DNA of 63,152 nucleotides, the filler included, from Platydemus manokwari (lineage: Eukaryota), in the NCBI GenBank assembly GCA_037951405.1. It is 6 parts of 6 records of this genome, joined end to end, with 100 filler letters (N's around TTAATTAATTAA, not from the genome) between each part and the next. Parts side by side here need not be neighbours in the genome. Positions count along the whole stretch, not along the records: positions 19,532 to 32,235 come from JBBMOY010008904.1; 5 more parts are not named here. One strand, 5' to 3'. The notes under the pieces are model-generated. The model saw only the letters and a list, made by a program, of their open reading frames with translations, was not told where the DNA came from and did not search any database. Within the stretch, counting starts at the first letter, position 1, and each line of letters begins with the position of its first letter. Positions 1-63,152 of the stretch are shown here, piece after piece. Made by a program: the position numbers and the translations under genes.

Positions 1-1072
1 TTTGTTAATTATTTTTAAATTGTGGTGAAATAATATTGAAGATAATGTTTATAAAATTGAAATAACTGGAAAAGCAATAATTAAATGATGATGATTATTA
101 TTATATATTCGTTTTGATAATTTAAATAAGATTTTGTAATTACTAATGAAAATAATAAAGTAATAATGATGATAATAATTGATACTAATTCATATGATTT
201 TTCTCGCAATAAATAGATATTGGCGTTAAAACACAAACGTATGGCATGAAGTTATAAATGAAGATATTACCGAGCACATAATATATACAGTCATTCTAAG
301 AAAAGTGCTATAATATCAACATAAACATTCAAATTCGAGGAGAAAAGAAATAGAATAATCTCTGTCATGTGTTTAAACTCCAATATATGCCCAATATTTT
401 ACTTGAATATCCTACAGTAAGAAAGATTTTAATAAATTACTGATCAATATTATAGCTTTTCGTTAATGTCTTATAATCACCATTGATACAATCACTCATT
501 ATAAAATATAGTTGTGCAAAGTGAAGATAATGATGATCATAAAGTTTATTACGTCTGCTGCCTTAATCGAGAACTCATTGCGACAGATTAACATTAAAGT
601 GATAAAAAATAAAATTTAAAATAATTATACAATGAAACATATAAGGGATAATAAATAAGATAAAAAATCATCAATGGAATGTCCACTTCTAAATTACAAT
701 TTAAATAAGCAATTCAAACAACTCAAATCAAAATAAAAAAGTAATGTCAATATCACTTAATGTGAACCAATTTTTATTGATATTTCTATTTCATTTACTT
801 ATTATTTGTGCTTCAGTAAATAATTTTGAAACTCTAATTGCTTTATGAAACAATTCAAATTAAATGAAAATCATGAAAATCACATTGGACAGAATATTTT
901 AATGGAAACGACAAATGATTTTAACAAATAGTCGATTGATCTCAATAAAATTTGTAAAAAAGAATTACATTAATAAATTACATTGGCATTGTTGACTCGT
1001 TGAACAATTTCCGGAATAAAAATAATATAAAATAAAGAATTATAAGGCAGAAAATAAAACTCAATTAATAAA

Positions 1073-2007
1073 ATGTTCGTTAAATCTATAATTGGCGTTT
1101 TAATTCTATCAATTACAATAGAATTTTGCTATGGTCAATGCGGCTGTTCGATGAGAGTTGATTTATTTTTTCGGATGAACGATTTTATTAATAGTTTATA
1201 GGGAATTAAAGTCTCGGATTTTAAGATTGATGATATGATTCTATCTGTGTCAGATGTTCTCAAGATTAATGGAGTGAGTGATTAAAATATGGTTTGAATT
1301 ATCTTTATAATAATATTTCATTTTATAGTTTAAAGCTTCTACTGGTTTAAAATGGCCTAACAGAATTGTTAAATATGCATTCGATCCTTCATATCGTAAT
1401 AATTATATTTAATTTATCATTGATTAATTGATATTGATTTATTTATTAGCTGATAGTAATAAAGGTCCAATAAGAGAATTTTTGAAAATATATACTGGTG
1501 AATTAGGAAACTGTATACAATTTCAAGAAGACAAAAGTGGTGTTTACGCTTCAGTATTTGTGGGAGGTGGTTGTTCAGCAAATGTTGGATACAATGATCG
1601 CGGAGGACTAGGAATAAGTCTGCCGAATCCTTGTATCAATAAGAGAAATGTTAAACACGAATTTACTCACTTGCTTGGATTCATGCATGAACATTCTCGA
1701 CCAGACAGAGACAATCATTTAAATATCAATTATGATAATGTTCTTACACCTAGTTTGTTTTATATGAATTCCTATGCAGTATAAATTTCATTTATATGTT
1801 TTAGCATGCGCGAATTTTTACTTGTGTACAGGATGTACAGTCACCACTCCTTATGATTTCGATAGTATGATGCAATACCCATCGGAATCATTTTCATGCA
1901 ACGGAAAAGATACCATTTTGAAAAAGCAAGGAAATGGAAGAATTGCATTTAACATGGAAGTTTCAAATCATGATAAAAAGAAAGTGAGGGATTATTATAG
2001 TTGTTAA
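1073..2007 (+). CDS. Secreted astacin-family (M12A) zinc metalloprotease, complete, 242 aa, 5 exons: 1073-1156, 1202-1273, 1329-1395, 1450-1752, 1805-2007
   Basis: Exons sum to 729 nt in one frame across four GT-AG introns (45, 55, 54, 52 bp). Hydrophobic signal MFVKSIIGVLILSITIEFCYG, propeptide motif DDMIL, mature-domain LKWPNRIVKY, GGGCSANVG, zinc motif HEFTHLLGFMHEHSRPDRD, Met-turn YDFDSMMQY, ends YYSC*. Confidence 0.95.
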
Positions 2008-3369
2008 TGTTTGATTTGCTAAATATATTGATTGGCATCTTTAATTAGTTATTCACTGATTATTTAAATAAGTTTTATTAACATTTGAAAATGGTTTTTT
2101 CGATTCTGAATTATAGAAATAATGTGAATTCTCTGGCCATATTTATTCCAGGAGTTTTGTTTTAAAATATGATTTAAAGTATTATAGTATACAGATGACA
2201 AATATTTTTGCAAATATTGAGTGGATTCCAGCTTACATAATGAATCTCGCTGTTGTGTTTTTTACTTTTACGGATATACTTTATTCAAATTACTTCTAAT
2301 ATCCATTTACAAGTCGAAAATTTCAAAGTTGATCAATTTTTATAAATATTATTATAGCTTTTTTTTTTCTATATAAAGATCAATTGGAAAGTTCTCAGAA
2401 GAAATCTATATCAAAGTAGAATATAAATCAATATATCCTAAAAGAAAATTTACAACAACTATAAATCGTCTTAAAAAAAATTGATTTATCCATTACAAGT
2501 GAATCTTGTTTTATTAAAATGAGGACTTTCATTGATTTTCTGATAACATATGTGGAATAGATAAGATAAATTAAATGGATTGGATCTAGTCCAAACATTT
2601 TGCAAAATAAATTTAGTTTATCTGTAAAATCGATAATAATCAAAAGTGGTTACTGACATTTACAGGTGCAACCATCGGTAAGCTAATCATTGACCAGCAC
2701 TATAACAGCGCAAACACAGGAGACTTAAAATCAATCTTATAGAGAACAACAGAATCTTATATGAAAGTTAATGTCTATCTGGTTATCAACGATTTAAAAA
2801 ACATTAAATTAAGTGGGAGATGAAAAACAATATTCGAAAATTTTTAAACCAAGAATATTTGTTTTTATTTATATATTCCTAATATTTAGTCTCAATACCA
2901 TTTTAAATTTATTTTCATATTTAAAAATTCTTTTTTGATCTAAAACTTTAAATTTTAGTATTGCTTTCAAACTACAATTTCCATTTTTATGTTTTTCGAT
3001 CAAATTATCTTAGGATTTTTAATTGCTTCAACATGACTAACACCAATACTTGAATGAATAATATTATTGTATTTATATACAATACTTTGTAACAATTGTT
3101 ATTACAACTTTTATTTAAATACAAATTTGTTTATCTATATGATATCCTTCACTAATCATTGTTTATCCTTTGATAATACTTTTTATTAAAACTCTTTCTA
3201 ATTTCGATTAGATATTATTGCTCCTCGTTTCCGTCGTGAATACATAAAGTTTTACCTTTTTAAATGACACTATCCAAAATGATGGCTTCCTGTGCCTTAG
3301 GGGCACTGGTTTTGTAGTTGTCGCTTTTTTAAACTACAAAAGTAATTATTAGCATATTCCTGCATCGAG

Positions 3370-6300
3370 AAATGGTAAGCGTGGTGTTCAGCGCATTCGT
3401 CAGAAGCGAACATAGCTTTTTGATTTGGGGACAGTAAGTTGCCGGCATCAATCCATCCGAGAAGTCTGAGGTTGAGGATCGTGGTGAATATCCGATGTGA
3501 AGTATCCGTAAGCGGGATTAGTCTCCACGACATTATGAGATGAGATAGGTCCTGCTTGCCTGGTTAGCAAATTAGTATTACATTCTTTCCACTGGTTTGG
3601 GATGCTTTTTGTTTTTAGTATTCTGTTGAATAGACATTAGAGGTATAATTGCTGCGGTCTGGCTGTCTCCAATCTTTCTACGTGATCCGGTCATTGCCAG
3701 GTGAGGATTTTGCTAGTTTCGCGAACGTATTTACGATTTCAGTGAGCGAGATCTCTTTGAGGTTCGAGTTTTCCTCATGTTTCGGTATTGGCGGGCAGAG
3801 CTTGTTTTGTAGCGGTTTCAGTTTTGGCTTCGAGTAGTGAGTTATGACGTCTTCGATGTTAGGAGTCGCTGTATGATTGGTTGACGATATAATGAAAGAG
3901 TTTTCTTTGCCTCAGTTTGGGATTGGGTTCCCAGTTTGTAGTCAGAGGATGACTCATCCATTAGATGAAGAACTGATAGTTTGATATTTAGTTCGGAGCA
4001 AATCTGGAAATGTCGATAGTTGAGATAGCAGTTCGAGCAGAAGTGAGCATCTGAGTCAGATCAGCAGCATTTGTTTCATTCATTTTAATTGCTTCTTTTA
4101 GTATTGGGCTCATCGTGGGGCCGGCGTTTTTGTCGGTTTGTGAGGCAATTCTTCAAAATTAGATAGTGTCTGATATTATTTTGTTTATTTCTGTTCGAAG
4201 TTGTGGGAGGACAAGTGTGTGTTAGACTGGTGATTTATTCATTTGGTCCAGTAAATGTTGGATGATGAAGAGACCACAATTGATTGCTTGAAGAGGATGT
4301 TGTCCTTCATAGCGCCAAGGTTCTGGAATAGATTGTCGAGTTTATTCCATAAGCATTTTTGTTCGGCTAACAGAGATTTGGTTGCTGGGTCGATGAAGTG
4401 TGATGACAATTTCAGGCGATCTGCGATGTAGAGGTCCAGTGGTTGTTGTTCCAGTGAATTAGCTAGTAAGCAGTTCCCAAGTGGCAGGTTTCCTGAATGA
4501 GAATGATTCATAGAAAGTTTTGAAGTCATTTTTTAGGATGGCAATTGCTGGTTGGGGTTTTATGAAAATGTTCGCGGAGTGATCTGTGATTTTGTTGTAT
4601 AGGAAAACTTCGATTGCAGAGCTGGTTAGTCATTGTGATTGTATATCCTCATTCGATAGAGGCAAGGCATCTATATCCGTGTCATCTGTCTGTTTGGTTG
4701 CATAAGGAGTGTGACTATCCAAGTGTTATTTGAATCCAGTGGTTGGTCCAATGTATCCGCAGTAGCATTGGAAGGCTAATTCAGTTTTGATGGCGATATT
4801 GTGAGTTTGGTTGAAATCCTTCAGTACTATTGTTGTGTTGGCAAATGAGAAGCGATCAATCTTTGTGCACATATTACATTTTGTTTTTTTGTCATCCGTA
4901 AGGGTCATGTAGGTAGAGGTTTGACTGGCACCAAAAGTGTGTGTTTAGAAAGATATTGCGTTAAATTGATTTGATTTTGGGGTTGGCTAGACATGGGTGG
5001 ATCTGGAATTATTGCCTCGTCCGTGTGAGTAAGATTATCATCTCAGTCGGATTCAGTGTATGGAGAGTCTATCGAGCCAGTCGTGGTTTGAGTTAGAACT
5101 ACATAGTCAATGTCATTAACCATTGTTTCGAAATTAGGTAATGGTTGGGTGGATAGTCTAATTGGTTTGATCCCAGTTACATCGGGTTCTTCGTTGTCTG
5201 GTAGAGAGTTTTGAGTGATTGATAGAGTCTTGCTTGTTGTCGGTTCAGAGGTGAGAATGTTGTTGGAATTGGTCATTTTGATGTGGAAGTATTTGCTGAA
5301 TTTCTTCAATTTCGTAGAGACTTGCTGGATATTTTGTTGGGTTGTTTTGTAGCAAGTCTTGCATTAGCAAATCAAGAGAGCAGAAATATATGAGTTGGTG
5401 AGCAATATCATTAGCAGCCGAGTTTGGATTGGCTTCAGAAGTTCGTTTGTTGGTAGAGTATTGATAGCTTCAGTAGTTATTATTGGACATATGGAGCTGT
5501 TGAAGGCTTGAGTATATGTTTCGCAACCACATTTAATATATTGTAAGCTATTGAACGCCAGTTTTGTTGAGTTTTCTTGGATATTCTTTTGATGGTAGTG
5601 CACTTGGGATTTGGTTGGTTTGTCGAATAACTTGGTGTAGGTCTTGTGACTATGGATACAGTTGCAGGTCAGTGCATCGATTATGAGATTAAGCTTCTTG
5701 TGTTTTCTGTAGTTCTTCAGTGTTTTTGCGCATTTTTTCTTGTTTGGTGAGATCAGGTTATGAGAGAAGTTCTTCTTGTTTTGGTTCACTAATGTCTGGC
5801 AAGAACTACAAAAGCATGTGAGGGATCATATGTAGTTGATTAATCTTGAGAAGGAACTAAGGTTGTCGCCAGTTTTGATGTGTTTGGTGATTTTGCATGT
5901 CTTTGATTTGGCAGATTTGGTGAGGTCCAGCGTGATTTCAGAGTGTCTATTGATGGCATCGTGTATTTTAGGCTTGGTTTTGAACAATGGAGAAGCATTT
6001 AGTGGGTTTTTGGCGTCATCTTCAGACAATTTTGATAGTAGGCTCCATTTGTTAGACAGAATTGTCTGAGTGGCTGTTGGTTTCATATTTCTGTTTTTTC
6101 AGTATTGAGTGGGAGTTGTCCTGATCGTTTTCCAGTAATTGATTTGGCTTGACTCGGAAGATTTTCTGGTTAGGTGAGTTATTAGTTATCCCTTGTCTTT
6201 CGTTGAAGTATTGAAGAGGTTGATCGTTCGATTGATTTTTTGAAATATTGAACAAATTTTCGGAGTCCCGGTTAAAAGTTCGTTCCGCCGGGACGTTATT

Positions 6301-6610
6301 ACTTTTTCCATGTTTTTTCTGAGGAAATCCATTGTTGGAGTCGAATTTTTAGCTAAAAGCTATTATTCTGTTGTCGATTTGCTCGGTGGAGTTGGTCAAA
6401 ACCATAGTTGGTTTTACCGACTTTTCTTGAGCTCGGGTTTCGTTAGAGTAACTCCTTTGATTGAATCTGAGATGATTCAATTCTAGTCTGGTCAGAGTGA
6501 TCCAGATATTCGTAGTGTTGGTTCTCTGAGTTGCTTTCGAGGTCAAACAGTTTTAGCTCTAAATAGTGGAGGTAATTCCGGATTTGCCGAAACTTTTCAA
6601 CAAAATGAGA
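3370..6610 (-). mobile_element. Degenerate non-LTR retrotransposon of the RLE-type (R2/NeSL/Utopia-like) group; 5' part with zinc fingers and RT N-terminus, 3'-truncated
   Basis: Minus-strand RT motifs KSSPGNDRIT*KDW (~3670-3715), LFNRILKTKSIPNQWKE and WRLIPLTDTSHRIFTTILNLRLLGWIDAGNLLSPNQKAMFASDECAEH (~3380-3530). Zinc-finger-like CNMC...H and CYCGYIGPTTGFK*HLDSH (~4710-4880). Uniform strong strand skew over ~3.3 kb, with many stops and frameshifts. Boundaries approximate. Confidence 0.8.
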
Positions 6611-6619
6611 CTGAGTTCA

Positions 6620-7110
6620 TCGGGCATAGTGACCTACTCTGTGACAGGCAAACACGTCACGACGTTTTAGCTTTTACAATTTCAAAGCTACGTGGCCTGG
6701 TTTTTGCAATTATAGCACGTCCTATTATCTATCTTTCTTTCCAAAGGCCTGGGTTTTGGTTGTGATCTGACTTTCGTGGTCCATTCTCCTGTTTTTACCG
6801 TGTTTACTGCTCTTTCTTCATTTCTTACTTCATCTATCTTTTTTATGGTTTTATTCTTATTTGATCCACTTCCTAAATATCCCTCCTTTTAATTTCTTTC
6901 TCTAACTTCACATCATCGGCGCAATCCATCAAGAGGAAAGCAGTTAGGTCCTCTTTAGTTATATTATGAGATAATACGTGCGTGATCGCCATGTTAGTTG
7001 CTAACACTTCTTCATTTTTTATGTTGGATTCTTTTGAGATTGTCGCATTGTTCAACAACACTAGCATTGACTTTGAATAAACACTCGAGCTCCTTTCTGA
7101 CTCGTATAAT
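6620..7110 (-). mobile_element. Gypsy-type LTR retrotransposon gag relic (C-terminal part with two CCHC zinc knuckles)
   Basis: Minus strand reads VLSHNITKEDLTAFLLMDCADDVKLEKEIKRRDI*EVDQI...RTCYNCK/PGHVA/NC...TC/FACHRVGHYAR (/ = frameshift). The helical part aligns by eye with the gag relic at 13100-13560. Confidence 0.7.
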
Positions 7111-9509
7111 TATGTGGAGGTTTTTTTTATTAAATGGATTCATACTTTGTAAATGAAATTCTCCTGAATGACAGCCATTGTTAAATTTATTTAAAAACTT
7201 ATTATTTGTAATTGCTTCTTGTACATCACCACCGATTATCGGCTTCACTGAGCCTCCTCCAATAAATTGAAAACCTCTTAATTTTTTATTTTTATTCGTA
7301 CTCGTACTCGTACTATTCTTATTTTTCAAATGAGATTTGGTTTTTTAATGTTTTGCTTTATTAAATTTAGAAATTTCTTTACTACAAATCTAACATAAAT
7401 ATCTTTTACTGAATTCACCCATTTTTAAATATTAAAAATATCTCCTCTAAATGAGACCGAATAAATTAAAATTTATTGAAGTAAATGAAAAGAGGTTACT
7501 TAAAAATCAGAAAATTCTTACTTTTTGTAAACATATGTGTAACGAATGTAATAAAAATTATGAAGATGATAAACGTCCTTACTGTAAACAAAATTTACAT
7601 GATAAAATCCTTACATTAAATTGTATAAATTAAGAGCTGTCATAATCCATTATTAAATAATTCGAAGTTAATATTTCAAGGCGCCAAAAATTATCTGATG
7701 ATTTTAAAAAAGTTGGAACTTTTGAAATAAACAAAAGAATAGAAAAATTAAAAATTTTGTTTCCTTGAAAGTAAAAATAAATACTGAAGCTGAATCAAAA
7801 CAATTTTCTAAAGTTATGTTAAATCAGGGTATCACCGAATTTGCTAAACCTTTGTTAAAACTCGTTCTACAAAATCAAGAAAAACAATAATTGGCAATTG
7901 AAGAGGGAAATAAAAATTTAAACCCTATTGAATATAAACAGGGTATAGAATTAATAAAATATATAAAAGAAAATGATTCAAAAACAGGATATATTGAACT
8001 AGAAATAGTTATACCAAATTATGAGGGATTATCCTCAAAATTTATTATATCAACATTAATAATAAACAAATTAAATAACAAGGATTTTCGAACTTTGAAC
8101 ATTTATTCAATAAAATTTGTTGTTATAAAATCAGGTGACAAAAATTATTTAACATAAACTGGAGTTGGAATCTAAAATTGTGATTAATTTATTAAACATG
8201 ATTTTAGGAGATAAAAGTAAAAAATTTCACCAACTAAAGAAGTTTATTATAATTTCTTTGAAGACGATGCCGGAGGACAGACAAGGTATGATTTTGTTTA
8301 TAATATTTAAAAAGAAACAGAAAGACAAATATCTGTATATGTCTTATATTGTTTTGATAAAAGATTAAAATTGGATTATATTATTGATCATATGAGGAAT
8401 GAAATCAGTAAGACATGCAATCGGAGATAGCATTTTTTCCTTCTCCAGTCATTAAATTGAGAATTTAAAAAAGTCTATAGTTCATAAGCTTGAAAATAGT
8501 TCAATAAATAATATGAAACATTTTCGAGAAATGATTAATGCTGGAGAACGAATTTGTGACCAAAAATATATTAATGAGGAAGTTGATGGTATAAGTGGTA
8601 ATTTAGAGTTAAAAATTATAGAATGACAAACTTGGGTGATCCAAAACATGAGACAGATACTGTTAATAAGAAATATCTTGAATGTAAGATCTGAGTTAAT
8701 TAGAAATAACAAACAGAGCATTGATAAAGTTGATTCTTTATTTAAATCGATAATTACAATGATAAATGATAATAAAATAATAAATGAAAATAAGTAAAGT
8801 TGATCTCAGAAAAATTTAAAATTCATACAAGGAAAAAAGAGAATGTATGGAGATGATGAAGATAAAATTGAGTGTTTTATATGGATTGAAATTAGACGAA
8901 AAATAGAAAAGTCTTCTTAAAAATAGTAAAGATATCAAAAAATTAACAAAAGCTATCAGTGAGCTACGAAAACCAAGTGATGTTTAAATCATTGATAAAG
9001 ATATGAGTAAACGAAGATATGTGTTTAAAGAAGTAGGGGAAAAATATATGGAAATAAAGATATGTTTTTATTGATGATACACCTAAAAATTTTGAAAAAT
9101 ATATTAGGCTAGGTAATAAATTATATCCTGAAAAATGGTTTTGCTTTTGAGAATATTATAATAGTAAAAAAAATAGTATTGAAGTCGGTGGTGATTTTAC
9201 CTTTGAGTCTAAAATCCCTAAAACACGAGGGGGACTTACATATGAGAAATTTAGTTTTGTATTTCTTGTTCAATATGTTGATGGAAGAGGAAGTTGTATT
9301 GGATCAAAAGATGGAACTATTTTCTTGGAGAATAATCATGGAACAGTGTATATATGTACTGGTAAATGCTTTTTTCATCATTTGAGAAAGAAATGGGATT
9401 TAATGACTACTAAAGCTAGATTAATTTATGAATTCAATAAATCATTAAATAATGGAAAGTATTCTATTCACTTAAATAATATATTACTTAAAGAATTAGA
9501 TAAATCATA
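7110..9509. mobile_element. Possible Maverick/Polinton (adintovirus-like) remnant: intronless, very A-rich, decayed ORFs
   Basis: Divergent intronless ORF fragments with in-frame stops. Minus strand 7110-7329 contains GGDVQEAI...GEFHL, resembling the start of Polinton/adintovirus PLA2-like ORFs. Plus-strand K/E/N/I-rich frames run 7451-9509. No pPolB, integrase or capsid motif was seen. Confidence 0.35.
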
Positions 9510-9609
9510 NNNNNNNNNNNNNNNNNNNNNNNNNNNNNNNNNNNNNNNNNNNNTTAATTAATTAANNNNNNNNNNNNNNNNNNNNNNNNNNNNNNNNNNN
9601 NNNNNNNNN
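9510..9609. other. Artificial contig linker
   Basis: 44 N + TTAATTAATTAA (stops in all six frames) + 44 N. Confidence 0.98.
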
Positions 9610-9999
9610 GACGGACTTTATTTTGAGGGATAGTTGTTGTTTTAAATAAATTTATGTACAACAAATTTTTATTTCCAATTTTGTCCTCGAACTTTATTTA
9701 CAACCTAATATTTTTCAATTGATTGTTATCGCTTCTCATGCCTGCGTTTCTTTGAATTTTCTATTTATTTCATAATAATAATTATTTTTTCTGTTCTCGC
9801 TACTATTTTACATTTTCTTGTTTCACTATTTTTAAGATTGTTACAATTTTTTGTTTATAAATCTAATAATATTTTATTTTATTCGTGCCACACACGAATT
9901 AAATTAAAATAATGAAAAAATTGAATAATATTTAAATCGATATGAAATAAATAATCGAAGTCTTAAATCGAAGCCTAAAGTTTTACAAAGTAAAAAAAC

Positions 10000-11400
10000 T
10001 AATATTTATTACACATAAACAAGTTCTTCTTCAGGCGATGGAATATCCCTCACTTCTGTTTAGTTTACTTTTTACTGTTGTTCCTAATAATTGTTTTAGA
10101 AATGCTTCTACAATACATGGTTGACTGCAGCACTGAATGTCAAGACTTAACATTGATTTTTTTTTGGTTTTTTGAATTTTTTGTTGATGAGAGTTAATGA
10201 AGTAGACTGTTACGAGAAGTTTTATTTACGAATATGTTGGACGAATTCACAATTTTTGGGATCTGGAATTGTGTTGGAGGGACTTAATTGATTAATTTGT
10301 TGAGTGTGATTGAATGTGATCTATCGTCAGGACATAGATAATTGAACTGAATCAAATATAGATTTATAGACCTCCGATGACAGTCTCATCTGCTTGAGCA
10401 TCTGGAGAAAGAGATTACTTATTCCGGTGATCCCACTTTTGATATGTTTGCATTACTCTCAGAAAGTGTAGTGTTTGTCGGCGAATTTTTTTCGGTAGGA
10501 TGTAAATTTTTGAGCGGTTGATGTTTTTCATAGGGATGTCATTGAATGGAAAGTTGTTGGATGTGGTTGAAATTTATGTTCTTTTGATGGATTGTTTTAG
10601 TGTTTTCCGACAATCATCTCAAACATTCATCAGTTCACAATTGTCATGTTTTGGATTTGTGCTCTATAAAAATCTTAGATTAAGCTCAACTATACAATGC
10701 AATGACATCCCGGCAATCCCAACTTAAAGAAAAGATACCCACACACTGCCAAGCCTAACCAAAAGTCTAAGCACAGAAGCTTATTTCGATGTGCAATCAA
10801 GTAGTCTTTGAAAATCTTCGATGAATCACAACAATAATATACAATGGCATCCCGGCAATTACAACTTTCAGAAAAGATCAGGACAAAACTGTTCACAATT
10901 TGCACACATGACCAAATCAATCCATCACAACCAACTTGCTTCAGTTTGCTCATTCATTGTCCGCACCAGTCTTATCATCAACTCATCCGCACTAAAAAAA
11001 ATCAGAAAATCAAAAACTTCGCAGGCTAGTCTCAATGTTCGGTGATGCCTTTTCCAATGGAATGAGATAGATTTCCAGCCCAATATAGTTATTACAGCAA
11101 AAGTGAAATTAATTAATTTATGAAGTCGAGATGATGGCTTTTTCCCCAGTCGTGAAGACCTGGTTTATGCTAAATAAATATTGAAATTTTTATATACAGC
11201 ATTAATTTCTTATTATATAGATGCAATATAGGAGTCATTATAATTATTTTTGGGAATCATATACCTTAACTCAGCTATATTCAGGGTTTAGCAACAGGCC
11301 AATGACGAGAACGATGACAAACATCACATACATGCTCCTCGATTTTAGACTTTCTTGTGATTTTATAATCCAACATATATTCTAGTACTTATTAATGTTT
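10000..11400 (-). pseudogene. Possible decayed multi-exon gene for a secreted or membrane, Cys- and Ser/Thr-rich protein
   Basis: Signal-like MYVMFVIVLVIGLLLNPEYS* before a GT donor (~11264), Cys-rich frames at 10690-10950 and S/T/N-rich frames at 10100-10670. Multiple stops and frameshifts; no family recognised. Confidence 0.25.
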
Positions 11401-11532
11401 GTTGAAAACCTAAAATAGTACCTATCCTGAAATGAGTGCAGGCAAAAAAATAAGCATTAAAAAATATGCTTCGAAAATCGAATATTTTGTAAAATAAATA
11501 GAGTAAGCTTTTTTATTTTGTTCTGAAAAATC

Positions 11533-11814
11533 TGTTAGAAATTGATTAAGTTAATGTTGAACCGAAGAATGTATTACTTGTGGAAATGGCGTGGTTGCAA
11601 TAAATTTAATGGTCTGAGTTGTGGACTTGAGCAAATAGTGTGATAGCCTATAAATATATGTAGCGGTCGAGCGGAATAACGGCCAATTCAACAAAGAATT
11701 GCAGACTTGCAGAATAATATGAAGAGTTTGACTTAAAAAAATATGGTTATTGAAATAAATCAGAAAGGTTAATTAAATACCTCAGGCCGAATAATACTAA
11801 TAAATAGGGTAACA
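11533..11814 (+). mobile_element. LTR-like segment
   Basis: TGTTA...TAACA termini, internal TATAAATA and AATAAA; no target-site duplication visible. Confidence 0.25.
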
Positions 11815-12049
11815 GTCATAGTAAATATACATGTATATTTTAAAACCTGTGTTAATCAATCGAGCATTGAAAAGCAATCACAAGGCTATTAGAGTGTACG
11901 TTTAATCAAATTTTGTATCGGCCTATATGAGTTAAATAGAATTAATAATTATGAATTATCGACTAAAATATTAAATTAAAATAAATCAATGAGGCAAATA
12001 AACAATAGAATTATATCGTGAATATATTAGTACACTTGGTGATGATGAA

Positions 12050-12660
12050 TTTACAGAAGAATCAAGTGATTTATGTGCTATAGACAAAAGCTACAACTGA
12101 TGTCGACAAACAACCGAGTACCCGTTACCTTTTAAAAAATAAGAGGATATATGTGAAGATCTCTCAATATTGGACGAATCTATTCTGTTTAACAAAAGAT
12201 AATCCACTTTGCTGGATCGTCTTGATTTTTGGAGAAATTAAATGAAATGGGCTCTGAATTTCGAATTTATTTAAAATCGTAAATAATATCTGATGTGAAT
12301 CATCTTGACGATTGATCTTTTTACTGGTGCAGTTAAATTTATGTGAAAGAGTACCAGTGTGAAAACGTGAAAAATTTGTCCAGTATCTTGCAGGAATTTG
12401 TCTCGGAAATCTTTTCCAGTTATTTTTGTGCTTAGAAACTTGTGCGAAAGTTTTTCATGGTTAATCCTAGCAGGTAATTTTTGTTTATTCAAACCGACTC
12501 AATCATTTACGTGTCTGTTATTGTTAGATACAAAGCTCTTTTGTCTCTAGGCTTTGTTTTGATTTTGATATGGCAGAGCAGTACCATTGCTTGGGCAAAG
12601 GATTTTGACTCCTGGATTTTCATATCTTGTCCCTTTATGACTTTTTCATGTGTCATGATT
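12050..12660 (-). mobile_element. Possible Tc1/mariner transposase relic
   Basis: KITGKDFRDKFLQDTGQIFHVFT resembles the second Tc1 HTH segment (TAKDL..L...G..VS.ST), followed by GLSFVKQN (RLxFAxxH-like). Heavily degraded. Confidence 0.3.
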
Positions 12661-13099
12661 GAGACAATGCTCAATAAAACTTCAAAGACTACCCTAGATT
12701 AAGGAATTCATTCGGATGCGAAAAGGTTTTCAAAATCTATCTTTATTATATTTTTATTATTTATTTTATATTTTTATATTTCATATCATTGGGGTACTCC
12801 ATAAATCTCTATATAAATCAATATGCTAATGGGACCTTTATCTTGTTAATATGGTTCTTTTTAAACATGATGTAATTTTGAAGAAAAATATTGATTTGAT
12901 GAAAGATGTTTAATCTAGAAATAATATTTCTATGGTGTGTGTGTATATTTGTTTTATTGCATGTTGATTAGTAATTGCTCAATTGTCACGATCCAATTAA
13001 CCTGCAAGATTGTATTACATCATCAGAAATAAGATGATGTTTATAACATCGTAATTGTGTTAAATAAATCATTTCTATATTAAAAGTCTTATAATTAAC

Positions 13100-13750
13100 A
13101 TGGCGACCAACGTCCAGTATTTTATCAAACCTCCAGAACAATTAAAGGCAAAAGATGATTCAGACAATTCATCACCAAAATGAAGAGATTCTTCGAATTG
13201 ACACAACAGCCAACATAATTTGAATAAATACTGGTAAAGGCTTTTCTCGCGATAGAATTTCTACCAATATACAAGGCCACCGAAGGAAGAGAGGCTTAGA
13301 AAAGCATTAAGATACCGGAAAGTAAAGGAAGAAAATTGTAATAAATTCTTAGAAAGAATCGAGAAGTTAACATACGATATTCTCCGGGATAAATTAACCA
13401 ACTCATTATTAATGATGTTTTTGAGTCAAGACACAATTGATAATGGGGAAATAAAAAAAGAAATAATAATGCGGGACGTAAAAACAGTGCACCAAGCAAA
13501 AGATATCATTCAGGAGATGGAAAACATTTAAAAAGAAATCGAGGGTGAATAATCATTTGCTGCGATTCATAAGGTGTCTCAGCAGATATAACAAAGAATA
13601 AAAAGTAATGAAATGCTCCAATAGGGAAAAGCTAACTCTCAAGTCGTCAGCATGAAAAGAAAAGGTAATCGCCAAATGGACGATATCAAAACATGTGGAA
13701 AGAAACTCGACGATTTAAGATGTGTAGACAAGATATTGCTTAGATAATTT
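13100..13750 (+). mobile_element. Gypsy-type gag relic
   Basis: MATNVQYFIKPPEQLKAKDD/FITKMKRFFEL...FLERIEKLTYDILRDKL...DNGEIKKEIIMRDVKTVHQAKDIIQEME with stops and frameshifts. It starts at TAACA|TGGCGACC, which also looks like an LTR end plus primer-binding site. Confidence 0.6.
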
Positions 13751-14697
13751 TGAATACAGACCTAAGTATTGAAAATCTAATGTTATTTTATCGATCACTT
13801 TCAATGATTTAGAAAAATGTTGAATCGAAGATAGAAATCTTATTTTTTTAACGAGATCGGCTATAAAAATCATTCAATAACATAAAAATTATGTCAAACA
13901 TGTTTATGAGATTATATATAATAAATATAAAAATTTGTATTCATGCTGTTTTATCAATTCTGCAATGTATCATTTCATCTGGTACTGAAATTGTAGCTAA
14001 TTATGCATGGAATGGGTCTACCGCAGTTAAAACTGTATACAGTTGCATGTAACTCATTTTCCTAGCGACTTCGATGTCCTGATCGCAATAACTAGAATAT
14101 GATAAATCTCTGAAGTAGCACAAAAATTAACACGAGAGCATTTATCATTCATCGAGTATCGAGTAATTATACCGCCTAAATAATATATAAATAAAAGTTA
14201 TACGACATATAAAGAACGGAAAACTAGAACAGCAGTATTCTATATTACATTTCCATATGTGACTTTACGTCCAAGCTGCCAAACCAGACTTCCAGGCTCT
14301 CTATTTTCTTTGAATCTATTAACAATAAAGGGTTTAGCTATCTACCAGTGTAATAATCGAAGAATAACGTATTGATGATTATGATATACATTTATTGTGT
14401 AACGGTAACTATTCGAACTATAAACGCTTTGCAATCATGATAATGAAAAAACCAAAAAATAAAATCTCATTGGCACGATAATTGTCAAATAGTCAATTCA
14501 ATATCTATCAAACCTAATATTCAGGCTGGACCGATAATTATTCATCTCAATAATAATCTTGGCACTATTCCAATCTCTGAGATTTCTGTTATGTTGAATA
14601 TTAATATTTGATTAGATTAAAGTAGGCCGGATAAAATGTAATTAATAATTAATTTTTGACAAGAAAACAAGAATTCCATTGATTAAAATATTTAATA

Positions 14698-15136
14698 CAG
14701 TCAAGCCTGTTTAATATACAAGAAGTGAATACTGAATGTGATGATTTTTCGTGTATTGAAATAAACCCAAAATTTGACGAACATCTCTTGTTTAATTTGG
14801 TCGAAAATTATGAAAATGAAGAAACAAATGATAATTTCATTGAAGAGGTGGAAGAAGATACAGTAAGAACAGAACTTGAAGCCTATCAGTATGCAAGAAA
14901 ACTTGAAAAATACTTTTGAGCTAATATTTTTGATAAGATGAACAAAGTATGGGATTTGATTGAAGAAATTCAAGGAGAAAAAGCACATTTCTAGACGAAT
15001 GAAAATCACAGACTTTATTGTGTGTCAAAGAAATAATAATGGAGATAAATAGGTTTAATAAATACTTTTTTGTGAAATCTTTGATATTGTTATGTTAAAT
15101 TGGAACGCTAGTGTTCATATTGAATGGGGTTGACTG
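14698..15136 (+). mobile_element. Internally deleted pogo/Tigger-type DNA transposon (439 bp) retaining the transposase C-terminus
   Basis: Imperfect TIRs CAGTCAAGCCTGTTTAATAT and (reverse complement) CAGTCAACCCCATTCAATAT, flanked by TA and TG. Inside is an acidic tail EEVEEDTVRTELEAYQYARKLEKYF...MKITDF matching the pogo/Tigger KQxKITDF-type end. Confidence 0.7.
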
Positions 15137-15693
15137 TGTTATAATTCATCTTGAAATTTATTGATTCACAATTCGGACGTGAAAATTACCCATAGATCGC
15201 CTGGTTTGAGATTTCGTTCACATAAATGGTTCGTCCTAATTCATGCAGCACCCTTCCGACTGCATACGATGATGACAAACTTTTTAAAACTAAAGAAAAC
15301 TTTTCGATTTTTTTCATTTTTAAACACCAAAACACAGCTATCTCACGCTTCGTGAATGATTTCTACTTTTGAAGCCAACGTGAATTGTAGAGTACAACAG
15401 AAAAGATTTATCACCATCACAATCCATGAGAAAAATATTTCAAAAATGTATCACTGATGATTGGTTACGGAATTCCACTCAATAAATATTGATATTACAA
15501 TTACGTCATCGGCCATATCTAATATTTCAATCACAAACATTTCCATTGATATTAATAGAAAAAATCGATAAAACAAAAATGTTGTTGATGTATATATATA
15601 TATATCAAATCAATATGATATGGAAATACAAAAAATATCCAATAATCGAAAATGATATGCAAGTATTTCATAGAATGATCGAAAAATAATTCT

Positions 15694-18039
15694 TTAAAAC
15701 AATGTACTGACTGATTGTTGGGACGATTTGTTCGATTTCTTTTTCCAAGTCCCAGAAAGTCTTTGCTTCCAAGTCACTTTGCCACTTTTTCGATTAGGAA
15801 GGGATAAGCTCAGATTATCTTGACTGATCGGTTTATTCTAAACGATATATCATTAAATGCCCTTGAACATACAATAAACAATATCGTTTCTATTTATGTA
15901 TTTGATTATTGATCGATCGTTTTATTTTGACAAAGCTCAGATGTCAAGTTGAAACGTTCAAGAGATACAATGAACTTTTATTATTATTAGATTTGTTTTA
16001 ACAGATCGAAATCAATAATTTAAACGAAACAGTTATCGATAGACTAATATTTAACTGGAAATATATCTAGAAAAGAAATAAATCAGTTGGTTTTATTCCA
16101 ATAGGGATAAATATGAAAAAACTCAGTAGAAAAACTTAACCGCGTCTATAAAGTATTTTTCTTTCATTTAAATACAAGATAATGTTTTTCTTCATCTAAA
16201 TAAGCTTCGCTAACTCTCTACGAAGGAAGCCTAGTAAGTTTTTCTCGTTCTAGAATTTCTTCACATATCATGCGACGTTGCTTAGAGATCCTTCTTCTAG
16301 GTGATCTATTTAATGTATTTATAAATCATATGAAACCTTTGTGGCATCTTAAATAATAACAATGACTCAACCATCAGGGGTAATGATGTGAAATTAAGCC
16401 ACAGTGAATATAAAGATGAATTCGATGTTCTATGTGATATTAATGAAGAGATCCCATAACCTTTGGAATAATGAAAAAACAAAGTTTGAACGATGAAGAT
16501 AAGATGTTTAATAAAATCGGAAAAGTTTCGGGTTCTGTCCTTAATGTACACGATAATTGATTTCCATCAACAAGTCAGAAATGAATACATGTTTGATGTT
16601 CCCGATATTCAGGAAACAAATCTTGCCTTAATTCATTCAGAAATGTGTTAAATAATATTGAAATGGCCCAGAACAATCAAATATAAAGATCAAACCCATC
16701 ATCCCGATAAGGTTTATCTTTTTGATTGGTTTTAATTTTATTTTTAATATCAACACAAAGCCAAATTATTAAATTTTCGGTTCTTCATTATTTGATTATA
16801 TTTTTAAAGATTTACTAAATCTGACAACTATTATTTTCCTTGTCTCAAAAGATGGATTCTCTCCTTTTATATTATTATTATTATTTTTAATATCTCTATT
16901 AATATCGATATGCTCCAGTCTAATAGTATAAGCCGCTACTATTTTATAAAACACTCATCGAAAATCAACTGAAAAGACACGACATCAACTTATTTAATTT
17001 AAATGCTCACATCCTCCTCCCTTTAAAATCTTTGATTTTCTTTTTATTCTTAACTGGCATTATATCGTATACTATACACATTTCCCTACATAAAAAACTT
17101 TAGTTCTTCTATCTGTTTCATAGCTTCTCTACAGCTTCTTTATATCTTCTTTATATGTCTTCTCTATGTAATCTCAACATCTTTCTCCTCTTTTCCATAA
17201 ATTTCAGTCATTGATCTTCTCAGAATCGTGTCCTGGCTTGAACCGAGCCATGTAAACCGCTACTATTTTACAAAATACGCATTGAAAACGAACTGAAAAG
17301 ACATGGTATCAAAATATTTAATTAAAATGCTCGCAATGAGTAATCACGCAAAAGATTAGAAATCATCATTTTCAGATAACTCAATAATTGATCTCTCATA
17401 ACTTAATAGTATTTCAAATCGACACGTGCATTTCTCGGTTGATGATTATATTGATAATTTATCAGAAGATATATTCAATTCAATTCAAACAAAAAATAAA
17501 TACCAAATCAGCTGAAGAACTGAAAGTGTGATTTCTGACCAATCCCATCTCTGTAATGGTGGACACTGTCAGCTTGATCAGAGAACATCTGGCTGTCATT
17601 TGAACTAAAACATCTTGTGAAGACCATCTTAAATCGTAGTCATCCATCGACAAAACCACATCTCCAACTTTTAAACCACTCTTTTCCGCATTACTGTTTT
17701 TCTCCACATCGACAACTTTCATTGGGCCTTGACCTTGTCAGAGTTACATCATATTTCTTCCACTTGTCAAAATGAAAATTACCTTTGACAGTGAACCCGA
17801 ATCCCATTTTATGATCTCTGATAATCACCACTATCCGTGCCATACCGATTTTCATTCGAGAATTGAACGTTTCAATCGGTCCTAAAGATTTGAACAGATC
17901 TGGTTCCGTTTTCTGTGAAATGATCTGATGGAATAGCATTTGATTGCAAGCACTCGGTCGTGCTTCGATTTGCAATTCTGGACAGGTCAATAAATCGTAG
18001 GCGTCGTAAATGTTTAAGGAATGCAATTGATCAAGCCAC
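15694..18039 (-). CDS. RHPN: Rhophilin (end of BRO1 region + PDZ + tail), 5'-partial; exons 18039-17783, 17733-17504 and probable last exon 15837-15694
   Basis: Splicing out a 49-bp intron gives DLFKSLGPIETFNS...RIVVIIRDHKMGFGFTVKGQGPMKVVDVEKNSNAEKSGLKVGDVVLSMDDYDLRWSS. This matches the rhophilin pattern DFFxxLGPLxxF...GFTLRG...DCKW. The phase-0 donor at 17503 fits a phase-0, stop-terminated exon NKPISQ...SVSTLF*. Upstream exons were not found. Confidence 0.85.
16140..16660 (-). pseudogene. Exon-like decayed gene fragment inside the last rhophilin intron
   Basis: An in-frame ~31-bp GT-AG intron joins ...MPQR|SPRRRISKQRRMICEEILEREK; stops and frameshifts on both sides. Confidence 0.3.
16920..17335 (+). 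repeat. Tandem pair of a dispersed repeat family (core TGTAAxCCGCTACTATTTTAxAAAA...AACTGAAAA)
   Basis: Cores at ~16927 and ~17251; the same core recurs at ~33493, ~33825, ~35157, ~35552 and inverted at ~35740-35870. Confidence 0.85.
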
Positions 18040-19194
18040 CTTGTAAGAAAGAGAAAATTCAATAAAATAACGTCATGATATCAATGTTGTGGTTTGTGAT
18101 TTAAGTGATCAAGACAATTTGCGTTAACCCATTGTAATTCTCATAATTTTTTAAATCATTATATCTCAACATAATTAATTTTCATTCTCATTGGACCTTA
18201 AATCACTACAAATCTTCCAATTCAAAATCCGCGCATAATTATAAACTATTGATATAAATATTTCAATACTAATATTCACCATTGATTGCCCCAATCACTA
18301 TATTATCAAATCTGTGCTTGATATTTTATAATATTCAATGGTTTCTATAATTGTTTTAAAACAACGCTATTTATTCCATAATTCCCGACATGTTTCAATT
18401 ATTGATTCCCTAGATATAATCAATCAATCACATCACATCATATCACCATGAAAATATGATAAAAACCGTTGCGTTTATGAAACGATTCTGATTTTCATTG
18501 ATTCTTTTATTGGATTTGTTTTAATAAAGTACGATATTAATCATTACACCAGTCTTCTGATTAATATTGTTCACAATTAAACAAAACCTGGCATTGGAAA
18601 TAATTGATTAAATCATTTGATTTCAACTTTTATAGAAACGGCCTTCAGAACAATCAATAAATATTTGTAATCATTCAAATCACCAAATTAACAATATGGC
18701 CAATCATCAACTGCACTTTTTACAAACCGACTTTCCACACAACCATCACTAGAAACAAGCTCATTGTAATTAATAGATGTAACGCAACAACAACAACGGT
18801 TTATTTTTAACATCAAAACCAATATTTGTTAATCCAGTTGCACGATTATTACACGATCAATAACATTTATGTCAATAATAAATCAGCAAGTCGAGAGTTA
18901 GAAGACCAGTTGATTACGGCGTGTAAAGATTATTTTAATATATATTTGCGTGTGTGTGTACATGTTGTGGGATTGAGAAAAATTGTCTGATGTTTTAAAC
19001 TTAAAACCATAATGTATAGAAATAGCTCAAATCTGTTATCAATTAATTTGAACTTCTTAATCAAATTTATAATCAATATTATGTGTTTTCAGTGTTTATT
19101 GAATTTTTACCTGATGGCAGCCTTTAAATGACCACACTGACACATTTAGTGAATAATTTTATATTAACAACGCTTGATAAAATATATAATCATA

Positions 19195-19431
19195 ATATTT
19201 AATAATAATAGTAGTAATAATTAATAATAAATTAATCATAACTTTATAATGACAAAAATGCCACGAACTTTACCATAATAAGAGTAAAAAATTAATAAGA
19301 ATTACAATAACAAAGATGACTAGTTCATAAATAATAATAATAGCATAATAATAATAATAATAATAATAATAATTTTAATAATAATAACAATAACATTAAT
19401 AATAATAATTATTATAACAATAATTATAATA
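19195..19431. repeat. Degenerate (AAT)n microsatellite at a contig end
   Basis: Runs of aataataat leading up to the linker. Confidence 0.9.
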
Positions 19432-19531
19432 NNNNNNNNNNNNNNNNNNNNNNNNNNNNNNNNNNNNNNNNNNNNTTAATTAATTAANNNNNNNNNNNNN
19501 NNNNNNNNNNNNNNNNNNNNNNNNNNNNNNN
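19432..19531. other. Artificial contig linker
   Basis: 44 N + TTAATTAATTAA + 44 N. Confidence 0.98.
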
Positions 19532-20246
19532 TGATATTACAATACATTCCAATGATTATTGAAAATCAGATTGTTTTTTTGCAAAATTAAGTGATCTTGA
19601 ATCTCTAAGCTATTTGTGATAAATCTGATAAAACAGAGTTTTTGAATGTGATTAAGTTAAAATAAATTATATTTTTATTAATAGTCTTATCATTTAAATA
19701 TTCATTGTTTAGAAAAATCGTATTAATATATTAATTCTTTTGCAATGCTGATTATCTTTAAATTTGTGGTAATATTTCAGATTATAATATATATTCCAAA
19801 ATATCTTAAAAAATTTTCTACTCTTTTTTCAAACATTATAGATTCGATAAACTTGTAAATATTATAAATTTGGATAACAGTAAAAAATATTGGGGAAAAA
19901 TAACCACGTGCGGTTCGACCGTTCCTGCATTTATAATATACATCTTTCGTCTATAATATATATTTTCATTTTATCTATTATATTTTAGTTATAATTACAC
20001 AATGAACTGGTAATAAATATGGGTTTAATTTTGACTATAAATTATTTTTGTTATCTTTAGTTCCTGATTATATTTATGTTGATTTCATATTTTGTGCTTG
20101 GTGATGTATTAATAAATAATAGATTTCTATTGTTATGTTTTTGTCTTTCCAAATGACGATATCACATTGTTTGGAATCCAGAAATCGTAGTGTTTATTAT
20201 TGTTAATAATTGTCGTCATCAGCCATGTATTTTGTTATAGAATGAT

Positions 20247-20549
20247 ATGAAGAAACATGAAGTATCTGGAGAAAGTTATTATACCAGTGTCAGTGACAAT
20301 TGTGATAAATATAAACGTCATTATAATACTTGCTTTTCCAATTTCCTTCAGCAATTTAGACACGGGAAAGAAATTGATCCATGTAAAGATAAGTTACGAA
20401 CATATATGAAGTATGAATTGTTATCGAATTTCACAACTCTCTGAAATCGTATTAGATGTTTACAAGTTGATCTAAAGCGACTTGGACTAACAATTAAGAA
20501 TCTGGATGAATCTGGAAATCCAATTATTGAAGATTTTACGAAGAAATAA
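20247..20549 (+). CDS. TRIAP1: TRIAP1/MDM35-like twin CX9C mitochondrial intermembrane-space protein; exons 20247-20410 and 20456-20549
   Basis: Removing a 45-bp GT-AG intron gives SVSDN-CDKYKRHYNTC-FSNFLQQFRHGKEIDP-CKDKLRTYMKC-LQVDLKRLGL. It has two CX9C motifs and follows the TRIAP1 pattern SVxxxCxxxKRxYxxCF...F..G...DPC...Y..C. Confidence 0.85.
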
Positions 20550-20715
20550 AACGTTTCATTCAATTAATGTGTTTTCCAATAAACTTAAATATAGGATTTC
20601 ATATTGTTTCTTTTCACATTCTGTATATGGGAATTTTGTTTAATAAATAATGTCTGTTTTGAATGTGTGTGGAATTTTGTTACACGGTTATTAAAATGTG
20701 ATTTTTAGGTGTCCG

Positions 20716-23700
20716 ATGATCAATCAAATAATTACCTATCTTCTCGACAAGATCATTGGGAAATATGTTGAGAACTTCACAACACTCAATGTTAAAACTG
20801 GAATATTAAAGGGTTTGAATTTATTTGTGAAGGTGTTAATGTTACTGCTGAATGATGATTTAACAGGAGATGTACGATTGGAAAATTTACCTTTGAAGAA
20901 AAGCGTTCTGCAAGACTTATTCGAATGGCCTATAATCATCAAAACAGGTAATTGTTAAATGAGATTTTTTCGAACAATTTTTTTGGTAAATAATGACATT
21001 TTAATAATTTATTTATTGATAAAATATTTTATTATGATAAAGAAAATTATTTGAATCTGTAATATTTGAAAAATACGCAAATGGGAAATTAAATAAAATA
21101 TTTTTTTTCAAAAATTAATTTTTAAAAATATAACTTTATATAATTATTAATTATTATTAAATTAAACATTATATAATAACGATTTTTATTTTAATTATTG
21201 GTTGTTCTGTTATTATTAAACTGTAATGTTTAAAAGGGTTTCTTGGTAGAATCAATTGGTAGTCCATTAATATATCGGTTTCGTACTCCTTTCGATTCAT
21301 TAAATTGCATACGGCACCGAATCCATCATTTAATAACTCGTTCATTAATATATTTAATCCACCGATCGTTTCATTTCCAGTTGGCACCAATGGCTATTGT
21401 CACTTAATATATGTACATTTTGGTTATTATTGGTAATAATAATAATTATTATTTTACATTATAAACATCAAAAGACTAAAGATTTTATTTTTTTTAATAT
21501 AACAAAGTGGATATTGGATTTAGCGGTATATTTTTTTGGCCTTTATAGAATAATATCATGAACAAGAATTTAAAAAAATATATTTTTTATTTTCCAAATT
21601 AATATCAAGTAAATTTTATTAATCTAGTATTTCTTATCTAACACGGAAAAGTATTTTATTAATTATCTGATTTTTTTTTCAATATTTATACTGATCAGGT
21701 CATGGTTTCCCAAAATTGAGCCCTGGTATACGGTGAATGGTTCAATTAACATTTGAAGTGCTTTGATATATTATTATTATTATTAGAAAATATTGTAATA
21801 AAATTTTGTATGTCAATTGCTCTCTTATTAACGACAATTGAGTTCAGTAAATCTATTATCCAGTTTTATTATACGATTTATTTAATCAATTGTTGTTTTC
21901 TGATGACTGATGATGATTGTTATAGAATTGAATGATTTGTTTACACGACAACTTTATTATTACTTTATAGTTCATTGTGTATTCTCGTAGGATTGATAAT
22001 ATTATGGAATAATATTATTATCATGAACTTATATTATATCTTGATTAATATTTTTAATCTTTGGTTTTTGGATTTGTAGGGCTTATTGGGCGAGTTACAT
22101 TGCGCATTCCTTACACTCGCTTTCGTAGTCAAGCATGGGCGATCATGATTGAAGATATTTATATTGTTGCCGAACCAAGCGGTAACTGGAATTGTTCAGC
22201 AACCGAATTTCAAAATGAAAATATGATGAAAAAAATATTTTTGGATTCATTAGAGGCCAAATGGCGAAAAGTAGTATTTGTAGTGAATTAAAAAAAATAG
22301 ATTTAAAACCAAATAGAAAATTAAACTTGAAGTAGATAATGGGAAATCTGAATCGAAAATCTGGCTTTCATATGTTGCATCACTCGGTTATCGAGTATTG
22401 CGCAATATACAAATAGAAGTTCGAAACGTACATGTCAGATATGAAGACAATTTGACTATTCCATCACAGTTATTCTCTACAGGGTTGATTATTGACGAAT
22501 TTTCGACGAAAAGTTCTGATTTTGATTGGGTACTACGATTTTAGCTTTTTATAAGAGATGAAATATTAATTTTAACATAAAAATTTGGAATATTTGTTTA
22601 ATTTACTAAATCACCAATATAGATCATGAGATGAGTTATAACCAAAATGTTTAATTATTTGTATAATTATATTCTAACGATGTGAATTTAATTATTAATA
22701 ATAGAAAAAGAAGAGTTATTATTATCCATATCAATACATATGTATGTGAATACATTTAAGCGGTGGGACATACAAACCTATGACATTTGCATCGAAGCAC
22801 AATACAAATCTCTTCTGAATCGTGTTCCCATTTTATTATTAAGCGATTTACACCGTTTTACTATCTAGCCACGCTTGATGTCAGTTGCAGTTAATCGTTT
22901 ATTGTAGAAAATGTTAATATGCAAGTGATAGGATTTTATCCATTGTGAAATGATGTTCTGCTTAAGTAAACTAACTATTCGAGTTCATGCCGGTTACACA
23001 TTAATAATCTAATAGTTTACCATGTTGAATGAATCACATAAATATTAACATGGCCTCGTTGATTACTAATTCTGTCACATTCCCATAGATCATGATTGCA
23101 CAAATTTTTCCCCTAAAAAAAATCTGGTGTAATCATGGTATGTAATTAGTTAAAGATTATTATCAATAGTGCCTGTACAATCCGATGTTGATTTCAATAT
23201 TCAATATCATATTCATATGTAATTTATCTTAATTAATAAATTAAATGATTAAATTCGTTCTGATGATCTTTTCAATTAACTCTTCCCACACTTTGGTTTT
23301 TTAATTTAAATATTAAATTTATAACTATTTTCTATGCTACTTGTACAAGATGGAACAGATATTAAAGTTTTTATCGATTGAATTTAAGAAAGATGTATTT
23401 ATATTTCGGCGTTTAAAAATGGTTCCATGTTATGAGTTGTTTTCAACGAGATGGTTCTGTACTAATCATTCGTTTTTAGAACTTTGTTGAAGTCATTATG
23501 TTTGCAATAAATGCCAGTCATTAATCATCACAATGTCACTGGAGTTTTTTTTATTCACCGCAGTGTTTACCATTAATATATTTGATACCTCAGATTCTGA
23601 GATTCTATTTGGATAACTATAATATAAAATTATTTACTGATATATTCAATTCTATGATTATTTCGTGGATAAAATATATTTTGTATTGATTTCATTGAAA

Positions 23701-26700
23701 AATAGGTTTTGGGACATTTTTTTTCAAATCTAGAACTATTATTTGAAATGTGAAAATAAAGTGTCTTTTTCAACAAATGTTCTTAAAGGATTCATTAAAA
23801 ATGCCTATAATAACATCAGCACATTTGTCAAAACCTATCGTATATTTCTAATAAGAAATCTAATTCATTATTTAAATTACGGAATATCAGGAGTCCCGTG
23901 GTGAATTAAAGCCCGATCTTGATGTAGTCAACAAACAAGTGGATCTTAGCGGAGTTAGTATTTATTTGGATTCAAATTGCCAAACGCCATGTCATGACAT
24001 CAGTATTGAAAACGTCAAATCAATCCTTCAACAGAGAGTAATCCATAGTAAATATATCAACTATTCATTTAACACCAAATGTTCAGGCGAAAGATATGCC
24101 TGAGTCTGATTATATTGTGAAACCAATATCTTTGCAAGGTATCATGAAAAGATATATCAATCCTTTCCCAATGAACATACAACCCCGTATCTCTTTACAT
24201 TTACAAATGAAATTGGTTGAAGTTAGTTTGTCGCAAGCACAATATAAAACTGCAGTGGCTCTCAATGATGAAATAGAAAGATTTGATCGCCAAAAACATC
24301 ATATGAAATATCGACCTGAATTATCTGTGAAAGATGCGTGAGTATAATAATAATAATAATTATTATGTTTTCTGCTATCAATTCATGTCACAACAGGTTA
24401 TTAAACCCCATCAATCAATCAATAACTAAACTAATTATGTGAATTTTCTTCGAAATTATTCAACATTTTTAAATGTTCTCATTATTGATATTTATTATAA
24501 ATAACATCTGAAATTATTTTCATTCTCAAATCCACTGTACTGAAACATTTATTGCTGTGAAATGACGATATTGGTCTCTTTTGTCTTCTCTATTGTGTCG
24601 AAATAGATACAATTTTGTTTGGATCTCATTTATCACAAGTTTATGACAATGATATTTGCAATTCAGTTGATGATTTTTGATGAAAAAATATAATTTATCA
24701 AAATTATCGTATAATATCATTCTATGAAATGTGTTATAATCAATAATTTTATACATAGATTCCTTCAATTATTTATTATTATAATTTAATTTATCAAATG
24801 ATTTCTCACAAATCCCTTTGGCGTAAAATTTCAAATAGATTGAGATATTTGAAGCTTTTGATTAAATAAAATTCTATAAAATTTGTTGTAAAATAATTAA
24901 ATAAATTATTACAACTGGTACTGGTTTTTTAAATTAAACAAAAAAAATAATTTACTCTCAACATTAAATAATAAGATTAATAGTTTGAAAATAATGTTTT
25001 GTCTCTATTGAATTGATTTGAGTGTAATTGAATGAATACTGTCAATTAAGCGTGGTAGAGATGGTAACACAATCAATTGTTCACACCTCCATGAATGTGA
25101 TGTGGTGAGATTATTTTTAGAATTAATCGTTTTAGAAGAATAAGCATTATAATTTTCATTTGTTCAATAGAAATCTCATTACTTATCTAACATAGTGATC
25201 AAGTTAAATGAATAAATACAACTAAATTTGAAATTAATTTTCCAATTTTTGTTATTTCATAAATGAATTATGTCTACAATTTAAGAAATTCCATTTTTTT
25301 AATCAAAATTTTTTACGAAAAAACCTGTGAATTTTACCTTGTTGACGACAGTATGGTGCGTGATAAATTTTTAATTCGTATCAGAAACACCATAACGATT
25401 TTGAGGCGCAAAAATTTACGTTTGGGATTTAATGTCCAACAATTTAATTATGTGTATGACGTCAGTTGTTCGACAATGAAACATCAAATAATATAACAAA
25501 AATGATAATTATTAAAGCCCCAGGAAAAATTTAATCATTATTAAATATAAATACATTTCAGACCAAGGGAATGGTGGAAATTTGCTATTACTGAACATAT
25601 ACGGGATATATGTAAGGGTACAGCGTTGAGAGAACGTATGCGAAATCTTGTGAAATACGTCCAATCATATGAAGACTATTTATTAAACAAAGATAATTCT
25701 GATGAGCTGAATTTTCGTAATCAATTAGAATCTGAACTGGAATTGGAAAGTTTGGTACATTTGCGAGAAGTTGCCATGGAACGAGTAAGTCGTAAAAGTC
25801 GAGAATTAATACAGGTAGTAAAAATAGTTGCTCTAATATTACTTACAATGAAATAGAATGCAATTCGAAGTCAAGCTTCTCAGCAAAGTAGTTGGTGGAA
25901 TTATTTATGGGGTCGCAAAAATAAGGAAATTACAGTTGAAACAATGAATCAAGAGTCACTTAGTGAAACATCTCAAATTATTGAGAAATTACTTCCTGAA
26001 GAATGCACATATCACGTTTTGGAGCAAGATATATCAGAAATGCTCAATGAAGTAAGGAATGTATAATGATTATAAAAATATTGATAAAAATAATAAATTA
26101 AATCAGAATAAATTATATTAAATTAAAAAAATATTCACATATTTTAATGAATAATCAACTTGTTGATATCTTAACCTAGTAACTTCGTTACATAGGTTTA
26201 TATAGAACAGTGGTTCTCAACCCCCCGGGGCCGACAAGCATTTTTAAAGGGGTCCCCGAATTATGGTAGATGTACAAACCATTACATATTGTAAAATAAC
26301 TAGTTTGTGATGCTGATTAAGCTACTTATGTTCACAATTACCTTGACTACTACATTTAAGTATTTTATAGGTAATGCTATTATCTGATAATCTTATTATT
26401 ATAGGAAATTCATCACTTGTTGTAAATTGGTTTTATTAAATATGGTGAATTACAAATTATTTTTAATAATATTGGGTTCGCCAAGACCTTAAAAATGGGA
26501 AAATGAATCACCATAGAAAAGGTTGAGAACCGCTGATTTAGAACATCAAATTATCATTAACTTAATCCATGTTTTATTTTAATAATTAAATCGATATAAA
26601 CAGTAAATTAATTAATAAATAACACTCGTTTCATTAATTTCAAAAGAAAAAATGTGATCACATGGTATCTCTTATATATTTTTCGTTTCAATTTAAGAGT

Positions 26701-29700
26701 CTCATGACTTAGTTTTTGTACAGCTTTGTTTGCATAACTTGAACATATATTTTGATTATTTTTAGTCGATTGCCATTTGTTTTTCAGCACAAACTTTTGT
26801 TTTCCATTATATTTTAATCAAATTGCATTTTTTGATATAATATCAAGCTTCTAAATTTTTTATATATTCACATTGCTCGATAAAATCTCCATCAGCACCT
26901 ATTCTTGGTGAATATATTTCTAAGTGTGTTTTGAAGATTCACTAATTGATTGATAATTCCAATAGCTATTCCACCGCCCTACTAGGATGGTAGTCTTGGA
27001 GATAGGACATTCAATCTACCATTTAATAATTTATTCATTTGTAAATTTGGATCTGTTTTAATTTTGGACATCTATATTAGCTTTTCCCTGACAGAAATTC
27101 GAATCTTTCGACAAAAATCCATTTGATTTCATTAATACAATTTGATTTCTTGAATACACTACATTTTCATGAACTAACACAAATCTTAAAAGATTTGGAA
27201 ATTTTAAGCTATAAACCTGGTGAGTATTATTTTGGTGTCGGATTTTATTTTCTGGATCATTAACTTCTTATTTTTAATTTTCAAGTCTTATTTCTGTAAA
27301 TGATATCATAGTGCTAATAATTTTGGGAACATAACCTGTGGCAGTATTATATTCTTTTTGTGTCGCTAAGAAAAATTAAACAAGAATATCTTTATAAAAT
27401 CATATTTTCCATAATAATTAAAATATAATATTCATTTTTTAGATCACATTTCGTTGTAATTTCATAAGCCATGGTTTTATTGTTTCCTTTCAAGCTCTGG
27501 AAATATTATCGTGAAAGATTTATTTTTATTTCGAACTTGAATCTTCCGTTTTGTAGAATCTTTATTTTATTTATGACTAACAATATAGGATATCATGATT
27601 TTCATTTTTAATAAATATCAAAATGAAACTTTTGAAATCACAGCTGTGTCAATCGTTTGATCTTCGTGTCATATTGTATATTTCTGAGTTGCAGCAGCTG
27701 CTATGTTATTTAAATCTGTAAGAGATTACAATATGTGCTCCAATGTTGCTTATTATTTATGAAAGTGTTCTGTAAAAATTGATTATTTTAAAGCACTTCT
27801 CATGCTGATTTAGCATATTTTTCGCATTTGAAATTAGCTCTAATAGAAGTATGTTTTGCGGAAGTAAAACCAAACATTTTTATTTTTAAATGGAATTTAT
27901 TTCGAGGAATTTAATTAGAATGACTTTTAAATTTTGTTGTTTTGATGTCTATAGATTTTAAAATTCCAATTGTTTTTGTACAGCTTTATTGATTATTTCT
28001 ATTAATTAAGTTTTTCTCGGTACAATTACTCCGATTTCTTTTATTTGTCAGTTTTTTTTCATTTATGATTTTGCGAATCTGATTAAAAAGTTTATCTGTT
28101 CATTGATGAATTCAACATTATTTTACTCATCTGTTCTTTCATTTATACTTATTGATATATGTTATCTAATGAGATTATATATTTTTTTAAATTTATAACA
28201 CGTTTCATTTTTTGAAATTTTAATATGATTAACATAATTTAGGTCGATCATGAAGCTGTGAATTTTTTTAGAAGAGATAAAATATTTTTAAGAGGAGAAT
28301 TCTCTTTAGACGGAATCAGATTGAAACTTTTAAAAGATAGAGATATTCCTGTAATGACTTGATACAACAGGAAAATTGATTTGATTTCCATTTAATTTAA
28401 GATTGTCGCAATCAATGCTTCACATTTAAATGTAGGATTTGAATCACGACCTCAATATTCTTCATGGTTCATCAGGGTCGGTTTAAGATCTTTATTTATA
28501 CAAGATCTTGAATGTGATAATGATAAAACTGTTTTTCGCGACGTCGTCACATCTCGGGAACTTTCTCAAAATTCCGAGAAAGAAATATTCGCATTAGCGT
28601 TTGAAAGCAATCCACTTCCAAATATATACCCGTCAAATGTTAAAAGGATGTAAGATTATTTCAAAACGATATGTAAATGTGTGTATGTCTAATATGTTCC
28701 CATAGCTTGGCCATAAGCAGTGAACCGTTGACAATTATTAATTGTCCTACACTGATTGCGAATGTTCATGATTATTTATCCAGTTTGATATCCACAAAAG
28801 ATATTAAAAGTAAACTATTTAATAAAATAATATTATAAAACAAATAACACATTAAGGTGCCGCTGAAAAGCACTTCATGAATGCAAAAGCTCGCACAAGT
28901 GCTTCAATAAGAAATTTGTTAAATAAAGGATCAACAGAAATTCGGTGGTGGATTTCACTGAACATCAGTGCCCCTAAATTAATTTTACCCAATTGTCTTC
29001 AATTGCAAAACGATAATCCAAGTTGTGTATTGGTCGATTTAGGTCGATTACATGTTTCCAACTGTCCACATAACCAAATTGATTCTCTGTTGAAAATACA
29101 AGATTCTGGCCAAATTGGTTATGAATCAGACGTTGATTCCGATGATTTTGTGACTCCAGCTACATCTCTAATGGGATCTTTAGAGGATTTGACAATGGAA
29201 ATTCCCAATCAAGAATCACTGGAAAATCATGAAATTTCAAATATTTATGATGAATACTCAATTACATTGGAAAATATTATGGCTCTAGCTGGTACATGGA
29301 ATGATTTGCAATCAACTCTTTCAAGAAATTCTATAAATAAGAGCAAAGATCTTTTACTAATGGAGCCATTCAATTTACAATTGGATCTCAAACGGAAATG
29401 TGTTATTGACAAATCAGGCGAGTTTCCGAATCTGGTGATGGAATCTACATTGTCCAAATTATTAATCAATATCTCTGATTGTAAACTCATGTTAGCTAAA
29501 GGTTGCTTAGAATCCTTGACATCCTTGATGAATGAATATCCGAAGAAAGGTATAATTTGTCTGTAATGAAATATTATTGTTATCTCAAAATATTATTCAA
29601 TAAAACACTGAAAAAATTATATTTTAATAATGAATAAAATACAATTATTTCGTTGATGGCGCATTTTACAGTAAGTGATAAATCAAAATTGAATGAAAGG

Positions 29701-31234
29701 TCTTTTCTTAAATATGCTTTGTAAATCAAATATCATTTATGATTTTTTATTTTATGTATGAACTTAATTTGACTGGTTAAATTTATCTAGTTATTGTATT
29801 ATGCAGCCAAATGAGGATATTTGATTTCAAAAAGATAATAATCCCATTAATTACCACCATCAATGAATGGTGTTTATTGAATACATTCAATCCAATGGAT
29901 ATCATAAATGAATCGAAAATTTAAAAAATCATAATATTACATTATCTTTTTTATTATCTTTTTAATGATTTAAATAATAATAATCTGTATTTATATATTT
30001 TATTATTATCTTATTGGATTTATCACTCTATAAAATTAATAATAATAACATTAAAATGTCGAACGTATATGGAGCAGTATTATATTTTGAGAAAATCATA
30101 AATAAACTTAATATAACTTTATAGTCGAGATCTGAATCTTTGGAAACATCCTTATTATCCATCCTATAATTGATTTATTTTTAAAAGTAGGGTATAATGT
30201 TTCGGTTACGAATTTTGACTTAATTGGATCTAGCTATGTGGGTTATTTTTAGTACTAATACGTTATAGGAATTTACTCCTAAAATATGCTAAAGCCTCTT
30301 AAGGTAGGTTTTTATACTTTAGTGGCTCATGTATTGCCGCCAAGTAAATGAATGATAAAAAATCCACTAAAGAATTTTGATTTTTGTCCACACATGATTG
30401 TATATTGCTAGAAACATTGTGTTATTTATCTATTTATTTATAGATAAATCTTCGATTAAACAACGAAGAAATGTAAAATGCGAAGAAATTGATCCTTCAA
30501 AACAAGGTTTTAAATATGTTTCAATCACTTTTGTTTTGCATTCTTTCATTGTACAATTGGAATCCCGTGGTCTTCCACTCGCTGAGTTATCACTAACAGA
30601 AGCTAAATTCGAATTATCTCGATATCCATATACAACATTAATCAACATTCAATTATTAAATCTGGTTCTTGCCGATGCTAGAGCTAATTTGGGATCGAAA
30701 TTAGATTTCATTTTAGCTAGTCATAAAGGTGTACGCCTTGATAATAAAAGCTTAAAGAAAAATTCTAATGATCCAATAATTGAATTCTCTTACACAATCA
30801 GTTCCCATCAAAGGTCTGCTACTCCACGACATAAAGCAAAATTAACATTCTCTGATCTTGACGTCATTGCAAATCAAGAAACATTAATAGAATTACTATC
30901 TTTTATGCGTCCAATATTTTCGGATGGTTCCACAATGGAAACAGATTCTAAACCAGACATTTCAAATATTACTAAATATGATTCATTAGATATTACTATC
31001 GTTTGCAAAGTTGTAACCATTTTACTGATCAAGATATCCTCCAATTGTGATTCTGAGAATCGTTTTGCGGAATCTGTTGGGAAAATATTGCTATCTCATA
31101 TGAATCTTCATCTGTGTAAGAACGGTTCATTTCTCTCAACAAATATTCGTGTTAAATCTGTTGATATTGAAGATATAAGTACACCTGATTCTGTACATCG
31201 AAAAATTCTGACACTCATCACTGGACCTAATGAG
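20716..31234 (+). CDS. VPS13D: VPS13D-like bridge lipid-transfer protein, first 1124 codons, 3'-partial at the contig end. Exons: 20716-20812, 20867-20947, 22080-22270, 22317-22529, 23891-24037, 24087-24337, 25562-25814, 25857-26051, 28243-28350, 28402-28649, 28706-28809, 28857-29549, 30444-31234
   Basis: 13 exons sum to 3372 nt in one open frame with GT-AG introns. Chorein N-terminus (LLDKIIGKYVEN...GILKGDVRLENLPLKK...GLIGRVTLRIP), NIQIEVRNVHVRYED, KYRP...PREWWKFA, and VPS13D-type RWWISLNISAPKLILP, SDDFVTP and IANQETLIELLSF. Confidence 0.92.
26208..26535. mobile_element. hAT (Charlie/Buster-type) MITE, 328 bp, in VPS13D intron 8
   Basis: TIRs CAGTGGTTCTCAACC ... GGTTGAGAACCGCTG; 8-bp TSD atatagaa / atttagaa (7 of 8 match, central TA). 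Confidence 0.9.
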
Positions 31235-32235
31235 GTGATTTAATTTATTTTTTCATTGTCATGAAAATTTTTTTTAATTAAATTGATGTAAAATATAATG
31301 ATTACGATTTTTATCTTCAATACCTATCGTCAGTATAACACAAACTGTGTTAATCCAATATAATCTAATTACCTGATATAAGTTCAAAATGATGGCCTTG
31401 GAAATTGATAATTTTGTTTATTATTTCAAGTTGGTTTATTTTAGTGTTTATATATCTAACATGATTATCAATTCAAACCAGTGGGTGCAAACGATATCAT
31501 GTGAAGCTCTTCATGGCGTTTGGTAATCATTATAAAAACCAAAAATAATTTACATAAGTTTGTCTCTGACAATCTCTTATATTTATTCTTAATATTAACA
31601 CGTTTCATTTTAATCTTGTGATATATTGAAATGAATTTACATTTTAACTTTCATTGTTGTTAAATTGATACCATGTTAAATATGTGTTGCGTCACGATAC
31701 CGATTATAATGGATTAAATAATTTACAAATTAAACCGTATAAATAATAATGCCAAAGTTTATTGATGCCATTATTTACTTCAGGGTTCTACTGATTCCAC
31801 TAGAAAATGTCAGTTTTTCTATTAGAATCTAAACAATGTGGTAGAATTATGAAAAGAAAATTAGTAATTACATGAATAATTAGAATTATTATGCTACTTA
31901 AGATCAAATATATGAAAAAATGACAAAAATGAATCAAATTTATCAACATAGCATGCGATAATTAAAACATTAACATTGAATACTATACATAGTTATACTG
32001 AATAGGGAAACACCAGTCAGATGAACCAGAAGATTAAATTTCGAAAGTATGACTTGAATTTTTTACAATGAATCAATTACTTCAATGAAAGCATTTTAAT
32101 AAAAATCTCAATTTAAGATTCAAAATTTATTAAGACATAATTCACAATTCACAATGAATTAAATTATTATAGATAATTATAATCTCATACCTAACCAATG
32201 ATTCCAAATAAAGTGATTGGAAAACCATTAATGGA

Positions 32236-32335
32236 NNNNNNNNNNNNNNNNNNNNNNNNNNNNNNNNNNNNNNNNNNNNTTAATTAATTAANNNNNNNNN
32301 NNNNNNNNNNNNNNNNNNNNNNNNNNNNNNNNNNN
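32236..32335. other. Artificial contig linker
   Basis: 44 N + TTAATTAATTAA + 44 N. Confidence 0.98.
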
Positions 32336-33419
32336 ATCGTCTTTTTAAATAAATCTCACAAATATCATATTTTATTAATATACCTCTAATAATAAACTGT
32401 TATTAACACCATTGTTATGCTTGAAGCTATTTTGCAGCGATTAAAGTAAAATAATCAGATAAAGCTCTTGGAAATGGCTAAGACAAACCTCATCACATGA
32501 ATAATTCAATGAAACAAAATTGGAAAAGACATTTTAAATCGAATTTTTCACGAATTAATTCGCTATTCAAGATTTCTAATTTACCGCTTAACCGACGGGA
32601 AAAACCAATTTACCATCCCCTGTTTACTCGAAAATGTTTGAGTTGATTTCCGTACGAAAATTTGAAGAATTAATTAACAATAATAATCGACAAAAACAAA
32701 CTGAATTAATAAGGAATTGTTAATGAAAACGAGGAAATCATTTAACTGGAAAGGGAAAGGAAATTAAATATGCAATTTTTTCCTCATTATTACCAAACCA
32801 ATTATTTTATGCAATTTTCCACAATGAGGGAGCAGCAACAGTTTCTTTATTCGATTTATTTCAGTTTTATAATAACTTGATAATTGAATTATTTTCCTCC
32901 ACAACTCGTTCGGTGATGAAATGTTGACAGAACAACAACTACCAAACAGTTAAGATGATTGATTGATAAACTCACGATTCAGAATCATTTAAACTCCTCT
33001 CATCAGCATTTCAACTAATGAGAAAATGTATTTTAAAAGAACATCTACTCCAATATGTTTATAAAAGCTAAAGACGATTTTCAAGTTAAATAGTGATTTT
33101 GCTGGAGATATTTTATTGGATCTTTGTTATTTGATAGGGTGGTATGGGAAAACAAGCGGATAATCGTTATAACACGAGAACCCGAAAAAATTACATATGT
33201 ATTAATTCATTGGTGAAGTAGATTCATGGTTTAGGAAATGCTTATTTTATTTTCTGAATAAATCATAGTCGATAACATTTTATATATAATGTACCTTATA
33301 TATTATTAAAATTAATTAAAATAATAATTATTATATTTTTATAATAACTTAAATAGCATTTACAATAATAAATATATTTATAACATTTTCTCTTATGTAC
33401 ATTTTCGTTTTATTTTCTC

Positions 33420-33900
33420 AAAGCATTCCTCATTTTTGCCAAAATTTAAGTCATTGGTCTTCTCAGAATCGAATTCAAATATGTGGTCGCCATGTAAACC
33501 ACTAAGAGTCTAAGAAACATGCATTGAAAACCAACTGAAAAATCACATCACCAAATTATAAAAAAATTAATATAATTTTAAAAATATAATTCATTTAAAA
33601 TTTCCCACATTGACTTGTCTTTAAAATCCGAGATTGTCTTTGCAGTTGTAATTGATATTGTATCAAGTACTCTACATGTTTGTCTACATAGAAATCTCTA
33701 ATTCTCCTATCATCTTTGTATCTCATCTACACATATTATCTATATTTTATCAATACCTTCCTCATCTTTGCCAAATTTTCAGTCACCGATCTTATCAGAA
33801 TCGAATTCAAATGCGTGGTGTCCATGTAAGCCGCTACTAGTTTATAAAACGAGCATTAAAAACGAACTGGAAAATCACAACATCAAATTATCTATTTAAA
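33420..33900 (+). repeat. Tandem pair of the dispersed repeat family (period ~332 bp)
   Basis: ttcctcat.tttgccaaa...cagaatcgaattcaaat..gtggt..ccatgtaa.cc.cta... occurs twice and matches 17190-17335. Confidence 0.85.
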
Positions 33901-34429
33901 TTGGATTTATATAAAGAAATTAATATAATTTTATATAAAATCTGCATTAAATCTTCAACAATTTTATTTCATTTAAAGATTCTCACATTATTATACCAAT
34001 GAAACGTAGGTGTATTTAATAACTCAATCAAATGCAACCAATAATCAAAATGGAACTCAATACAGAAACGAAACTTCATTCACAATACGTGTTCAGATCT
34101 GGAAATAATGAAAAGTTGTAGAGATTTCATAGAGATTTCTCGTTTCATAATGATTTTGCACACATTTTTATTTATTTATCAAATCATTTATTTAATAAAA
34201 TATGCCAGGATATTCCATCAATATTTTATTTTTTTTATCCAAGTAAAAGATTAATGATTTTCTTTAAGAATTTTCCTAAAAATATTTACTTACAATTTTC
34301 GAATTATTTTAAAACGTCTTTTTGATATCATCAGCAATATTGATGTTGAAACAGTAATGATAACAAGTATTATTGGCAACGTTATCGTTTCGTCTATTCG
34401 TCAAATCTTGAATAAAATAAATACTTGAA

Positions 34430-35050
34430 AATAAATCTCAGATATATAAAATGTTGATTCCAAATATTCAGAGACGCTTCTAGTATACTGATTGCCAGTA
34501 AATGTAAAATGTGTGTTGATATTCAATGTTTTTGCTGATAACGAAACTGTTCAGATCAACCTGATGATTATATCAATATTCAGCTGTATATTTCGCCCTT
34601 AACGGGGTCAAAAAAGCTTTCAAATTTCTAGATGCAACCAAAATCAGTGTTTCGAGTGAAATGTTACTTGGACTAGAACTAATTATTTTTTATTATTATT
34701 CAGATCGTAAATTCATTGAACCAAAGGGAGTAGTTCTTGAATTAATTTTCAATGAGGTCATCATCACCAGATTTTCACACACAGGGCAGAGAAAATGCAG
34801 AAACACATTCATTCAAAAACCAGACAGGGATAACTATTCCAACATATAACTCAAGTTAAAATCTTCACTGGAATACTAGTGGATCAATTATTATAGCGAA
34901 TCTCTTACAGCGAAATTCTCAGTCCAGAACAGAAAACATCAAGAATATTTTATCTAGTGTTCGGAATAGAGTTCTGAAATCCTAACAAAACATGGTGTCA
35001 GCACTTACTTCGTAGATATCATCATGGATATTTTCGATCTTTTGAAATGA
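34430..35050 (+). pseudogene. Unidentified decayed exon-like sequence
   Basis: Higher-complexity block with a polypyrimidine-CAG acceptor at ~34703 and partial frames broken by stops; no family recognised. Confidence 0.2.
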
Positions 35051-35154
35051 TTAATGACAAATAATAATTCATCACGGACTTTTATTTCAGTTTAAGAATT
35101 GCGGTTCACTTATTGGATAAGATTTAATTATTCGAAATAATAATTATAATTCCT

Positions 35155-35870
35155 ATTGTTAGACGCTACTATTTTAAAAACCACACATTAAAATCAAAAC
35201 AAAAAAAGTCAAGACACAATCAAATCTATTTTAAATCCAGTATATTTAAAAAAATAATTCTAATTTTACATTAATTTAATTTTTTATAAAATTAAATTAA
35301 ATCTGAATAAAATGTGTTTTAAAATTGTTTTGAATTAAATAGAAATTTAATTCATATAAAATATCTCACAATAATTATTCAAAATAATAATTATAATTCC
35401 TATAATAATAATAATAACAAAATAATCATATAAAATATAATAATGTGAGATAGGATTTTAGAATTTTGATTTTAATTTCCTTCTTAATATACGAATATTA
35501 AATAAAATATAAATATATTAAAAAACGAGAAATTTTTCTAAATATTGTAGTTGTAAGCCACTGCTATTTTAAAAACCACACATTAAAAACGAACTGAAAA
35601 GTCAAGAAACCAAATTATATTTCAATACGAATATTTAAACAAATTAATTAGAATTCATACAAAAAAACTTTTAAACAAAATTAAATCTTTAAAAATTTTT
35701 TATTCAATGTGATATGCTCACAGTAGTTAAACTGACTTTTAGTTATCTTTTAAAAATCGTTCTTATTGGTCATTTAATGAAAAAGTGCTGTTTACATGGT
35801 GACCAAGCCCTGGAATCGATTTCGAGAAGATCAATAATAATTGAAAATATAGAAGACGGCTAATTTTGAA
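35155..35870. repeat. Two further direct copies and one inverted copy of the dispersed repeat family
   Basis: Cores at ~35157 and ~35552. The reverse complement of ~35740-35870 matches tgatcttctc.gaatcg...ccatgtaaac. Confidence 0.75.
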
Positions 35871-37659
35871 GATATAAATATAATCGATAATTTATGTAAA
35901 AATGTCAGTGAGACATACCTTTTGGAGGCGACTAAAACTTGTTTTCAATACGCAATTATGGAAAATATCAACGAGTAACAATGGAGATAGCAATAATGGC
36001 CGTGTAATAGCTCAAAATAATGGAATAGCAACCAGATAATGGTGTTTTCAATTTTCAAACATAATAGATATTGTCAATTATTGATCAATCGTAAATCGCA
36101 CGATACATTACTAATAATTTATTGATATGAATCAATGAGTGGAAACAAATGAATTCAAGTTGAGCCCAGTCAATCATTTATGCGGATGAAAATTTCTGTA
36201 TCGCTTCAAAGATAGAAAAGATAAAAGGAAATTGTTGGTATTATTTGATATTTCGCTTTGTCTGTTCTTGAATTATGAAAAGAATTTTAACCATTTGATC
36301 TGCACCATGATTAAAGGTGCATCCATATATCCCGAGACTGCTTATTATTTGATGTCAACAATGGATATCATTAAGATTATTATTAAAAATAATTAAAGAT
36401 GATTATCATCTAAATTCAATATCATCTGAGAATTCCATGAAGTCAAACATCTTGTGTTTTACGTAAAAAGATTAATTTTCCATAATGGTGAATAGAGACC
36501 TCGAATAGATAATTAAATAAATATATTAAGAAATTGTAAAATTCAATAAAAGCCATATCAATTATTTTCTTAACAAAATTAGTCATGTATTAACATTAAT
36601 TTATATTTTATTGTTTCTTTATTTTTAATATTCAAATCAAAAGTAATGTTTACAACAGAACAAAAAATCTATTTTTCAATACATCGATTTTCAGACAAAT
36701 TTTTAATTCTTCTTTCTTTAATTCCAATAAAAATGCCCACATTTCAATATTACATCTTTATTTTTACTTAAAAGATTTAAATTTTTTACTTTTAGTAAAT
36801 TTAAGAATTTAAATAATTTTAAAATTGAGAGGTTAACAGTAATTTTTAAAACAAGGTCATTTTATAAATATCAAAATGATATATTTATTTTTAATATAAT
36901 TTTTTAAAAATATCTTTTAACTCAAATTATCTATATTTTAATTATTTATAGTATTTTTAAATAAACCTCACAATTATCATAACCAATATCCATCACTCAA
37001 ATTCTCAAATGTTGTCGATGTTTGATCTTCATTCGATGGGTTTACTCATTGGTTTTTATTGGTTTTCGATTTATTTTAACCGATATTATAATAATTCGAT
37101 TTATTTTTTAATATTTACTGTAGGTACTTGAATTGTCTAAATGGTTTAATAACATGTCGAAAATATTTTTTAAATATGTCAGTGATATCAGGAATCAAAT
37201 TTTTAATTTAGTTATAACTTGATCTTCTGTCAAACATAAATAAAAAGGTTCTTAACGATGTCATATCTAATCGCACATACAGTGTCCACACAATCAATAA
37301 CAAAAAATGAGTCTTCAAATAAAATATTTTGATTCAGATATTTATATAAAATTAACAAATAATTTTGGAACGATTATTGTATGGCTCTAATCATACTTTT
37401 AAATATCGTTCAGAATCTATAATTGATTTAAATTTCAAATTTGCTTAATCAATATATAGCATGTGTTAAACATAAATTGTACTCAAAAACCAACGTTTGG
37501 CTTATATTTCATCTATAATTAAAGCCGTGAAATATTTTTACAAGTCCAGCATTTACAGTAAAACGAATTGAATTCAATGTTAGACAAAGAGGTAATTCAA
37601 CCATCAACAATTTAAAGAATCGTAAAGTCGTTTGAAAACACTGGTTCAACAAATGACTT

Positions 37660-37905
37660 TCCGTGATAAATCTCGAAATCCTAACTACTATGCTGAGAGG
37701 GATTCATGCTATGGCAACTTCTTTGTGTCGCAGAAGAGCTCGTCAGTTGAAAGACTCTGTGCGCAATAAAAAGCCTCAAGCGTCCGAAAAATTGACTGCA
37801 GGAAACGCAAGTGGTGTACAATTGGTGTGCCAAAGGTTTTGCAGTTGGAACCTTCAAGGCTGCAAAAAATGTTTTAGCTGTGACTGTCATCATTTCGAAG
37901 ATTGA
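37660..37905 (+). mobile_element. piggyBac transposase C-terminal relic
   Basis: Frameshifted pieces LLCVAEELVS (FLxxLAEEL-like), RKRKWCTIGVPK and GCKKCFSCDCHH resemble the piggyBac Cys-rich terminal domain. Confidence 0.45.
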
Positions 37906-38599
37906 ATTACTAATCGAACATAAACTGAAATGACGTTTATGTTGTGCAAAGTTTTACATGTAATCGTTTATTTTAATTTCTGATTATGTGTTGATTTAAT
38001 CACATCATGCATATAAATATCCTATAATGTGTGGTTTGTATAATCTTAATTTTGTGAAAACTCATCCTATTCTATCAAAACTGTCGTTCTTATTAAAAAT
38101 GAACTCTGTCGTTAAGTCGAAAATTCTAGTTTCTTTGTTTCTATTATTGGGAATCTTTGTCATATGTTACTGCACAGATAAACTTGTAATAGGTTCTACC
38201 TTTTGAATTGTTTAAACTTTTTTTCTTTCACAAGTCAATTTTCATCCCTTTTATGAAGTAAAAAAAATATAATTTGTTTAATCTCGAGACTTCCTTGCCT
38301 TTCTTTCTCATTGTCGCATTTATATATTTTTACCTAATATTTTCATATTGTTCATGAAAAACTTTTGCCTAACTTCTCCTTTACCCTTACAATGTACTCG
38401 AGATATTCTCATTAACATTTTCTAAATCATTTTGCAAACCATTACACCATTCTTTATGTTTAATTGTTTTCTGATAAATAGACTTCCAAAGGCATATTTG
38501 CTATTTTTTTAAAATTTAATTTTCAATGCTAATTAAATAAAATTAAAGATCGAAGTTTTATTAGTATTAAAATATTATCTTGAAAGCGAACATAAATCT

Positions 38600-39430
38600 G
38601 ATAACAATGTTTTGTTCACGCTATATTAAATTACATTTTTACAATGCTGCGAAATTCTCATCTCCTGCTATTTATCAAACTTGGCATTAAATGATCAAAG
38701 TATAAATTTAAGAAACTGTGAACTTTCCGCTTTAAGCTAGAAAAATTTAAATTTTGCAGAAAAAAGTCACAATGATATTTATAATGAAAATATAGCATTA
38801 TTATTATCGTAATATGATAATGTTTTCACTTTGTTAAACCAATAAACCCATTACTGTACCTGTCAGCTGCTACTTTTGTAATAAGCAGTGTAGCATCTTT
38901 AAAGTGCATTTTTATTAAAAGTATAAATAATTAACATATTAAAACAATTCATTTAAATTTATCTCCAATCTTTCATTTTATTAAATAAATAGATTTACAG
39001 AATGTCAAAATTCATTTGATCTAAAGACGAATGTTTTAATTTGAATTGTGAAATACGTTACAATTTTTGGAAATAGTTTTTGAAATTTAAATTTCTATCT
39101 GATTCGGTCAAAACCGCGATCAAAATTATTATGAATGTCAATTGCTCGATCAACGAAATATAATGTATTAATATTAAAAATCGATAAATGGCCATGATAA
39201 CTTAGAAGATTGAAAAGACATTTGATCCCTGATCTTTGGGAAACCAACCTGAGATTCCATATCGCAGTGAACTACAGAGACAATAAAACATAATTATCTC
39301 TTTCAAATATGAGGCTTTATTGGTGTCTGAAAGTCTTATTTTAAAATGATCAAGGTAGCACCTAGTGAATATAGCATGAACTGTTAACCAGATAACTACG
39401 TCTAAAAATAGCGTAATCACATTTTCCATT
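38600..39430 (-). mobile_element. piggyBac transposase N-terminal/middle relic
   Basis: LFLDVVI...DTNKASYLKE...GSNVFSIF*VIMAIYRFLILIHYI resembles the piggyBac pattern LF...TN...EL...G..IF...MS..RF..L. A GGGTCAAATCACCC palindrome typical of piggyBac subtermini lies upstream at ~39865. Confidence 0.4.
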
Positions 39431-41030
39431 TAAAGAACACTGGAATTACAAATTCAATCTCAACCATCGAGTTTACCCTAAATTGCCACTAGCAACTCGC
39501 AATTACTCAAGTCTTTAGAACATATTACAAGAATTATAAATTTCAAAATCCGAGATTATGCCGAAAAACATTTTAAAATGTTACATTCGTGTCTCATGTC
39601 TCAAATCAATTAGTGTTTTTTTTAAAAATAAATTCCAAGCTCTTTAGAACTTGGTTATAATGAGATTAAGGATTAGATAAAGGTTTTTTTAAATAAAATT
39701 AATTTTAGAAATGTTTTCTTTGAAAAATCAATAACTTAACGAATTCCTTCGCATAACGTGTTCTTTCAAACTATTCCGTTTAAGAAAAATTTAATTCTGG
39801 TGTTTCATGTGAAGATTTTAAAATATTAAAGAAGTTATGATAAGGGTTATGTAAATTTAAAAGTGGGTCAAATCACCCTTTTGTCCGGGTATAAAAATAT
39901 TGTATTTATCAATGTTATAACGAAACAATTCTTAAACAGAATCTGTTTGATGTTTTAATATAATGGATAACCGAAATTAGATCAGAATTATGTGAAGAGA
40001 AAGAGCCACATTAGGCTCCGAGTGGTACGTTCTCGAACATATTTAAAAGTAAATATATATTGACATGTACTAGGAAATGTTAAAAAGATCAAAAATTTTA
40101 GGTTTGATATTAGTAAGATATTGACTCATATTTATTCGATGAAAAAGAAACATTGTAAATTTTTTGTTTAAATCTAACAAATAAATAGGTGTTTTAGCTT
40201 GATGGAATTCAGTATTATATAACTGGTTTACTAGATTATTCAACACAGCTCGACGATTGATATTTTTAATTTGATATTTTAAGTCGAATTTCATAAAGTA
40301 AGATATTTTATAATAAAAGAATTAAAAGTAATTTATAATTAATTTCTTCATGAAAAAAATGTTTCCTTTAATAAAAAAATATTTTTTCAAAAATCCAAAT
40401 GCCCATATAACTACTTATAATACTCAGAACTAATCCTCTTCCATCATCGCAAACAATTTCCAAAATATGTTTTTAATTAAATATAAAATTTAATATTTTA
40501 ATAATATTATAAAAATGAATTAATTAAAACAAAAAAAGAATATTTAATTAAAAATATAATAATTATAAATATTGTATAAAATAATTAAAAAGAATAAAAT
40601 TAATGTCACTAATAAAATAAATCTCAAATATCCAGCTACTCGATAGACGAGGAGAAATAATCATCAAGCACAAAACAGATGTTTGAATGTGAAAGCTTGT
40701 GGTTTATATGCTCGAAATGAACTTAATCAATTCCCCGTACACAATAAACAATGCTTAAACTAAATAAAAAGTGGAGAATATAACTCAAGCAATAATAATA
40801 CATATAGATATTGATTTAAACAATGATTGGATGAAATAATTTACTAATAGAAGGCACTGTCTCTGTAAATTAATAGGAAATTGTAAAGTAGTAACTAAAG
40901 GATAATTATAGAAACATCAAGTCGATTTATAAATACAGCATTAATCACACCTATGAACTTAAATTGCAGAAAACAGTACGTGAAGAACACCCATTTCAAA
41001 AAAGAAGAAAAATAAATGATAATTTCTAAA

Positions 41031-41565
41031 TGTACAATTATTACCGCAGTCGTGTGCTATTGTCACCCTAGTGTAGTTGTATGTCTTTTATTGTATCGTT
41101 AGTTCCAGTAATTATGTTAAGAAGTAATGCGTCTTGTTCTGTTAATTCAGATTTGTAATAGAACAAAGTACAGCTTCTTAATTAACGTGATCATTTGTAC
41201 TAATAAGAACATTCTTATCAGAGTTTGTCAATTTTATGGACAATCCTGCTTAGAAGCGCACTCAAACACAGAAATAATGTGAGAATCGAAGTTGTATAAG
41301 GTCCAATAATAGCAATAAATTCAATGATAACAAAGTATGATCATGACCATAATCTTTGTGAGCATGTACTCGTGTGAAAACAAGATGTAATTACATAGGA
41401 TAGCGTCTAGATACGTATTAAATGTGTGTCTAATCTTGTGAAATAAAGTACATCGAACTCATGTATTCGGAGTCCTATAAAGACGGGTAAGAAAGAATAA
41501 AAAAACCAGTCTTCCGCAAACCAAAATTGCAAAGCTGATAACAGAAATAAGGAAAACAATCTACA
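41031..41565 (+). mobile_element. Solo LTR (535 bp)
   Basis: TGTA...TACA termini with a 4-bp flanking duplication taaa/taaa; internal TATAAA (~41476) followed by AATAAA (~41496). Confidence 0.55.
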
Positions 41566-42067
41566 TAAAATTAGCCAAAATTATAATTTATGAAACTGGG
41601 AATTCTAATAACGTGAAAATCATTACCAATCACCCATAAAATATTAATGAAGAATTTAATAATAAAATTTTAAAGAAAGTTTCTGCTTTCATTTCATGCT
41701 GGCATTGAAAATTGAGTTATAAATTTTTAATTGGTTTTCAAATTTTTACTGGAAAAATATAAAACCAGCTTTTTTGCTTTTCTTGAAAATAAGAAAATAA
41801 AAAAACTATTTAATTAAAGAATGAACTAGAAAGTATTTAATGGATTCATTATAATATTATATTTACTGAAAATGATGATAATGATCAGAGATTCGAAAGT
41901 CGAAAGAACTCATAGTTCGAAAGAGTTGAAGGCGATTATTTTTCGTTTTATTAATTATGAATTATCGTCACCTTCTATTATGTTTTCAGTTAAAGTTAAC
42001 AAACGGAGTCCTAAAATGAAATTTTAAATTTGTTAAGTGTATTGCGAGTATCCATATAGTTTATTTA

Positions 42068-42167
42068 NNNNNNNNNNNNNNNNNNNNNNNNNNNNNNNNN
42101 NNNNNNNNNNNTTAATTAATTAANNNNNNNNNNNNNNNNNNNNNNNNNNNNNNNNNNNNNNNNNNNN
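42068..42167. other. Artificial contig linker
   Basis: 44 N + TTAATTAATTAA + 44 N. Confidence 0.98.
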
Positions 42168-42949
42168 AGTTACAATTATAAATTAGCTCAGATATGAAAG
42201 AAAATAACTTGTTCAACGCTAAAGCCCATTATCAAAATTTAAAGAAACAACCCACTTACGAGTTATTGACAATAGAAGAAAGAAAGAATGAATGAAAGAG
42301 AATTTCTCCCACACTAACCCCAGAGTTAGTAATCATTAATTTTTATTCTCCAATTTCCAATTTATAATTTAGAGAAAAATTCATCTGATGGTTTAATTTT
42401 TAATGAGAAATTATTGAGAACTATTTTTTTTTAATTATATGCAGACTGTTTTTAATAAGAGAAATTTTCTTTTTCTTTTCTCCTTATCTCGATTTCTTTC
42501 CACTGTAATAAATTCTATATGATAAAATATAATTACTTTCCCCCTTATTTTCATTGAGATCGTTTGTAAGTAGTCTGGTTGAGATAGTTATTTATTGGAA
42601 TGGATGTAGTTCTATCCATTTCGTCGAATAATTGTGTGGAGATAAACTGTTGAAATGAAAAAACTGATAAAATCTCTCGATGATTGTTGTCATACAATAA
42701 TAAATTATTGTTGTACTTGTTTTACGAAGGAGTCATTTGTTAGTTTTATTTGAGGTTGACTATAATCTTTTGGCTTTTTTCAGATAGAGTTTGTATTCCA
42801 TTCAATTTAATTATGTCATCCAATCATTACCTCAATAATAATAAAATTTAAAGCAGAGAATTGTGAATTACAGCACAATTAAATATTATTACTTTCATTA
42901 TGATATAAGAGATGGATATGCTTGACAAAAAAATAAAAATGCAAGCTCA

Positions 42950-43170
42950 CCACGTTGTCACAGCCAGATGGTAAATGATGAGAAAGTTGAATGAGGTGAT
43001 CTTTCATTCGAATCCATCAGTACAGCGATTTTCAATCAAAGTTCCCCGTTACTACACCATGGGGTCTTCGAACCCCTTGTGCTCCAAATAATAAACCAAC
43101 CACTTCAACTTCAAGATTTTGTCTGCCTGAGATGACATCATTTACGCTTTTCACCAAAAATAACATTTTC
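42950..43170 (-). mobile_element. Possible C-terminal RLE-endonuclease fragment of a non-LTR element
   Basis: EKRK*.../RQNLEVEVVGLLFGAQG resembles the K..KY...VxVxGLxxGARG end of RLE-type retrotransposon ORFs. Confidence 0.35.
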
Positions 43171-43911
43171 GTTTGCTTTCCTGAATTTTATATTTTTTAA
43201 CTTATTTAAGAATACCATTCACATGTAATATTTAGAATAAGATTAGCGGCATAAAATTCCACAACGAATTGGTATTGCGTTCCATGTCAACAAAAAAGTT
43301 GATAAGCATTACATCAGCGACTCATTTATGAAATGGATGATTTTAATAATAACGGAAACAGATATTATAAACATGGATAATAATATTAATTTAAAATATT
43401 GTTAGAATACTTACTTAAAACTTTTATTTTTATAAATACTCGAATAATTGACAGTACCATCATTGTAAAAAAATTTGTTATGATGATAATCTATTTTACA
43501 TATTATTTTCGTCGTCAAAGATTGGCTACAAGTGATGTTATATATTTATTATTAAGTCGTCCATAAATCAGTAATGTCTAACAAAAAAAGAGTGAACTAT
43601 TTTAGAAAACATCAACGATTGTAAGCACGAATACTACATCAAATGTGTCATCAAAATCGTTAAAAACATCACAAATTCTGTCAGCAACATTTAAACAGTG
43701 AACCGCCAGAAATAACCCCATATAAATTCAAACGAATTATAGTTCCATCAACCATTAGCAAAATCCGTAGTTGACGATTGCATTCATTTTTGCGATACAC
43801 GAGGAACGGTTAGTTTTTGAGTCAATTTCAAGGAACAGAAAACTCATTGTTACATTATTCGGTCAGGCGGCATTCGATTAATTAATGCATATATATGCAA
43901 AAAAATTTTAC

Positions 43912-43975
43912 ATTACACGCACGCACACGCACACACATATATATATATATATATATTCATTAACGTACACACATG
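43912..43975. repeat. Compound (CA/CG)n(TA)n microsatellite
   Basis: acacgcacgcacacgcacacacatatatatatat. Confidence 0.9.
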
Positions 43976-44639
43976 CAGACGCGTATTTGATCCTTCAATG
44001 CCCATTGATTATCAATGAGTCATGAACTATTTAGACAAGTAATGTGATTAACAGATGCAGTTAACAACAAAAAAAACTGCTTCGTAAAAGTATTAAAAAT
44101 AAAATACAGCCATTAAAATTTGATATCATAAAATGTGTATTTCAATTTCGTCGTGGAATATGAAAGGGAAATTGAAATATGCTTCGTCGTATTAATTATT
44201 ATTAATAATGTTATTAATTAGAATTGCTATCGATTTTGTCGAGTAAACATTTTCTGTTGTCATTCAATTTTAATATTATAATTAACTGGAATTTTGAAGT
44301 TTTAGTTTATTTTTTTTAATATATTTGTGCAGACCATTTTTCCACAAATTTTTAGAATATCGTTTAAATGGTCAGAACATTTTCTTTTAATAATTATAAT
44401 TTTTCTTTTAGAAATTACTGCGTTTCCTTTGGATAAACAACACACTTTCAAATTTACAAATCTACTATACACTGAAGCATTTGTAGTTGTCTTTAGAATG
44501 ATAGCAAAGCTTTGATTTGGTTACATTGTGGAGATATTGTTATATTTTATTGTTGTTGGGTAGATAACAAATCAATCAAAATGGTCACAAGAACCAAGGA
44601 AAGAACCCTAAAAAGGGTCGATACACACATACCCGATAA

Positions 44640-44906
44640 ACACACAAACCGTTAACCAATCAGATTCCTTCTAATATTAATCCATATTTAGAAGCTAAGA
44701 ATCGACAGGCACGTGTCTACAAATGGCAGCAAGCTCAAATATTCGTCAATGGCACGACAGATACGAGGAAAATTCCAAGTAGATCGATCCACGAACAAAT
44801 TCATCAAATGGAAAACGAAGATTCGTTACATCAAACAGACATTCCTGTTAGGTGTATAAAAGAGGTTGAGTTTCATGAATATCTGCCAGTCTTTTTTGGA
44901 CGGTAA
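44640..44906 (+). CDS. Candidate terminal exon of an unknown gene (...NQIPSNINPYLEAKNRQARVYKWQQAQ...EFHEYLPVFFGR*)
   Basis: Stop-free frame of ~88 codons in AT-rich DNA, possible CAG acceptor at ~44663, followed by T-rich UTR-like sequence; no homology recognised. Confidence 0.3.
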   Translation, partial: THKPLTNQIPSNINPYLEAKNRQARVYKWQQAQIFVNGTTDTRKIPSRSIHEQIHQMENEDSLHQTDIPVRCIKEVEFHEYLPVFFGR

Positions 44907-47900
44907 CTTGAGTCTTAAGTTTATCTTTGTGTGATTTTTAGTAATCGGCTCTTTTGATTTCTTTGCATTCTGTTTTTGATTTTCGGGCACTGACCTCGTC
45001 TCGAGTGATTTACTGTTGTGAATTGTGAAAGGGTTTATTGTATTTATTGAGATTTTGATATATGTTATATAAGACTTGATTTTGATGGAAATCTAAATAT
45101 AAATGTACGATTTGAAAAAAATTTTTTAATAAAGAATAAAATTGATTTTAAATTTAATCTGATTGATGTTGAAATTATGATGGGTATTTGAAATTATAAA
45201 TGAATATGAATAAATAATTCAATTCCTTCTTAAAATACGATAGATTATCAAAGAAAAATTACAATGGAAAATAATATTATTATGATAAACAATGATAAGC
45301 ACATATGAAATGTCCGAATATAATAAACAAATAATCTAGATTTTATCAATTAACTATATTAATTGTATTTAGATGGATTCTAATATTGGCTAGAATAATG
45401 TTGTTTTAATGGGGTGTAAAGTCCCTTGTGAAAATAATCTTAAGAACTCTGACAACGCTTTATGGTTAGAAATTGGCTGGATTTAAAGATTTCCTTTCCT
45501 CGGGTTGTTTATGAAAGTTGATGAAAGTCACTTTTTAGTTAATTATTTAATTAGAATCTTTAGTTGGTTGTAAAACAAGGTTAAAGAATTTGATGATAAA
45601 ATGCAGGCCTATCTAATTAGCTTCATGGAAGATCGTAATCGTTTCGAAGTATATAATTATGTTTATGAACACTTCTGACTTATAAGTAATTTATTGACTT
45701 GCTAGTAAAATTGTTGCATGTCAAGTCTTTTTTTAATGAGTGGGTGTTTTACATTGATTTGTTTTTCTTGTTCTTACTGATTTTCGAATCTTTGTTTCGT
45801 ATTTTTTCTAATTTAGTCATTTTTAAATTCTATTTTTAGGTTTAATAATTGTTATTTTCCATTTTTAGTGATTTGAACTATTTATAGATTTTATTTAATC
45901 CAATTTTAGATTGGACGTTTTGATCTATTTTTAGATTATCGGAGAATTTGTGTATGAGTCATGTAATAAGCTTTGTATTGTTATTATTAAGGTGGGGTTT
46001 AGCACCCAGCATTTTCATCAAAATCATATTCGTCAAATAATATTTCAACTATAAAATAACAGATTAGAAATGTGGAAAATAAAATGTTCAGTTGGTTTTC
46101 TTGATATTTATTCCATCAGATTATTTGATATCCGCTAAAATAAAAAAATCAAAGCATGAGCTAATTACAAATTAAAATACCACAATCGATTATCAATGGG
46201 ATAAACCGGAAAATTTATTTCGTTAAAATTTAAACTTGAAATAAATTTAATATTTTCATTACAAATTTATTAGAGCGATTCATTAATAAAATACTAGCTC
46301 ACACTAAAAACAAATGTAACAATATCTATCGTATTATTATTGTTAAGGCTAGAATTGACACTGTGTTGCAAAGTATTTATAAAAAAAATATTATAAGTTT
46401 TCCTCTTTAACCTTAATAATGTTATTCTTATTACTCCATAAAATTTTAATAGCTCAATTAATATGTATATAATCTTCATGTCACAAACACGGGATTCCGA
46501 TTTATCTCAGTGTTTTTATTCGAATAAGTCTTTGATGGATAATTTGGTTTGTCATTAATATTTTTATCCCCTAAATTTAGATACTCCATAAATTAATCCT
46601 CTGTGAGACAGAATCGTATTTTCGTTTTAGTTTCCCTTTAAATTCGATTCATTTCTCTTCTCAGACTTAGACATGACAAATTTAATTTTTTCAAAACCAA
46701 AGCAAAAAAAATTGCGATTGTTTGTGGGGAATTGTTTCATAGATATTTCATTTCGAATCTTTGACTTTCACTAATGTGTGGAAGAGAGATTAGAAGCAGG
46801 TGTTGATGTTTGAATGGATTTTTAATCTTTAATATATAATAAGTTAAATATGCAGGATTGCAATTAAAGACAAAATTATAAATGTTTTTAATATTCGATG
46901 GGGCTGAATATCTCCAAAAACTCAGTAAGGAGTGTTTGTCTATATTAAGTCTCCCGAAATTATCTAGGATCAAAGTTTGGTGAAAATTAATTTAGGTGTT
47001 AGATAAATGACTGTATATGGAGAATAAAGCCTTTTAACTTTAAGATTAAAGGTATTAAAATGTTGCACAAACAAATTGGTTGTGTTATTCACTAACAAAC
47101 AATAACAATTTAAAGGTTAAAGGAAAAAACATCGAATGGATCAGTATAATTTGATCCCGTTAAATAGAATGATTAAAAGTTTGATATCCAATGAGTTTAT
47201 ATTTATGAAATTATCTCAAAATATGGCGAAGAAAATCCATTATAAGATTAAAGAAAGAAACATTTAAATGAAGTAATATCTGTAATAACACAACCATTTT
47301 TGGGCCATTACAAAATGATGCCTGATATACAGGAAAACATTTTTGAAAGTTTTCGATAAATGTTTTCCCTTGTGTGTGTATGCGAATTATCGACTAAATT
47401 TGAAAATGAATGAAGTTTGATTATTTACGACAATTCTATATAACAGTGTAAAATATTTTTATCATTCATTTGGACTCAGTTGATTATTTCAATTATTAAA
47501 TTTTGAATTTGTATTAATATTTTTTACAAAACTAAAATAGGAAAATATTTCCGCACAACTAAATATTCAATAAATTCCGAAATCAAGAAAATGTTTATTA
47601 TAATTTTTCCTAAAATCGAAAACTTTATCAATGATGACATTCTAATTATTAATTATGAGTTCGTTAATCCTAATTATCAACTAAAAATTGAAATCAATCA
47701 ATAACAATAAATAGTTGATATTGATGTAATTTTAACTTCCTTTATTATTAGTGTTAATTTAAAATGGTACAAAGTGTTTTGTAATATAAATCATTTTGTT
47801 ATTCAGGTTGATTATTGAAATTGATTTTAACGTCAATGATTCTATTTCGTTACTTATATTTGAATTAACAATCACAAAACAGTATTATTTTTATCTCAAA

Positions 47901-49215
47901 AATTACACAGACGATTTTGTCCAAATATCAATGCGAAAGAGATAACTGGTTTTATCGGCAATAATTTTACCAGTTATTCTTTATTTTATTAATTCAATTA
48001 ATAGTAAATAAATTTTAAAAAACTTAACTAGAATTATTTGAAATGACTGTCATCAAGGAAAATTTCATTCCTTCTTTTTGCCAGTAACGGCAATATACGC
48101 TGGTTTTTATATGATCACTGCTTAATCAAATTTTTTTATGAGATTCAGCTGAACTGGATACCAAATTAATACTTCTAGTCCAACTATAGATTTGCTTCAA
48201 AAATAAAATAATTTTTCTTTTAATTGTAATTAATAATATATAAACGACTAATTTTTTTTCCAAAAGACAAAATTTTATTTTTTCATATCTAAGAGTAAAA
48301 ATTGTCAAAAAATCTTCTCGAATGGTTATGTACCGTGATTTTAATCAAAGTTGCTTATTAAAAATCTGACTTCAGTAATCAAATAATTTGGTGGATTGAG
48401 TTTTCAAACATTTTATGATATTGTTTAGATATCTTTGAACCAGATGATAAAGATCTAGTGATGCTTAATCCATTGTTTCTGATAAACCTCAAAAATCCTA
48501 AGTTAGTGGTAGAAATCTCATTGTTTTAAAAGTATGACTTTATAATCCCTCAAGATATTTATTTCATATATAATAGATAATATTAAGTATTACATAAAAA
48601 TGTTACTTTCTTTTGTGGTTGCATAAATAAATTTTTATATGGGTATTGTACAATTTTATTACTCATCATTTTTTTTACCTTTGAAATAGCAGCATCCTTG
48701 TTTTTTCATTAAGAAACGCACACACACACATAAAACTATTTCAACAGTTTTCATACAAAAATCCGATGGCGAACATAAGAAGACTTGACAGTTAATTTTT
48801 TGGAAACTTCTAAAATTAGTCAAGGTTGGGAAACTGCGTGTTAACATAAATTTCCATAATTATTGTACAACTCATTTTAAAAATAGCTTCAGATAACTTT
48901 GAAATTTTTGAAAATCTATTGTAAAATTAGATTTATGAAACACGTTTTAATGCTATTGATAAATTATTATGGAAAAGCCATGCGCTTCATGATTATATAA
49001 CTTAAACTAATTTAAGCATTATGTTTAGAAATCACGTGTAAATAGTAAGAATATTTATTAATATTACTATTATTTTGTATTAATTATTATATACGGTTGA
49101 AATGCGTACTTTTTAAATCTAATCAGTTATGTTTCTGTGTTTAATTTCTTTTTCAAGATGTCTTATGCAATTTGACGATTGGTTTTGAATTTAAAGTTTT
49201 TTCAATGTTAACTAG

Positions 49216-49471
49216 GAAGGTGAAGAATATGCTAAAGAACAAGGTTTAATGTTTTTGGAAATATCTGTAAAAGATTCTATCAATGTTAATGAAGTATTTA
49301 TTGAATTAGGTTATATAATTATAACACATTAATTATTATATTATTTGATTTTTGACAGCAAAGAAATTACCACCTAGCTTTGAAATAGAAAATTTCGAAG
49401 ATAACCCGCAAGGAATTTCTCTTCATGAACAAAAAGAAACTGGTACATCGGCAAGAACCTGCTTTTGTTAA
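49216..49471 (+). CDS. Rab5-group small GTPase, last two exons (49216-49309, 49359-49471), 5'-partial
   Basis: EGEEYAKEQGLMFLEISVKDSINVNEVFIELA|KKLPP...TSARTCFC* across a 49-bp GT-AG intron. Matches the Rab5 pattern EAQAYA...LLFMETSAK..MNVNEIF..IAKKLP and ends in a CxC geranylgeranylation motif. Confidence 0.85.
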
Positions 49472-50909
49472 AAATTTTATTGTATAAACAAACGATTCGT
49501 TATTTTATTAATTTGAATTTTTATTAATTCTAACATTCTATTTTATAAGATTTTCATTTTTAATTATATACTTGGTGTTTTTTTTATTTGTTTTTATCAA
49601 AATGATTATCTTTTTAAATATTTACTGTAAAATTATCTGAAATTTTATTTAGCTGTTTGATGAAATTCAGTTTCATAAATTCAAATATCGTCAAGTGATT
49701 TATGTGGATAAATAAAACTTGCTTCTATTATTTACATATAAGAAATAATTTAAATTTTGTATTTCCAATTTTTTAAAAGTTGGTATTGTCATATGTTTTT
49801 GCAATTGATGTTTGACAGGTTCGTTGTTTTTGGTGATGAGTAATAGTTGTAATGATTAGTAAATTTAATTTATTTTTAATATAGTATGATGAATTGGATG
49901 GTGAAGTAATATATTTATGGGATAAAGTTAAGGAAAAGGATCTTAAAATAAAATTTTTAATTTGTTGAGTGTATTGCAAAAATCTATAGTTTATTTAATT
50001 AAATTCTTTAAAAACATTTTGTATTTATAATTTAAGTACTTAAGAAGAAATTTAGTTGTTTGAAATCAAATATTAAATACACTGGAGCTTCAATGATTCC
50101 TAAAATTTGACTATTTGAAAAGAGGTCAAATAAGTCGTATTGCAATTAATTGAAAATTCTCGAGAACCCTCCTTTTGTAATATTAGAAACAAATTAAGAG
50201 ATATTCTCAATTTTTACAATTATTTTATAAAAATAAGCAATGATATTACTAAACATGTCTGTAGTTAACTAAATCGATTTTTAATTAAAGAAATTTAAAA
50301 AACTCAAACAATCATATAGAAGTGTTGTTATTAGAATCGAAACTTAGTTTTAAAATTTTTTTTATATTAGACATCTTATCTTATTTGACATCCCAAAAAA
50401 ATGAGACATTGACTAAATAATATGAATAAATCAAGCATGACAATTGCATATAAAATTAAGTTATAAACTTCGCTCATACGGGAAAATTCGACAGTACGAA
50501 ATTTAGTCAAAAGAACTCCTTTCTTAACTTAAGCCAAACTTATTATCAATTCGATGTTAAATTTGATTTAAAAGTAATTATTTTAAAGTGTTTTTAAGAG
50601 TATGATCCTTTAAAATGACATTTTTTACTCTTATTTCTTAAAAATTGGTCTGTGATTATCTAAGATATTTGGATTAACGTCTTTAGAAGTTATTTTACAA
50701 TTATGTTTAGAATCCGTTTTCAAACGGTTTATTTTTACAATAAATATAGCATTAATTATTTACTGCTAAATTTGGATATTGCAACGTTACTTTCAAATAT
50801 GCTCCTATTTTTGAATTTTTAATTATAAAATTTTATTAAAAAATAAAAATTTGATTTTATTAAAAACTTTGGCAGTGTTTAAATATTACAATTGATACAA
50901 AATTTTGAA

Positions 50910-51429
50910 ATGACTGAATTTACTAATCAGAATATTAATTGGTCTGATTTATTTCCTTATTTAGAATTAATTGATAAGGGTGAACCGCTGAAAATAAGTT
51001 GGACAGCTCCAACATGTATTAATAATTATAATAAATCTCAGATCCTTGACATTGCTATTAAAACAGAAAAAACTGAGGATAATAAAGTATTTTTGATATA
51101 CTTGTAAATTATTATATATATTGTAGATTCGGAAGGATTTTTCAGAGTTCGATTTTGAAGATGATTCAACAGCAAATTCAGGAATTAATTTAATGAGAAA
51201 AAACAAAACCGCTAAGCCTAAAATCAAACAATATAAAACTAACATGGATAAAATTCTTAAGGATTTAATGCGTAAAAAAATTGAAGAAAAAGATGAAGCA
51301 AATGCTTCACGCATTTCAACAAATTCTAATGACTCTAATTTGAATTCAGATTTAAACATCAATAATATGTATCTTAGTCATGATGAAGAAGAAATCTTAA
51401 ACGACACTCAGATATTAACAAATACCTAG
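50910..51429 (+). CDS. PAGR1: PAGR1/PA1-like protein (PAXIP1-associated glutamate-rich), 159 aa; exons 50910-51086 and 51127-51429
   Basis: A 40-bp phase-0 GT-AG intron joins two ORFs. Motifs YLELIDKGEPLKISW, SEFDFEDD and TNMDKILKDLMRKK correspond to the PA1 motifs LYELL...LEL, TEFDFDDE and ARLDKVLSDMKRHKK. Confidence 0.75.
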
Positions 51430-51583
51430 TGCAGCATTTAACATTTCATAAATTTTAATTAAATTTCGATATTTATTTTAAATTATATAAATTTTTAACA
51501 AGCTTTCACTTTAACCAGTTTCATAATTTTTATTATTCTTGTCTAAATTGATAATTTTCTGAATTTATTAACATGTGTTTCAT

Positions 51584-52890
51584 TTACTCAAATTCAAAAT
51601 CTTCAACATTTTTCAAACCAATTTGTGAAGATTCAAAAATATATGTTGTTTCTACTAGTTGCTCTTATAGATTAGATAATGAATATTTAGTCTGTTCCGA
51701 ATATTTCAATTAACAGACCTGGCCGTACAAGAATCTCTGTAATAGAAACATTTCATAATTTAAAATTTTAACTTGGATTCCATTTGATTTTTTAATGATG
51801 TGTATATGTTTACTGCTTTGAAGTATTATTAATATTATTGTATACGACTGATAGACTAGTTTAAAAAGCTTACCAATATTTTCAACTTATACTTCTGACA
51901 ACGCTATTTGAATTAAATTAATTTTTTAATGTAATCTTTGAAATTTTTTCTGTAAGGCCTCAATTCAAAAGTTGTTGAAATTTCGTAAGATGTGTAGTTT
52001 TAAATTCTAGCTTAAATAATTTATTTAAGGTTTCTTAAATTGATTAATAAACGGAATTAAATTTTTGTAACGTTTCTCAAAGTCTTCTGATCTTTAAAAA
52101 GAAATAAAAGAATGTAATAATGTAAAATTCCATTCAATCATAATAAAATTCAGAAATTATTATTAAATTAATTTTGAAATCTTTGTCATGAAAAAGTATT
52201 CATGAAACGTTATTAAATCATTGACCTTATATTTTCTAACACATTTTCACCGATAAAACGAAAACTTTAAATAAAATTAATTAAATAATAATGGGGCTCA
52301 TATAATTTTTAAAACTGATAACATTTTAATTCATTTATCATGCGCAACAGAAATTTTAGTTGAGAGAATTTGAACTTCCATTACAGTCAGTATATTTAAA
52401 ATCGAAATAAAAGTTCATCAAAATTTCAATAGTTATCATCATTTATGGATTTGGTTTATTATAACACTCTTTGTTGATTAGTTTATTTCAAGATCAGATA
52501 AATATTGTTCATTTGTAAAAGTCATAAACGGACCTGGTTGAGGCAGATATAAAAAGAATATAACCATTTCCAGGCTTTGATGACAATAGATAGTATTTAT
52601 AACCTTGATTTCCATTTGACAGTATCACAACCTTTCCAATGATTCATTGATATATATGAGAAGCTAAGAGTAAATAAATCAACACAATAAATAAAACCCT
52701 GCTTAAACTAAGAGTAATTTAGTTAAAATTAACAAATACCTTGCAAATTATCGAAATTATTCTTGAAACTCGACCAAGTCGAAGAGACTAGGAGAAACGA
52801 TGACTCTTAGTCGATGAAAAGATGAATGTCATTAGATGGAATACGTGAGATTTTTAGATAAGTATCAACAATATTAACCTTTTAATTTCT
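51584..52890 (-). pseudogene. Multi-exon spliced-looking unit convergent with the PAGR1-like gene; 3' exons open, 5' exons contain stops
   Basis: GT/AG-bounded blocks at ~52890-52740, ~52664-52533, ~52010-51874, an 18-nt exon 51736-51719, and 51663-51584 (ILVRP|EQLVETTYIFESSQIGLKNVEDFEFE*). Confidence 0.35.
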
Positions 52891-53020
52891 CTGCAAAATA
52901 TGTACAATTTTCAGAAATGTACCTATTGCAATAACTAATTTTATAAAAATATCAGAAAAGGTATATAATATAACGAAATTTTTCTTGATTTTTGGAATCT
53001 TATTAAATAATAAATAAATT

Positions 53021-53120
53021 NNNNNNNNNNNNNNNNNNNNNNNNNNNNNNNNNNNNNNNNNNNNTTAATTAATTAANNNNNNNNNNNNNNNNNNNNNNNN
53101 NNNNNNNNNNNNNNNNNNNN
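53021..53120. other. Artificial contig linker
   Basis: 44 N + TTAATTAATTAA + 44 N. Confidence 0.98.
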
Positions 53121-56100
53121 CTACGTATTATAACGATTCAATAAAAAAAAATCAATAAACAATGGGTCTAATTTTAAGTTATGTTGTCTAAATGTTTTCT
53201 AAAAACGGAAAACTTGCCAATATAATGATCAACAAATGTAGGTGTAGGTTGTAAAATATTGATAGCGATATATGCACAATAGTAAACTATAATTTCAGAA
53301 ATTAGTGAGTAGTAAGGCTAAAGAAAACTATTTTCAACAATCATACGTCAGGCCATATGGTTTACATATATCTCTCACAATATTGTCGACAATCAAATGT
53401 ACTTTTTAAACTTTAATCTCATTTTATAAATATTATAAAATACTCAACTTTGATCTCTCCATCTTCCAAATGAATATTTGATGTTATTTGAGTTAATTAA
53501 TTGGTTTTATTGGATCTGAATGTGATTTTATAAAATTTTATTTTATTTTTCTGTAATATATATGGATTCATATTTTCGTGGAGAAAGATCTTCTACTGGT
53601 GTCATGCCATATTGTTTTCATTATCATCGTTGCTATCGTTATGGTTGGCGTTATTATTAATATTTTGATAATCAGAATACGTTTGAAAATAGCGAATAAA
53701 TCCATAATGTTTTTTTCGTATTTGGCGAATGTACAGAATTAAAATGTGATTTGTGCTGAGTTTTGATTTGTAACGATCGAAATTTGAATTAAATGTCATG
53801 TCCAGTGTTTGTAGAACAGTTTTGTTTTTCAATTTTTTTAACCGGTCTGAATCTGACTCCAAATGATTTATGAAAGCAATAATATTTTGATGATAAATAG
53901 ATAATATATAATCGGAATCAATGAACTAAAGTCAACAAACCCAATAATAATAGATAAAAATAAATTATATTAGATTTGAAAACATACTTGATAAAATTTA
54001 AAGCTATCAAATGAAAATTTTGTTTGTTGTCTTATTAATGATATTGTGCCATAAACAAAAACAAATATATCATGATAGTCCATGTGGGTTGATCAAGGAG
54101 ATTATTAACAGACAAAAGTACATCTGAGAAAATTAGGAGATTGATCAACTGTAGATGAGTGTATAAAAGCATAACCGGAATGCAGCAACAATTACTTACA
54201 GATTTATATTAATATCATATTTCTACATGATATTGTTTAAAGGCACTTTAGATTCCAACCATCTAGTTTCCGGATTTCACTCGTAGAATTTTCACTTTAA
54301 ATTTTCACTTACCCCTCTTAATGTTGTTCCCGCAATATTTATTCTAATTGTATGTGCTTCAAATGTATGTGGATTATTTTATTCATCTGATTTTCTCTTT
54401 ACTTAATAATAATGATTAATGTTACTCAAGGTCTAGTATTTATTGATTTTTGATCATCGAAGCTTCATTATCAATGATTAATTTATTGATGTGTATTTTT
54501 CCTATTCGATCACATATCCGATTATGAAATGTAAATTATTTATCTTATTTTGTGTCATTATAAACATTAATTGATTTTTCTACTTAATATTCATTCGTCT
54601 TGTTCCCTAAAACCCTATACAATTCATTTATATAAATTCAATATCAACTTTATATATAACCTCTTCATACATGTAATGCCAATGTTTTCGTCATGATCAA
54701 ATACTTTATGAATATATTGACCTTGTTTTATTTGGTTCTGTCATATTACTTATTCCTCTCGAATTATTTTATTCGTCAATTCTCATTTGTCGTGTCGTAT
54801 TATTATTATTTTTATTCTTCATAAATATTTACTGTACATTACACAGCGACAAAATTTTGCATCACAGAATAATAAAAAAAAACAATACTGCAGATAAAAA
54901 ACAAGATTTTCATGCAAGGATGGATTGATAGATTATCTTGTAAAGCAAATGACGTGATGGAATTAATGAGTTATTTTAAACTGATGATGATTGAGAACAA
55001 ACAATCAAATTATTATCGATTATTTGTCCTTTTATTCAAATCCTAAGAAGTTAGTAATCTAAAAATTGATGATTTCACCAAGAATCTGACAAATAATCAG
55101 ATTATTAGATTGCCCTTAAATTCGAGTTAATGATAAGGGTAAATAATCAATAACGTAACATTGTTGGAAGTCGGTAGGTTATAATCTGATGAATTATTTG
55201 ACAAACCAACAATACAAAGATCGATAAGTTATTATAGTTTAAGGCTAGGCCGTTATATTTTCCCACCAATATCTGACTCCTAACAGATTAATTGGTTGAG
55301 TCAATAACTCAATGACGTATAATACTATATTTGATATAATAAAGATTTGAAAATTCGTGATGCATATAAATTTATACTGAGAAAGCTGTAGTAACCTGAA
55401 ACTAAAGAAATGATTTTGAGAACTACAAACTCTTACCACTTGCAATGAATCTCTTGACGACATCTGATCCAAATTTAAAAAATATAACACAATGAATAGG
55501 ATTAATAGATTCATGGACAACAAATTGAAATAAGAGATCCACAAAGGAATAGTTGAAACTAATGATCCACGAAAGAAAATTGTACTGACAATCCATACAG
55601 AGTTGTGTTTGGAATGAACTCCGAGATTTTATAATTCTGTCGATGTTTGTATTTTACTTTAATTTTTCAATGGATGACAAATTTATTGTATTTTAATAAT
55701 TAACCATGATGATTTATATTGCTACCATGTCTAATTACCTGTCAATTTGAAACTATATAACTACACTCTCGGCTACTATGGTAACGCGGAAAATGATTTT
55801 ATTTTTTGACTTTACGCCAACAGTGCAATTATAACTGTTATTATTATGATTATGTGATCATCTGAAGAATATGAACAATTGGTGGAGAGAACTGAATGAC
55901 GTTCTGTGTGGAAAACGCACACTGAAATAATAAATAGAAAAAATAAGAGATGACATGAAATCAAAATTAATTTTTTAACGAAAACACATTTTTAACAAAA
56001 AGATTTTTATGATAAATAAAATAAAAATTTCAAACACAAAGATAACTAAAGAAAAATGCTTGAAAATAATAATCAAAGACCTACATATTTTAACAGTGAA

Positions 56101-57844
56101 AAATAACGTTGGATAGGCTGGCATAAATAAATCAGACAAAGATCCGCAAATTTAAACCTCCTTACAAAGAAAGCAAACTTCATTAAAACAAATCATAGAA
56201 AGACCGGTAGCACATAAAACCCATATAGGTATGGATGAGAAAGGTAAAAAATAATATTACGCACACTTATTTAAGTACATAAAACTTACTTAATTTTTAT
56301 TCAAGTGTTGAGGTTGTTTTAGTTTATGGATTTAATGTAACCTGGATCAAAACAAATGTAGATTAATGTGATAATTAATTGAGTACTAAAATCCTATAAA
56401 TTAATTGAGCTCTAATGGTTTATAGTTGATTAGTACACCTGACTCCAAAAGTGTATGTAAATATGAACGATATGGGATTAAATGATAGATTATTAGAGAA
56501 TAAATAGCTTGATCTAAATAAATATAATTTATATTACAATGAATAACAATTTCAATTGGAAAATAAAACACTTCATAATAATATGAAAAATTATTAACAA
56601 TGAGGTTAATATCCAGGAGATTAGGAATCGATTTTAATTTGAATACTAATGTCTGGTTCCATTTCTATAGAACCGGCAATTTTTATAAATTTTTTATGGC
56701 AGTGCGCATAAGAACCCTCGATTTATTTTATTGGTGGTTAGGCCTAATGGCACCGTAACCACTACTATAATATAGTTCTTGATTTTAAAATTTTAGACTT
56801 TTAATTTAGATTCTAGGTAACTGGGATTCGGACCAGAACTTTAGATTGGAATAAATGTAAAATGTGATTTTAAAATAATTAAAATTACTCGGGAAATGGG
56901 TTTAAAATAATGTTCGATTCGCACTTAGATAGTACAATGTGTCTTTGATAGGAGGTATTCTTCGCAGGACAATGAGACAAGAGAGTTTATTAGAATTGAT
57001 TGAGAAAGTTTGTCCCAATTATTCTTCGCAGATTTAAGTTACAATAAAAATGACTTAAATAGCTCGTAGTAATGAATTAGATAGTTTGTAAAAACTATTT
57101 CGTAATTCGAGACTTAATTTTGTTCTTATTCCTTATATACTAGTCTCTAATTCATTGATCATTTTATGTGACACAGACGATAGTCAAAACCCTTGAGATA
57201 TAGAAGCGCTGCTCAAGAATAAATTAATTTTTATCCTATTATTAATGTTATATTTTATTTCTTTGTTAATAAACTTGTATATGGTACACCTCTATAATTT
57301 ATTAAATTTTCCTATATGGAGTCATCGCACCTTAATTTCTGAGAAGCAACCACATAATTAGAGTAATTATTAATTGTCTTACATAATATCTCTGATGTCA
57401 GATATTTCTTTTGATTTTCGAATCTCTTTTGCCACTTTATTTATACTATTTACTTTAATAATCAACACACTCATTTTCATTAGGAAAACTAATGAAGATT
57501 ATTTTAGGCGTCTACAAATTCCTTTAGACTTCATAATGTGATTATTTACAAAATTACAATGAATCTCGTCGGAGATTGGAACAATTACGCAATGAACTGA
57601 AGTTGACATTATTGAGTGATTCCGATTAATGAATAAGTTCGAATAAACCCGTGAATAATGTGTAATAACTTATAAACGTGTACTAAAGTTCACGAGTATT
57701 ACGTTGATTATGAGAAATCAATAAAGCTTGACCAATGAAATTATAGAGCCAAATCATGTGATTTGTGACTGTTTATATACCAATTGTTTTGTGAATTTGA
57801 TAATTCATTTAAAATTATTTTATATTTAGTCAAAACGACTCACC

Positions 57845-58723
57845 GATTAAATAAAGAAAGAGGGTCCTTTGATCTAATTGCAACGTAGTGATTTTTCCTG
57901 TGTTTTAATTTCAAAATTTAGTTATAATGGTATTTTTATCATATTTTCGACTTATTTTTTAATCTAATTTTAGATGAAATGAAATAAAACAGCAAAATTC
58001 TATCAGAAAAAACAATGGCAGAGAAATGCCGATTCAACGTTTTGAGCATAAATGTCAAGGTTATCCGGAATCACAGTACCATGTTGATAACCTGAGTTTG
58101 CTAGGCAAGACTTCCAATAAAACCCAAAAGTGATTGATCCCGGCTCCATCCATCATCAATTAAATGTCAAATAATATTTCAAATGTTAATTTTATATTTT
58201 TCTTGCAATGTTTTCTCTAGGATTGTCACACCTCGACTTTATAAATAAATCATCTTTCACAAAATGATGAAAAAAACCTTAAAAATAAAACTAAATATTA
58301 AAATATTTATTGTTATATAAAATTTAATGATTTCTTCATTTCTTCTCCTTTCTATTTCAAAGTCGATGTGTGACAATCCTAGAGTTAACGAATGCAAGAT
58401 AAAGATAAAAATTAACAATTAAAGAATTACTTGATATTTAATTTAATCCGAATCAATTGCATTGAGGTTTTATTGGAGATGCCTTCCAAAAGTATGTTAT
58501 CAACATGACACTGAATCATTTTAAGTGCTTTGTAAATTCGAATAACCGAGATATTTATACTCAAAGTATCGAATCGATATTAAATTTTGATAGTTGTATA
58601 TCCGATAGAATCAAGTCAAAACAGGATAAAAATATCAATAATAATAAATTCTGAAATTAAATAATATGCAAAAAATGATTTCATTGAAACTTAGGTCAAA
58701 GGACCATTTATCTTATTTAAGTC
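57845..58723. repeat. Long imperfect inverted repeat (arms ~57845-58240 and ~58359-58723, 118-bp spacer)
   Basis: Inner ends ctctaggattgtcacacctcgacttt and the reverse complement ctctaggattgtcacacatcgacttt match at 25/26. Outer blocks (catgttgataac, ccaataaaacc, ggtcctttga.ctaa) align in mirror order. Confidence 0.9.
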
Positions 58724-60871
58724 AATTTTTACGATGCTCTCGACATTTTTAGAAATTCTATTGAAGGACAAATTTTATCTATATTTTTATTTATTTTGCG
58801 CTATTCACAGAAAATATAGATAAAAACAAAAGAAGTTTAATTTTATTTTTTTACGTTTTTATGAAACGAAATCTATCTGCTTTTTAAATTTATTTTTATA
58901 CATCATGTGATTTAATGTAAAGAAAGAAACAGTTAATTAATAATATGAATGATCTACTTTTTCGAAAATTAAATTTTAATCTAATAGATTAGTATTATTA
59001 ATTAAAGTTTTAAAAATGGGAAAAAATATGTTTATAGGAACTTAGCGCCGTGTATTTAATTTTTTAAAGATTAAAATTATTTTCATTAAGTTAATTTTAA
59101 GATAAATTGCAGAAAATCACAGAAAATTTTTTACTGATTTCTAAACATCAAATCAGTTCATGGAAATTATCGAAATAAAAAAATATGAATGATATTATTA
59201 TGAATAATAAAACCGACCTCAATCTTGATAATAATAATAATGAATAATCGAATGACATGAATAAGACTAGCTTTATATTCGGAATTAGATGTCAGGTTTT
59301 CTGTAAGGTATTTTTAGCAATATATCTAGAGAGAGAAAGAGAGATTTAGATAATTAACAGAATATTTCGACAGTGCTTGTTTTATTATAATAAATAAATA
59401 ATTTTACCATATTTCTAGACCTTCAGAATCCCTCGGAACTGTAATGCTAATTTATTATCTGATAAATAAATATATCAATATACGAATTCCTTTTCATCAG
59501 ATGACGTAGAATGTCAGTTTTCTTTTATTTAATTTACGCATTGATATATAAACCCATTTATTTGTCATTTAAATTTAAGCAACCTCAAAGAGATAGCTTG
59601 AAAGAATTCATCTGGTTTTCCTTCCTGACTAAAGTCGGTGATTAAAATCACATGGAATCACAGACTGCCTGTATATATTAGCATTTCCATTAAAAAGTAA
59701 AAACAGACATCCCATTTGTCATGTGGCGAAATTCGAATATGTAATAGAGAATAATATGTAAAGAACATTGTGTGGAAAATTCAGATTGATTTCCATGTTA
59801 ATCTGTTTTGTCTAATTTCCTATTCTGCAGCACAGATATAATAAGGTCATCATTTGACATGGTTATTTAAAGAATTCATGTTAAATCACAAATTATATTT
59901 AATGGTGAATATGGCTTCACACACACACATAAGTAACGAAATTGCACCGAATTTACTCCTTTATCATTCACTGCTTCATTTCGCTCGTTAAAAATATTTT
60001 GATATCAAATGTATTTCGTTTTCCGTTAATATTTTTAGTCATATCATAGTTCCGTCTAATTCACTGGTTTTTTGCGAGGTTAAATTAAGTGATCGCGACC
60101 ATTTTGTACTCAACTCGTTATCAGTTAGACAAAAGAACGAAACAAGGACTGCATTTTCAACAGATTTTATGTCCTATAACATGCTTTATGTTTTTCTTTC
60201 AATAATCATTTCCCACTGCCTGTCAATATGTTAGATCCAAAGAAATGGATAACCAAATTAAAGGTAGAAAAGTCATTGCTATTCATTTGTCAAGATATTT
60301 ACAAATTTTATGCATATATTTGATTTAAAGAATAAGATACGGTTTCACATGAGGTTAAAAAACACTGGTTAAATGTATCTGTTTAGTTTTTCTTATTACG
60401 ATTTCATTTCATTTCTTCATTCAAAGTTGCAAATCATAAATTCCAGATTATTCATCAGTAAACTATTCAGTTTTGTAGTGATAATTTTCTGATTAAAAAA
60501 ACTAACAAGATGAGAAAATTAGATATATTTCCTGGAAAAATTTCGATTTTTCTGGTAATGAAAGTTTGATCGGTGAAAGTTTTTTAAAAATATCGAAATT
60601 ATGTTTGAAATATTAAAAATTTCATTAAAAACAAAATTGTCATGCTTTTAGATATTTTGAATGATTATTTCTGTCTTTAAATGACTTTGATTTTAAATTT
60701 TTTAAATTTCTACAATTTGGATTATTTAAACAAGCCTGAAATTGTTAAATACGAAATTATTCATTGCTATATTTGTCATTGTGGTTTATTAATAAATAAA
60801 TATTCTTATACACTAAATTTCAGAATCAGAAAAATGTATTTTTTTATAAAAATTCACGAACATCTTTTCAG

Positions 60872-61012
60872 GTATTAGATCTCGATAAAGATGGGAAACT
60901 TAGCAGCGATGAGTATCTCACGGGCTGGGTCGATTACTTCCTTAGTGAAGATTCAAGAAGTCCATATCGAGGATTCTTTGGTCCAGTTATTGCCAAATTT
61001 GAGCCTCATTAA
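60872..61012 (+). CDS. Terminal exon of a sarcoplasmic calcium-binding protein (SCP)/calexcitin-like EF-hand protein
   Basis: After a ttttcag acceptor: VLDLDKDGKLSSDEYLTGWVDYFLSEDSRSPYRGFFGPVIAKFEPH*. It has a canonical 12-residue EF loop DLDKDGKLSSDE plus the SCP-type tail DF...D..S...FxGPL. Absent from the ORF track. Confidence 0.85.
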   Translation, partial: VLDLDKDGKLSSDEYLTGWVDYFLSEDSRSPYRGFFGPVIAKFEPH

Positions 61013-63152
61013 TTGAATTTATAACATCGGTTTTCTGCTACCCCAACATTAATTTAGTTATTATATATATTGTGCACGCCATTTTATAATGTTGTTATAA
61101 TGCAGATCGATTAGATGATATTCAAGTAAATAGCAATCTTGCACTTTATTTCCGCATTCTACAATCAATATAAAATACCAGACATATATAAACCTATAAT
61201 ATGGCATTTAAACGTCAGTGCAAATTAAATCAAAACATTTAAATTTTTTTGATTTGATCAACTAAAATGTTGCACTTTAACAGAAATGTCATGTTTTGAA
61301 AAATATCATTTAAATAAAATGCAATTATTAATGAAAATCTTTCAGTTGTCCCGCTGTGGTGTTCGAATTAAGAAAATGCATCATTTAATTTTCAATTCGA
61401 TTTTCAAATAGAGTATTTTTATGAATGTAAAATATTTTTAAATAAAGTTTGATGAAAGAGGCCATCTGTACAAAAAGTGGCTTCAAGAATGATATCCCTA
61501 GGACATTGGGTTTTCAAGAAGATATGAAGAAGATATTGTTCAAATTGAAAGCTAAGTGGAGAAAACAAAATATTACTTCAATGATTGCCCAAATGATCAC
61601 AAATAAAAGATAATTAAAGGTAGAAATATTACTATTCACATTTTTTAACTTCAAAAACTCTCCAAATGCGTTTAGTATAAAAGAGCGCATATCAAAAATA
61701 TTTAAGTAAAAGTTGCTTTTGTAGGATTATAGCAATGAGACATGTTTTATGCTATTTATAATTGTTTTGAAGAGCATTATTTGATTTATCATTGTAGTTG
61801 TAGATATTCTATCAGATGGCTCATTTGATGTTCACATAAAAATAACTTGTCGTATTGCAGGAAACAAAATATAACGTTTTTGTGAAACTTCCATATGTTA
61901 AAACTTGTTCACACGACAAACTGCTGTCATTCATCTAATTAAATTCTCAGTAATAAACCCGATTTTCGAGAATGATTAGCAAAAGAATCTATTTAATTTT
62001 TCGAAAAAATATTATTTGATTTAAACTGTATGATTACAATTGAAAGTAATCCATAAATATTAATATATTTTATAGAAATAATTATTTTCCCATTTCACAC
62101 GAAAATTGTCATTCAATTCAGAACTTAATAACGTATTTAGAAATAACTTTTGATTCGAATAGAATATTAGAGATTAATTAAGACTCAACAACATTAAACA
62201 TTTTGAACTCCACTGTCTTCGATATTTTGAAAATATTTGCACATCTGTCATACACAATGAAGACCGTACAATATCGATAAACAAGAAAATTAGTTGTCTT
62301 CAATTCTGAACAATTCCAATTGACCGACTTTTAGCATGACTTTGCAGCTCTAATGCAGACCATTTCCTTGAAATCGTCCGTTGATTTTATTGTTCTGTAT
62401 TAGATGTTATTATTATTTCATCAACCATTGATGAAATTCTCCACTATAAATTAAAAACTTTCTTTATATTGAAACGGTTTCATTTATTTCAAAAAGTAGG
62501 AAATTTATTTATTAATTAAAATAACTAACCCATACAAATAAACAACTCGGATAATATGCAATATTATTTAAATAACATTCATAACATATTGATATCTTTC
62601 TATAATATGTTGGGACAGCAAAATGACAGTCAAAATTTAGTATTGAAACATTTTCGTTTGAGTAGCTATATATATTATCAAAATAATATCCCGAATACTA
62701 ATAATCTTAAATAGAAATTACAAGACGTTCAAAATAGCAAAATATATCATTCACTTGCGAAATATCAGACCCTGGCACTTTTATGTAACCGAAGTTTCTT
62801 TGTTGTAATATCTCAAGAACTTCGATAACTACATTGCTATGGTTTTATGGGTCATATTGTTTTACTTTAGATTAATAAATCTAAAGGACTTCAAATAGTA
62901 TGTGGAGATTAAGGAGTTATTACTATTTAAAACATATTATTAATGCTAGTTAAAATCTAATTAAAATCGGAGCATTTATTTTAAAGAAATTATCAAATTT
63001 CTGAGGTAAATACATGAATAAACGATATTAAAATATAATTATGATCATAAGATCTACAATAAAATTTAATTCGGATTGTCGTAATGAATCCATTTTTCAT
63101 CGCCAGTAACGATTCGATGCAAGAACGACTTCTTTTTATGACGCTCGAGCAG

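What the first reader, a model, noticed from the sequence alone, without database searches (positions are those of the whole stretch)
20230..20730. Candidate operon-like, trans-spliced pair of mitochondrial lipid-transfer genes: TRIAP1/MDM35 directly upstream of VPS13D
Seen: same strand, with only 166 bp from the TRIAP1 stop (20549) to the VPS13D ATG (20716) in otherwise gene-sparse DNA. The gap holds AATAAA signals (20545, 20578, 20642), T-rich sequence and an acceptor-like TTTTTAG ending at 20708, 7 nt before the ATG, leaving little room for a promoter plus 5' exon. TRIAP1 also has an acceptor TTTGTTATAG (20240) 6 nt before its ATG. Established: a poly(A) site, a short U-rich gap and an unpaired acceptor form the intercistronic signature of SL trans-spliced operons in nematodes, and flatworms also trans-splice, with leaders ending in AUG (which would be in frame for TRIAP1 here). 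TRIAP1/Mdm35 partners PRELI/Ups proteins in intramitochondrial lipid transfer, and VPS13D bridges lipids at ER-mitochondria contacts. Inference: a co-transcribed lipid-supply unit.
Basis: partly seen in the sequence, partly recalled or inferred. Interest (0 to 1): 0.7.

Follow-up and report, generated by a model that had tools for sequence, protein, structure and literature searches.

The report
Conserved TRIAP1–VPS13 tandem pair, candidate operon
A small mitochondrial lipid-transfer chaperone gene (TRIAP1/Mdm35) sits 166 bases upstream of a VPS13 lipid-bridge gene, and one related species keeps the same order, spacing and splice-acceptor sites, so co-transcription is plausible, but no RNA data were available to test it.

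Summary
A two-exon twin-CX9C TRIAP1/Mdm35 gene (20247-20549) lies 166 nt upstream, on the same strand, of the first exon of a VPS13-family gene (ATG 20716). Three AATAAA lie at or after the TRIAP1 stop. Acceptor-like sites end 6 nt and 7 nt before the two start codons.

In this 27%-GC DNA such acceptor-like sites precede 7-10% of all ATGs, so the window alone proves little.

The new evidence is one relative, a Logan contig with 42% GC whose introns no longer align:
- It has the same gene order and strand, with a 176-nt gap.
- Both acceptors sit at the same positions, with stronger pyrimidine tracts.
- The gap aligns far better than shuffled sequence; intron interiors do not.
- Its TRIAP1 has GTG where the window has ATG. 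A leader ending in AUG would be in frame, but so would a possible upstream cis exon.

Spliced-leader trans-splicing and a shared transcript are therefore untested.

Verdict: real genes and conserved tight linkage; an operon reading is plausible (about 0.45). If true, it is a new member of a known kind. Whether the gene is the VPS13D paralogue was not verified.

The parts
20230..20240 (+). Acceptor-like site (TTTTGTTATAG) ending 6 nt before the TRIAP1 ATG
   Evidence: The relative has an AG at the same aligned position, with 10 of 12 pyrimidines upstream.
20247..20410 (+). TRIAP1/Mdm35 exon 1 (54 codons plus 2 nt). It holds the first Cx9C and the first Cys of the second.
   Evidence: Pfam UPF0203 at 26.5 bits. 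Human TRIAP1 structures 6i3y and 6i3v are the best solved hits. 50% identical to the relative's exon.
20411..20455 (+). TRIAP1 intron, 45 nt (GTATGA...TTAG), phase 2
   Evidence: The relative has an intron of the same length and position (L002:439-483).
20456..20549 (+). TRIAP1 exon 2. It completes the second Cx9C; stop TAA at 20547-20549.
   Evidence: Translation; homologous exon in the relative.
20545..20647 (+). Zone of 3'-end signals: AATAAA at 20545, 20578 and 20642; conserved TTAAATATA (containing AATATA) at 20585-20593
   Evidence: Only the AATATA block is shared with the relative.
20627..20644 (+). Conserved GU/U-rich block ATGGGAAYTTTGTTTAAT, 17 of 18 identical to the relative, at nearly the same distance from the VPS13 ATG (window starts 89 and 81 nt upstream, relative 91 and 83 nt)
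   Evidence: Its function is inferred only: a downstream or intercistronic element, or a promoter element.
20699..20708 (+). Acceptor-like site (TGATTTTTAG) ending 7 nt before the VPS13 ATG
   Evidence: AG|GTG is conserved in the relative, with 9 of 12 pyrimidines upstream.
20716..20812 (+). VPS13 exon 1 (start of the Chorein/VPS13_N region)
   Evidence: VPS13_N profile positions 1-32. 88% amino-acid identity to the relative.
20867..20947 (+). VPS13 exon 2, after the 54-nt intron 20813-20866
   Evidence: VPS13_N profile positions 34-57. 75% nucleotide identity to the relative.
22080..22270 (+). VPS13 exon 3, after the 1132-nt intron 2. The donor is at 22271 or 22274.
   Evidence: VPS13_N profile positions 58-122; junction read.
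22317..32235 (+). Further VPS13 exons up to the edge of the piece, for example ORFs at 22317-22541, 24096-24341 and 28877-29566. The gene is cut off by the edge.
   Evidence: Collinear VPS13_N hits. 6cbc at E 2e-11. The relative's exon is 71% identical.

Best explanation
The pair is a conserved two-gene transcription unit.

Proposed mechanism:
- Transcription starts upstream of TRIAP1, in a conserved 5' region about 140 nt or more before its acceptor.
- TRIAP1 mRNA is cleaved and polyadenylated inside the gap, probably after the conserved AATATA at 20587-20592 or the nearby AATAAA sites.
- The VPS13 mRNA gets its 5' end by splicing at the conserved acceptor at 20708. The most likely route is addition of a spliced leader to a read-through precursor, i.e. 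an operon with an intercistronic spacer.

Shown:
- Both genes are real.
- The short gap is conserved.
- Both acceptor positions are conserved.
- The gap is under constraint.

Inferred:
- That the acceptors are used.
- That the precursor is shared.
- That a spliced leader exists in this organism.
For: - The relative's contig L002 carries TRIAP1 and the VPS13 start in the same order and strand, with a 176-nt gap against 166 nt here.
- Intron interiors between the two species align no better than shuffles (z 0.4-1.6). The gap gives z 4.5 (0 of 1000 shuffles reach it), and z 3.4 without the acceptor end. Five collinear blocks lie at nearly equal distances from the VPS13 ATG.
- In the 42%-GC relative, both acceptor tracts are pyrimidine-rich (10 of 12 and 9 of 12). 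Sites of that quality occur 0.5-2 times per kb there. T-to-C changes keep the tracts pyrimidine.
- Both acceptors lie 6-7 nt from the start codon, as is typical of trans-spliced mRNAs (my own knowledge).
- AATAAA is enriched after the TRIAP1 stop.
- After a 3' UTR and poly(A) signal, about 100 nt remain for a promoter, while the genome is not compact: intron 2 is 1132 nt.
- The layout fits published operon criteria: a gap of 300 bp or less, and a median intercistronic spacer of 99 bp in S. mansoni (PMC12582326).
- The relative's TRIAP1 has GTG at the start position and no ATG before the Cx9C domain. A leader ending in AUG would be in frame in both species. Flatworm leaders are known to donate the start codon (PMC9851317, citing Cheng 2006).
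Against: - There is no RNA evidence of any kind.
- The phylum is unknown, so spliced-leader trans-splicing may not exist in this organism.
- Only one relative was found, so one shared ancestry event underlies all the 'conservation'.
- The conserved gap block at 20627-20644 could equally be a promoter element for VPS13.
- TRIAP1 itself probably has a cis 5' intron: an aligned GT lies at 20106 in the window and L002:141 in the relative. That would also give the relative an in-frame upstream ATG, which removes the need for a leader AUG.
- A leader AUG would be out of frame for VPS13.
- In the window alone, the acceptor-like sites are near chance level.
Confidence: 0.45

Rival explanations
1. These are two separately transcribed neighbours. 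VPS13 has its own compact promoter inside the gap, and the conserved block at 20627-20644 is part of it. Its short 5' piece is removed at the 20708 acceptor, either by trans-splicing of a monocistronic outron or by a mini cis intron. The tight linkage persists by inertia or because regulatory elements are shared.
For: - The gap is conserved in blocks that could be transcription-factor sites or a core promoter.
- A similar TTGTTT/GGAAT-containing block lies about 70-80 nt before the TRIAP1 acceptor as well. This hints at one motif in front of each gene.
- Internal promoters are known even within nematode operons (my own knowledge).
Against: - Only about 100 nt remain between the likely TRIAP1 poly(A) signal and the acceptor.
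- No convincing conserved donor lies in the gap. The aligned GT has a poor donor context (GTGTGG in the window, GTGGTG in the relative).
- The gap length is held at 166 versus 176 nt although neutral sequence is saturated.
Confidence: 0.3
2. One promoter serves both genes by alternative cis-splicing. A non-coding 5' exon ending near 20105 is joined either to the TRIAP1 acceptor (20240) or, skipping TRIAP1, to the VPS13 acceptor (20708). This would resemble the shared first exon of the cholinergic VAChT/ChAT locus.
For: - An aligned GT (gat|GTATTA at 20106; tgt|GTGTAA at L002:141) lies 135 and 128 nt before the TRIAP1 acceptor, inside a conserved upstream block with z 4.7.
- Both downstream acceptors are conserved.
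- This model needs no spliced leader.
Against: - The donor contexts are only moderate.
- No RNA evidence exists.
- Flatworm data show that cis use of operon-resolving acceptors is rare (PMC12582326), though that applies only if this organism is a flatworm.
Confidence: 0.15
3. The acceptor-like motifs are not used. Both mRNAs have plain unspliced leaders, and the adjacency carries no co-expression meaning. The relative's TRIAP1 would start at its in-frame upstream ATG (L002:179).
For: - Acceptor-like sites precede 7-10% of ATGs in this AT-rich DNA.
- In L002 the reading frame is open from position 137, with an ATG at 179.
Against: - Pyrimidine-rich AG sites occur at both homologous positions in the 42%-GC relative, where such sites are rare.
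- The 32-residue extension in the relative has no counterpart in the window, where the frame is closed by TAG at 20238-20240.
- The gap is constrained.
Confidence: 0.1

Closest known systems
Spliced-leader-resolved operons with an intercistronic spacer (C. elegans SL2-type; candidate operons of Schistosoma, cestodes and Macrostomum)
   Same: - Two same-strand genes with a gap under 300 bp.
- A poly(A) signal for the upstream gene lies inside the gap.
- A U/GU-rich conserved block is followed by a 3' splice acceptor a few nt before the downstream ATG.
- Most described flatworm operons have two genes (PMC12582326).
   Different: - No leader, no SL RNA gene and no polycistronic RNA were shown here, and the phylum is unknown.
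- The gene pair TRIAP1-VPS13 is not among described operons in the papers searched.
[quoted passage not shown] 2006, as cited in PMC9851317)
   Same: - A leader AUG joined at the TRIAP1 acceptor is in frame in both species.
- The relative has GTG instead of ATG at the start position.
   Different: - An upstream cis exon with an in-frame ATG is an equally available source of the start codon.
- For VPS13 the leader AUG would be out of frame. That is the case for the 72% majority of S. mansoni trans-spliced mRNAs.
Shared-first-exon loci (cholinergic locus VAChT/ChAT, unc-17/cha-1)
   Same: Two functionally linked genes lie on one strand, each with an acceptor just before its ORF, and there is a candidate common 5' exon.
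   Different: - Here the second gene lies downstream of the first rather than the first being nested in an intron of the second.
- No transcript evidence exists.
- This comparison is recalled from my own knowledge.
TRIAP1-PRELID / Mdm35-Ups and VPS13D lipid-transfer systems
   Same: - The TRIAP1 homologue has both Cx9C motifs, and human TRIAP1 is its best solved relative.
- The VPS13 homologue starts with the Chorein/VPS13_N region.
   Different: - Which VPS13 paralogue this is was not established.
- No known physical or genetic coupling of TRIAP1 and VPS13D was found beyond joint mentions in reviews.

Membership tests
TRIAP1/Mdm35 (UPF0203, twin Cx9C) | Two Cx9C motifs | tested here: met
   The first (C-DKYKRHYNT-C) is in exon 1. 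The second (C-KDKLRTYMK-C) spans the 45-nt intron. The same holds in the relative.
TRIAP1/Mdm35 (UPF0203, twin Cx9C) | Pfam PF05254 match above the gathering score | tested here: inconclusive
   Exon 1 alone scores 26.5 bits against a cut-off of 27. The joined protein was not searched, under the exon-by-exon rule.
TRIAP1/Mdm35 (UPF0203, twin Cx9C) | Closest solved structures are TRIAP1 or Mdm35 | tested here: met
   All seven hits are TRIAP1 or Mdm35. The best is 6i3y at E 1.3e-3.
TRIAP1/Mdm35 (UPF0203, twin Cx9C) | Binds a PRELI/Ups lipid-transfer partner in the intermembrane space | not testable with these tools
   This needs an experiment.
VPS13 family | N-terminal Chorein/VPS13_N region starting at residue 1 | tested here: met
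   Seven exon ORFs hit PF12624 collinearly, from profile position 1 to 859. Each is below the 80-bit whole-protein cut-off, but together they sum to about 190 bits. 6cbc matches at E 2e-11.
VPS13D paralogue | Orthology to VPS13D (UBA domain; tree placement among the A/B/C/D paralogues) | not testable with these tools
   The UBA region lies beyond the edge of the piece and no VPS13D reference sequence was available. The N-terminal resemblance (GKYV.N..., LENLPLKK) is recalled from memory only.
Spliced-leader trans-spliced operon | Same-strand genes with a short intercistronic gap (300 bp or less) | tested here: met
   166 nt here and 176 nt in the relative.
Spliced-leader trans-spliced operon | 3'-end signal of the upstream gene inside the gap | tested here: met
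   Three AATAAA are present. AATATA is conserved in both species. This is sequence-level evidence only.
Spliced-leader trans-spliced operon | Functional 3' splice acceptor just upstream of the downstream ORF, with no paired cis donor | tested here: inconclusive
   The acceptor is conserved with a strong pyrimidine tract in the relative. Its use, and the absence of a donor, cannot be shown without RNA.
Spliced-leader trans-spliced operon | Spliced leader on the downstream mRNA; polycistronic precursor | not testable with these tools
Spliced-leader trans-spliced operon | The organism has SL RNA genes | not testable with these tools
   Only this 12.7-kb piece and two short contigs of a relative were available. 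Rfam found nothing in the piece.
Spliced-leader trans-spliced operon | Linkage conserved in relatives | tested here: met
   One relative, Logan SRR33002330, contig L002. No further relatives were recoverable.

The most novel reading that the evidence does not exclude
TRIAP1 and a VPS13D-type lipid bridge form an evolutionarily conserved dicistronic unit that couples two steps of mitochondrial phospholipid supply. In the relative, the spliced leader supplies TRIAP1's only start codon.

A more remote variant concerns the window species alone. There, the TRIAP1 exon-1 donor joined to the VPS13 acceptor reads K-C-P-M in frame. That join completes the second Cx9C and continues into VPS13, which would allow a chimeric isoform. 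In the relative the same join ends in a stop codon.
Probability: 0.2. Interest if true: 0.5.

Novelty: new member of a known kind. Interest (0 to 1): 0.35.

Why it matters
If confirmed, this would be an operon conserved across clearly diverged species. Flatworm operons are reported to be poorly conserved in general (PMC12582326).

It would link two proteins that act at successive steps of lipid delivery to mitochondria, suggesting selection for co-expression. That is a modest, testable hint of functional coupling between VPS13D-type bridges and the TRIAP1-PRELI shuttle.

It does not reveal a new mechanism.

Tried and rejected
**RNA evidence**
- The look-up of sequencing runs found one DNA-like run and no RNA.
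- Those places were kept out of later searches. They were masked or skipped in scripts 42 and 55. sent only the generic hexamer AATAAA as a pattern against the window.

**Earlier findings**

**Search for relatives**
- A word search with TRIAP1 exon 1 found nothing.
- The exhaustive search gave four hits. One is the relative. Two are repeat proteins with no real relation.
- Both metagenome scans failed. The first gave none. The second gave one false positive on an archaeal contig, L003.

**Taxon**
- The Atlas search, cluster look-up and a paper search for the sample accessions gave no organism.

**Other scans**
- Rfam gave only a chance-level hit.
- No tRNA was found.
- Folding of the gap in both species showed nothing unusual, z -0.3 and -1.1.

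**Literature**
- No paper or supplement links TRIAP1 and VPS13 in an operon.

- Joined (spliced) protein models were not searched. Exons were searched one by one by reference.
- A full acceptor weight matrix was abandoned. The confirmed cis acceptors here (ATTAG, AACAG, TGTAG, AATAG) are no richer in pyrimidines than background.
Full report
**What is there**

The piece (19532-32235) has 27% GC, ranging from 21 to 33% in 500-nt windows, and holds no N. Two genes lie on the + strand.

Gene 1 is a TRIAP1/Mdm35 homologue of 85 codons.
- Exon 1 is 20247-20410, the 45-nt intron is 20411-20455, and exon 2 is 20456-20549, ending in TAA.
- Exon 1 alone scores 26.5 bits against Pfam UPF0203, whose cut-off is 27.
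- All seven solved-structure hits are TRIAP1 or Mdm35, with human TRIAP1 best.
- Both Cx9C motifs are present. The second is split by the intron.

Gene 2 is a VPS13-family gene that begins at ATG 20716.
- Seven exon ORFs hit Pfam VPS13_N in collinear order, from profile position 1 to 859.
- One exon matches the Chaetomium Vps13 N-terminal structure 6cbc at E 2e-11.
- The first exons are 20716-20812, 20867-20947, 22080-about 22270, and 22317 onward.
- The gene runs off the edge of the piece.
- Whether it is the D paralogue could not be tested. The resemblance of its N-terminus to human VPS13D is my recollection only.

Every coordinate checks out:
- The gap is 166 nt.
- AATAAA lies at 20545, 20578 and 20642.
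- Acceptor-like sites end at 20240 and 20708.
- The frame statement for an AUG-ending leader is correct for TRIAP1.

Against chance the picture is mixed. Three AATAAA within about 100 nt is an excess over about 2 per kb on this strand. The acceptor-like motifs are weak evidence by themselves, because 7-10% of all ATGs on the + strand of the piece have an equally good site 3-12 nt upstream.

**New comparative evidence**

A word search with the VPS13 start found one protein from a Logan assembly, SRR33002330. Its 1246-nt contig, L002, carries a TRIAP1 homologue and the VPS13 start.
- TRIAP1 exon 1 is 50% identical at the amino-acid level.
- VPS13 exon 1 is 88% identical at the amino-acid level.
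- The order and strand are the same, the intron positions are the same, and the gap is 176 nt.

The relative is clearly diverged.
- Its contigs have 39-42% GC.
- Intron interiors align no better than shuffled sequence, z 0.4-1.6.

Non-coding sequence around the genes is nevertheless conserved.
- The gap aligns with z 4.5; 0 of 1000 shuffles reach that score.
- The 140 nt upstream of the TRIAP1 acceptor align with z 4.7.

Within the gap, five collinear blocks sit at nearly equal distances from the VPS13 ATG:
- TGTGTTTTC.
- TTAAATATA, which contains the poly(A)-signal variant AATATA.
- TTGTTTCT.
- ATGGGAA and TTTGTTTAAT, which form one 18-nt block at 20627-20644 with 17 of 18 identical.

The acceptor AG|GTG lies 7 nt before the ATG in both species.

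Both acceptors in the relative have 9-10 pyrimidines in the 12 nt before the AG. Sites of that quality occur only 0.5-2 times per kb in its contigs. The tracts differ from the window's by T-to-C changes. I take both acceptors to be real and under selection.

**The start codon of the relative's TRIAP1**

The codon aligned with the window's ATG is GTG, and no ATG follows before the Cx9C domain. A leader ending in AUG joined at the acceptor would be in frame in both species. This is the situation described for flatworm leaders: 28% of S. mansoni trans-spliced mRNAs are in frame, and more than 40 need the leader AUG (PMC9851317).

This clue is not decisive, for two reasons:
- A GT aligned in both species (20106 in the window, L002:141) lies 135 and 128 nt before the acceptor. 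Used as a donor, it would supply an in-frame upstream ATG in the relative.
- The unspliced frame of the relative is also open back to an ATG at L002:179.

So TRIAP1 may simply have a cis-spliced 5' exon.

**What could not be done**

- No RNA run holds this locus.
I kept those places out of later searches.
- Further relatives could not be recovered.
- The organism could not be identified. It is therefore unknown whether this lineage trans-splices.
- Spliced protein models were not joined or searched. Exons were searched separately by reference.

**Mechanism**

I think a shared transcription unit is most likely.
- TRIAP1 mRNA would end in the gap.
- VPS13 mRNA would receive its 5' end at the conserved acceptor, probably by a spliced leader.

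The layout runs stop, poly(A) signals, a GU/U-rich conserved block, about 60 nt, acceptor, 7 nt, ATG. This matches spacer-type operons. The median spacer is 99 bp in S. mansoni, and a gap of 300 bp or less is the working criterion in flatworms (PMC12582326).

Little room is left for a separate promoter, in a genome that otherwise tolerates kilobase introns.

I put this reading at about 0.45. The rivals are:
- An own promoter in the gap: 0.3.
- A shared 5' exon with alternative cis-splicing: 0.15.
- Unused motifs: 0.1.

**Novelty and interest**

Spliced-leader operons, and leader-donated start codons, are well known. If confirmed, this would be a new member of that kind.

Two features give it some appeal. 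The tight linkage is conserved across diverged species, and the two products act in successive steps of mitochondrial lipid supply. No paper searched links the two genes in an operon.

A VPS13-family fragment is listed among S. mansoni trans-spliced genes at low read counts. This shows only that such genes can be leader targets in a flatworm.

Noticed in passing
window 19901-19926; L002:96-105: A GC-rich island sits in 21%-GC DNA, about 320 nt before the TRIAP1 ATG. It contains CACGTG, a B-box-like GGTTCGA and short inverted repeats. Its 10-mer GACCGTTCCT recurs upstream of the relative's TRIAP1. It may be a promoter element.
   Followed up: partly
window 20106; L002:141: An aligned GT (gat|GTATTA in the window, tgt|GTGTAA in the relative) lies 135 and 128 nt before the TRIAP1 acceptor. 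It is a candidate cis 5' intron. In the relative it would bring an upstream ATG into frame.
   Followed up: partly
window 20410/20709; L002:438/747: Joining the TRIAP1 exon-1 donor to the VPS13 acceptor reads AA|G TGT CCG ATG, i.e. K-C-P-M. This is in frame with VPS13 and completes the second Cx9C. In the relative the same join reads K-C-stop. Both exons that follow these acceptors begin (A/G)TG(T/C).
   Followed up: no
window 20160-20178 and 20627-20644: Blocks conserved with the relative lie about 70-80 nt before each of the two acceptors, and both contain TTGTTT and GGAA(T). This could be one motif in front of each gene, or coincidence in T-rich DNA.
   Followed up: no
window 21169-21390 (- strand), inside VPS13 intron 2: A 73-codon ORF lies in a GC-richer patch (about 21230-21400) of the 1.1-kb intron. 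It has no Pfam match.
   Followed up: partly
Nothing was laid, and the places were kept out of later searches.
   Followed up: no
L002:92-625 (protein P0003): The collection's gene call on the relative's contig reads through TGA as W, fusing the upstream region, both TRIAP1 exons and the intron into one 177-residue product. This is an artefact of the caller, not a real protein.
   Followed up: yes
window 22693-22727: A weak Rfam match to Corona_pk3 (23.5 bits against a gathering score of 35.6; E 0.42). I take it as chance.
   Followed up: no
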